A DNA stretch of 32,000 bases from an uncultured bacterium (GTDB lineage: Bacteria > Margulisbacteria > WOR-1 > CAVSGV01), in contig OY969425.1 in the NCBI GenBank assembly GCA_963699255.1, positions 1,470,001 through 1,502,000 of the forward strand. The letters are read 5' to 3'. The notes below the pieces were generated by a model. That model was not told the DNA's origin. It saw only the letters and a program-made list of their open reading frames with translations, and did not search any database. Position numbers and translations under genes: made by a program. Below, one piece after another: positions 1 through 32,000 of the stretch; positions within the stretch are counted from its first letter, which is position 1, and each line of letters starts with the position of its first letter.

Positions 1-213
1 AAATTCATCAGAAAAAGGCTGTCCGGCGCCGAGGCGTTCGGTCCGGCAAAGGCCCCGATCGCCAGACTCAAGAACAGCTACCGCTATCAGGTGATCATAA
101 AAGGCAGGGAAATGGAAAGCATGAGGAAAGCTGTTGTTGAAACGCTCAAGCATATTGTAAAATTGGGCGGCGTAAGGATAAGCGTCGATATAGACCCGTA
201 TAATATGTTGTAA
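1..213 (+). CDS. priA: primosomal protein N' (PriA), C-terminal fragment; the 5' end lies outside the window
   Basis: Frame 1 is open from base 1 to TAA at 211-213. The tail ...FGPAKAPIARLKNSYRYQVIIKG...ISVDIDPYNML fits the PriA C-terminal pattern (GP.PAP..R..G.YRYQ...D.DP). priA-def-fmt is a common gene order. Confidence 0.65.
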   Translation, partial: KFIRKRLSGAEAFGPAKAPIARLKNSYRYQVIIKGREMESMRKAVVETLKHIVKLGGVRISVDIDPYNML

Positions 214-228
214 ACCTCGCCCCCGGCT

Positions 229-250
229 CCTCTCCTGCTTGCAGGAGAGG
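229..250. repeat. perfect 10-bp inverted repeat (cctctcctgc tt gcaggagagg) just after the priA stop
   Basis: Read directly: 229-238 is the reverse complement of 241-250. No T-run follows, so it is not a canonical intrinsic terminator. Confidence 0.6.
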
Positions 251-329
251 GGGAAAGAGACTATAGTCCTGTTTCCTTTCTCCTATTTATAAGAGAAGGG
301 CTTAGGGATGAGGCGGGAGGGAGATAAAC

Positions 330-818
330 ATGGCTTTGCTGGAGATACTGACCAATCAAAATCCGCTGCTTCGCAAAATTTCAAGGCCCGTGGCAAAGGT
401 AACAAAAGAGATAAAGGAGCTTGTTGCCAACATGGAGGAGACCATGAAGGCGGCGCCGGGGGTCGGACTGGCCGCTCCCCAGGTCGGAGAGCTGCTGCGC
501 CTGATCATAGCCGATGTCGGGGACGGCCTTAACGTTCTGATCAATCCAAAGGTGATAAAAAAAAGCGGCACCCAGACGTTCGTCGAAGGATGTTTGAGCC
601 TGCCCGGAATAGAGGCGCCTATCGAGAGGGCGGCTACCGTTACGGTAAAAGCCATGAACCTGAAGGGAAAGCTGGTAGAGGTTGAAGCCAGCGGCCTTCT
701 TGCGACGGTTTTCCAGCACGAGATCGACCATCTTGAAGGAAAGCTGTTCGTTGACAGGGTAGCCGACCCCAACCTCATAACATACAAGCCGAAGACCCCG
801 AAAGAAGAAGCATTATAA
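330..818 (+). CDS. def: peptide deformylase
   Basis: 162-aa ORF carrying the three deformylase motifs GVGLAAPQ, EGCLSLP and QHEIDHLEG. SD gggaggg lies 8 nt upstream of the ATG. Confidence 0.95.
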   Translation: MALLEILTNQNPLLRKISRPVAKVTKEIKELVANMEETMKAAPGVGLAAPQVGELLRLIIADVGDGLNVLINPKVIKKSGTQTFVEGCLSLPGIEAPIERAATVTVKAMNLKGKLVEVEASGLLATVFQHEIDHLEGKLFVDRVADPNLITYKPKTPKEEAL

Positions 819-820
819 TT

Positions 821-856
821 ACACAATTAAACAATGACACAATGAACAATTAAGGA
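821..856 (+). repeat. ACAAT short-period (7-8 bp) repeat leader upstream of fmt, ending in the AAGGA ribosome-binding site
   Basis: ACAAT recurs at 823, 831, 839 and 846. The string caatgacacaat-N-aacaattaagga recurs almost exactly upstream of valS (22967-22992). Confidence 0.6.
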
Positions 857-879
857 AGGATATTAAGAATAATAAAATA

Positions 880-1812
880 ATGAAGATACTGTTCATGGGA
901 ACGCCCGAGCCGGCCCGCGTGTGTTTAAAAGCGCTGATAGACGCCAGAGAAGGACTGGTGGCGGTGATAACCCAGCCTGACCGGCCGAAGGGCAGGGGGC
1001 TTAAGCTCGCGCCCACCCCCGTCAAGGAAACGGCAACGGAACATAATATACCGGTCTTTCAGCCGGACAGGATCAGGGACAAAGAAAGCATAGAACTGGT
1101 CAGGGGCCTTGATCCCGATCTGATAGTTATAGTCGCTTACGGAGAAATACTTCCGAAGGAGATGCTTGATATCCCGAAATACGGGGCGATAAATGTGCAC
1201 GCTTCCCTTCTCCCGAAGTACAGGGGCGCCGCGCCGGTGCAGAGGGCCCTGCTGAACGGCGACAAATTCACCGGCATCACGATAATGAAGGTCACCGAAG
1301 CCCTTGATGCCGGGGATATCATTCTTCAGGAATCCATCCCGATATATGACGCGGATAACGCGTCCACCCTGACAGAAAGATTGTTTAAACTGGGGGTGAA
1401 GCTTCTTGTCAGCGCCGTATCGCAAATAAGATCAGGCAAGACAAAACCCGTAAAACAGGATGATGAAAAGGCCTCATATGCTCCGACCCTGAAAAAGGAG
1501 AACGGCGTCATTGACTGGAAAAAGAAAGCGGAGGAAATATGCGACCAGATAAAGGCGTTCGATCCCTGGCCGGGGGCCTTTACATATTATAAGGGCAGGA
1601 CGCTCAAGGTGATCAAGGCGGAACCGATGCGGAAAGAAGGGTGTTCGAACGGCAGGATCATCGAGATACTAAAAAACCGGGGTTTTGTCGTAGGCGTCTG
1701 CGAAGGGGCGGTGCTGGTCACCGAGGTTCAGCCGGAATCAGGAAAAACCATGAGTTCGTACCAGTTCGCCATCGGGCATGGCCTGAAAGTAGGGGACAAC
1801 CTTCCAAGTTAA
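880..1812 (+). CDS. fmt: methionyl-tRNA formyltransferase
   Basis: 310-aa ORF with MKILFMGTPE..., QPDRPKGRG and NVHASLLPKYRGAAP motifs typical of Fmt. It follows def. Confidence 0.95.
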   Translation: MKILFMGTPEPARVCLKALIDAREGLVAVITQPDRPKGRGLKLAPTPVKETATEHNIPVFQPDRIRDKESIELVRGLDPDLIVIVAYGEILPKEMLDIPKYGAINVHASLLPKYRGAAPVQRALLNGDKFTGITIMKVTEALDAGDIILQESIPIYDADNASTLTERLFKLGVKLLVSAVSQIRSGKTKPVKQDDEKASYAPTLKKENGVIDWKKKAEEICDQIKAFDPWPGAFTYYKGRTLKVIKAEPMRKEGCSNGRIIEILKNRGFVVGVCEGAVLVTEVQPESGKTMSSYQFAIGHGLKVGDNLPS

Positions 1813-1878
1813 CGGTATTCCTTCCTGGACCATGGTCATATTTGCCGGGGATCTGCCGCTGCCCTAACTTATAAAAAT

Positions 1879-1908
1879 CTGCAATTTCCTTAACATTTGG
1901 CCGATAAT
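1879..1908 (+). promoter_or_regulatory. putative sigma70-type promoter of paralog A (CTGCAA-18 nt-GATAAT)
   Basis: Both boxes and the 18-nt spacing are conserved with the copy upstream of paralog B (3591-3620). SD GGGAGA lies at 1916-1921. Confidence 0.4.
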
Positions 1909-1934
1909 ACCGTATGGGAGAAAAAGTGATATAA

Positions 1935-3521
1935 ATGCCGGGATTATCATTTGAAAAGACACAAGGATTATTGGTAAAAGGATTATTGGTAAAATATTTA
2001 CCAGGTCCTTTTGTGCAAAAACTCATGAAGGATAAAGCGCACGGTTTTCCGCACGCCAAAACAGTTTATAATATTCAACAGAACCTGCTGGAATATGGCA
2101 AAATTAGTTTAACAGAAAATGAGAATAATGTGTTGCAATGTGCGACCATGCTCCATGATATTACCATGATCGGAAGTCCAGTTGAATATATGAAAGTGTT
2201 TGCCGATCATATTGATGTCTCGAAAAACTCACTATCTCAACTTCTAACAGGTTTGGATGGATATTGTTCGTCAAGTGTCTTTATATCGGCTGGCTACTTC
2301 AAGTCAGCTTTGCAAAACCCGGATGAAAATCTTTGCCGGTTCCACCATTTGACCGCGGCTTTGTTCGCGTATAAGATCTTGCAGGAAGAACTGGGCAGTG
2401 TGGACGCTAAAATAGCAGCCTGGGCGATCCTTTTTCACCACGAAAGCAAACTGGATCAGATACCCGGCGATCCTGTGGTCCGCCTGCTGAGAGACTCGGT
2501 TAAAATCCACAGCCTTGATGAATTGAGCTTATGCAAGAACATTTCAAAGTACGTTGTTAATTATGAAAGGCCCTTTTTTAATCCTGCGATCCAGCAGAAG
2601 CTAAGAATAGACGTGCTTGAAGGCCGCAAGATACCGGATGAACAGGAGTTAGAGAATTCCGAATTGAAATTGGACGCTTTTCAGTTCGCCCTGAAAACTC
2701 TTTTTCTCGATACGAATCCTAATATGTTCGCTCTTCCTGAAATAGCCGGCCCTTACCTGCAAGATCACGATGTGTTCACCCGCTTATTAAATAGAGTGAT
2801 CCTGTCGGCCGAACAACACAAAAAGACCTCCGAGTCGCAGATCGAGAATCTCGAGTTATTAAAAATGTTATTGTCTCATGCCATGAAAAGCAGTAATTAT
2901 TCAAGCAATGTGGAAATGATCGCTAAAGGCTTGGAAGTGGTAGATATTCACCTGCGCATGACCCTTGATCAAATTGAAACAGATCTTAAATGCAACCCCC
3001 CTTCTATAGAGGGTTTATTTCTAAAAGCAAGGACGCTTCAAGCTATGGAAGATCTTAAGGCGAGTAATGACGCTTATGCGGAAGCATTTCTCCAGCAGGG
3101 ACTTGAATTCATAAAGCAAAGAGATCTGGAGGAAGCCTGTTATTATTTCGAACTATCGGAAAAATATAATCCTCATTTTTTCGAGGCTTTGCGCAACAAG
3201 GCGGGCGTACTTTTCCAATTAAAGCAATACGAAAAAGCTGTCGAATATTATGATAAAGCGATAGACGCGGCAATAGAACAAAATCTTTCCAAGCCAAGTA
3301 TCGTAAAGGTCCTGATGGTCAAGGCTTACACTCTACTTGAACCTCTTAACTCCCCTTATAAATCCCTTGTGGCAATAAAGGAAGCTCTAAAATTATTACC
3401 CGAAGATATGATACCCGAAGATACAACTGTGCTCCAAAATGACGAAGAGGCGGACTTTCTTCGTGATGAAGCCCGGCAGATCGAACGTTTAGCAGAAATA
3501 AAATATGCCATGAGGAACTGA
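1935..3521 (+). CDS. hypothetical protein, paralog A: HD-superfamily-like N-terminal region plus C-terminal TPR-like repeats
   Basis: 528-aa ORF. The motifs ATMLHDIT, FHHLTAALFAY, AILFHHE and LLRDSVKI resemble the H..HD..H..HH..D layout of HD phosphohydrolases. The C-terminus has TPR-like helices (EEACYYFELSEKYNPHFFEALRNKAGVLFQLKQYEKAVEYYDKAIDA). It is collinear with the next ORF. Confidence 0.55.
   Translation: MPGLSFEKTQGLLVKGLLVKYLPGPFVQKLMKDKAHGFPHAKTVYNIQQNLLEYGKISLTENENNVLQCATMLHDITMIGSPVEYMKVFADHIDVSKNSLSQLLTGLDGYCSSSVFISAGYFKSALQNPDENLCRFHHLTAALFAYKILQEELGSVDAKIAAWAILFHHESKLDQIPGDPVVRLLRDSVKIHSLDELSLCKNISKYVVNYERPFFNPAIQQKLRIDVLEGRKIPDEQELENSELKLDAFQFALKTLFLDTNPNMFALPEIAGPYLQDHDVFTRLLNRVILSAEQHKKTSESQIENLELLKMLLSHAMKSSNYSSNVEMIAKGLEVVDIHLRMTLDQIETDLKCNPPSIEGLFLKARTLQAMEDLKASNDAYAEAFLQQGLEFIKQRDLEEACYYFELSEKYNPHFFEALRNKAGVLFQLKQYEKAVEYYDKAIDAAIEQNLSKPSIVKVLMVKAYTLLEPLNSPYKSLVAIKEALKLLPEDMIPEDTTVLQNDEEADFLRDEARQIERLAEIKYAMRN
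1965..1994 (+). repeat. perfect 15-bp in-frame tandem duplication (ggattattggtaaaa x2, GLLVK-GLLVK) in paralog A
   Basis: 1965-1979 is identical to 1980-1994. Paralog B has a single copy of the equivalent segment (QGLLLK). Confidence 0.9.
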
Positions 3522-3590
3522 CCTTCCTGATAGGGGATCATTCTCCGCACTTATACCAAATTGAATTTACCCTGTCTAACTTGTATAAAT

Positions 3591-3620
3591 CTGCAATTTT
3601 TGGGGGTTTTGGCCGATAAT
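3591..3620 (+). promoter_or_regulatory. putative sigma70-type promoter of paralog B (CTGCAA-18 nt-GATAAT)
   Basis: Same boxes and spacing as 1879-1908. SD GGGAGA lies at 3627-3632, and the TGATATAAATG start context is shared with paralog A. Confidence 0.4.
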
Positions 3621-3645
3621 TGCAATGGGAGAAGAATTGATATAA

Positions 3646-4869
3646 ATGTCAGCATTATTATTAGAGAAGATGCAGGGATTACTGCTAAAATCTTTGCCAC
3701 AACCTTTTGTGCGAAACTTCATAAAGGATCATGCCCGCGGATTTCTGCAGAGCGTAAGGGTCAACAGGATCCAGGAGGAACTGCTGAAATCCGGAACAAT
3801 CAGCCTTACAGGGAAAGAGATTGATACGCTGCAATGGGCGACCACGCTTCATGATATTACTTATATCGAAGACCGGGCGGAATATCTGAAAGTGTTCGCC
3901 GGCAATGATGTCTCGAAAGAATCAATTTTTCCTGTTCTGACCGGTTTAAATATTGACAGCGTGGCCAAATTTCTTAGAGAAGCCGGTCAATTCAACCTGG
4001 CCCTGCAAAAAAGGGATGCGCCGCTCTACCCGTTCCATCATATAACTGCGGCTTTGTTCGCGTATAACATTTTGCGGGATGAACTCGGATCGGATGCCGT
4101 CATAGCAGCCCAGGCGATCCTGTTCCACCACGAAAGGAATTTGGATCTGATCCCTGCCAACACGGCGGTTCGCTTGCTGAGAGACGCGGTTAAAATTAAA
4201 AGCCTTAGTGAATGGGACCTGAACGAAAACATTAAAACTAATGTTAATGAATGCTCCAGGTCATTTTTTGACCCTTTTATCCCGATGAAGCTCAGAAAAG
4301 AAATACTTGAGGGGCGCGTAAGCCCGGCGGAACAGGAATCCCGCGATCCCGGATTAACACTGGATGCCTTTCAATTCGCCATGGAATTCCTTTTTCCTGA
4401 TACGAATCCTGATATGTTCGCTCTGCCCGGAATGGTCAAGCCTTACCTGGAAAGGGATCCATTGTTCTTCAAATTTTTGAACGTAATTTTAATTTCTGTC
4501 GAAAAATACGAAGAAAACACAATACCCCAGATAGAGAACCTGAGATTATTAAAAGTATTATTGCGGCTTGCCTTGAAGAACGGCAAATACTCGGGCAGTG
4601 TTGATTATATTAAAGCGGGGGAGGCGGCGGTCAAAGGTAATTTGGACTATATCCTTTTAGGGATCGAAAACTCGATAAAATCATATCCTTCCAAAGAATT
4701 CCCTTCTCTTGCGGCACTTTTGTCCCTGAAAGCCATGGCGCTTAATGCTTTGGAAAGAAATAAAGAAAGGAATGCAATTATGGCAGAGGCCTTGCTCCGA
4801 CATAGGATCGAATCAGTTATGAACGGCGATCTGGAGGGCGGAAGCCAACTTCTTGATGAAGGGGTTTAG
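3646..4869 (+). CDS. hypothetical protein, paralog B: HD-superfamily-like, shorter C-terminal helical region
   Basis: 407-aa ORF, roughly half its residues identical to paralog A by eye. Shared blocks: TLHDIT, FHHITAALFAY, AILFHHE, VRLLRDAVKI, LDAFQFA, DTNPDMFALP, QIENLRLLK. Confidence 0.55.
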   Translation: MSALLLEKMQGLLLKSLPQPFVRNFIKDHARGFLQSVRVNRIQEELLKSGTISLTGKEIDTLQWATTLHDITYIEDRAEYLKVFAGNDVSKESIFPVLTGLNIDSVAKFLREAGQFNLALQKRDAPLYPFHHITAALFAYNILRDELGSDAVIAAQAILFHHERNLDLIPANTAVRLLRDAVKIKSLSEWDLNENIKTNVNECSRSFFDPFIPMKLRKEILEGRVSPAEQESRDPGLTLDAFQFAMEFLFPDTNPDMFALPGMVKPYLERDPLFFKFLNVILISVEKYEENTIPQIENLRLLKVLLRLALKNGKYSGSVDYIKAGEAAVKGNLDYILLGIENSIKSYPSKEFPSLAALLSLKAMALNALERNKERNAIMAEALLRHRIESVMNGDLEGGSQLLDEGV

Positions 4870-4940
4870 TCTCTGCACTTAGACCAAACAGCGGCCTCTC
4901 AATTGCCCGAATGTTATGAATCCTGTCCCCCAATAAATAT

Positions 4941-4969
4941 TTGGGTTTTATCCGAAAAAATGATATAAT
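4941..4969 (+). promoter_or_regulatory. putative extended -10 promoter for secDF (TTGGGT-17 nt-TATAAT, TG at 4961-4962)
   Basis: tgatataat at 4961-4969, 20 nt upstream of the secD ATG. No obvious SD lies between them. Confidence 0.4.
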
Positions 4970-4989
4970 CCCTCTGTTTTTTAATACAC

Positions 4990-6333
4990 ATGAAGAACAT
5001 CAATCAGTTAAGGCTTTTAATAATACTGGCTATCGTGATCGCGTCCGTCGCTGTGATCGCGAAAATGCCGATAACGCTGGGGCTTGACCTTCAGGGCGGC
5101 TCCCGGCTTGTTCTTGAGGCCTATGAGAGCGGCGCGGCAAAGGTGACGGACGACTCGGTATCCGGCGTTGTGGCCGTCATAAGGAACAGGATAGACGCCC
5201 TGGGCGTAACTGAGCCGACCATCCAGCGGAAGGGCAGTTCGCAGGTCATAATCGAGCTTCCCGGGATCAAGGATCCCGACAGGGCAATAAAAGTTATCGG
5301 AGACACCGCTCAGCTTGAATTCGTCGAGGCGGAATGGTCGCCGGGGGACGAGAAAGTGCTCTCCCAGAAGAAGATCGAAGAATTTTACGGGAAAGGCGCG
5401 AGGCTTGATAAGGTCAAGGAATACAGGGGAAGCGAAGTTGTTTCCGAGAGACCGATAATCTTAAAGGGCACGGTACTGACTGGGGCGGACCTGAAAGGCG
5501 CCTGGCCGGGGATAGACGGATACGGAAATCCCGTTGTGGACATCGAGTTCAATTCCAGCGGCGCTGGCACGTTCGCGAACATTACGACAAGGAACGTCGG
5601 CAAACCTCTCGCAATACTACTTGATAAGAAGATCATTTCGGCCCCCAATGTCCGGGAGCCCATTTCAGGAGGAAGGGCCCAGATATCCGGTAATTTTTCA
5701 ATAGACGAGGTCCAGGACCTTGTGGTGAAGCTGAAAGCCGGAGCGCTTCCGGTGCCTGTGCGCATAATCGAGAACAGGGTCATTGGCCCGACGCTCGGCA
5801 AGGACTCCATCGATAAGAGCAAGTTCGCCGGGATGATCGGGGTAGCCTTCATTATTTTCTTCATGGTATCTTATTACAGGTATCCGGGCTTTCTGGCGGA
5901 TATCGCTCTTGTCATCTACTGCCTCATTAACATAGCGATACTCGCGCTTCTCAGAACAACGCTGACACTTCCGGGGATAGCGGGATTTCTGCTCACTATC
6001 GGCATGGCAGTTGACACGAACATAATCATATTCGAAAGGCTGAAGGAAGAGCTCAACACCGGGAAAACGCTCGCGCTCGCCATAGAGGTAAGCTTTAAGA
6101 GGGCTTTTACCGCGATATTCGATTCCCACGTTACCACGCTTATCGCCGCGGCCACACTTTTCTGGCTCGGCACAGGCACGATAAAGGGATTTGCGGTCAC
6201 TCTCTCTGTAGGTATCGTGGCCTCTCTCTTTACGGCGCTTACCATCACACACATGATGCTGGAAATGTCCGTCGACGGGAAGATAATAAACAAACCTGAC
6301 AGCAAGTTATTATACAGGGGGTTCGGGAAATGA
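4990..6333 (+). CDS. secD: protein translocase subunit SecD
   Basis: 447-aa ORF with an N-terminal TM helix, a large periplasmic domain (LGLDLQGG, IELPG) and a C-terminal 5-TM bundle. It overlaps secF by 4 nt. Confidence 0.92.
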   Translation: MKNINQLRLLIILAIVIASVAVIAKMPITLGLDLQGGSRLVLEAYESGAAKVTDDSVSGVVAVIRNRIDALGVTEPTIQRKGSSQVIIELPGIKDPDRAIKVIGDTAQLEFVEAEWSPGDEKVLSQKKIEEFYGKGARLDKVKEYRGSEVVSERPIILKGTVLTGADLKGAWPGIDGYGNPVVDIEFNSSGAGTFANITTRNVGKPLAILLDKKIISAPNVREPISGGRAQISGNFSIDEVQDLVVKLKAGALPVPVRIIENRVIGPTLGKDSIDKSKFAGMIGVAFIIFFMVSYYRYPGFLADIALVIYCLINIAILALLRTTLTLPGIAGFLLTIGMAVDTNIIIFERLKEELNTGKTLALAIEVSFKRAFTAIFDSHVTTLIAAATLFWLGTGTIKGFAVTLSVGIVASLFTALTITHMMLEMSVDGKIINKPDSKLLYRGFGK

Positions 6334-7214
6334 AGTTCAACATCATAGGAAAAACCAAACTCTGGTTCATGCTTTCGGGATTTTTCATAATCCTGGGACT
6401 ATTCGCGCTTATTTCTAACGGCCTGGTAAAAGGAAAGCCCATGAACTTCGGGATCGATTTCACCGGAGGAACGGTCCTTAACATAAAGTTCGACAGGGAT
6501 GTGCCGATAAGCGATGTGAGGGCGATATTGAGCACTTTCGGAAGGCAGGAGAGCGTCATCCAGAAGTCCGAGGGCAACAACATAGTCATCAGCACGGACC
6601 CGCTCTCTACCGATGACAGGAACAAGATAGTGGAAAGCATAAGGGGCAAATATCCCGGCATGGAGCTTCTGGAGGCCGACACGATAGGCCCTGTAGTGGG
6701 CAGTGAATTAAGAAGACAGGCTTTCTGGTCGCTTCTTCTGGCCACGGGCTGCATACTCATATATGTTGCGTTCAGGTTCGAGTTCAAGTATTCCGTGGCT
6801 GCGGTACTGGCGTTAATACACGATGCCACCATAACGGTCGGCATAATGGCCCTGCTCTGGAGGACGATCGACACGACTTTCATTGCCGCCATACTTACGA
6901 TACTTGGATATTCCATCTGCGACACCATAGTCATATTTGACCGCGTGAGGGAAGACCTTAACAAGCCAGGCTATTCGAAAAAGCCTTTCGGCGATGTTGT
7001 TAACGAAGCCGTAAATCAGACGATGGCAAGGTCAATAAACACGGTCCTGACCGTGCTCTTCATGAACCTATCGCTTCTCGTTTTCGGCGGGACCACGATA
7101 AAGGATTTCGCCCTGACCCTCTTCATCGGTTTCACCTGCGGAGCATATTCATCGATCTTTGTCGCGAGCCCGCTTATCGTGATATTTGATAAATGGGAAA
7201 AGTCGAGGGCATAG
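6330..7214 (+). CDS. secF: protein translocase subunit SecF
   Basis: 294-aa ORF with GIDFTGGT, a periplasmic loop, and a TM bundle containing DTIVIFDRVRE. It is translationally coupled to secD (ATGA overlap). Confidence 0.92.
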   Translation: MKFNIIGKTKLWFMLSGFFIILGLFALISNGLVKGKPMNFGIDFTGGTVLNIKFDRDVPISDVRAILSTFGRQESVIQKSEGNNIVISTDPLSTDDRNKIVESIRGKYPGMELLEADTIGPVVGSELRRQAFWSLLLATGCILIYVAFRFEFKYSVAAVLALIHDATITVGIMALLWRTIDTTFIAAILTILGYSICDTIVIFDRVREDLNKPGYSKKPFGDVVNEAVNQTMARSINTVLTVLFMNLSLLVFGGTTIKDFALTLFIGFTCGAYSSIFVASPLIVIFDKWEKSRA

Positions 7215-7217
7215 ACC

Positions 7218-7994
7218 TTGAACGTAGCTTCCGGCATTCTTCTCGGCATTGTTCAGGGGCTTACTGAATTTCTTCCCGTATCAAGTTCGGGCCACCTTGT
7301 CATAGTTACAAAGCTTCTCGGTCTTCCCCCGAACCTGCCTTTTGATATCGCCGTCCATTTTGCGACGCTTCTTGCGGTGTGCGCCTTCTTCATCGGCGAT
7401 ATTCTGCTAATATTGAAAGCGTTCTTCATCGAAAGGGACCCGAAAGATCCTTATTTCAGGCTCGGACTTCTTGTCATTGTTGCGTCGATCCCGACGGCCA
7501 TAATAGGTTTTAGCCTGGAGAAGGTATTCGAGGAGATGTTCAGCTCGGTGACGGCGGTGGGATTCTTTCTGATGGTGACCGGCATACTGATAATGACAGC
7601 GGAAAGATACGGGAAGGCAAGGAAAGACATCAGCAAGGTCAGTTTTCTTGATTCACTGATAGTCGGGCTTGCACAGGGGTGCGCGATAGCTCCGGGACTT
7701 TCAAGGTCGGGGACCACGATCTCCGCTTCCTTCCTTACGGGGATGGACAGGACGCTTGCGTGCAGGTTCTCGTTCCTCCTTGCGATACCCGCGATACTCG
7801 GCGCCTCCATCTTCAAGTCAAAGGTCATAGTGCACGCCGTGAACGCGGGGATGATAGCCGGGTTCATTGCCGCGGCGGTATCCGGTTATATCACCATATG
7901 GCTTTTCCTTAAAATGATCGAAAAGAAAAAGATCAACATATTCGCTTATTACTGCCTGATTGTCGGAGCAATTACCATAATCCTCTCCAGATAG
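7218..7994 (+). CDS. uppP: undecaprenyl-diphosphatase (BacA/UppP)
   Basis: 258-aa polytopic ORF with a TTG start. Signature motifs LTEFLPVSSSGHL and PGLSRSGTTI are present. Confidence 0.9.
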   Translation: MNVASGILLGIVQGLTEFLPVSSSGHLVIVTKLLGLPPNLPFDIAVHFATLLAVCAFFIGDILLILKAFFIERDPKDPYFRLGLLVIVASIPTAIIGFSLEKVFEEMFSSVTAVGFFLMVTGILIMTAERYGKARKDISKVSFLDSLIVGLAQGCAIAPGLSRSGTTISASFLTGMDRTLACRFSFLLAIPAILGASIFKSKVIVHAVNAGMIAGFIAAAVSGYITIWLFLKMIEKKKINIFAYYCLIVGAITIILSR

Positions 7995-8031
7995 CCGTTC
8001 TGTAACAGTCCAAGGGCTTGCCCGATAACAT

Positions 8032-8060
8032 TTGTAAAAGGTCCTTTCGGGTATTAGAAT
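8032..8060 (+). promoter_or_regulatory. putative promoter TTGTAA-17 nt-TAGAAT upstream of the small EF-Tu-D2-like gene
   Basis: Boxes read directly. SD aaggggg lies at 8071-8077 and the ATG at 8084. Confidence 0.35.
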
Positions 8061-8083
8061 ACCGCTAAACAAGGGGGTGTCTT

Positions 8084-8374
8084 ATGGCTGAAAATGAAAA
8101 AAAGGTTGTAGTTAAGGAAAAAGTAGTTAAGGAAAAAAAAGTTGGAATTGTAGAGCATTACTTCGGGAAGATCGGAGTTGCGGCCATAAAGATCAAGGGC
8201 GAAATGAAAGTAGGGGACATCATTCACATAAAGGGACACACGACCGATTTTGATCAAACGGTCGATTCAATGCAGATCGAGCACGAGAGCGTCCAAAAAG
8301 TCAAAAAAGGCGACGATGTAGGCATAAAGGTAAAGGATCACGTCAGGGAAGGCGACGTAGTTTTCATAAAATAA
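8084..8374 (+). CDS. small beta-barrel protein resembling EF-Tu domain 2 (translation elongation factor-like protein)
   Basis: 96-aa ORF with a good SD. The core VGIVEHYFGKIGVAAIKI.GE.KVGD.IHIKG...Q.V.SMQIEH..V...KKGD.VGIKV resembles GTP_EFTU_D2-type barrels. The lysine-rich N-terminus carries a 15-bp duplication. Confidence 0.5.
   Translation: MAENEKKVVVKEKVVKEKKVGIVEHYFGKIGVAAIKIKGEMKVGDIIHIKGHTTDFDQTVDSMQIEHESVQKVKKGDDVGIKVKDHVREGDVVFIK
8108..8137 (+). repeat. perfect 15-bp in-frame tandem duplication (gtagttaaggaaaaa x2, VVKEK-VVKEK)
   Basis: 8108-8122 is identical to 8123-8137 and the units start on a codon boundary. Confidence 0.9.
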
Positions 8375-8395
8375 GTCAGGAAAACACCCACAACT

Positions 8396-9640
8396 TTGAA
8401 AAGCCTCGAACTTAAATACGGAAGCGGCAGAATATCCTTAAAACTGGATGAAGGAAGTATCCTTTCAGTTCTGTCCGGCAAAAAGATCATGCCTCTTTCG
8501 AACCCCGGGGAAAAGATCAAAAAAGTCCTGAAATATCCCATATCGTCCGCCAGCCTGTATGAAACATTCGTGCCGGGCGAGAAGGTCGCGATAGTCGTGT
8601 CTGACAGGACAAGGAACACCGCCGCTTCCGTTTTTCTCCCGATACTCATCAACGAACTTAACTCCGTCGGGATCGCTGACAGGGATATTTTCATCGTTTT
8701 CGCCTGCGGGACCCACAGACTGCACACAAAGGCGGAGCATATGAAAATAGTGGGGGAGGATGTCGCCGGAAGGGTGACGCTCCTTGACCATGACTGCAGG
8801 GACAACAATGATCTTGTCATGCTGGGCACCACTTCAAGAGGCACGAAAGTTGAGGTCAACAAAAAAGTCGCCGAGGCGGACAGGATCATTTTGACCGGCG
8901 CGATAACATATCATTATTTTGCGGGATATGGCGGAGGCAGAAAAGCGGTCCTGCCGGGGATCTCCGCGTTCCAGACCATCCAGGCGAACCACAAACTTTG
9001 CCTGATGAGCGAAAAGGCAAGCACGGGCGTGCTTTCCGGCAATCTCGTCCATGAGGACATGATCGAGGCCGCAAAGAGGCTCGACCCCGATATGATCTTC
9101 AATGTGATCCTGGACGACATAGGGCGAATATCCGCTGTTTTTGCGGGGGACCTTGTTGCCGCTCACGAAGCGGGATGCGAGGCGCTTGACAGCAATTATA
9201 AGGTCAAGGTCGGAAAAAGATCGAAGTTCGTCATCGCTTCCGCGGGCGGTGGCTTGAAAGACCTTAATTTTGTCCAGTCGCATAAAGCGATGGATAACGC
9301 CTCCCGTGTTCTTGAGGAGGGCGGCACGATGGTCCTGCTCGGCGAGTCTTCCGAGGGATTCCCTTCCGGCGCATATATGAAATACGTCGATCTTGGCTCT
9401 GCAAGGGCGATCGAAGAAGATCTGAATAGGGATTTCACCATTCCGGGGCACACTATCCTTTCGGCTTTTAAAAAAGCGGAGAGGTTCAATATAATCTGGG
9501 TGTCAAAGCTTGAAAAGGAAGTTGTCAGGAAGATCGGTATCGTGCCCGCCGATAACATGGCGGAAGCGATGAATTTGGCTGGAGAGGCGGGACCGGCTTA
9601 TATCATGCCTGATGCTTACAACACCTTCCCGGTGGTGTAA
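8396..9640 (+). CDS. LarA-family (DUF2088) nickel-pincer-cofactor-dependent racemase/epimerase homolog
   Basis: 414-aa ORF with a TTG start. It has SDRTR, ACGTHR and HYFAGYGGGRKAVLPGISAFQTIQANH. The H-10-K-16-H spacing matches LarA His174/Lys184/His200 as I recall them. Confidence 0.7.
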   Translation: MKSLELKYGSGRISLKLDEGSILSVLSGKKIMPLSNPGEKIKKVLKYPISSASLYETFVPGEKVAIVVSDRTRNTAASVFLPILINELNSVGIADRDIFIVFACGTHRLHTKAEHMKIVGEDVAGRVTLLDHDCRDNNDLVMLGTTSRGTKVEVNKKVAEADRIILTGAITYHYFAGYGGGRKAVLPGISAFQTIQANHKLCLMSEKASTGVLSGNLVHEDMIEAAKRLDPDMIFNVILDDIGRISAVFAGDLVAAHEAGCEALDSNYKVKVGKRSKFVIASAGGGLKDLNFVQSHKAMDNASRVLEEGGTMVLLGESSEGFPSGAYMKYVDLGSARAIEEDLNRDFTIPGHTILSAFKKAERFNIIWVSKLEKEVVRKIGIVPADNMAEAMNLAGEAGPAYIMPDAYNTFPVV

Positions 9641-9753
9641 TGACAAATGCCCAATGACAAATATCAAATTAATGACCAAATCCCAATAATATTATTATAA
9701 TTGGGAATTGAAAATTGGGAATTATTTTGGAATTGGTAATTGGTGATTGGAAA
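9641..9753. repeat. convergent intergenic repeat field: AATGAC(A/C)AAT / CCAAATCCCAAT units on the left and their complements (AATTGGGAATT, ATTGGAAATT) on the right
   Basis: Read directly. The central hairpin is tcccaat (9681-9687) / attggga (9700-9706). AATGACCAAATCCCAA at 9671-9686 is identical to valS 24326-24341. Confidence 0.7.
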
Positions 9754-10479
9754 TTAAATCGAAACTATCTTCAGGGTCCCCCACGCTCCCATCACTTCAT
9801 TCTTAATGATGAGCACGCCGTGAAGACCCCTGATCTTTTTTGCGATATTAAGGCCTTCTTCTATCGTTTCTTCGCTGTTCACCACATTCCCAATGGCGGT
9901 CGCTGCCGCGTCCGCAAGGGCGCACGATCTGGCCGTGACGAGCACGGCGTCGGCTGTCCCGAAAGAAACGGAGTGTCCCACTGTTCCCGCGGAGGTGCAG
10001 ATGCCAAGGGGAGTATCTTGAGGCGAAATCTCTATCGCTATCTTTTCAGAGAACGGGGATTTTCCGGCGTAAACGCCTATCCGTCTTGGCTTGCTGGTCT
10101 TAACGAATATGTCGCCGCCGTTCTCAACGATCACGTCCTTTGAATATTTCAGGAGGCTTTTTCCGACGGTTTCGGCTATGGCGCCCGCCACGGAAGCCAT
10201 GGGTCCCACGTTTGCGCGTTTCGCGGCCCATGACATCAATCTTATTATTTTTGGAGAGAAGAAAGAAACCGGATACGGTCTGAAAGTCTTAACGAACTTA
10301 GGGTTTTTCTCGATGTAATCTTCGAGTTCCCTTCTTTCTTTTTTAAGTATTTCGTGAGCGGGGCCGGTAAGGGCTTTTTCCGCAAGAACAAGGAGATCAG
10401 ATTCCTTTTCTATTACGGCGCTCCTTACCAATCCTTTCGCGCTTATCAGCTTCCTGTATTTGAATTCCTGCGTTTTCAT
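9754..10479 (-). CDS. UPF0280 / ApbE-like superfamily protein (COG2122-like)
   Basis: ORF on the minus strand. It has GPMA.VAGA.AE, ENGGDI and a C-terminal ADA.ATA.GN block typical of the UPF0280 family. I prefer the ATG at 10479 (MKTQEF...); an upstream TTG at 10488 is possible. Confidence 0.6.
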   Translation of the reverse strand: MKTQEFKYRKLISAKGLVRSAVIEKESDLLVLAEKALTGPAHEILKKERRELEDYIEKNPKFVKTFRPYPVSFFSPKIIRLMSWAAKRANVGPMASVAGAIAETVGKSLLKYSKDVIVENGGDIFVKTSKPRRIGVYAGKSPFSEKIAIEISPQDTPLGICTSAGTVGHSVSFGTADAVLVTARSCALADAAATAIGNVVNSEETIEEGLNIAKKIRGLHGVLIIKNEVMGAWGTLKIVSI

Positions 10480-10487
10480 GAAGTTCA

Positions 10488-10508
10488 ATTATACATATAT
10501 GTTATAAT
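10488..10508. promoter_or_regulatory. back-to-back -10 boxes in a 36-bp divergent intergenic region (minus-strand TATAAT at 10493-10488; plus-strand TGtTATAAT at 10500-10508)
   Basis: The hexamers end 8 nt and 7 nt upstream of the respective ATGs (10479 minus, 10516 plus). Neither gene has an SD. Confidence 0.4.
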
Positions 10509-10515
10509 CCAGTCA

Positions 10516-11244
10516 ATGAATGTAGGGATCTTAGCCGATATACACGGCAACCTGGAAGCGTTGAGATCGGTCCTTATCGCCCTGAAAGACATTTCACTCT
10601 GTGTCTGCGCCGGGGATATAGTCGGATACGGCCCGAACCCGAACGAATGCATCGAGATCATCAGGGACCTGAAATGCGAAACTGTTGCCGGGAACAACGA
10701 TCTCGCCTCTGTCGGCAGGCTCGATACAGCCCTGTTCAACAGCGAGGCCGCGGAGTCGATCCTCTGGACATCCGGCGTCCTGACGGCGGATAACAGGAAA
10801 TTCCTGGAGGGCCTGCCTGAATATATGGAAACGGCTGATTATGAGATCGTCCACGGCAGCCTTCGCGATCCTATTGAAGAGTATATTACGAACATTCCCA
10901 CCGGAGCCGCGACCATCGAACTCATGAAAAAGGACATATGTTTTGTTGGGCACCTTCACATACCACTGGTGATTGTAAAGGACAGAGAGGGAAAATACGA
11001 CGGCTGGCAGCTGAGTGACGGCGATGTGATCGACGCTTCAAAGTTCGATAAGGTCGTCATAAACGTCGGCGCCGTGGGTCAGCCCCGCGACATGGACGCG
11101 AGAGCGAGTTTCGGCGTATTCGATACCGAGGCAAAGACCGTCGAAATAAGAAAGGTTGAATATAACATCGCAGCGGTCCAGGAAAAGATGAGAAAAGCGG
11201 ATCTTCCTGATTTCCTGATAGAGCGGCTTAAGTATGGGAGATGA
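10516..11244 (+). CDS. metallophosphoesterase (YfcE/MJ0936-like calcineurin-type phosphoesterase)
   Basis: Homology begins at MNVGILADIHGNLEAL. GDIVGYGP, GNND, HGS and GH.H motifs follow. The longer track ORF (from 10354) overlaps the divergent gene and is unlikely to be real. Confidence 0.8.
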   Translation: MNVGILADIHGNLEALRSVLIALKDISLCVCAGDIVGYGPNPNECIEIIRDLKCETVAGNNDLASVGRLDTALFNSEAAESILWTSGVLTADNRKFLEGLPEYMETADYEIVHGSLRDPIEEYITNIPTGAATIELMKKDICFVGHLHIPLVIVKDREGKYDGWQLSDGDVIDASKFDKVVINVGAVGQPRDMDARASFGVFDTEAKTVEIRKVEYNIAAVQEKMRKADLPDFLIERLKYGR

Positions 11245-11291
11245 TTAGTTTATCACTATCGCAGGTTTCCTAGTCTTTTCCTGATAGCTCT

Positions 11292-11699
11292 TTACAGGAC
11301 TCCTTTTGTGGACGGAACTCCTTTTTTCCTCGGATCGATCGCGCAGGCCTTTGACAGCGTAACGGCGAAAGCCTTGAAGATGGATTCTATTATGTGATGC
11401 ATGTTCCCGCCGCGGATCAGGTTGACATGGACCGTAACGCCGGCGTTCAGGCTGAAAGCCTCAAAGAACTCTTTTACCACTTCAACATCGAAGTCAATGA
11501 ACTTCGTCTTTGTTATCGGGACATTGTAAGTGAGGTGCGGCCGTCCGCTTATATCGATAATGACTTCCGTCAAAGCTTCGTCCATGGGGACCTTTGATTC
11601 GCCGTACCTGACTATGCCTTCTTTGTTCCCCAGAGCTTCCCTGAATGCCTGTCCCATGCAGATCCCCAACATCTTCAACGGTATGGTGGTAATCGACAT
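11292..11699 (-). CDS. hisB: imidazoleglycerol-phosphate dehydratase, C-terminal part (gene interrupted by an apparent frameshift)
   Basis: [35 protein letters not shown]...HH..ES.FKA is the HisB core. Homology in this frame starts near 11667. Confidence 0.8.
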
Positions 11700-11883
11700 T
11701 TATGTCGCCTTTAGCTGTAAGCTTCAGATCAAATATCCCGTGTTTCGCGAAGAGGGTTAGCATATGGTCAAAAAATGGAATGCCGGTCTTTACGCTGCCT
11801 TTCCCCTTGCCGTCGATGTTCAGGGAGAGAGATATGTTCGTTTCGCCTGTTTTTCGAAGTACCTTTGCGGTGCGTTTCGGCAT
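11494..11883 (-). CDS. hisB: imidazoleglycerol-phosphate dehydratase, N-terminal part (homologous only from 11883 down to about 11665)
   Basis: [18 protein letters not shown]...[20 protein letters not shown]...[13 protein letters not shown] is the HisB N-terminus. The frame then drifts into non-homologous sequence after a C4 run (11664-11667, plus strand). Confidence 0.8.
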
Positions 11884-12150
11884 TTATTTCTTTTCGCCTT
11901 TCAATAGACCCTCATCGTTCTTAAGCTTATTTTCAAGTTCCCTGATATTTCCAAGCATCCTGGCTTCTTCGGCTGCAGATACTATGCCCGTGAAAATGAT
12001 CCCGATCAATATCGATATCAGTATCACCAGCGAAAGAGAGACCTGAAAGCTCCAGATAAAGATGGAGACCGTGACCATTTGTGAATTAGCCAGAGCGAAC
12101 CAGGTGAAGATGATGGCGAGAATTATGGCGGTGATCAGACTTCTCATCAT
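11884..12150 (-). CDS. LapA-domain (DUF1049) small inner-membrane protein
   Basis: 88-aa ORF with two TM helices followed by a short coiled/charged tail (EEARMLGNIRELENKLKNDE), the typical LapA_dom layout. SD ggag lies upstream. Confidence 0.55.
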   Translation of the reverse strand: MMRSLITAIILAIIFTWFALANSQMVTVSIFIWSFQVSLSLVILISILIGIIFTGIVSAAEEARMLGNIRELENKLKNDEGLLKGEKK

Positions 12151-12175
12151 ATTATTTCTCCTTTCGGGACAAGCA

Positions 12176-12204
12176 ATTATAGTATTTGTTGACAGTTAAT
12201 ACAA
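12176..12204 (-). promoter_or_regulatory. putative promoter (TTGTAT-17 nt-TATAAT on the minus strand) for the lapA-like/hisB unit
   Basis: The reverse complement of 12176-12181 is TATAAT and of 12199-12204 is TTGTAT. It lies just downstream of the ruvB stop. Confidence 0.35.
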
Positions 12205-12205
12205 T

Positions 12206-13228
12206 TCATTGGAATAGCTTCGGCTGTTTCCCTTTTTTCTCTATCCCCAGATGCTTGTACGCAGCGTCGGTCGCGACCCTCCCGCGGGGCGTCCTCTCCA
12301 TGAAGCCGATCTGCATAAGATACGGTTCGTACACGTCTTCGATGGTTTCCGACTCTTCCGATATCGAAGCCGCAAGGGTCTCAATTCCTACGGGACCTCC
12401 GCTGAATTTCTCGATGATGGTCTTCAGGAGTTTCCTGTCGACGTGATCCAGGCCTGTTTGGTCTATGTCCAGGTTATTGAGGGCCAGCTTCGTTATTTCC
12501 AGGTCTATGTTGCCGTGCGATTTTACCTGGCTGTAATCCCTGACCCTTCTGAGTATCCGGTTGGCTATCCTCGGCGTTCCGCGGGACCTTTTCGCTATCT
12601 CGCCGGCGCTTTCATCGCTTATCTTTACGCCGAGCACATCCGAAGAATGCCTGATGATGACTTCCAGTTCCTTTACGGTATAAAATTCCAGCCTGGCGAT
12701 AACGCCGAACCTGTCGCGCAGAGGGGATGTCAGTTGCCCGGCCCTTGTTGTCGCCCCGATCAGCGTGAACTTGGGCAGGTCAAGCCGGATCGATCTGGCG
12801 GAAGGACCCTTGCCGATGACTATATCCAGGCCGAAATCCTCCATAGCGGGATACAGGACCTCCTCGACGACGCGGTTAAGGCGATGGATCTCGTCAATGA
12901 ACAGAATATCAAAGTCTTTCAGGTTCGTTAATATGGCAGCGAGATCGCCGGGCCGCTCTATCGCCGGGCCGGAAGATATCTTTATGTTAACGCCCATTTC
13001 GTTCGCGATGATGTTCGCGAGGGTCGTCTTCCCGAGCCCCGGCGGTCCGTAAAGAAGTATGTGTTCGAGCGCCTCGCCCCTTTTCCTGGCCGCTTCCATG
13101 TGAATGACAAGGCTTTCCTTTATCTTTTCCTGCCCTATGAAGTTCGAAAGATTTTTGGGCCTCAGGCCTACAAAAGCCAGATCTTCATCTTTTCGATCAA
13201 CCGTTATTATTCTTTCCGCTTCTTTCAA
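12206..13228 (-). CDS. ruvB: Holliday junction branch migration DNA helicase RuvB
   Basis: 340-aa ORF with a TTG start, Walker [10 protein letters not shown], Walker [10 protein letters not shown], and RTPRGR in the C-terminal winged helix. Confidence 0.95.
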
Positions 13229-13232
13229 TATA

Positions 13233-15542
13233 TCACCCTTTTACCGGGACATGAGGAAGATCTTCGCTGTAATGCCTTTTGTATTCATAATAACTTTTCA
13301 TCACTTTCTGGACGTAACGCCTTGTTTCAGAAAGGGGGATGCTTTCCACGAATTCATCTATGTCGATGTTCGGGCCCACTTCCCTCCACCATTTGTTCAT
13401 CCATTTTTGCACTCTTACAGGCCCGCCGTTATAAGCGGCCAGCGCAAGTGACGGATCATTATTGAATCTTTTAAGCAGTTGGGAGAGGTAATAACATCCC
13501 ATCTTTATATTCGTGTCCGGATCATGGAGCCTGCTTGTATAATAAGGATTTATTCCGATCAGCCGGGCAAGGCTGCGTCCGGTCGGAGGGATGATCTGCA
13601 TCAAGCCGCGCGCGTGCGCCCATGAAAGAGTTTGCGGGTTGAACCGGCTTTCTTCCCTTATGACCGCCAGCACAAGGCTTTTATCCACCCCGAATTGGTC
13701 CGCGTATTCGCTTACAAATTTATAATAACCTTTCGGGTAGGCGAGATGCCACAGGGCCGCCGGCAGCTGACCCGAAGTGCCGGATATTATCGCGTTATTG
13801 CAAAGCGTTTCCGCATAAACGATCGATTCCCTTATTTGTCCGGCCGCAAGGTGAGCTGTCGCGAGGGCGAGTTTTGCCGACATTTTCTTGTCTTCGGGAG
13901 AGACCGCGACAAGCACCTCGGCTTCTTTTGCGGCTTCATCATAGAAACCTATGGCCATCAGCTCAGAATATTTCTTGAAATGTTCCCTTGCGTCAATTGC
14001 CTTGACAGGAGGGGACTCCCTTGTGGCTGTTTGGTCATCCACTCCGGGCTCGAAAGGCAGAGGTTCTTCAAGGAAATCACGGCCCTCGGGAAGAGGGGTT
14101 TCGGCGAACGGCCCTTCGCCTATGGCACTGATGGTTTCGTTATCGGGAGCTCCTCCGCTCGGTTCGATGTTTGGAACGCCAAGGGATGCCAGCTTTTCCC
14201 TTGCTCTGTAGCTGTAATAAGTATGGTCAAATCTTCCCATGACGAACTGATATGAGGATATAGCATCCAGCTTATTCCCCATTTTTTCCTGCGCCATCGC
14301 TTTCCAGTACGCGCACGCGTCAAGCCAGTCACCGCTTGAGCATGACCATATGGCTTTTGAGAAGGCGTCGCAGGCCCTGGAATAATCCTTTCTGAAATAA
14401 TAGATCCTCCCCATCCTCCAGTAAGCGTCATCCAGAAATTCGCTTTTCGGGAACTGTTCAACAAAGTGGTTGTAGTAAGACAGCGCGGTATCCTTGAAGC
14501 CGTTGGTTTCATAATAATATCCTATGTAATATGCGGCATCGTCGGCGTACTGCGAGTTCGGATAATTGGTCACCACCTTGGCAAGGCTGTCCAGCGCCTG
14601 ATAAAAATATCCCGCCTTGCCGTACGCGAACGCCAGATAGAATTGCGCGGCATCGGCAAAATCCCCGTTCTGTCTTATGCAGAGCTTGAACATTGATACC
14701 GCCGAGCTCAGTCTTTTTCTTTTATAATCGCAAAGGCCCAGTTTGAAAAGCGCCTCTTCCCAGAGGTTGCTTTTCCTGTAGTTCGTTACTATCGTTTGGA
14801 GGGTGACCCCGGCGGATCCAAAATCCCCGTAATTATAATAGATCAGGGCTTTGTTGTAGAGATCTTCCGCGGATGCGGCGCCGGGATATATCTTATACCT
14901 GCCCGACAGGTACTTTATCCTTGCGACCGCTTCCTTTACAAGCGGGCTCAGCGGATGGTAAAGGTTCACTTCGTGATATGCTTTTATCGCCTCCGCAGGC
15001 TTACCGGCTTTTTCGTAACACTTCCCGAGATCGAGCCTCGCCCTGTCAAGCGGGGTAAGATAGGAGCCCTCCGATATGAGAGTTTTGTATATCTCTATGG
15101 CATCCTGTACTTTTCCCGTCATAAAAAGGCACTCCGCCAGCCTGATATCCGCGTCGGATTTTAGCGCGCTGTCGGAAAAGATATCCTTGTAGCAACTGTA
15201 TGCTTCATCATACTGTTTATTGTTGAAATATATTTCCCCAAGATAGAATTTGGCATAATCGAAAAGCGGAAAATCGGGCCTGACGGAGAGGGGCCTGAAA
15301 ATATCCTCTGCCTGCTTGGCATCTCCCTTTTTAGCCAGGCATTGCGCCTTAAGGAACAGCGCCCTGTTCGTCCACGGGTCTTGCGCATCGGAGATCAGCT
15401 TGTTCAGTTCAAAGATGGAGTCATCGAAGAATTTCCATTTGTACAGCGTGATGGCGCGATCCATTGTAGTATTGCTTGCACAAAACGACTGCACGGAAAG
15501 CAATAAGCCGAGAAACGCGAAAAAAAGTATGATCTTCTTCAT
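13233..15542 (-). CDS. secreted TPR-repeat soluble lytic transglycosylase (Slt/GH23 family)
   Basis: 769-aa ORF with a signal peptide ([22 protein letters not shown]), many TPR-like repeats, and a C-terminal SLT domain with EESRFNP...ARGLMQI and AYNGGP. Confidence 0.85.
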
Positions 15543-15562
15543 TTATCCGAATTTTAGCACAG

Positions 15563-16669
15563 TTACGAAGCTTTTGTAAGCGGGGCGTATTTGGCCATAA
15601 GGATCTTTTCTCCGGCTGATTCGAAATTCACCTGGATGATCAGCTCGCTTTTCTCTCCGGATAATCCGACGATCTCTCCCCGGCCGAATTTCGGGTGGTT
15701 GATGGCGTCTCCAACGTTAAAATTGTATTCGATCTCCTCGGCCGGCGCATTTATCTCGATCTTTTCCTGCTTTTTTGCGCTGGCATCCGCCCTTATCAGA
15801 TTCAAGGGTATCTCTTCAAGGAACCTGGACGGCCCGTTGTACCAATTCTCGCCGAATATCAGCCTCTCCTCGGCGGATGTCAGATACAGCCGCTTCTTTG
15901 CCCTTGTCATTCCCACATAGCAGAGGCGGCGCTCCTCCTCCAGTTCCGAGGGTTCCGTCAAACTTCGATAATGAGGGAATATTCCTTCTTCCATTCCTGC
16001 GATGAAAACCACCGGGAACTCCAGCCCCTTGGCTCCGTGAAGCGTCATCAAAGTGACAGCGGGAGCGTTCTCATCCAGCTTATCCATGTCAGTCATCAGG
16101 GAGACCTGCGTCAGGAAGGCGGTCAGCGTATTCTCGGCCGAGTTCTTCTCGAATTCCTTTGCGACGGATATCAGCTCCTTTATGTTCTCGACCCTGCTTA
16201 TTGACTCGGGCGTGGCTTCCAGCTCCAGACGCTGCTTGTAGCCCGATTCATGGATGACCTTTTCGATCATTTCTGACGCCGAAAAATTCGGCAGGTCAAA
16301 CTTGAAGCCGTTGATCGTGTCGACGAACCTCTGCAGAGGTTTCTTCAGCTTTGGCGTCAGTTCCAGGTTATCGATATCCTGGATGACCTCCAGGATCGAC
16401 TTGTTCTCCTTTTCTCCCGACTCCTCAAGCTTTTTCAGCGTCCCCTTGCCGACCCCGTCGATGGTGTTCATTATCAGGCGAGCCGCGCTTATGTTGTCCT
16501 TTGAATTGACCGTCAGTCTGAGGTATGAAAGTATGTCCTTGATCTCCGCTCTCTCGTAGAACTTCACGCCGGACACTATCCTGTAAGGTATGCCCTCCTG
16601 CATGAAGACCTCTTCGAGCACGCGGGACTGGGCGTTAGTCCTGTATAGTACGACAAAATCGTTGTACAT
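15563..16669 (-). CDS. pcrA: ATP-dependent DNA helicase PcrA/UvrD, C-terminal part (gene interrupted by an apparent frameshift)
   Basis: VLYRTNAQSR, TLHGAKGLEFPVVF and YVGMTRAK helicase motifs IV-VI are present, with a C-terminal Tudor-like tail. Confidence 0.85.
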   Translation of the reverse strand: MYNDFVVLYRTNAQSRVLEEVFMQEGIPYRIVSGVKFYERAEIKDILSYLRLTVNSKDNISAARLIMNTIDGVGKGTLKKLEESGEKENKSILEVIQDIDNLELTPKLKKPLQRFVDTINGFKFDLPNFSASEMIEKVIHESGYKQRLELEATPESISRVENIKELISVAKEFEKNSAENTLTAFLTQVSLMTDMDKLDENAPAVTLMTLHGAKGLEFPVVFIAGMEEGIFPHYRSLTEPSELEEERRLCYVGMTRAKKRLYLTSAEERLIFGENWYNGPSRFLEEIPLNLIRADASAKKQEKIEINAPAEEIEYNFNVGDAINHPKFGRGEIVGLSGEKSELIIQVNFESAGEKILMAKYAPLTKAS

Positions 16670-16727
16670 GTACCTGTCCGCCAGCTTCCGTATCTCTCCC
16701 GTGATGTAGCGCGCCTCGCCGTGGGAA

Positions 16728-17693
16728 TCATGCAGTCATGAAGTGTTCGATAAGCTCGCCGTCGGCATTTTCCGTCCACAGGTTCTTTTCCTTCCTGAGC
16801 TTGTTATTTGCAATAACGCTGTTCGCGGCGTCAAGGATCGTTTTCGTGGACCTGTAGTTCTGCTCAAGCAAGATGACCTTCGCGTCCTTGTAATCGCTCT
16901 CAAAATTAAGTATGTTCTTGAAATCGGCGCCGCGCCATCCGTATATCGACTGGTCGCTGTCGCCCACCACGCAGAGATTGCGGTGCTTTTTCGCGAGCAT
17001 TTTTGTCAGCGTGTACTGGACAAGGTTCGTATCCTGGTATTCGTCCACATTGATATATCTCAGCCTGTCCTGGTAGTATTCCAGCGTCGGGGAGGACTCC
17101 CTGAAGAGCTTGACCGTGAACATTAGCATGTCATCAAAATCCATTGCGTTGTTCTTGAACAGCTTTTCCTGATACATCCTGTAAGCCGCGGCGATCTTTT
17201 CCGCGGAAATATCAAGGGCCGTATCTTCGTAAGACTGCGGGGTCTTGAGCTCGTTCTTCGCCTTGCTTATTTTTTCAAGCACTGTACGCGGCTTGAACCT
17301 GTCATCCAGGTCAAGAGCCTTGATTATCTCCCTAATCAGCGATTCCTGGTCGTCCTCGTCGAATATAAGGAAGTCCTTCCTCCATCCGATCTTATCGATG
17401 TCGTGCCTAAGGATGCGGCCGCATATGGAATGGAACGTTCCTATCCAGAGCTGGCGGGACAGCACGCCCGTCAGGCGGTTCAGGCGGTGCTTCATCTCGT
17501 TCGCGGCCTTGTTGGTGAACGTTACGGCGAGGATGCTGGACGGAGCTACGTTGTGTTCCTTGATGAGATAGGCGATGCGGTGGGTCAGGACCCTGGTTTT
17601 TCCCGATCCCGCGCCTGCTATTATCAGGAGCGGACCGTCGATGTGCTTTACGGCTTCCTGCTGGCTTGCGTTCAGGCTCTTAAGTATGGACAT
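16728..17693 (-). CDS. pcrA: ATP-dependent DNA helicase PcrA/UvrD, N-terminal part
   Basis: MSILKSLNASQQEAV..., AGAGSGKT (Walker A), TFTNKAA, DEYQDTN and QNYRST are present. The start is taken at the ATG at 17693, because the track ORF start at 17741 runs into the upstream terminator hairpin. Confidence 0.85.
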   Translation of the reverse strand: MSILKSLNASQQEAVKHIDGPLLIIAGAGSGKTRVLTHRIAYLIKEHNVAPSSILAVTFTNKAANEMKHRLNRLTGVLSRQLWIGTFHSICGRILRHDIDKIGWRKDFLIFDEDDQESLIREIIKALDLDDRFKPRTVLEKISKAKNELKTPQSYEDTALDISAEKIAAAYRMYQEKLFKNNAMDFDDMLMFTVKLFRESSPTLEYYQDRLRYINVDEYQDTNLVQYTLTKMLAKKHRNLCVVGDSDQSIYGWRGADFKNILNFESDYKDAKVILLEQNYRSTKTILDAANSVIANNKLRKEKNLWTENADGELIEHFMTA

Positions 17694-17710
17694 TGAAGGT
17701 GAATTATACC

Positions 17711-17742
17711 AAAAAAAATGCCCCGACGAAAGCCGGGGCATT
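17711..17742 (-). terminator. rho-independent terminator downstream of the OMP gene pair (minus strand)
   Basis: 9-bp GC-rich stem (aatgccccg 17717-17725 / cggggcatt 17734-17742) with an 8-nt loop. An A8 run at 17711-17718 gives a U8 tail on the minus strand. Confidence 0.75.
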
Positions 17743-17767
17743 TCATTTAAATATGATCAGGTAAAGA

Positions 17768-18412
17768 TCACAGGCTCCACTGAGCGGCGAGCGATATGGT
17801 CTGGAACAGATTGGAGTCGATCCAGAACCTGTCCAGTTCAGCAAGAACAGCTAAATTCGTTTTAATGTCGTATTTTACGCCGACCCCGAAATTAGTGTCG
17901 GTCTCGGAAATCGACTTGGTTCCCTTAATCTTCCAGTTGTTCATCAGCGCGGCTGCAATTCCATATATTGTCAGCTGCGGCCTGATCATTTTACTTCCCG
18001 AAACGCCGACGGTATTCACTCCCCATGTAAGATGATTGGAGGAGACCGACGCAAGGTCGATAAACCCGGCGAGGTCGAGAGGGTCATTATCCGCCGTCTT
18101 TAAAAAGCTGTATTTTACCCCCACGCCTAATGAATTGGCCGCGTCAGAAATATCAAGATCACTGACCACGTATGAACCGTTCCAGAGTTCCGCGTACACA
18201 TCCAGGTCCTTTGTTAGGCCGTACGTTGCTTTAGCTCCCAAGCCGCCGAAAGAACCGCTGGTATTGTATGCCGTGAACCCTGTAGTCGAATATTGCGCTT
18301 GGACCTCCCATTTTTCCTGTCCCACGGTTGTGCCTGTTGTGAGCAAGCCGAACGCAAAACATGAACCGGAAACGGCGGCCAAGAGAAATATCGCTATTAG
18401 AGCTTTCTTCAT
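17768..18412 (-). CDS. putative small outer-membrane beta-barrel protein (paralog 1)
   Basis: 214-aa ORF with a signal peptide (MKKALIAIFLLAAVSGSCFA). Alternating amphipathic strands with G.G.KY motifs run to the C-terminus. It is a paralog of the upstream gene. Confidence 0.5.
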   Translation of the reverse strand: MKKALIAIFLLAAVSGSCFAFGLLTTGTTVGQEKWEVQAQYSTTGFTAYNTSGSFGGLGAKATYGLTKDLDVYAELWNGSYVVSDLDISDAANSLGVGVKYSFLKTADNDPLDLAGFIDLASVSSNHLTWGVNTVGVSGSKMIRPQLTIYGIAAALMNNWKIKGTKSISETDTNFGVGVKYDIKTNLAVLAELDRFWIDSNLFQTISLAAQWSL

Positions 18413-18449
18413 AGAATTTTCACCTCCGATATATTTTACTTTGGACTAT

Positions 18450-19067
18450 TTACATTTCATACTGGACGGCCATGGAGAACGTCTGGTATGAATCCGACGC
18501 CATAGTGTACAGCATCAGTTCCGCGAGCGCGCTCAGCTTTTTACTGAACTGATATTTCGCTCCGAATCCCCACATGCAATCGTTAGAGTTGGCTGATTTT
18601 GAACCGGTGAACTTGTTCGTGTTCTGCATGCCGTAAAGAGCGCCGTAGATCGTGAACTCATTCCTTAATGATCTGCTCGCGATCATGCCAATGCTGGTCG
18701 TGCCCTGGTTGATGTCTTTTCCTGAAATGGAATCATAACCGAGTATGGCAGCCAGATCCAACGGTGTGTTCCACAATGATTTTGGGATGGTGTACTTTCC
18801 CGCTATGCCGATCTCGGTTGCGCCTGTTCCGGAATAGGTCACCGATCCAACCTTGCCGACCATATCGATATCGTCGGTCACTCCATAAATGATTTTCGGA
18901 CCATATGCGGTGATGTTCTCATCAGACAGTTTTACAGGGGTTGAACTGTAATAGCCTTGAATGGCGAAATTATCCTTTCCCATGGAAGAAGGTACCAATA
19001 ATACCTCGGCGGAGCAGACGCTGAACAGCAAACCCGCGATCAAAACTGACAATAATGTTTTCTTCAT
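18450..19067 (-). CDS. putative small outer-membrane beta-barrel protein (paralog 2)
   Basis: 205-aa ORF with a signal peptide (MKKTLLSVLIAGLLFSVCSA) and a strong SD (aaggagga). It shares PLDLA, TIYG, G.G.KY and LAEL blocks with paralog 1. Confidence 0.5.
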   Translation of the reverse strand: MKKTLLSVLIAGLLFSVCSAEVLLVPSSMGKDNFAIQGYYSSTPVKLSDENITAYGPKIIYGVTDDIDMVGKVGSVTYSGTGATEIGIAGKYTIPKSLWNTPLDLAAILGYDSISGKDINQGTTSIGMIASRSLRNEFTIYGALYGMQNTNKFTGSKSANSNDCMWGFGAKYQFSKKLSALAELMLYTMASDSYQTFSMAVQYEM

Positions 19068-19160
19068 TTTTTATCCTCCTTGCGAGTTAATTCTACATAA
19101 ACCAATTTTTATGTCAACCCAAAACTACGAACAGCATAAATTCATGCTCAATTCAAAAGT

Positions 19161-19189
19161 TTGCAAGATACATTTTCTAATGATAATAT
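19161..19189 (+). promoter_or_regulatory. putative promoter TTGCAA-17 nt-TAATAT for mazG, ending 9 nt before the ATG
   Basis: Boxes and spacing read directly. No SD lies between the -10 box and the ATG at 19199. Confidence 0.45.
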
Positions 19190-19198
19190 TGCCTTTCT

Positions 19199-20092
19199 AT
19201 GTCAAAGCCCCGGAAAAAATTCGATGAACTTGTCAGGATCGTCCGCCGCCTCAGGGCCAGGAACGGATGTCCCTGGGACAGGGTGCAGACCCACGCTACG
19301 CTTAAACCGTACATGGTCGAAGAGGTCTATGAGGCCCTTGAGGCCATAGATCTCAAGGATCACAAAAAACTTGCCGAAGAACTCGGCGACATGCTTCTGC
19401 ATGTGGTCATGCAGGCGGAGATCGGGCGGGAGAAGAAAGAGTTCACGCTTGATGATGTCATCGATTCAATATCCGCAAAAATGATAAGGCGTCATCCCCA
19501 CGTTTTTTCAAATAAAAAGGTAAGATCGGTCGAAGAAGTCTGGCAGAAGTGGGAGGAGATCAAGGGGAAGGAAAAGGCGGGAAAAGGGGAAGAACATAAG
19601 GGAATATTGGAAAGCGTGCCTCAATCGCTGCCGGCGCTGTATCGGGCCGATAAGGTCCAGCGGAGGGCCGCAAGGGTGGGGTTTGACTGGAACAGCATCG
19701 CAGGAGCATGGAGAAAAGTTCACGAGGAAGAAAAAGAAGTGCAAACGCTCCTGCGAAAATCCAAAATCCAAAGCTCAAAATCCAAAATAAATCTCAAATC
19801 TAAAACTCCAAAAGCCAAACAAAAAGAGAGGATCAAAGAAGAATTAGGGGATTTACTATTTGCGATAGTCAATGTATCAAGAAAACTTGATATCGATGCC
19901 GAGGAAGCCCTTCAGGACGCAACTTCGAAATTCATGAGGCGGTTCAAAGGGATAGAGCTTCACGCCAGGAAGTCGGGGCGCCACATCAGCAAGCTGACCC
20001 TTCCGGAAATGGATAAGGTATGGGAACAGGTCAAAAAAGACGAGATGAGACCCGCCTGCGCCAAGGCTTCGGCGGGCAGGGATGGGAGATGA
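19199..20092 (+). CDS. mazG: nucleoside triphosphate pyrophosphohydrolase MazG (two-domain form)
   Basis: 297-aa ORF with GCPWD, EE.YE...A, EELGD.L and RRHPHVF in domain 1, and LPAL..A.K.Q...A.VGFDW, EELGDLLFAIVN and KF.RRF in domain 2. Confidence 0.9.
   Translation: MSKPRKKFDELVRIVRRLRARNGCPWDRVQTHATLKPYMVEEVYEALEAIDLKDHKKLAEELGDMLLHVVMQAEIGREKKEFTLDDVIDSISAKMIRRHPHVFSNKKVRSVEEVWQKWEEIKGKEKAGKGEEHKGILESVPQSLPALYRADKVQRRAARVGFDWNSIAGAWRKVHEEEKEVQTLLRKSKIQSSKSKINLKSKTPKAKQKERIKEELGDLLFAIVNVSRKLDIDAEEALQDATSKFMRRFKGIELHARKSGRHISKLTLPEMDKVWEQVKKDEMRPACAKASAGRDGR
19756..19825 (+). repeat. degenerate A-rich short-period repeat (aaaatcca / aaatctca type) in frame inside mazG
   Basis: It encodes RKSKIQSSKSKINLKSKTPKAKQKE, between the EE..E and EELGDLLF motifs of MazG domain 2. 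That interval looks clearly shorter in MazG proteins as I recall them. Confidence 0.7.
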
Positions 20093-20108
20093 AAGATGTG
20101 ACTTTTCT

Positions 20109-20140
20109 CGCATCTCACACTTCGCATCTCGCATCTCACG
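20109..20140. repeat. three GCATCTC(A) units in the mazG-ftsH intergenic region
   Basis: GCATCTC occurs at 20110, 20124 and 20131. Confidence 0.6.
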
Positions 20141-20173
20141 TTCTTTTCATACAATGTAAGCTCCAGTATTCTA

Positions 20174-20182
20174 TGTTATAAT
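20174..20182 (+). promoter_or_regulatory. extended -10 element TGtTATAAT upstream of ftsH
   Basis: Same 9-mer as at 10500-10508. It lies about 30 nt upstream of the ftsH ATG, with SD aaagga between them. Confidence 0.4.
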
Positions 20183-20211
20183 TACCCAAGTTATTAATAT
20201 TAATCGAAAGG

Positions 20212-20790
20212 ATGCCAATGAAAGACGCCTGGAAAAACCTGTTTTTTTACTTGCTGTTCCTGCTGATAATAGTGTCGCTTCTGGCGCCGTTCTTCGGAAA
20301 CCAGCCGAAAACACAGGAACTTTCCTTTACTGATTTTTTGAACCGCGTTGACCGCCGTGAGATATCTGAAGTGTCGGTCAATGGGGATGTTTTCACCGGA
20401 AAGCTTTCTACCGGCGCGCTTTTCAAGACACGGGCGCTCAATTATCCTGACCTGATCCCCACTTTACGGGGAAAAGGCGTTAACATCAAGGTTGAACAGC
20501 CTTCCGATTCAAGCTGGCTATGGAACCTTATAATACAGCTTGTGCTTCCGCTCCTTTTCTTTGCGGGACTCTGGTGGCTCCTTATGAGGCAGGCGGCAGG
20601 TTCCTCAAGCCAGGCGCTTTCATTCGGAAAGTCCCGCGCAAAGCCGACGCAGGCAAAGATAAAAATAACATTTGCGGATGTCGCGGGAGTGGATGAAGCA
20701 AAAGAAGAACTGAAAGAGATAGTCGAATTCCTAAAGACCCCCAGAAATTCCAGAAACTCGGGGCAAAGATCCCGAAGGGCCTTCTTTTAA
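20212..20790 (+). CDS. ftsH: ATP-dependent zinc metalloprotease FtsH, N-terminal part (gene interrupted by an apparent frameshift)
   Basis: Two TM helices flank a periplasmic domain, then [21 protein letters not shown]. The frame is lost at about 20733-20742. Confidence 0.9.
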
Positions 20791-22043
20791 TGGGTGCTCC
20801 GGGGACGGGAAAGACCCTTCTCGCAAGGGCGATCGCCGGGGAGGCGGGAGTGCCTTTCTTTTCGATATCCGGCTCCGATTTTGTTGAGATGTTCGTCGGC
20901 GTTGGGGCGTCCAGGGTGAGGGATCTGTTCACACAGGCAAAAAAGCAGACGCCCTGCATAATATTCATGGATGAGATAGACGCCGTCGGCCGCCACCGCG
21001 GAGCGGGACTCGGCGGGGGGCATGATGAAAGAGAACAGACGCTGAACCAGCTGCTGGTCGAGATGGACGGGTTCGATCCGAACACGAACATCATCGTGGT
21101 GGCGGCAACGAACAGGCCCGACATCCTTGATCCGGCGCTGCTCAGGCCGGGACGGTTCGACAGGCAGATAGTTCTGGACAAGCCCGACCTTAACGGAAGG
21201 CGCGAGATCTTGAAGATACACGCGAAAGGAAAACCTTTCGCAAAGGACATGGACCTGGATATTATCGCAAGAAGGACGCCGGGATTCACGGGGGCGGACC
21301 TTGAGAACGTGTTGAATGAAGCCGCTATCCTCGCCGCCAGGGCGGATAAAAAGCAGGTAACAATGAATGAGGCAAGCCAGGCTATCGACAGGGTCATCGC
21401 CGGTCCCGAAAAAAAGAGCAAAGTGATATCGGACAGGGAAAGAGAGATAGTCGCGTATCACGAAGTGGGACACGCGCTTCTCGCGAGACTTTTGCCGAAT
21501 GCCGATCCGGTGCATAAGATATCGATACTCCCCAGGGGCCTTGCCCTCGGCTATACCTTACAACTTCCCCTTGAGGATAAGTATCTGGTCACAAAAAGCC
21601 AGGCAATGGACCAGGTGACGGTGATGCTCGGAGGCCGCGTTTCCGAAGAGATGATATTCAACGAGCTGACCTCGGGTGCCCATAATGACCTTGAACACGC
21701 GACAGAAGTCGCAAAAAGAATGGTCTGCGAGTTCGGCATGAGCAGGCTGGGACCCAGGACTTTCGGCAAGAGGGACAGGCAGGTGTTCCTCGGACGGGAT
21801 ATCGGAGAGATGAAAGATTACGGCGGGGAAACAGCGAATGCGATCGATAAGGAAATAAGATACATTATAGATGTGTGCCAAACAAGAGCGAAGAAGATAC
21901 TCTCCGCTAACAGGAGCAGTCTTGTTGCGATCGCAAAGAAAATGAAAGAAGTTGAAAATCTCGAAGGCCAGGAACTGGAGAAAGTATTCAATGATCTGGG
22001 GCTTAAAGCCAAAAACGGCGGCACCGCCAAAAAAACAAAGTAA
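20790..22043 (+). CDS. ftsH: ATP-dependent zinc metalloprotease FtsH, AAA+ and protease domains
   Basis: Walker A GAPGTGKT, Walker [32 protein letters not shown] and zinc motif HEVGHAL are present. In this frame the sequence upstream of the ATG reads [20 protein letters not shown], the expected FtsH continuation. Confidence 0.92.
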
Positions 22044-22821
22044 ACCTGAAGAAAAACCGCAGGCCGAAGAAAAGATAATAGAATGCGTTCCAAACTTCAG
22101 CGTCGGGCATGACAGCGCCGTCATCCACAAGATAGTTGATTCGATCAAAGCGTCTTGCGTTGACGTTATCGACCAATCATACGACGAAGACCATAACAGG
22201 CTTGTTGTCACATTTATCGGTACGCCCGAGAAGGTCCTTAAAGCCGCGTACAGCTCCATAGAAACAGCATCCGGCTTGATCGACATCAATAAACAAATAG
22301 GGGTGCATCCGTTCATCGGGGTCGTTGACGTTGTTCCGTTCATCCCCCTTAAAGTCGCAAAGATGAACGATTGCAAAGATATCGCGAAGGCTTTGGGCAG
22401 GCAGGTCGCCGACAGCTTAATGATACCTGTTTTCTTATACGGCGAATCAGCGAGGAACGATAGGTTCAGGCATTTATACAATATCAGGCACGGCGGGCTT
22501 GATCATTTGAGGTCAGCTATAGCAACAAAAGATTTCAGACCAGACTTTGGCGAACCGAAGAATCCACCCGACCGCCGGAGCAGTTGCGATAGGCGCAAGG
22601 TATTTTCTTATAGCGTTCAACGTCAACCTGGATACCGACGATCTTCAGGCGGCGAAAGACATCGCGAAAAGGATAAGAGAAAAGGACGGAGGGCTTCCGG
22701 GAATAAGGGCTCTCGGGGTGCCGCTCAAATCAAAAGGCAAGGTCCAGGTCACCATAAACGTGACACATTACAAGAAGACTTCCCTGAAGGCTCTTATGGA
22801 CAGGGTAAAAAAAGAATGTAA
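21991..22821 (+). CDS. glutamate formiminotransferase-like protein, N-terminal part (homologous only to about 22560; apparent frameshift)
   Basis: [44 protein letters not shown] and RPDFGEP match formiminotransferase N-subdomain motifs. The only candidate start upstream of the homology in this frame that is not deep inside ftsH is the ATG at 21991, which overlaps the ftsH 3' end. Confidence 0.65.
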
Positions 22822-22954
22822 CGCAAAGAACGTTCCGATACTTAACACCGAAATTGTGGGGCTTGTTCCAAGGGACGCGACTTTTCCGGGCATGAAGGAA
22901 AACCTTATGCTGGATGACTTTGATGAAGGGAAGATACTGGAAACATACCTGTAA
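22547..22954 (+). CDS. glutamate formiminotransferase-like protein, C-terminal part
   Basis: [23 protein letters not shown]...[20 protein letters not shown] continues the formiminotransferase fold in a different frame. Confidence 0.65.
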   Translation: MANRRIHPTAGAVAIGARYFLIAFNVNLDTDDLQAAKDIAKRIREKDGGLPGIRALGVPLKSKGKVQVTINVTHYKKTSLKALMDRVKKECNAKNVPILNTEIVGLVPRDATFPGMKENLMLDDFDEGKILETYL

Positions 22955-22992
22955 AATGACCAATGAACAATGACACAATTAACAATTAAGGA
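22955..22992 (+). repeat. ACAAT/CCAAT short-period repeat leader upstream of valS, ending in the AAGGA ribosome-binding site
   Basis: acaatgacacaattaacaattaagga (22967-22992) differs from 831-856 (upstream of fmt) at one position. Confidence 0.6.
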
Positions 22993-23002
22993 ATAATATT
23001 AG

Positions 23003-25705
23003 ATGAGCGAAGAATTATCTAAAATATATGAGCCGAAAATCGTTGAGGAAAAATGGTATAAGATATGGGAAGAGAACGGTTATTTTGCTCCCGATGAATC
23101 CTTAAAAACCCCGCCGTTCGTCATCGTGATCCCGCCTCCGAACGTTACCGGTTCGCTTCACATGGGTCACGCGCTTGATAACACGATCCAGGATATCCTT
23201 ATCAGGTTCAACAGGATGAAGGGTATGAGGGCGCTGTGGGTACCCGGAACGGACCACGCCGGCATCGCGACGCAGAACGTGGTGGAGAAGGAACTGGCCA
23301 AGGAGAAAAAGAGAAAAGAGGATATCGGCAGGGATAAGTTCATTGAGATGGTCTGGAAATGGAAGGAGAAGTTTGGCGGCCAGATAACGCTGCAGCTGAG
23401 GCGGCTGGGCGCATCGTGCGATTGGAAGAGGGAGCGCTTCACGATGGATGCGGGTCTTTCCCGCGCTGTCAGAAAAGCTTTTGTTTCACTGTATAACGAC
23501 GGGCTCATTTACCGCGGAAAAAGGATAATCAACTGGTGCCCGAGATGCAAAACAGCAATCTCGGATATCGAAGTGGAATACACGGAAGAGAACGGCAAAC
23601 TCTGGCACCTGAAGTATCCTGTCGAGGGGTCGAATGAATTCGTTACTGTTGCCACCACAAGACCCGAGACGATGCTCGGAGATACTGCCGTTGCCGTCAA
23701 TCCATCGGATGCGAGATACAAACGTTTTATAGGCAAGATGCTTGTTCTTCCGCTTGTCGGAAGAAGGATACCTGTGATAAAGGACGACTTTGTCGATCCA
23801 ACTTTTGGGACCGGCGCGGTCAAGGTCACTCCCGCCCATGACCCGAATGACTATGAGATAGGGCTGCGGCACAATCTCCCCCAGATAATAATGATGCATC
23901 CCGACGGGAAGGCCCATGTCAGCCATTTCCCGAAAGAAGAACAAAAAGAGATCGCCTCATATGAGGGGGTCGACCGGTTCAAGCTGAGGGATATCATCGT
24001 GGCTGACCTTGAAAAGGGCGGATATCTGGAAAAGATCGAGGACTACAAGAACAAGATCGGCAGATGCTATCGATGCAAAACTCTCATCGAGCCTTATCTC
24101 TCAGACCAGTGGTTCGTCAGGATGAAAGACCTTGTCAGGCCGGCCATACAGGCCGTTGAAGACAAGAACATCCGGTACATTCCCGACCGCTGGACAAAGG
24201 TTTACTTAAACTGGATGGAGAACCACCGTGACTGGTGCATATCCAGACAGATATGGTGGGGGCACCGCATTCCCGCTTGGGAATGCAAATCCCAAATCCC
24301 AAATCCCAAATCCCAAACAAATCCCAATGACCAAATCCCAAATCCCAAAAAGGGCTGCGGAAACATCATCGTTTCGGAAGAAGCTCCGACAAAATGCCCG
24401 AAGTGCGGCGGAACGAATTTAGTCCAGGATCCGGATGTACTGGATACTTGGTTCTCATCGTCGCTCTGGCCGTTCTCGACCCTTGGCTGGCCCGAACAAA
24501 CCAAGGACCTAGAGACATATTATCCGACAACTGTTTTGGTTACCGGATATGACATTATCACTTTCTGGGTTTCAAAGATGATCGTTATGGGCCTGAAGTT
24601 CATGAAGAAAGAGCCTTTCTCAAAGATATTCATTCACGGCCTGATAAGGGATATTACGGGCAAGAAAATGAGCAAATCGATCGGCAACGTGATAGATCCT
24701 CTGAACGTCATAGACAGGGTAGGGGCTGACGCGCTCCGCTTCTCCCTGATATCGCTGATCTCCGGACAGGGGCAGGATATCAAGTTGTCCGAAGAAAAGA
24801 TCACCGAGGGCCGCAACTTCAGCAATAAGATATGGAACGCGGCAAGGTTCATATTGGGGAAGGTATCGGGTATCAGGCATCAGGGATCAGGGTTTGCGGA
24901 CAAATGGATATTGAGCAGATATAACAAGATGATCAATGAGATCACTGAAAAACTGGAGGAATTCGACCTTGGGGAAGCCGCGAGAAAGCTTTATGATTTC
25001 ATCTGGAGCGATTTCTGCGACTGGTACCTGGAAATGTCGAAGGTCGACGCATCCGAAGAGGTCCTGTTGGAAGTTTTTGAGGGCACAATGAGGCTGTTAC
25101 ATCCGTTCATGCCTTTCATCACGGAAGAAATATGGCAGAAGTTAGAGATCAGAGATAAGAGATCAGAGATTGGAAACGCGAAACATGATAAGACGATAAT
25201 GCTTTCCCACTGGCCGAAGGCGGACAAGTCCTTGATCAATGAGAACATCGAGGATGAAATGGCCGTTGTTAAAGAGATAGTCAGGACGATAAGGAACATC
25301 AGGGCCACCTTGAACATTCCGCATTCAAAGGAACTTACCGCGTATATTTCGACGGGAAAGAAGATCGGCGCTGACCAGGTGAAATACCTGACATCGCTCG
25401 CGAGGCTCGAGAAGCTGGATATATCTTCAAAAACAAGCACAAAGATAGAAGGATCAGCAACAGCTGTCCTTCCAGACATAACCATTCATATTCCGCTCAA
25501 GGGCATAATCGACCTGAACAAGGAAGTTGACCGGCTTAAGGAAAAGATCGTTAAACTTGATGAGGAGATCGATAAAGTAAGACAAAGATTATCGGCGAAC
25601 AATAACGTTCCCGAGGACGTCCTGGATGAGTGGAAGGGCAGGGAGCAGGAGTTCTTAAAGCAGAAAGAAACGCTTCAGGACCAGATCAAGTCTCTGACCG
25701 CGTAA
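23003..25705 (+). CDS. valS: valine--tRNA ligase
   Basis: 900-aa ORF with HIGH-type motif (PNVTGSLHMGHAL), TRPET, KMSKS, an editing domain and a C-terminal coiled coil. Confidence 0.95.
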   Translation: MSEELSKIYEPKIVEEKWYKIWEENGYFAPDESLKTPPFVIVIPPPNVTGSLHMGHALDNTIQDILIRFNRMKGMRALWVPGTDHAGIATQNVVEKELAKEKKRKEDIGRDKFIEMVWKWKEKFGGQITLQLRRLGASCDWKRERFTMDAGLSRAVRKAFVSLYNDGLIYRGKRIINWCPRCKTAISDIEVEYTEENGKLWHLKYPVEGSNEFVTVATTRPETMLGDTAVAVNPSDARYKRFIGKMLVLPLVGRRIPVIKDDFVDPTFGTGAVKVTPAHDPNDYEIGLRHNLPQIIMMHPDGKAHVSHFPKEEQKEIASYEGVDRFKLRDIIVADLEKGGYLEKIEDYKNKIGRCYRCKTLIEPYLSDQWFVRMKDLVRPAIQAVEDKNIRYIPDRWTKVYLNWMENHRDWCISRQIWWGHRIPAWECKSQIPNPKSQTNPNDQIPNPKKGCGNIIVSEEAPTKCPKCGGTNLVQDPDVLDTWFSSSLWPFSTLGWPEQTKDLETYYPTTVLVTGYDIITFWVSKMIVMGLKFMKKEPFSKIFIHGLIRDITGKKMSKSIGNVIDPLNVIDRVGADALRFSLISLISGQGQDIKLSEEKITEGRNFSNKIWNAARFILGKVSGIRHQGSGFADKWILSRYNKMINEITEKLEEFDLGEAARKLYDFIWSDFCDWYLEMSKVDASEEVLLEVFEGTMRLLHPFMPFITEEIWQKLEIRDKRSEIGNAKHDKTIMLSHWPKADKSLINENIEDEMAVVKEIVRTIRNIRATLNIPHSKELTAYISTGKKIGADQVKYLTSLARLEKLDISSKTSTKIEGSATAVLPDITIHIPLKGIIDLNKEVDRLKEKIVKLDEEIDKVRQRLSANNNVPEDVLDEWKGREQEFLKQKETLQDQIKSLTA
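24287..24352 (+). repeat. (AAATCCC)4 AAAC AAATCCC AATGACC (AAATCCC)2 tract in frame within valS
   Basis: Read directly. It encodes KSQIPNPKSQTNPNDQIPNPKK between Cys codons at 24284 and 24356. Confidence 0.9.
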
Positions 25706-26495
25706 TATCCCCAAGATCGCTAATTATCTTTTGAACCCTTTTGATATCCTTGGCCTTTCCGCTGTCATCAATGTCAATGAACACCCCGTTGAACAGCCCT
25801 GGGCCTTTATCTTCCGGCTCGAACCGCTCCGGAATGGACAAAAGGAACCTCTTGATTATCTGTTCCTTCTGCACGCCGATTATTGAATCGTACGCTCCAA
25901 CCATTCCCGCGTCCGTTATAAAGGCCGTGCCTTTAGGCAGGATCCTTTCATCCGATGTCTGGATGTGGGTGTGAGTGCCGATGACCACGGAAACTTTTCC
26001 GTCCATGTACCAGGCGAGCGCGTTCTTTTCGGATGTTGCCTCCCCGTGAAGATCGACCAGTATTATCGGTGTTTCGGCCTTCATTTTTGATGCGATGGAA
26101 TTCGCCGCCTGGAACGGGCAGTTCACGCAGGACATGAACACTCTTCCCAGCAGGTTCATGACGCCGTACTTGACCCCGTTCGCCGAGAAAACATCGAAGC
26201 CCTTTCCCGGAACGCCCTCAGGGTAATTCGCCGGCCGCACGAGGTTCGGGCACGAAGAAATGTCCGGAAGGAATTCTTTCCTGTCCCAGATATGATTCCC
26301 CGTTGTTATGACATCGATGCCCATGTTCATGAGCTCGTCGTAAACTTTTTTGGTTATCCCCACACCCGCGGCGGAATTCTCGCCGTTGGCTATGACAACA
26401 TCCGGCAGGAGCTCTTCCCTGAGTTTCGGGAGCAGGTTCCTTACGATGGCGCGTCCCGGCCGCCCAACAATATCCCCTATGAAAAGTATCTTCAT
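25686..26495 (-). CDS. ymdB: YmdB-like metallophosphoesterase (2',3'-cyclic-nucleotide phosphodiesterase family, TIGR00282-like)
   Basis: 269-aa ORF with [38 protein letters not shown] and GTHTH. It overlaps the rny stop by 4 nt. Confidence 0.85.
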
Positions 26496-28039
26496 TTTGC
26501 CGTGTCCGTCGCCCTTGTTTCCCTGATGACGGTCACTTTCACCTCTCCCGGATATTCAAGTTCTGCCTCGATCTTTCTTGCGACGTCATACGCCAGTTTT
26601 GCCGACATGACATCATCAAGCTTATCCGGCTGGACGACGATCCTTACTTCCCTTCCTGCCTGGATGGCGTAGCACTTTTCAACGCCTTCAAAGGACATGG
26701 CGACTTTTTCAAGATTCCCCAGCCTCTTGATGTAGGCTTCCAGAGTATCTCTTCTGGCGCCGGGCCTTGAAGCCGATATAGCGTCCGCGACCGCGACTAT
26801 CACGGCTTCCGCGGTCTTTGCTTCCACGTCCCCGTGGTGCGCGGCTATCGCATGGAGCACTTCATCTGATTCTCCGGCTTTTTGCGCGAACGTCACGCCC
26901 AGTTTTGTGTGGGTCCCTTCGGCGTCCTGGTCGATCGCCTTTCCTATGTCGTGAAGAAGACCGGCCCTTTTCGCCAGCTTGATGTTCACTCCGAGTTCTG
27001 CGGCGATCATTCCGGCGATCTTGGAAACTTCTATGGAGTGCTGGAGAACGTTCTGGCCGTAGCTTGTCCTGTACCTTAAGCGTCCCAGCATTTGTATCAG
27101 GACCGGCGGGAGCCCGTGGACGTCCGCTTCAAAAGTAGCGCGCTCGCCGTGTTCCCACATCGCGGCCTTCAGTTCTTCTTTTGACTTGTTGTACATTTCC
27201 TCTACCCTGGCCGGGTGGATCCTTCCGTCGGCAATGAGCTTCGTCAGCGTCAGCCTTGCCGTTTCCCTTCTCACGGGATCGAATCCAGAAATGATCACCG
27301 CCTCGGGAGTATCATCCACTATAAGGTCGACCCCCGTCAGAGTTTCAAAAGCCCTGATGTTCCTTCCTTCGCGCCCGATGATGCGTCCTTTCATTTCCTC
27401 GTTCGGAAGCTCCACGACCGTGACCGTTGATTCGACAACGTGGTCGACCGCGCAGCGCTGTATCGCGGTCGAGAGTATCTCCTTTGCCATCATTTCAGAA
27501 TCCTTTTTCAGCTGCTCTTGCTTTGCCTTTATCAGCAGTGCCGATTCGCGGTCCACATCCTTTTCAAGGTTCTTTAAGAGTGTCCTCATACCTTCCTCAC
27601 GGGTCAAGCCCGACACTTTTTCAAGTTCCTTCAGGTGCTTTATCCTGAGCTCTTCAAGCAGAGCCCTGACCTTTACCAGGTCATCCTCCGCGGATTTCAG
27701 CTTCCTTCTCGCTTCCTCTATGTTCTTCTCCCTTGCGTCAATGCTCTCTTCCCGCTGGAGCAGACGTTTCTCAAGGTTGAAGAGTTCCGCCTTCCTTTCT
27801 TTTGTTTCGCGATCGAAATCCTGCCTCTGCTTGAGCGCCTCGTCCTTTGCTTCGAGTATCGCTTCTCTTCTTTTTGTCTCGGCATCGCGCTTTGAATCTT
27901 CAATAATCCGCTTTGCCGTTTCCTGCGCGACGCGTATTTTCTGCTCCGCCATGTTCTTCCTGATGATCAGGTAGGCCACGAGAAGCGCAAAAACTATCAA
28001 CGCCAGCAGCAAACCGTATATAAAACCGATAAGATTCAT
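26492..28039 (-). CDS. rny: ribonuclease Y
   Basis: 515-aa ORF with an N-terminal TM helix, a long charged coiled coil, a KH domain ([12 protein letters not shown]) and an HD domain (LLHDIGKA...HH). SD gaggagg is present. Confidence 0.93.
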
Positions 28040-28060
28040 TTAACTCTACCTCCTCATTTA

Positions 28061-28158
28061 CCCGCCTCTGCCCGCCTTAGGCGGACTCTGGCGGGATTTT
28101 TCCCGTCCTTGACCGCTTAAGCGCGGACCTTGCCCGCCTAAGGACGGACTCTGGCGGG
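28061..28158. repeat. two copies of a 25-26-nt GC-rich palindrome-ended element, CCCGCCT(T)A(A)GG(A)CGGACTCTGGCGGG, plus an extra CCCGCC half-site
   Basis: Copy 1 is at 28071-28095 and copy 2 at 28133-28158, with a half-site at 28061-28066. Copy 2 contains the recA stop and the last 6 sense codons. Confidence 0.75.
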
Positions 28159-29184
28159 CTTCTTTGTTTCTATTTCTTCCTTTACTTCCTTTTTGACCGG
28201 ATTCGTCACGAACTTTCTGAGATCACTCTCTATCTTTTTGGCAAGATCCTTGTTCTCTTCCAGCGCTTTCTTGCTGTTCTCCCATCCCTGTCCGATCTTT
28301 TCTTCTTTATAAGTGAACCATGCTCCGCTTTTTTCTATTATCCCTGTCGCGATGGACGTGTCCAGGAGATCCGCGGATTTCGAGATCCCTTCGCCGTGTA
28401 TCAGGGTGAACAATGCTTCCCTGAACGGAGGGGCGACTTTGTTCTTCACTACCTTTACCTTCACTTTTGTGCCTATGATCCTGTCTGCCTCCTTTATCTT
28501 TTCACTTGCTCTCACCTCAAGCCGCACTGATGAATAGAACTTTAAAGCCCTTCCGCCGGGAGTGACCTCGGGATTGCCGAACATTATCCCGATCTTTTCC
28601 CTTAACTGGTTTATGAAGATCATAACTGTATTGCTTTTGCCTATGACAGCCGTCAGCTTCCTTAATGCTTTTGACATCAGCCTGGCCTGAAGACCCATCT
28701 GGAAATCGCCCATTTCACCTTCTATTTCCGCTTTGGGGACAAGGGCGGCGACCGAGTCTACGACTATTATGTCAACAGCTCCGGACCTGATGAGCGTCTC
28801 GGCGATCTCAAGCGCCTGTTCGCCGTAATCAGGCTGGGATATCAGAAGATTGTTGATATCAACTCCCAGCTTCTGAGCGTAGACAGGCGATAGTGCGTGT
28901 TCCGCATCAATGAAGGCGGCTATTCCGCCTTTCTTTTGGGCTTCCGCTATCGCCTGCAGCGACACCGTGGTTTTTCCTCCGCCCTCCGGACCGTATATTT
29001 CTATGATCCTTCCTTTCGGGAACCCTCCTACGCCAAGCGCGATGTCCAGAGAAAATACGCCCGAGGGTATCACGTCAATATCAAGCTTTGACGCTTTGTC
29101 CATCCTCATTATGGAACCTTTGCCGCAGCTTTTTTCTATCTGCGTTATTGCCACTTCCAATGCCTTCTTTTTTTCATCAGCCAT
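28138..29184 (-). CDS. recA: recombinase RecA
   Basis: 348-aa ORF with Walker [26 protein letters not shown] and the L1/L2 loop regions. SD aaggagg is present. Confidence 0.96.
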
Positions 29185-29198
29185 GTTCTATCTCCTCC

Positions 29199-29747
29199 TT
29201 ATAATCTTATCTGTTTCAGCTCTTCATAAACCGGTCCGCTTTTCATCAAGGTGCTCTTCATCAAGGAAATATCCTTTGCTTCAAAGCTGCCAAGATCCGT
29301 ATGTTCATTCTTCTCAATGAAGTGGGACAGCGCTTCGATATCAATGTTCTCCTTGATCCGGCCTATTGTCAGGTGGGGAGAAAACTCCCTTTCTTCTTCA
29401 CCATATCCTTGTTGAGAAAGTGCATCCTCGATCTTATTGGCCAATTCTTTTAATTTCCCCGCGCCTCCATTAATGCCTGACCAGATGACCCTGGGATGCT
29501 TTGGGTCTGGAAAGGCTCCAAATCCGCCGAAGCCGATCTTTATTGACCCGAAATCTTTTACCAGCTTCGCGACGGTATCTTCAAGACTCTCGATCTTTTC
29601 ATCTTCGACATTTCCCAGGAACTTAAGCGTAATATGCATGTTCTTCTTATTGATCCATTTTATCGGACCAAGCTTGAGGCCGCCGATGAGCTTTTCTATG
29701 TTGTCTTTTATTTCATCAGGGACCTCAACGGAAAAAAACACCCTCAC
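29199..29747 (-). CDS. thpR: RNA 2',3'-cyclic phosphodiesterase (2H family, ThpR/LigT)
   Basis: 182-aa ORF with the two H.T. motifs (HITLKF and HLTIGR) at the expected spacing. Confidence 0.85.
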   Translation of the reverse strand: MRVFFSVEVPDEIKDNIEKLIGGLKLGPIKWINKKNMHITLKFLGNVEDEKIESLEDTVAKLVKDFGSIKIGFGGFGAFPDPKHPRVIWSGINGGAGKLKELANKIEDALSQQGYGEEEREFSPHLTIGRIKENIDIEALSHFIEKNEHTDLGSFEAKDISLMKSTLMKSGPVYEELKQIRL

Positions 29748-29757
29748 GTTCCATGCC

Positions 29758-30309
29758 TCATATTTTATTCAATACCTCGTCGCCGCCCAGATGCAGCCAG
29801 AGAAGCCCAAGAGCGGCTGCCGCCGCCTTTTCCCTTATTTCCGATCTGCCGCCGGTAAGATGAAGTTCCTTGAAAACGGTCCCCTGATCGGATGCAAGAC
29901 CGATAAAAGTAAGTCCTATTGGCTTTGGCGGGGTCGTGCTGGCGGGCCCGGCTATCCCTGTCGCGGAAAGACCGATGTCCGCCCTGTATCTTTTTCTTAT
30001 CCCTTCCGCCATTGCTATCACGACTTCCTTGCTCACGGGGCTACCCTGCGCGATCGCGCTTGCCGGCACGCCCAGCTCCATGACCTTAATCCTGTTATGG
30101 TAGCAGACGATCCCGCCGATAAAAAAATCGGAACTTCCCGGCTGGCTCGTAAGCTTGCTTGATATGAGCCCTCCCGAAAGGGATTCGGCCACAGCGACCG
30201 TCTTTTTTGTCTTCTTCAGGAGCTCGGCCACTTCTATTTCCGTTGTTTTTCCTATGACGGAGAGGACCCTTGTAAAGAAATCCTCAAGCTTTACTTCCGA
30301 TTCACCCAT
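29758..30309 (-). CDS. CinA C-terminal domain protein / nicotinamide-nucleotide amidase (PncC-like)
   Basis: 183-aa ORF. The blocks TVAVAESLSGG, GG.V.Y, SATGIAGP and the neighbourhood pgsA-cinA-recA are typical of the CinA family. Only the C-terminal domain is present. Confidence 0.8.
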   Translation of the reverse strand: MGESEVKLEDFFTRVLSVIGKTTEIEVAELLKKTKKTVAVAESLSGGLISSKLTSQPGSSDFFIGGIVCYHNRIKVMELGVPASAIAQGSPVSKEVVIAMAEGIRKRYRADIGLSATGIAGPASTTPPKPIGLTFIGLASDQGTVFKELHLTGGRSEIREKAAAAALGLLWLHLGGDEVLNKI

Positions 30310-30817
30310 TTAGCGACTCCAAATTTTTAATGAAATATTCGATCCCTGAAACCACGGCCAGGATAACGCCGAGCCATAAGACCTGGTTCCCGTAGGGCAG
30401 GTTCAGGATCAGCATCGCGACCGCCACATCCAACAGCGCTGTTTTGTATTTCCCAAGCCTGTCGGCAGCAATTATCTTGCCGGACGAACTCGCGGCGAGC
30501 CGCAGTCCCGTAACCGCAAAATCCCTTACGATGATCACAATTACCGGTACGGACGACACCCATCTGATCTCCACCAGGCAAAGGAGAGCAGATATGACAA
30601 GTATTTTATCTGCAAGAGGGTCCATGAATTTACCCATCACAGTTTCCTGCTTGAGCCTTCTTGCAAGGTAGCCATCTATCGCGTCGGAAACCGCTACAGC
30701 GGCGAAGATCACTACAGCAATGATGCTACCATTGGGAATATTAGGCGAGAGCAGAACATAGACCAGGAGGGGGATAAATATTATTCTTAAAAAAGTTACC
30801 GAATTCGGCAGGTTCAA
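30302..30817 (-). CDS. pgsA: CDP-diacylglycerol--glycerol-3-phosphate 3-phosphatidyltransferase
   Basis: 171-aa polytopic ORF with the CDP-alcohol phosphatidyltransferase motif DAIDGYLAR...G...DPLADK. Confidence 0.9.
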   Translation of the reverse strand: MNLPNSVTFLRIIFIPLLVYVLLSPNIPNGSIIAVVIFAAVAVSDAIDGYLARRLKQETVMGKFMDPLADKILVISALLCLVEIRWVSSVPVIVIIVRDFAVTGLRLAASSSGKIIAADRLGKYKTALLDVAVAMLILNLPYGNQVLWLGVILAVVSGIEYFIKNLESLNG

Positions 30818-32000
30818 GTAACCAGGATACCGGAAAGATCATACGGGCCTGACCCCGTGATTTTTACCGAAACTATCTTTCCGTTCGGAACACATTTATT
30901 CAGCTTAACAACGCCGTCGATATCCGGCGCATCCATGTATGAGCGCCCGATACTTCCTTCTGCCAATACCTTGATAATTTTTCCTGCCATGTTCTTTAGA
31001 GACTTTGCAGAAATCTCGCGTTGCAAGCGCATTAACTTATGAAACCTTCGATCCTTTATCCGTTCGCCAATTTGATCCCCCATTTTGGCGGCGGGAGTAC
31101 CTGATTCCCTGCTGTACTTGAAAACCCCTAGTCTCTCAAACCTCTCTTCCCTGATAAATGCAAGTAATTTATTAAAATCGGAACCTGTTTCGCCTGGAAA
31201 ACCGACGATCACTGAAGTCCTTATCGCTATCCCCGGTATTTTCCTCCTTAGTTTTTTGATTACCCGTTTAAGTTGATCTGCGGATATCCTCCGCCTCATT
31301 AGCCGAAGAATCCTATCACAGGAATGCTGGATTGGCAAGTCCAGATATCGGCATATCTTGGGCTCTTTTGCCATCACTTCGATCAGCTCGTCCGTCACAT
31401 GGGCGGGATGCGCGTACATGATGCGGATCCACTTAAGACCCTTGATCCCGGCCAGTTTCCTGCATAATATATGTAAAGAGGGCTTTCCATAGATATCCGT
31501 GCCGTACATTGTCGTGTCCTGGGCGACCAGAATGGCCTCCTTCAATCCCTTTTTAACAAGGGCTTTGACCTCGCTGACTATCGATGGCATCGGGCGGCTC
31601 TGGTACTTTCCCCTCAGGCTGGGAACGATGCAGTAGGAGCAACGATTATTGCAGCCGTCGGCTATCTTAATATATGCGTAATATTTGGGGGTTGCTTTAA
31701 GCCTTGGCGTTTTATGGGTGAAAAGGCAGTGAGTTCCCTCAAGGAGCGAAACTCGGAACCTGCGACTAAACGTCGCGGTTCCGGAAGATAGTTTTTTGGA
31801 GCCGCGGCGTTCAGCCGCAGGCTCAGCACATCGGAGCTCGTTTAGTACATGGACTATCCTATCGATCTGGCCAGGGCCGACAATGGCGTCAACTTCCTCG
31901 AATTTATCGAACAGGTCGTTTTTGTCCCTTTTTGGGAGGCATCCGGCGACCACCAGGAACTTCAGCTTCGATGCCTTGGAACCTGCGACTGAAGTCGCGG
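30814..32000 (-). CDS. rimO: ribosomal protein S12 methylthiotransferase RimO (N-terminus outside the window)
   Basis: Radical-SAM motif GCNNRCSYC, an MTTase fold and a C-terminal TRAM domain with APDIDG are present. The frame stays open upstream of the GTG at 31953 to the window edge (..KLKFLVVAGCLPKR), so the true start lies beyond 32000. Confidence 0.85.
   Translation of the reverse strand, partial: ATSVAGSKASKLKFLVVAGCLPKRDKNDLFDKFEEVDAIVGPGQIDRIVHVLNELRCAEPAAERRGSKKLSSGTATFSRRFRVSLLEGTHCLFTHKTPRLKATPKYYAYIKIADGCNNRCSYCIVPSLRGKYQSRPMPSIVSEVKALVKKGLKEAILVAQDTTMYGTDIYGKPSLHILCRKLAGIKGLKWIRIMYAHPAHVTDELIEVMAKEPKICRYLDLPIQHSCDRILRLMRRRISADQLKRVIKKLRRKIPGIAIRTSVIVGFPGETGSDFNKLLAFIREERFERLGVFKYSRESGTPAAKMGDQIGERIKDRRFHKLMRLQREISAKSLKNMAGKIIKVLAEGSIGRSYMDAPDIDGVVKLNKCVPNGKIVSVKITGSGPYDLSGILVT
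31755..31782. repeat. bulged hairpin element H1 (GGAACCTGCGAC TAAAC GTCGCGGTTCC) inside rimO
   Basis: 11 bp of pairing with a single bulged T (31761), read directly. Confidence 0.8.
31798..31824. repeat. bulged hairpin element H2, same family as H1 in inverted orientation
   Basis: The reverse complement, GAGCCTGCGGC TGAAC GCCGCGGCTCC, aligns to H1. Two A-T pairs are replaced by G-C pairs. Confidence 0.8.
31978..32000. repeat. bulged hairpin element H3 (GGAACCTGCGAC TGAA GTCGCGG...), truncated by the window edge
   Basis: The left arm is identical to H1, and the right arm is identical as far as the window extends. Confidence 0.7.

Follow-up and report, generated by a model that had tools for sequence, protein, structure and literature searches.

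Known relatives and the HD-superfamily descent of the paired genes

YpgQ of Bacillus subtilis is a Mn-dependent (d)NTP pyrophosphohydrolase, and the inactive HD-GYP, EAL and GGDEF domains are degenerate signalling domains acting as nucleotide sensors. The references used for the YedJ/YpgQ group were YpgQ itself, Escherichia coli YedJ (PDB 3gw7), the Bacillus thuringiensis protein 3djb and Listeria Lin1889 (3b57). In the window, a 32,000-nt stretch of an uncultured Saganbacteria-like (WOR-1, Margulisiibacteriota) genome, two same-strand ORFs (A and B) are flanked by def and fmt upstream and by secD, secF and uppP downstream, as the initial annotation had described. The region contains the following features.

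1864 to 1934, + strand: 71-nt promoter-like leader of A (conservation; promoter role predicted from hexamers and spacing)
1935 to 3521, + strand: gene A, 528 aa, paralog class 3 (ORF call, paralogy, motifs, class assignment)
1963 to 1992, + strand: perfect in-frame 15-bp tandem duplication, two copies of AAGGATTATTGGTAA, encoding GLLVK-GLLVK (repeat search)
3060 to 3518, + strand: TPR-repeat tail of A, with the class-3 signature end ...YAMRN (Pfam and PDB matches)
3576 to 3645, + strand: second, more diverged leader copy, upstream of B (leader alignment)
3646 to 4869, + strand: gene B, 407 aa, paralog class 2 (ORF call, paralogy, motifs, class assignment)
4929 to 4955, + strand: candidate weak terminator-like hairpin with a T-run in the B-secD gap (consensus scan only)

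The two proteins are collinear paralogs with 49% identity over 404 aligned residues (E 4e-104), and every conserved block quoted for them earlier was found (LHDIT, FHH[LI]TAALFAY, AILFHHE, VRLLRD.VKI, LDAFQFA, DTNP.MFALP and QIENL.LLK). Noncoding DNA is included in the repeat, with a spacing of 1,711 to 1,712 bp; positions 1864 to 1887 and 3576 to 3599 are 92% identical, and positions 1914 to 1979 and 3625 to 3690 are 80% identical. Minus-strand ORFs within the A/B region (113 aa or less, all overlapping A or B) were not counted as genes, as their apparent conservation only mirrors the plus-strand end of fmt and the leader.

Profile comparisons linked both proteins to the HD superfamily. An hhalign comparison of the family with E. 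coli YedJ gave a probability of 86% (E 5e-6) and was collinear over motifs I, II, IV and V. The Pfam HD model (PF01966) was matched by 9 of 18 family members (best E, 3.8e-11), with A and B singly falling below the 22-bit cut-off (18.6 bits, E 2.4e-3, and 13.2 bits, E 0.11, respectively), and a profile of single-copy relatives matched the HD hydrolase 3djb (E 1.4e-4) and also 3b57. The motif order GHxxxH..LLHD..H..xDADxLxxL..R..GRxx[FY]DPxIP is common to the family and the YedJ/YpgQ proteins, and the family may also have their all-alpha HD fold. Unlike that group, A and B carry ~50 inserted residues between motifs II and III and are extended at the C terminus by 150 to 300 family-specific residues (containing TPRs in A), and they are arranged as apparently co-regulated tandem paralogs rather than as a single gene. 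The AF2 model of A residues 1 to 370 (pLDDT 92, pTM 0.89) had HD-superfamily proteins as its best Foldseek matches, all of them nonsignificant, and a whole-chain search of the B model (pLDDT 73.6) against the PDB returned only noise; the models thus had no significant structural match to solved HD proteins. Overall, these comparisons placed A and B in the HD superfamily. Their branch is related to the nucleotide pyrophosphohydrolases of the YedJ/YpgQ type and is very rare: 1.84 billion proteins yielded just 13 cluster representatives of it.

In A, a degenerate HD-fold core (residues ~30 to 260) is followed by family-specific helices (~261 to 375) and the TPR tail (~376 to 528), whereas in B the degenerate core is followed by a C-terminal helical hairpin. 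The TPR-like helices proposed earlier for A were confirmed by Pfam TPR_2 (E 5e-7) and by consensus-TPR structures (E 6e-25, residues 381 to 445). Pfam TPR_2, TPR_1 and TPR_16 all matched residues 386 to 446, and A, but not B, exceeded the Pfam cut-offs (29.7 versus 27 bits for TPR_2; 28.7 versus 27.8 bits for TPR_1). The initial annotation had left about 200 residues downstream of the core without a match. This largely held, although the stretch as far as ~residue 260 also occurs in the single-copy relatives and, in part, in 3djb (GRxFFDPxIP), the remainder consisting of family-specific helices. Novelty was upheld in part: no full-length match to a characterised family was obtained.

The single-copy relatives are proteins of ~340 aa, seen in metagenomes only (P0010, P0020 to P0023 and P0011 to P0014), that an HMM places in the family of A and B (E 1e-83 to 1e-23) and that have the HD core and the LDxFQF, DTNP and FFDPxIP blocks in common with them. 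Unlike the array copies, they are lone genes in varied housekeeping neighbourhoods, have no leader and do not have the last 60 to 190 residues.

Loss of catalytic residues in the array copies

Metal ligands were assigned according to the H...HD...D tetrad (PMC8177086). The motif residues of A are H36, H40, H74-D75, H137, H168-H169-E170 and R186-D187-S188-V189, and those of B are R31, Q35, H69-D70, H131, H161-H162-E163 and R179-D180-A181-V182. The tetrad is incomplete in both proteins: valine replaces the canonical Asp (V189 in A and V182 in B), and B also has no first His, the suspected difference between the copies at this position being real (H40 versus Q35). With respect to the YpgQ set, H25/H29...H58-D59...D124 plus R136, A has only H36, H40, H74 and D75 and B has only H69 and D70; the single-copy relatives have the equivalents of these residues, as does 3djb, whose H25, H29, H58 and D59 reproduce the YpgQ ligand numbering given in PMC8177086. 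The terminal Asp was V, I or A in 14 of 14 array copies examined (D[AS][VIA]), and the conserved Arg at +12 (the R136 equivalent, which binds ribose) was present in none. In contrast, all 10 single-copy relatives retained H/HD/H/H/[DS][AS]D together with the Arg, and YedJ also retained the Asp.

The HD dyad was lost to differing degrees. QN was found in all class-1 copies (3/3) and in two of the five class-3 orthologs of A, a further class-3 ortholog having KD, whereas class 2 kept the dyad in 5 of 6 copies. In the array of another genome, L001, neither copy had an intact dyad (QN, HE). The earlier proposal of a metal-dependent HD core stood at the level of superfamily descent. However, the HD/HH residues are partly nonconserved in homologs, an outcome that the initial annotation had named as a refuting one, and the canonical terminal Asp is missing from the arrays. 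Substitution of a metal ligand inactivates YfbR (PMC8177086). Given the loss of the terminal Asp and the ribose-binding Arg and the variable loss of the first His and HD dyad, the array copies would be unable to perform the ancestral H..HD..D chemistry and may have lost catalysis. Inactive HD-GYP, EAL and GGDEF domains offer a parallel in the isosteric replacement of residues (HD to QN), the retention of fold and pocket blocks and the presence of less degenerate paralogs alongside, but this is an analogy only, and the parent enzyme class of the array differs.

Alternatively, the array may encode HD phosphodiesterases or phosphatases that are re-tooled but still active, in which the motif IV HH(E) and the retained Asp of RD compensate for the lost Asp to give a di- or polynuclear site for a new phosphoester substrate, such as a cyclic or linear nucleotide, with the QN copies being regulatory. 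Motif IV is HH in 14 of 14 array copies, compared with H[SNT] in the single-copy relatives, and this HH fits the pattern H..HD..H..HH..D common to all known polynuclear HD phosphodiesterases (PMC8177086); A has H..HD..H..HH in the right order. Retention of the dyad in class 2 and the invariance of H131, H161, R217 and D240 in 18 of 18 family members are also consistent with activity, and the best PDB Foldseek matches were to the catalytic domains of PDE10A and PDE5A, though nonsignificantly (E 0.3). Against this, the canonical terminal Asp is missing from every copy, the first His is missing from B, and the state of L001 indicates that canonical chemistry is dispensable for the role of the array. 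Furthermore, A and B have neither GYP nor 7TM modules, and the HD_5, HD-GYP, PgpH and PDEase models were unmatched by the family. On balance, we regard re-tooled activity as unlikely, though still a serious contender.

Age and evolution of the array at the fmt-secD junction

The initial annotation had interpreted the pair as an accessory insertion between fmt and secDF, with a GC content of 30 to 40% against about 62% in the neighbours. This contrast was overstated, the values being 41.7% for A and 45.0% for B compared with 49 to 53% in the genes on either side and 49.3% over the window as a whole. A dip is nonetheless real, GC in the window being lowest over A and B, but its depth is ~8 to 10 points and not 25 to 30. 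At third codon positions, GC was 43.5% in A and 49.8% in B versus 62 to 66% in the flanks, a reduction of 15 to 20 points.

Horizontal transfer of a recent AT-rich island would account for this dip and for the restricted distribution of the array. The array is limited to a small sub-lineage and does not occur near secD in the other Saganbacteria, even where SecD identity is 86 to 90%; an array-alignment pattern scan of 185,579 GTDB species-representative genomes and a scan of metagenome contigs found no relative, and across the public data covered the array is known from some six to eight contigs. However, the array occupies the junction in every syntenic genome, at least four in number and diverged (fmt dS of up to about 1.5), and it falls into three orthologous classes across genomes, indicating that it is older than their split. 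In the relatives without the array, fmt and secD are not neighbours either, and an empty site therefore does not exist; L002 and L003 show the third-position dip only weakly. A search for an integrase, transposase, tRNA or flanking repeats at the array found none, leaving the modest GC dip as the sole positive sign of an island. The array classes are sister to the single-copy proteins P0010, P0020 and P0023, which are their closest relatives, suggesting descent from such a gene. A recent island is therefore very improbable, and the array appears to be a long-standing feature of a small lineage.

The number of paralogs per array varies between genomes, and class 2, to which B belongs, is the only class found in every array. 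Array genes are tightly packed in L001 to L003, with gaps of 3 to 49 nt. The A-type TPR tail is common to L003 X3, P0009 and P0025. A chimeric origin of A, with a class-1 N terminus and a class-3 body, was considered, but the segment identities (40 to 50% to all classes) were not decisive. A protein of 226 or 227 aa composed of repeats precedes the arrays in L002 and L003; it is absent from the window and matched no family.

Array genes evolve fast under net purifying selection. The dN values of the array proteins were 5- to 7-fold higher than those of the flanking genes, and omega was 0.19 to 0.49 in pairs compared with 0.07 to 0.13 for the flanks. These omega values, the missing catalytic residues, the lower third-position GC and the variable copy content could be taken to indicate decaying duplicates without function, as could the in-frame duplication in A, which lies in the poorly conserved N terminus and is absent from all homologs, and the frameshifted appearance of uvrD and ftsH in the same window. 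Yet every genome has full-length array ORFs, at 40 to 60% identity, omega stays well under 1 throughout the pairs, ~50 columns are invariant among 11 array copies (including the blocks FHxLT, HHE, RLLRD, LDAFQF and DTNP), and the dedicated leader is strongly conserved. Decay is the least probable of the alternatives and is hardly credible.

Rapid divergence, lower GC and variable paralog content would also be expected of an anti-phage or conflict system in which a fast-evolving TPR sensor is fused to or paired with an effector resembling HD nucleases such as those of the Cas3 type. Weak PADLOC and NCBIfam Cas3 HD matches were obtained over residues ~120 to 205 (E 1.5e-5 to 1e-3), and P0019, a distant relative, is located in a restriction/mobile island immediately after a 758-aa TPR protein. 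The Cas3 matches were confined to generic HD motifs in a partial region (best PADLOC, 23 bits; NCBIfam cas3_HD, 17.3 bits versus a cut-off of 43.45), and no match of A or B to an HD phosphodiesterase or Cas3 model reached a curated threshold in Pfam, NCBIfam or PADLOC. As noted initially, no nuclease, ATPase or mobility partner lies near A and B; the window contains no tRNA, Rfam RNA, CRISPR-like array or cas gene, and no defence partner, CRISPR array or mobility gene was found in the window or the syntenic loci. Searches of viral protein structures gave generic HD hydrolases and nothing further. Moreover, the array has a fixed place between housekeeping genes in all carriers, its catalytic residues are degenerate, and P0020 and P0023, the closer single-copy relatives with examined neighbourhoods, lie among housekeeping genes. 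A conflict system is thus improbable.

The conserved leader and a proposed role for the array

The leader of A comprises CTAACTT..CTGCAATTT (-35-like), a 15-nt variable spacer, GCCGATAAT (-10-like) and a constrained 26-nt 5' untranslated region, ACCGTATGGGAGAAAAAGTGATATAA, ending at the ATG. Its identity to the leaders that precede the first array genes of L001, L002 and L003 is 82 to 87%, and leader conservation across arrays is 79 to 90%, compared with only 15 to 42% identity in the distal half of the same upstream spacer. The B leader is 76% identical to that of A and 69 to 76% identical to those of other genomes; downstream paralogs in L001 to L003 have no leader of their own. From its hexamers and their spacing, the leader may act as a promoter. 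A generic promoter was rejected because the motif had no other occurrence in the window and none in 20 related loci. Matches to the leader DNA in metagenome contigs (n = 83) were attributed to chance because the full leader and a family gene were missing from all of them, and an upstream mini-ORF (ATG GGA GAA AAA GTG ATA TAA) was rejected as a leader peptide because L002 has ATA...TAA at that position.

On the best reading of these sequences, A and B are catalytically re-tooled or inactive, and a mobile insertion or a recognisable defence system is improbable. The tandem array would have arisen in a small Saganbacteria sub-lineage when a gene for a YedJ/YpgQ-like HD metal-dependent nucleotide phosphohydrolase, originally present in one copy, was triplicated, with A and B as two surviving members. 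After duplication, the copies would have acquired C-terminal helical or TPR extensions, exchanged the Asp of 'DADK', which is the fourth metal ligand, for a hydrophobic residue, and lost the ribose-binding Arg and, to differing degrees, the first His and HD dyad. A and B would each be driven by their own copy of the conserved promoter and leader. The tight packing in L001 to L003, the presence of class 2 in every array and the shared leader suggest that the array genes function together. YfbR and YpgQ are reported to be dimeric in action, and most triphosphatases to function as tetramers or hexamers (PMC8177086). The HD-fold subunits may likewise form a co-regulated hetero-oligomer, with the class-2 subunit as its indispensable core and a partner protein recruited by the TPR tail of A. 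Such a complex would serve mainly in nucleotide or phosphate ligand binding, regulation or scaffolding. We hold this reading as a whole tentatively, at slightly less than an even chance.

A bolder form of this proposal is distinctly unlikely: two or three fast-diverging paralogs with complementary catalytic losses, one of them fused to TPRs, would form an HD-derived hetero-oligomer that acts as a nucleotide-sensing regulatory complex or has an 'H..HD..H..HH' metal centre without the terminal Asp. It would represent a new HD subclass with its own promoter-leader, confined to a sister lineage of the Cyanobacteria.

To our knowledge, the Saganbacteria (Margulisiibacteriota) are a candidate phylum that has yet to be cultured and in which many genes are unannotated. 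The very narrow distribution of the array limits its broader importance, and the array has no bearing on any long-standing open question. If the reading of the array as re-tooled or inactive HD-fold survivors is right, it would provide a compact natural case of tandem duplication followed by a change from enzyme to pseudoenzyme or by re-tooling of the active site, in which the ancestral-like single-copy forms are still extant and can be compared directly with the array copies. It would offer HD-domain biochemistry a test case for metal binding by H..HD..H..HH without a terminal Asp, and the leader would flag a lineage-specific regulatory element.

Paralogous genes at the fmt-secD junction

Both plus-strand ORFs proposed in the initial annotation were found where it had placed them:

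Gene A: 1935-3521, plus strand, ORF of 528 aa
Gene B: 3646-4869, plus strand, ORF of 407 aa

A BLASTP comparison of the two products detected 49% identity over 404 residues with only small gaps (E = 4e-104), indicating collinear paralogy far past chance, and each of the shared blocks listed in that annotation was present in A and B. The TPR tail suggested for A was genuine, with Pfam matches to TPR_2 (E = 5e-7) and TPR_1 (E = 1e-6) above the gathering scores, and residues 381-445 matched consensus-TPR structures (E = 6e-25). The duplicated unit also takes in noncoding DNA at a spacing of 1711-1712 bp, again as proposed. Noncoding positions 1864-1887 and 3576-3599 were 92% identical and positions 1914-1979 and 3625-3690 were 80% identical, and the coding DNA of A and B was just 69 to 72% identical. 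A 15-bp perfect, in-frame tandem duplication (1963-1992), encoding GLLVK twice at the N terminus of A, was observed in this genome only.

The pair was also said to be AT rich, at 30 to 40% GC against 62% in its neighbors. No stretch of the window has a lower GC content, but the measured gap was about 8 to 10 points, with a GC content of 41.7% in A and 45.0% in B versus 49 to 53% in def, fmt, secD, secF and uppP and 49.3% in the whole window. Third-position GC was 43.5% in A and 49.8% in B compared to 62 to 66% in flanking genes.

All genes around the pair were housekeeping genes. Upstream are def and fmt, which in the syntenic contigs L001 and L002 follow priA, and downstream, in order, are secD, secF, uppP and genes for a 96-aa EF-Tu-domain-2-like protein, LarA, AbpE and a metallophosphoesterase, followed, according to the annotation of syntenic L001, by genes for IGPD (hisB) and RuvB. 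Further downstream the window encodes a TPR-SLT transglycosylase, UvrD, OMP beta-barrel proteins, MazG, FtsH, ValRS, YmdB, RNase Y, RecA and others. Scans of the window for tRNAs, Rfam RNAs, CRISPR-like repeats and mobility genes were all negative.

Several irregularities were observed in these downstream genes. In place of an intact uvrD/pcrA gene (15563-17741, minus strand), the UvrD-helicase N domain (337 aa) and the UvrD_C domain (368 aa) were encoded by separate ORFs. A frame change near 16730 divides them, past which the canonical sequence resumes in another frame, and its cause is either an indel in the assembly or a genuine disruption of the gene. The ftsH gene (20212-22043, plus strand) was similarly divided into an FtsH_ext ORF of 192 aa and an AAA+M41 ORF of 417 aa in different frames; as the downstream frame reads through, this frameshift lies 5' of 20740. 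The two splits suggest indel errors in the assembly and the need for caution with every ORF call in the window. In valS (23003-25705), about 9.6 copies of the 7-nt repeat CAAATCC (24286-24349) formed a low-complexity insert (KSQIPNPKSQTNPNDQIPNPKK) that kept the frame, and an imperfect tandem repeat of 26 to 32 nt (AAATCCAAAA...) was located at 19757-19819 within the MazG-domain gene (19199-20092). The presence of this MazG nucleotide pyrophosphohydrolase gene indicates that the genome has a separate house-cleaning NTP pyrophosphatase.

Origin of the array and its conserved leader

Homologs of A and B were detected as tandem arrays at the identical site, after priA-def-fmt, in three other contigs. 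In L001, whose synteny with the window extends beyond 20 kb, secD-secF-uppP is directly 3' of the array, while the L002 and L003 contigs stop inside or shortly past it.

L001 array: copies of 395 aa, then 398 aa
L002 array: small gene of 226 aa, then copies of 397, 403 and at least 514 aa
L003 array: small gene of 227 aa, then copies of 395, 409 and 530 aa

A neighbor-joining tree of the family resolved three orthologous classes, all sister to a clade formed by the ~340-aa single-copy proteins.

Class 1: about 395 aa
Class 2: about 400 aa, C-terminal ...EAGN
Class 3: about 530 aa, TPR tail and C-terminal ...YAMRN

Window gene A belongs to class 3 and B to class 2, the only class found in every array; class 1 and the small 226/227-aa gene were both missing from the window. 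The gene order was class 3 followed by class 2 in the window and class 2 followed by class 3 in four other contigs. The small protein, encoded first in the array (L002, 7735-8415; L003, 924-1607) and also absent from L001, carries an internal repeat unit of ~45 aa twice (..KGYKNEALKW..LAK..), ends in a hydrophobic C terminus and had no Pfam assignment, with only subthreshold Sel1 and PH matches.

As the array copies form three orthologous classes, the triplication is older than the split of these genomes. This contradicts the earlier proposal of a recent accessory insertion between fmt and secDF, and a recent island obtained by horizontal acquisition is very improbable. The window SecD was 86 to 90% identical to SecD of the closest MAGs and 62 to 71% identical to that of MAGs labeled Candidatus Saganbacteria, candidate division WOR-1 or Margulisiibacteriota. 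In the closest species-representative relatives (those at 86 to 90%), neither fmt nor a family member was present within 10 kb of secD; the array is thus limited to a sub-lineage with its own fmt-secD adjacency, and the comparison set holds no "empty site." With neither a tRNA nor a mobility gene in the window, the A/B pair is not a mobile insertion.

A promoter-like leader of 71 nt extends to the ATG of A, and related sequences were located as follows:

Leader of A: 1864-1934, plus strand, 71 nt to the ATG
Leader of B: 3576-3645, plus strand, second and more diverged copy, 76% identical to the A leader
Leaders of first array genes elsewhere: L001, 8725-8795; L002, 8507-8577; L003, 1656-1726

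Over 71 nt, the A leader was 82 to 87% identical to those of the first array genes in L001, L002 and L003, which were 79 to 90% identical to each other. This 79 to 90% conservation across genomes was observed even though the downstream proteins were only about 50% identical. In the spacers that contain these leaders, the distal half was 15 to 42% identical, and the first 72 coding nt were 49 to 65% identical. The conserved positions clustered in three segments: CTGCAATTT, GCCGATAAT and the last 26 nt before the ATG (ACCGTATGGGAGAAAAAGTGATATAA). The 15 nt separating the first two segments were freely variable, a pattern that suggests a -35/-10 promoter followed by a constrained short 5'UTR. A simple promoter consensus scan did not flag the leader. 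An upstream mini-ORF, considered as a leader peptide, was discarded because it was not conserved.

Searches of the window and of 20 related loci detected no other occurrence of the leader, scanning of metagenome contigs with the leader core produced chance matches only, and a looser variant (TGCAAGTT..ACGATAWAT) was present upstream of the small gene in L002 and L003. Downstream paralogs in the other genomes lacked a leader and followed gaps of 3 to 49 nt. As B has its own leader, the window order of leader-class 3-leader-class 2 is a rearranged derivative. A sequence resembling the promoter half of the leader (TGCAATTTTCTTCCGATTTTAACGATAAA) was observed 3' of secDF at 13120-13148 of L012, a locus from a WOR-1 MAG with no family member in 21 kb, and may be due to chance.

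Predicted HD-like fold and loss of metal-site residues

The metal-dependent HD core proposed for A and B was recovered at the family level but not from either protein singly: Pfam HD matches were subthreshold for A (E = 2.4e-3) and B (E = 0.11), and both produced weak partial matches to Cas3-HD models. RNase Y of the same genome (26492-28039, minus strand, followed by YmdB) was canonical, with RNase_Y_N, KH and HD domains; its HD match (E = 2e-21) serves as an internal control, indicating that an intact HD domain of this genome is easily recognized, unlike A and B. PF01966 was matched by half of the members (9 of 18; best E = 3.8e-11). Alignment of the family with Escherichia coli YedJ by hhalign gave 86% probability (E = 5e-6, 135 columns) with motifs I, II, IV and V collinear, and two HD hydrolases, 3djb (E = 1.4e-4) and 3b57 (E = 0.011), were matched by a profile of the single-copy relatives. 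The 3djb alignment placed GH25xxxH29, H58-D59, the Asp of "QDADRLDAL" and an Arg at +12 in agreement with the YpgQ ligand and substrate residues H25, H29, H58, D59, D124 and R136 (PMC8177086), which identifies the metal ligand as the latter of the two Asp residues in "DAD." Judged from these profiles, the link of the family to the HD superfamily is solid.

Residues 1-370 of A were modeled with AlphaFold from a 15-sequence alignment, giving a confident model of 18 helices (pLDDT 92; pTM 0.89). The model had no significant structural neighbors; the top PDB matches, PDE10A, PDE5A and exopolyphosphatase, all belong to the HD superfamily (E ≥ 0.3), and four of the five top BFVD matches were HD phosphohydrolases (probability up to 0.94; E ≥ 0.1). 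The predicted fold is remote but HD-like, and the final ~110 modeled residues are family specific.

Motifs were tabulated for 24 family members and YedJ. YedJ and all 10 single-copy relatives retained GHxxxH, HD, H and [DS][AS]D, and the Arg at +12 was present in 9 of these relatives. Counting the motif III His, the single-copy relatives fit H..HD..H..H..D, which is diagnostic of a dinuclear site (PMC8177086). In the array copies, motif V was D[AS][VIA] in 14 of 14, with loss of the ligand Asp, and the conserved Arg at +12 was absent from all. The HD dyad was replaced by QN in all three class 1 copies, was retained in only two of five class 3 copies (window A included; one KD and two QN) and in five of six class 2 copies (HE in L001), and was not intact in any copy of L001. 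At the motif I His position, window B has Q, P0005 and the L002 class 3 copy have R and two further class 3 copies have Y. Among known array copies, window A is the most intact (H36, H40, H74-D75, H137, H168-H169) but has V189; the corresponding residues of B are R31, Q35, H69-D70, H131, H161-H162 and V182. As metal-ligand substitution inactivates YfbR (PMC8177086), these ligand losses suggest that the ancestral site as it stands would be unusable by the array copies.

Motif IV was "HH" in all 14 array copies versus H[SNT] in the ancestors. The signature H..HD..H..HH..D is shared by all polynuclear HD phosphodiesterases known (PMC8177086), and the gained His leaves room for a re-tooled site. 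An active phosphodiesterase or phosphatase that would use this "HH" is the main alternative, albeit an unlikely one, to a function independent of the ancestral chemistry.

Selection, distribution and putative function

Nei-Gojobori comparisons of the window with L001 detected dS values of 0.35 to 0.80, dN values of 0.036 to 0.055 and omega values of 0.07 to 0.13 for fmt, secD and uppP, compared to a dS of 0.54, a dN of 0.264 and an omega of 0.49 for the class 2 orthologs; the remaining array ortholog pairs had omega values of 0.19 to 0.30 with dS close to saturation. The array genes evolve 5 to 7 times faster than their neighbors, with conservation highest in the HD core and lowest at the N and C termini. 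Net selection on these genes is purifying; their ORFs were intact in all genomes and about 50 columns were invariant across 11 copies. Functionless decay has barely any likelihood.

Family members were extremely rare in the databases: 8 proteins were recovered from 5.8 billion clusters with a word-indexed search and 13 from 1.84 billion representatives with an exhaustive HMM search. Two more profile searches added just six, and a pattern scan found none in 185,579 species genomes or in a metagenome-contig collection. Source names did not go beyond "hypothetical protein," except for P0025, a "tetratricopeptide (TPR) repeat protein." The single-copy relatives P0020 and P0023 occurred in varied housekeeping neighborhoods with no recurring partner. 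The most distant member, P0019 (531 aa), has an intact HD core and a hydrophobic N-terminal region of ~270 aa, apparently membrane spanning, and is encoded directly 3' of a 758-aa TPR protein (L052, 6669-10867) in an island of restriction/mobile character with HsdM, Mrr, resolvase and DUF4417/DUF3987 genes. This is the sole family member found in a defense or mobile context. A role of A and B in defense or conflict is improbable.

We tentatively favor a hetero-oligomer of coregulated HD-derived subunits whose role is independent of H..HD..D chemistry. Lineage-specific triplication of a YedJ/YpgQ-like HD nucleotide hydrolase would have produced A and B as coregulated subunits, after which the canonical metal site would have eroded and helical or TPR extensions been gained. 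Three observations point to cofunction of A and B in such a complex: the copies invariably occur together, every array includes class 2 and characterized HD phosphohydrolases work as dimers, tetramers or hexamers (PMC8177086). Its likely roles would be ligand binding, regulation or scaffolding, with the TPR tail of A as a possible docking module. The A/B sub-family, the importance of which is limited by its very narrow distribution, is real, rare and unannotated; it lies within the HD superfamily and is not categorically new, and its distinguishing features are a conserved leader of its own and the unusual way in which it has evolved.

Follow-up and report, generated by a model that had tools for sequence, protein, structure and literature searches.

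The 32,000-nt window analysed here belongs to the 1.77-Mb genome of an uncultured bacterium whose RecA has its nearest matches in WOR-1 and Riflemargulisbacteria. Four conserved genes in this window, mazG, valS, recA and rimO, carry repeat DNA in their reading frames, and every repeat that the initial annotation had listed for them was indeed present at its position. Five conserved genes had been counted there, but only these four were named. Gene calls are from a simple purpose-made caller, the edges of the arrays are fuzzy and the assembly carries 1-nt indel errors. In the following, G000 denotes the genome studied and G001, G002, G003, G005 and G006 denote relatives; one further strain, about 90% identical, is represented by contigs.

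mazG (19199-20092, plus strand) hosts an internal heptamer array and a 3′ end built from repeats. The array (19756-19819, plus strand), recognised by TRF and by comparison of repeat families, is of the AAAATCC type and consists of two 32-nt blocks (64 nt, period 7, TRF score 49-84); its predicted translation is a Lys/Ser-rich loop of about 21 residues. A related stretch lies at this site in G001, G003 and G005, genomes of the same family, and in the alignment it is missing from G006, most of the class and E. coli MazG (3CRA). The last 14 codons and the stop codon come from a C-terminal extension (20043-20092, plus strand) made of an H2 hairpin (20051-20080; a family of seven copies) with flanking GAGATG-type units, a tail found neither in any relative aligned nor in E. 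coli MazG. Directly past the stop codon, TRF and the sequence itself reveal a TCTCGCA array (20106-20137, no strand assigned) that mirrors the GAGATG-type units in inverted orientation and forms a heptamer-armed dyad with them.

valS (23003-25705, plus strand) hosts three heptamer arrays and is preceded by an intergenic heptamer element (22955-23001, plus strand; TRF) with AATGAAC/ACAATTA units, which starts directly where the upstream gene stops, ends in AAGGA and supplies the ribosome-binding site of valS. A copy with 86% identity is found at 823-865, and positions 22951-23002 (52 nt) are absent from the contigs of the 90%-identical strain. Array 1 (24286-24349, plus strand; TRF and ortholog alignment), the only one in the initial annotation, is of the AAATCCC type with two 32-nt blocks (64 nt, 80-90% matches, TRF score 86-107). 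It separates the two Cys codons of the CxC zinc knuckle, amounts to a net gain of 66 nt relative to G002, and its region (residues 431-449) is modelled as coil with a pLDDT below 50. Arrays 2 (AGGTATC type, 24861-24891, plus strand) and 3 (AGAGATC type, 25144-25170, plus strand) were detected by TRF and had not been listed before; they lie in hypervariable loops (residues 620-630 and 714-724) with a pLDDT below 50 at residues 622-627 and 719-728, respectively. In the 90%-identical strain array 2 shows small compensating indels and array 3 is shorter by 21 nt, that is three units or seven codons. Thermus ValRS is without the repeat segments in the alignment. The internal array and the tail of mazG and some of the valS loops are not simple recent insertions but belong to hypervariable loops whose content is old or was replaced.

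The 3′ end of recA (28138-29184, minus strand) is built from a cluster of H2-type GC hairpins with units of about 21 nt (28061-28158, 98 nt, minus strand), as seen in the ortholog alignment. Inserted just ahead of the old TAA stop of recA, the cluster provides the last six codons (PARVRP, 28141-28158) and a TAG stop (28138-28140), and it also forms the 5′ leader of rny. The gap between recA and rny is only 10-30 nt in G002, G003 and G005, and in the 90%-identical strain 77 nt of the cluster are replaced by 26 nt, making it 51 nt shorter.

rimO (30814 to beyond the window, minus strand), whose 5′ end is split by a 1-nt assembly indel, has three H1 hairpins in frame, placed by alignment and structure model; they are of another family than the hairpins at the ends of mazG and recA. 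Two of them, inverted and separated by a 15-nt spacer, form a REPIN-like doublet (31755-31826, minus strand) that encodes about 24 residues in the interdomain linker, predicted to be coil with a pLDDT below 50. The doublet is present in G001 and absent from G002, G003 and G005, the region is 66 nt shorter in the 90%-identical strain, and between G000 and G001 there are two compensatory changes in the stems and a diverged spacer. The third hairpin (31978-32000, minus strand, running on to 32005 past the window) encodes about 10 residues inserted into a loop, predicted to be coil with a pLDDT of about 61, and has no counterpart in any of the relatives aligned. In ValS and RimO, the five in-frame segments are all modelled as coil (pLDDT below 50-61) between well-modelled elements. 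The proposal that the insertions fall in linkers, loops and termini is in line with the structure models, which place them in predicted disordered loops, an interdomain linker and C-termini.

Repeat classes across the genome

Three classes of short repeats occur across the genome: heptamer blocks, the H1 hairpin and the H2 hairpin. The STRR-like blocks consist of about four tandem 7-nt units each and are found singly, paired into inverted dyads, or forming the arms of small cassettes with PF05635 genes. Seven is the commonest TRF period (247 rows), and 239 period-7 arrays were counted, 109 of them robust, with a median length of 31 nt and 77/109 spanning 26-36 nt. H1 is a 26-28-nt hairpin with a bulged T, present in 59 copies (up to four mismatches tolerated) and mostly as inverted doublets, of which there are at least 15 F-R pairs with spacers of 11-29 nt. 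H2 is a GC-rich hairpin of 30 nt with seven copies in the genome, often nested in heptamer units; H2-like hairpins are found inside heptamer arrays and inside one REP loop. Chance is excluded, since no match to the hairpin pattern is expected (100 shuffles of the window) and the hairpin 12-mers occur 19-22 times in the genome compared to about 0.2 expected. Besides mazG, valS, recA and rimO, at least 20 other conserved genes contain repeat DNA in frame, which bears out the earlier view of dispersed families that enter conserved genes without breaking them.

Could the in-gene arrays have arisen in place by slippage alone, like microsatellites, without ever being inserted as units? The difference of exactly three units in valS array 3 would fit, as would the imperfection of the arrays, their varying length between relatives and a loop length that is variable across the whole class. 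However, the unit families are few, and they and even 16-mers recur at unrelated loci, block length is narrowly spread around 31 nt, the whole 52-nt element upstream of valS is present or absent between close strains, and TsaD holds a complete heptamer dyad in frame with both arms. Slippage would also leave the H1 and H2 hairpins unexplained, and we consider it improbable as the sole origin.

The initial annotation had described the repeats as colonising coding sequences. As a preference this does not hold: all three classes are mainly intergenic. Of the robust arrays, 63 are intergenic, 24 lie at gene boundaries and 22 in genes, compared to 8, 6 and 95 expected, and the depletion in genes (20% versus 87% expected by chance) has a binomial p of about 5e-57. 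Among all 239 arrays 130 are intergenic, with 19 expected, and only about 12/59 H1 hairpins are inside genes, about 80% being outside.

The copies that are found in genes are a filtered subset with an open frame, an A-rich, hydrophilic sense strand and a location in a predicted disordered loop, linker or C-terminus. Sense strand and A-rich strand coincide in 19/22 in-gene arrays, but in only 21/49 arrays between co-directional genes (Fisher p = 7e-4). Peptides of in-gene arrays have a mean hydropathy of −1.46 in the sense and +0.84 in the antisense reading, and the latter hits stop codons in 13/19. AACAATT, the most common unit, contains stop codons whichever strand is read and hardly occurs in genes. 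Twenty robust arrays extend over a 3′ end of a gene, versus seven over a 5′ end.

The H1 hairpin and the Y1 transposase gene that it flanks

H1 is a REP/REPIN family with a Y1 transposase gene that is flanked by inverted copies. Its stems covary (CG/AT 39:20 and AT/GC 52:7, all paired), the inner-stem pairs stay paired in 57-59 of the 59 copies and the bulged T is seen in 52/59. The genome has one PF01797 match (1290785-1291165), with an HUH motif, and H1 hairpins flank it in inverted orientation (1290680-1290705 and 1291176-1291201); this arrangement suggests that the Y1 transposase moves H1. Assignment of the enzyme to the curated RAYT clade was rejected, since it reaches 50.4 bits with the model NF047646 (cut-off 80); it scores as IS200-type, passing the model NF033573 with 81.6 bits (cut-off 55). 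The flanks of 26 H1 copies revealed no conserved target motif or tetranucleotide, and CGTC is found in H1 only inside some loop-stem junctions.

Comparison with relatives

In ortholog alignments of valS, rimO, mazG, recA, TGT, a MiaB-like enzyme, a class-III aminotransferase, TsaD and ProRS, the sites of sister genera are empty or have other repeats. The segments could, as the initial annotation had considered, be ancestral protein sequence, or else belong to decaying pseudogenes or assembly artefacts. Indeed, 1-nt assembly indels split ftsH, a formiminotransferase gene, the 5′ end of rimO and probably ileS, and the internal stretch of mazG is common to four genera. However, no repeat interrupts its reading frame, and the sequence to either side matches Pfam families or orthologs. 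Independent metagenome contigs have one base more at the ftsH site and one base less at the formiminotransferase site, so that these frameshifts look like assembly errors and not like gene decay. A 7-nt DNA periodicity of 80-90% is not expected of old protein loops, and the segments are absent from distant orthologs. Since they are absent or differently filled in sister genera, the 90%-identical strain, E. coli MazG and Thermus ValRS, they are not ancestral protein sequence. Within the limits that fuzzy array edges and 1-nt indels set on judging length modulo 3, both of the checks named in the initial annotation turned out in favour of its interpretation. The alignments have largely refuted the idea that the insertions are not real, and we regard it as very improbable.

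Discussion

Starting from the observed repeat families, their depletion in genes, the orientation filter, the presence and absence in relatives and the location in loops, we favour, with a probability of about 0.7, the reading that three repeat families spread or turn over fast in this genome and that the in-gene copies are survivors of selection, a tolerated decoration. New copies would land or arise anywhere in the genome, H1 being moved by the product of the one Y1 (HUH) transposase gene that lies between two of its copies, and selection would then purge nearly all copies in genes. A copy would survive if the added length keeps the frame or the repeat brings a stop codon at the 3′ end of the gene, if its sense strand is free of stops and encodes a hydrophilic peptide, and if it lies in a surface loop, linker or C-terminus that tolerates a disordered segment. 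The surviving segments would be translated and would probably be a neutral, or almost neutral, decoration.

What is new is the turnover: neighbouring genera fill the same loops of core proteins with different heptamer families. The ProRS loop has the GAGATGC type in G000 and the AAATCCG type in G005 at 89% protein identity, and the loops of ProRS, TsaD, TGT and the MiaB-like enzyme hold another repeat family in each genus. At the zinc-knuckle site of valS array 1, 12/30 relatives have arrays of other units between the Cys codons, with at least six state changes on the ValS tree. The doublets of rimO and of the MiaB-like gene are found in G000 and the more distant G001 only, and are missing in closer relatives. 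More generally, repeats recur at identical positions within loops in many lineages, in some cases with equal length but from another unit family, and ProRS shows this most clearly.

This recurrence may also point to a renewal that is directed to sites, in which blocks or doublets are rewritten or exchanged where a repeat or target motif is already present, the same loops are re-colonised in parallel across genera and selection on the DNA or RNA maintains the hairpins. Such renewal could proceed by gene conversion, by a switch of template from one array to another or by Y1 transposition into specific targets. Two valS genes that are only 68% identical share an identical stretch of 43 nt containing the array, which hints at constraint or recent exchange and not at neutrality; the compensatory stem changes in the orthologous rimO doublets and the H2-like hairpins nested in heptamer arrays and a REP loop would fit as well. 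On the other hand, no conserved target motif is visible beside the H1 copies and no reverse transcriptase was found in the genome. Since the REP pool as a whole shows stem covariation, independent insertions of different variants would give the same picture. Very few permissive sites per protein would also give recurrence, and only if such sites are very few does random insertion with a filter account for it. The restriction of the rimO and MiaB-like doublets to G000 and G001 requires several precise losses or parallel gains; IS200/IS605-type excision is precise, which makes several independent losses of an old insertion plausible. All in all, site-directed renewal appears possible but rather unlikely.

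A bolder form of this idea, which we rate as unlikely, is that a site-directed templated process rewrites blocks and doublets again and again at a small set of codon positions in core proteins, exchanging a limited vocabulary of units between loci, with the hairpins selected in the coding sequence. Switching of templates from array to array, or a target-specific single-strand transposition with precise excision, could bring this about, and candidate sites are the position between the ValRS Cys codons, one loop each of ProRS, TsaD and TGT and the linkers of the two methylthiotransferases. If true, templated rewriting would act on protein loops and the segments would be more than tolerated junk.

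Survival of tolerated copies, the reading that we prefer, has precedents. The RPEs are in frame in genes of R. conorii (reviewed in PMC10969869; cited in PMC3733652), and the likeness to RPEs drawn in the initial annotation is apt as an analogy: dispersed palindromes occur in unrelated conserved genes that are apparently functional, the frame is kept and the peptide lies at tolerated surface sites. It does not extend to family membership, which was rejected: the elements have 26-75 nt and are read in different frames, the RecA is nearest to WOR-1 / Riflemargulisbacteria, and H1 is an ordinary REP/REPIN family accompanied by a Y1 transposase. RPEs have about 100-150 bp, are specific to Rickettsia and encode a conserved peptide in each family, whereas here hairpins of 26-30 nt, doublets of 70 nt or heptamer arrays of 28-66 nt are found, mostly intergenic, in a free-living genome of the Margulisbacteria type.

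In several species, REP singles and dimers are known to encode 20-30 residues within genes for tRNA synthetase, repair and other functions (PMC3733652), and therefore the in-frame behaviour of REPs is not new in itself. Like REP/REPIN-RAYT systems (PMC3116915; PMC3733652), H1 is a bulged, imperfect palindrome with dozens of copies, mostly between genes, that forms inverted doublets and flanks a single-copy Y1 gene. It differs in a transposase that passes the IS200 and not the RAYT model, in having only about 59 copies, and in doublets within two radical-SAM methylthiotransferases at linker sites common to two genera; the GTAG/CGTC tag at the palindrome end (PMC3733652) is not evident in the flanks of 26 H1 copies. 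As far as found, Margulisbacteria are a new lineage for a system of this type.

Bacterial MITEs that make in-frame fusions include Correia, ERIC, Nezha and cyanobacterial MITEs (PMC10969869). The elements described here are likewise small and non-autonomous, with inverted arms, and are occasionally located in genes and translated; the TsaD dyad looks like a cassette that has both arms but no cargo. The usual terminal inverted repeats and target-site duplications were not seen, however, and the arms are low-complexity heptamer runs whose cargo, if any, is a PF05635 four-helix-bundle gene and not a transposase. Phase-variable contingency loci were rejected as well: the hosts are essential housekeeping genes, and the sole strain difference seen, 21 nt, keeps the frame.

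STRR sequences (STRR1-3) are known from heterocystous cyanobacteria, whereas the organism studied here is not a cyanobacterium; Margulisbacteria are the non-photosynthetic sister lineage of cyanobacteria. The AATGACC unit is presumably the STRR2 unit TTGGTCA on the other strand. Of the TAACTGA repeats of Beggiatoaceae a minority is in or overlaps ORFs, mostly at protein ends, and orientation decides whether they can be translated (PMC4679880). A common trait is the dispersal of tandem 7-nt units over numerous loci, predominantly intergenic and frequently directly at a stop or start codon, although TAACTGA is not among the 40 commonest canonical units of the genome. In contrast to these systems there are many unit families instead of one, a fixed block size of about four units, different families in the same loop of sister genera, and arrays deep in core enzymes (the ValRS zinc knuckle, TGT, ProRS, TsaD, the MiaB-like enzyme and the class-III aminotransferase).

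For annotation, the repeats explain odd low-complexity loops and tails (KSQIPNP-, EMRDARC- and AKASAGR-like) in proteins from metagenome-assembled genomes, and caution is advised, since gene starts and ends are often supplied by repeats here. In-frame colonisation by repeats, best known from the RPEs of Rickettsia and a few REP-rich Proteobacteria, is extended to Margulisbacteria and likewise to STRR-like heptamer blocks. The genome offers material on how heptamers and REPs move, including their links to a Y1 transposase and to PF05635 cassettes. The loops of ValRS, ProRS, TsaD, TGT and the two methylthiotransferases, empty, filled or differently filled in neighbours, are a natural experiment in essential enzymes and a direct map of permissive sites.

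Results

The genome that holds the window (G000) is a single contig of 1.77 Mb with 47.5% G+C; the nearest named records to its RecA are from candidate division WOR-1 (69%), followed by Riflemargulisbacteria (66%). The gene set, obtained with a simple hexamer-based caller, comprises 1592 genes at 90.5% coding. Pfam identified mazG, ftsH (split), a formiminotransferase gene (split), valS, ymdB, rny, recA, ligT, cinA, a CDP-alcohol phosphatidyltransferase gene and rimO in the flagged 12 kb. An Rfam scan of window positions 19000–32000 gave zero family matches.

The initial annotation had placed short or palindromic repeats in frame in mazG, valS, recA and rimO, and every one of them was found (window coordinates unless marked as genome). 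mazG contains an internal period-7 array of 64 nt (19756–19819), and its C-terminal tail of 14 residues is encoded by a 30-nt GC hairpin (20051–20080) set within GAGATG-type units, whose inverted partner array (20106–20137) lies directly past the stop codon. valS carries an AAATCCC-type array of 64 nt at its zinc knuckle (24286–24349) and additional arrays at 24861–24891 and 25144–25170; the 64-nt arrays of valS and mazG each consist of two 32-nt blocks. A 98-nt GC-hairpin cluster (28061–28158), with units of about 21 nt that are related to the 30-nt GC hairpin, supplies the final six codons of recA (PARVRP) and its stop. rimO harbors a hairpin doublet (31755–31826) and a single hairpin (31978–32005), both in frame. 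The chance expectation of the hairpin pattern in shuffled sequence was none.

Contigs of a related strain, about 90% identical, were available from two freshwater-sediment and peat studies; they break at the first valS array. None of the public runs listed as carrying the sequence was RNA, and the best DNA runs had no more than 0.18 of the words sampled in common with it. The related strain lacks the 52-nt array element that separates the stop of the formiminotransferase gene from the start of valS, its third valS array is shorter by 21 nt (three units), and 26 nt stand in place of 77 nt of the recA cluster. Around the rimO doublet it has 46 nt instead of 112 nt, a difference of 22 codons that equals the gap in the relative G002. 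Heptamer units followed by AAGGA and a spacer make up a dispersed element, about 43 nt long, that occurs at 22955–23001 and 823–865; it spans exactly the distance from a stop codon to the next start and provides the ribosome-binding site. Of these copies, the one ahead of valS is missing in the related strain.

The same contigs bear on the split genes. ftsH (20212–22043) is present as two ORFs with a break near 20737 in a C-run, and since the related contigs have one extra base there, the split probably reflects faulty assembly rather than a pseudogene. The formiminotransferase gene (FTCD_N plus FTCD; 21952–22954) has a frameshift near 22561 and perhaps another near 22276, and the related contigs lack one base at 22561. 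Because of these differences of +1 and −1 base, both frameshifts look like homopolymer errors. The 5′ end of rimO, just outside the window (genome 1502130–1502230; loci L031/L033), has one extra T and about 25 first codons off-frame, including that of the first cluster cysteine; the remainder is intact and has 83% identity to G002. This is probably an error of the same kind.

Period 7 is the top tandem period of the genome, accounting for 247 TRF rows that fall into 104 canonical units; the leading families are AACAATT, GAGATG-type, AAATGAC and AAATCC-type. A block of roughly four units is the typical element, since 77 of the 109 robust arrays span 26–36 nt (median 31 nt). Inverted heptamer arrays from these families lie on both sides of six to seven of the ten PF05635 genes that the genome encodes. 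A reverse transcriptase (PF00078), a candidate writer of such arrays, had no match in the genome. The top over-represented genomic 12-mer (50 copies) was considered as part of the repeat system and rejected: its copies code for a GGGI(Y) motif of giant surface repeat proteins (1000–4800 residues) whose genes lie in a row (genome 565000–590000). A 17-mer is present 12 times at irregular spacing across 13 kb (genome 1245285–1258592) and may be a CRISPR-like or coding repeat.

The hairpins of rimO belong to a family, H1, that has two stems of 5–6 bp with a bulged T and is present in 59 copies when up to 4 mismatches are allowed; many of these are paired as inverted doublets with spacers of 11–29 nt. 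The inner stem covaries across copies (CG/AT 39:20; AT/GC 52:7) with pairing kept. The genome encodes exactly one Y1 transposase (PF01797, HVH motif), whose protein scores above the cut-off of the IS200 model and below that of the curated RAYT model and is alignable to structures of IS200/IS605 transposases. This sole Y1 gene has inverted H1 hairpins on both flanks (genome 1290680–1291201; L143/L184). The copies, the stem covariation and the location of the Y1 gene between inverted hairpins therefore identify H1 as a family of REP/REPIN type accompanied by a RAYT-like gene. Divergent Y1 genes (40–47% identity), one to three each, are present in half of the 30 relatives; a simple scan for flanking hairpins at these genes gave nothing usable. 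The 30-nt GC hairpin, H2, has seven copies, typically nested within GAGATG-type units. Four are in genes, two of them in C-terminal tails, one being that of mazG, and two internal.

Conserved in-frame hosts beyond the window, as identified by Pfam, are ThiE-ThiD2, PBP, LigA, a class-III aminotransferase, an alpha/beta hydrolase, ProRS, GlyQ, a GltD-like protein, TsaD, MutL, TGT, DapF, RsmH, IleRS, DinB and a second MiaB-like methylthiotransferase. The LigA arrays have TRF scores of 34–42 and little or zero length change against relatives, and may partly be due to chance. ileS (genome 1736704–1739365) is apparently split into a frame of 681 residues and one of 263 residues; the latter encodes the anticodon-binding and zinc-finger domains and contains an in-frame AAATCC-type array.

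Orthologs were aligned from 30 relatives of the same class. The zinc knuckle of ValS is a plain CxC in most relatives, but in 12 of the 30 these two Cys codons are separated by a near-perfect array built from other units, with a net gain of 30 to 72 nt. Since array edges given by TRF are fuzzy and the assembly has 1-nt indels, insertion lengths were taken from orthologs in place of the comparison of length modulo 3 inside and outside genes suggested in the initial annotation; lengths obtained in this way are necessarily multiples of three. Presence and absence of the array on the ValS tree require at least six state changes and are patchy even inside the family. Thermus ValRS (1GAX) is shorter at this site. 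The ValS proteins L005 (G025) and L015 (G012), from one genus with branch lengths of about 0.08, differ drastically here: in one the four-Cys knuckle is complete and carries a heptamer-plus-hairpin insert, whereas the other lacks cysteines altogether. A Cys-less knuckle is common to four genomes of the class.

The internal stretch of mazG is found in decayed form in four genera of the family and is missing elsewhere, the tail is found in G000 only, and E. coli MazG (3CRA) is without either segment. The recA–rny gap in three sister genera is only 10–30 nt, and the hairpin cluster of G000 is placed exactly ahead of the old TAA stop. The single hairpin of rimO is likewise present in G000 only; the doublet is missing in G002, G003 and G005 and present in the more distant G001. 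For TGT, the MiaB-like enzyme, the aminotransferase, TsaD and ProRS, some sister genera have an empty loop and others a loop filled with different repeats. The ProRS loop holds a GAGATGC-type array in G000, AAATCCG-type in G005 (89% protein identity), GGGCCAG-type in G001 and AAAATCC-type in G002; in TsaD, a complete heptamer dyad is translated with both arms. The MiaB-like gene of G001 (L161) has a 68-nt insertion that separates the two hairpins of its REP doublet, still in frame, and an H2-like GC hairpin nested, likewise in frame, within the second REP loop. To judge from these alignments, in which sites are empty or differently filled in sister genera and E. coli MazG lacks the segments, the repeat segments are insertions and not ancestral protein sequence.

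The notion that repeats colonise coding sequence was borne out as to their presence in frame within conserved genes, but not as a preference for coding sequence. Robust arrays were intergenic in 63, at gene boundaries in 24 and in genes in 22 cases, with 8, 6 and 95 expected at random, and only about 12 of the 59 H1 copies are inside genes. The A-rich strand is the sense strand in 19 of the 22 in-gene arrays, compared with 21 versus 28, and hence no bias, for arrays between co-directional genes (Fisher p = 7e-4). Peptides encoded by the sense strand of in-gene arrays are hydrophilic (mean hydropathy −1.46); the opposite reading is hydrophobic (+0.84) and has stop codons in 13 of 19. Units of the most frequent family, AACAATT, contain stops whichever strand is read, and this family is near-absent within genes. 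Overlap with the 3′ end of a gene is seen for 20 robust arrays, and there the stop codon is often array-derived, in parallel to recA and mazG. In-gene copies are thus a filtered subset of repeats that avoid genes.

Placement in loops, linkers or termini held where it was tested, in AlphaFold models of RimO and ValS built on alignments of relatives, because the repeat-coded residues are modelled as coil or linker. In RimO (mean pLDDT 86), residues 47–59 encoded by the single REP fall in the coil that joins a helix to a strand, and residues 107–131 encoded by the doublet form a linker preceding the radical-SAM core with pLDDT <50. In ValS (mean pLDDT 77), the array-coded residues 429–451, 620–630 and 714–724 are all coil with pLDDT <50, and well-modelled elements border all three stretches.

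Discussion

The best-supported reading is that of repeats with fast turnover under a strong selective filter. Copies inside genes would persist if the reading frame is kept or a stop supplied, if the sense strand is stop-free and hydrophilic, and if the site is a disordered one at the surface. IS200/IS605-family enzymes excise precisely. If the Y1 transposase moves H1, as the REP-RAYT architecture suggests, in-frame copies of H1 would be reversible, and this could account for their patchy distribution.

Some observations leave room for site-directed renewal of the repeats, or for a constraint on the hairpins. Identical codon positions hold different repeats in different genera, and the two REP doublets are common to G000 and G001 only. 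The orthologous rimO doublets have two compensatory stem changes beside a diverged spacer. The valS genes L014 (G021) and L018 (G022) have 68% DNA identity, yet share an identical stretch of 43 nt that spans the whole AAATCCG/T array. We consider such an explanation rather unlikely and favor fast turnover combined with selective filtering.

Rickettsia palindromic elements are known to be in frame (reviewed in PMC10969869). The RPE-like interpretation of the initial annotation applies in part: the elements of G000 are in frame at loops and linkers, but they differ from RPEs in size, sequence and host and are not members of that family. H1 fits the definition of REPINs and their RAYTs (PMC3116915) except for the curated RAYT score, and intragenic REP singles and dimers were described in several species, including in tRNA synthetase and repair genes (PMC3733652). 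The heptamer blocks are of the STRR kind, and heptamer repeats overlap ORF ends in Beggiatoaceae (PMC4679880). What appears to be new is the lineage, the depth to which heptamer blocks have penetrated core enzymes, and the swap of one unit family for another at the same loops at the level of genera.

Follow-up and report, generated by a model that had tools for sequence, protein, structure and literature searches.

The window analysed here is a 32,000-nucleotide stretch (positions 1470001–1502000) of a bacterial genome, G000, that is represented by a single 1.77-Mb contig with 47.5% G+C. At its far end lies rimO, a minus-strand gene whose product matches T. maritima RimO (4JC0). Three short bulged hairpins, H1, H2 and H3 (Table 1), all lie within the one open minus-strand frame of this gene, as a preliminary description of the region had reported, and the peptides they encode are exactly those it quoted; its uniform hairpin length of 27 nt becomes 27–28 nt. 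H3 runs off the edge of the window, and when its final 4 nt are supplied from the whole genome it proves to be a complete hairpin of 27 nt with a 4-nt loop.

Table 1. Coordinates of the hairpins, their host genes and the candidate transposase gene. Positions of rimO, H1, H2, H3 and the spacer are those of the window; all others are those of the genome.
Feature	Position	Strand	Description
rimO (host gene)	30814–32000+	−	UPF0004/MTTase N-domain, radical SAM, TRAM; start codon at ~32209, outside the window
H1, A-type REP hairpin	31755–31782	+	GGAACC-T-GCGAC-TAAAC-GTCGC-GGTTCC
H1–H2 spacer	31783–31797		15 nt between convergent hairpins; encodes KKLSS
H2, REP hairpin	31798–31825	−	(T)GAGCC-T-GCGGC-TGAAC-GCCGC-GGCTCC
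H3, solo A-type REP hairpin	31978–32004	+	GGAACC-T-GCGAC-TGAA-GTCGC-GGTTCC
mtaB (methylthiotransferase)	760678–762015		B/A doublet at 761250–761318, in loop GINLGEY...LLIDKL
Candidate tnpA (Y1_Tnp)	1290785–1291165	−	Bracketed by inverted hairpins
A-type hairpin beside tnpA	1290679	+	~80 nt past the stop codon
B-type hairpin beside tnpA	1291175	−	10 nt ahead of the ATG

Folded as single-stranded DNA, all three hairpins are predicted to adopt the structure drawn in Table 1 (−10.3 to −12.7 kcal/mol, z = −5 to −6.3), and 0 of 200 shuffles equalled the native sequence for H1, H2 or H3. H1 is antisense to rimO, whose frame reads it as GTATFSRRF; H2 is sense and is read as EPAAERRGS; and H3 encodes GTATSVAGS. 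The family pattern (below) matches the window four times where 0.44 matches are expected. A match with three mismatches at 26425–26440 was put down to chance. An Rfam search of the region matched no credible family, and we rejected a role in transcription termination, given that only H3 read antisense to rimO is terminator-like and no hairpin is so in the sense direction.

Alignment with orthologues establishes that H3 and the H1–H2 pair are insertions. At the H3 site, orthologues from the same family (84–88% identity) read RLKS-KGKLKF where G000 reads KLK-NGTATSVAGS-KASKLKF, an insertion of the 27-nt hairpin plus 3 nt (net 30 nt). In the linker they read NL-GKQKK-ISLLEG, against NELRCA-EPAAERRGS-KKLSS-GTATFSRRF-RVSLLEG in G000, a net gain of 66 nt that bears out the earlier suggestion that an insertion had lengthened this part of RimO. 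H3 is absent from all other RimO sequences aligned, and the peptide of the doublet is absent from RimO sequences outside this bacterial family. Aligned to 4JC0, H3 corresponds to a gap after a helix in the N-terminal domain, and the doublet lies between the two domains that match. An AlphaFold2 model built on a 22-sequence alignment (mean pLDDT 72.7) predicts both inserts to be coil, with pLDDT <50 at RimO residues 49–53 and 106–125.

The rimO hairpins are members of a real repeat family, which the preliminary description had counted as three copies and which in fact has about 60 clean members in the genome, or about 100 with degenerate ones. Each unit is an imperfect palindrome of 27–28 nt in which an outer stem of 6 bp is followed by one extrahelical T (sometimes C) and an inner stem of 5 bp that carries a TRAA(N) loop, and the family consensus is GGARCC-T-[5 bp]-TRAAN-[5 bp]-GGYTCC. 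The filtered list from exact and structural scans holds 60 clean copies, and nhmmer gave 100 matches, degenerate and nested copies among them. An IUPAC pattern found 52 copies, and the reversed pattern, used as a control, found none. A loose structural scan, which accepted 10 or more of the 11 pairs, gave 349 hits that were for the most part noise and were filtered afterwards. Outer stems in this genome are GGAACC or GGAGCC. The inner stems are of two types, A (GCGAC, or its variants GCGAA and GCGGC) and B (GAGAC, GAGGC, GAGAG and GAGAA).

Many of these units are paired. There are 20 convergent pairs (doublets) with spacers of 8–62 nt and no divergent pairs, and in most doublets one inner stem is of the A type (GCGAC) and the other of the B type (GAGNN). 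H1 and H2 form one of the 20, so that the earlier view of them as a MITE-like composite of about 70 nt is upheld. The same stem variants are found in intergenic copies and next to the transposase gene discussed below. When 25 nt on each side of the copies were aligned, the flanks contained neither a GTAG/CGTC tag nor a strong target motif; the sole signal was at position −3, where 18 of 32 A-type copies have a C.

H1 and H2 differ, as had been noted, by A-T to G-C changes on both arms, at one outer and one inner stem pair. Because our first copy list had itself required pairing, and any covariation in it would be circular, we repeated the analysis on 48 copies picked by their invariant positions and loop only, with no pairing criterion. 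The covariation holds in this larger set: at the four variable positions of the stem, Watson-Crick pairs occur in 47, 47 (plus one G-T), 48 and 47 of the 48 copies. Among the 32 distinct sequences, 96.9% of cells are paired and 5 of the 11 pairs show both-sided change; 0 of 500 shuffles reached the observed pairing, and slid registers came nowhere near it. The preliminary description had taken such changes as a sign that the hairpin itself is under selection. This stands as a constraint on a mobile family; a role inside rimO does not follow from it, since the stem variants are common to intergenic copies and those beside the transposase gene, which points to a constraint on how the hairpin is recognised as it propagates rather than on rimO function.

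Several other hairpins and repeats in the genome deserve mention. A third hairpin type, GAAACC-T-GCGRC-ARTATC-...-GGTTTC, occurs at 512063–512091, in the linker of a DJ-1/PfpI-like protein, and at 1292391–1292419, 1.2 kb from the transposase gene; it also lies beside the transposase genes of relatives G001 (L105) and G012 (L102) and in the RimO linker of homologue P0012 (L121). Small GC-rich hairpins (CCCAAC...GTTGGGG and CCTGCCCG...GGCGGG) are nested in loops or arms of family members at 993163–993213 and 843734–843790 and in mtaB of G001 (L114), and at one of these TAAAC is duplicated on either side, as if a second tiny element targets the larger hairpins. Copies at 802970–802996, 663122–663189, 843793–843820 and 993243–993270 directly precede hydrophobic segments that resemble signal peptides, and the open frames of these copies encode ...SRRF(R/L); in an LptD-like gene the sole canonical start lies upstream of the hairpin, which may thus encode a charged N-region. 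The doublet at 1042353–1042417 provides the final 11 codons and the stop codon of an ORF like fumarylacetoacetate hydrolase. Finally, dxs contains a 69-nt, in-frame, palindrome-rich insert (377982–378059) with 9-bp direct repeats (TCTCATCTC) at its ends, which includes GTCGCGG..GCTCC, a sequence like half of a family unit.

The genome has a single match to Y1_Tnp (PF01797; 85 bits), a 127-residue candidate TnpA in which HUH (HVH) and tyrosine (RYI) motifs align with those of ISDra2-type TnpA. Its best solved relatives among PDB matches are the ISDra2, Deinococcus and IS608 transposases, and those matches do not include the solved TnpA-REP of E. coli. The protein scores 80.5 bits with the IS200 model NF033573 of NCBIfam (cut-off 55) and 50.5 bits with the curated RAYT model NF047646, which is under that model's cut-off of 80. 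A search of this protein against the named genome collection found no relative.

The candidate gene is bracketed by inverted hairpins of the family, one of each type (Table 1), and related arrangements recur in other genomes. TnpA homologues in G006 and G025 have inverted family hairpins at both sides, that of G001 is flanked on one side by a variant hairpin, and those of G011, G012 and G007 have a hairpin adjoining at least one end. The homologue in G002 (L100, G002:C3:102766–103301) is flanked by two identical hairpins of the B type, whose orientation is direct instead of inverted. Among the 31 relatives searched, 11 have neither hairpins nor a transposase gene, and most of the hairpin-rich genomes possess the gene. 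No homologue was detected in G022, which is 96% complete and has 18 hairpins, or in G004 and G005, both of which are incomplete genomes. By their anatomy the hairpins, an element that the preliminary description did not recognise, belong to a system of the REP/BIME/REPIN type with an associated Y1 transposase, and they have probably spread by means of this one hairpin-bracketed, IS200-type gene.

Of 64 other genomes of this class, 43 contain the IUPAC pattern, and all 81 genomes from the phylum's other classes lack it; the reversed-pattern control gave zero throughout this survey. A named candidate division WOR-1 genome contains two copies of the pattern, and a Verrucomicrobiales MAG and an Epulonipiscium MAG contain none. 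A RimO at 67% identity is labelled Candidatus Margulisiibacteriota, and the host class is probably WOR-1/Saganbacteria (Margulisiibacteriota). Even where RimO identity between genomes is down to about 50%, the hairpin sequence is still recognisable.

Comparison of RimO linkers shows considerable turnover at this site. Among 22 close homologues, 6 have a doublet, 2 have a single hairpin and 14 are empty. In a RimO tree computed without the insert columns, filled and empty alleles are interspersed, with labels clustered no more than shuffled labels are. The doublet-bearing G000 is sister to the empty P0008 and the doublet-bearing P0002 to the empty P0007; P0008 and P0007 (88% and 84% identity) both have the ancestral GKQKK linker. 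The DNA of the filled alleles has two classes of right-hand junction, one in which the hairpin abuts I/V-S codons and another in which remnants of the ancestral RK/EK codons are retained. By lineage the linker hairpins vary in outer stem (GGAACC, GGAGCC or GAAACC) and inner stem (GCGAC, GCGAA or GCGGC); P0012 has a six-base AGTATC loop, and the outer stems of P0002 and P0024 have decayed. The interspersed alleles and the two junction classes point to a permissive linker at which elements have repeatedly been inserted, lost or converted, and not to one element conserved there. A single ancient insertion kept in place was considered as the only history of the site and rejected on the same two grounds.

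The doublet in mtaB, a second methylthiotransferase gene, also shows turnover. G001 has an mtaB doublet with the same junctions as in G000, an expanded spacer and a small foreign hairpin within one arm; what is left in G006 is a decayed remnant, and G003 has no doublet there. An unrelated repeat of the (CAAATCC)n type occupies the MtaB loop in G005 (L109) and the RimO linker in G009 (L009), which suggests that these sites are merely tolerant of insertions. Repeats like (CAAATCC)n also occur inside coding regions of the window, at 19748–19819 and 24286–24363.

We consider it very likely that the rimO hairpins are mobile palindromes of the REP type, moved by a Y1 TnpA and tolerated and translated in loops of the host protein. 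In such a system the hairpins would be mobilised as single-stranded DNA by the only Y1 HUH transposase of the genome, so that the IS200-type gene that they bracket would play a RAYT-like part. Copies that land in coding DNA would persist only where 9–23 extra residues can be accommodated in a frame that remains open. The tolerant sites of rimO would be a loop of the N-terminal MTTase domain, which took up H3, and the linker that precedes the radical-SAM core, which took up H1–H2. The inserts would be translated there as disordered loops, and the RimO that bears them would presumably be functional. Changes in the stems would stay paired because the transposase must recognise a hairpin. We count against this explanation the sub-cut-off RAYT score, the missing tag, the genomes G022, G004 and G005 without a homologue, the hairpin orientation in G002 and the frameshift in rimO.

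That frameshift raises the question of whether rimO is a decaying pseudogene that gathers repeats for want of selection. An extra T in a T run at about 32119–32140 (genome 1502119–1502140; L002:2803–2824), near codon 26, is not present in four orthologues, and as a result of it the frame ends after MKVGVISLGCPKNLTDTEAILGLLIDFGL. The other 443 codons are nevertheless open and 84–88% identical to those of the orthologues, the Cys motifs are intact, and homologues with unbroken frames carry a similar insert (P0002, P0004, P0005, P0012 and P0024). One single frame break also turned up among about 15 other genes compared, at 762806–762840 in the gene downstream of mtaB (L108; tblastn against three relatives), which makes indel errors in the assembly likelier than a pseudogene, and we regard decay of rimO as quite improbable. 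It is exceedingly improbable that the hairpins escape translation, through ribosome skipping of the phage T4 gene 60 or mitochondrial byp type or through excision from the mRNA. Their size of 27–28 nt and their stable, GC-rich stems may recall bypass elements; all intragenic copies, however, are open in the frame of their host gene, the net inserts of 30 and 66 nt are multiples of three, different lineages read the hairpin in different and still open frames (RNRDFSRG versus GTATFSRRF), and no Rfam family matched the region.

The hairpins might instead be kept in rimO and mtaB for a structure in mRNA or DNA at domain boundaries, for example in translation pausing or regulation, with their mobile origin secondary. 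Doublets do sit at loop or linker positions in both genes, and hairpin sequence is present at the same RimO linker in several lineages. Moreover, the hairpins that G000 shares with G001 differ solely by compensatory pairs or a loop base, even though only 6 of 15 positions of the H1–H2 spacer are identical. Those compensatory differences are ordinary variants of the family, however, and identical stem variants occur in intergenic copies. The closest relatives, P0008 and P0007, do without any hairpin at the linker, and elsewhere it has a single hairpin, a decayed stem (P0002 and P0024) or another type of loop (P0012). In mtaB, the copy of G006 has degenerated and G003 has none, and the (CAAATCC)n repeat fills the RimO or MtaB site in other relatives. 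We thus find a structural function very improbable. It is likewise unlikely, if somewhat less so, that the RimO linker and MtaB loop are preferred landing sites for doublets at which the hairpins are actively maintained, by structure selection or by transposase-dependent conversion; if true, this would explain why hairpins are near-identical between genera despite diverging spacers and flanking codons.

Mobile palindromes of this kind have clear parallels. Like the REP/BIME/REPIN and RAYT systems of E. coli, Pseudomonas and Stenotrophomonas, the family is made up of short, imperfect palindromes, tens of them in a genome, which include inverted pairs of two unit types with short spacers between them; as there, one Y1 HUH gene, present once, lies between inverted units of its own family, and inheritance is vertical through a whole clade. 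It differs from them in that its hairpins have no GTAG/CGTC tag, its transposase is an IS200/IS605 TnpA that scores below the RAYT model, and its hosts are an uncultivated class, probably WOR-1/Saganbacteria. Unlike those of REPINs and BIMEs, the doublet spacers vary in length and sequence, so that copying of the doublet as a single unit is not evident. With the IS200/IS605 elements IS608 and ISDra2 it shares a Y1 transposase with HUH and catalytic tyrosine motifs, and what enzymes of the IS608/ISDra2 type recognise in single-stranded DNA is an imperfect hairpin that has extrahelical bases. In contrast to those elements, there is here one gene copy, its flanking hairpins in G000 are on opposite strands, and tens of gene-less hairpins are dispersed in the genome. 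Unlike byp and T4 gene 60, the inserts contain no frame interruption or stop.

The closest parallel to the insertions themselves is with the Rickettsia palindromic elements (RPEs), selfish palindromes that lie in frame in conserved genes and are tolerated as surface loops; here, orthologue alignment places palindromes in frame in the conserved ORFs rimO and mtaB. RPE-1 is about 100–150 bp long, no transposase is known for it, and it is not known outside Rickettsia. The present units, compared with RPEs by description only, are 27–28 nt long, have a candidate transposase and belong to another host clade. In-frame insertion of REPs has also been published and is known, though uncommon, behaviour: REP singles and dimers lie inside genes of Opitutus terrae, Thauera, Rickettsia conorii and others (Di Nocera et al. 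2013, PMC3733652). In that survey, intragenic REPs encode roughly 10–30 extra residues, some ORFs are hit twice at separate sites, REPs are found at the N- and C-termini of ORFs as well, many of the intragenic ones lie in DNA replication and repair genes, and the authors relate them to the RPEs of Rickettsia (PMC3733652). The clear internal cases here are, by comparison, two radical-SAM methylthiotransferases, and we document presence/absence polymorphism and repeated use of one linker (cf. PMC3733652). What is specific to the present family is an untagged hairpin, an IS200-type partner, restriction to one class with a conserved hairpin, and a reused, polymorphic linker in RimO.

These findings give the element in rimO a name and place its compensatory changes in the biology of mobile elements, not in that of a new structured RNA within the gene. 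They extend REP/RAYT-like systems to an uncultivated class, probably WOR-1/Saganbacteria, with an IS200-type enzyme as the partner. For annotation they mean that the hairpin inserts are not novel protein motifs and that N-terminal extensions containing them need checking. The filled, empty, single and decayed alleles of the RimO linker form a natural series on how mobile palindromes enter and leave essential genes.
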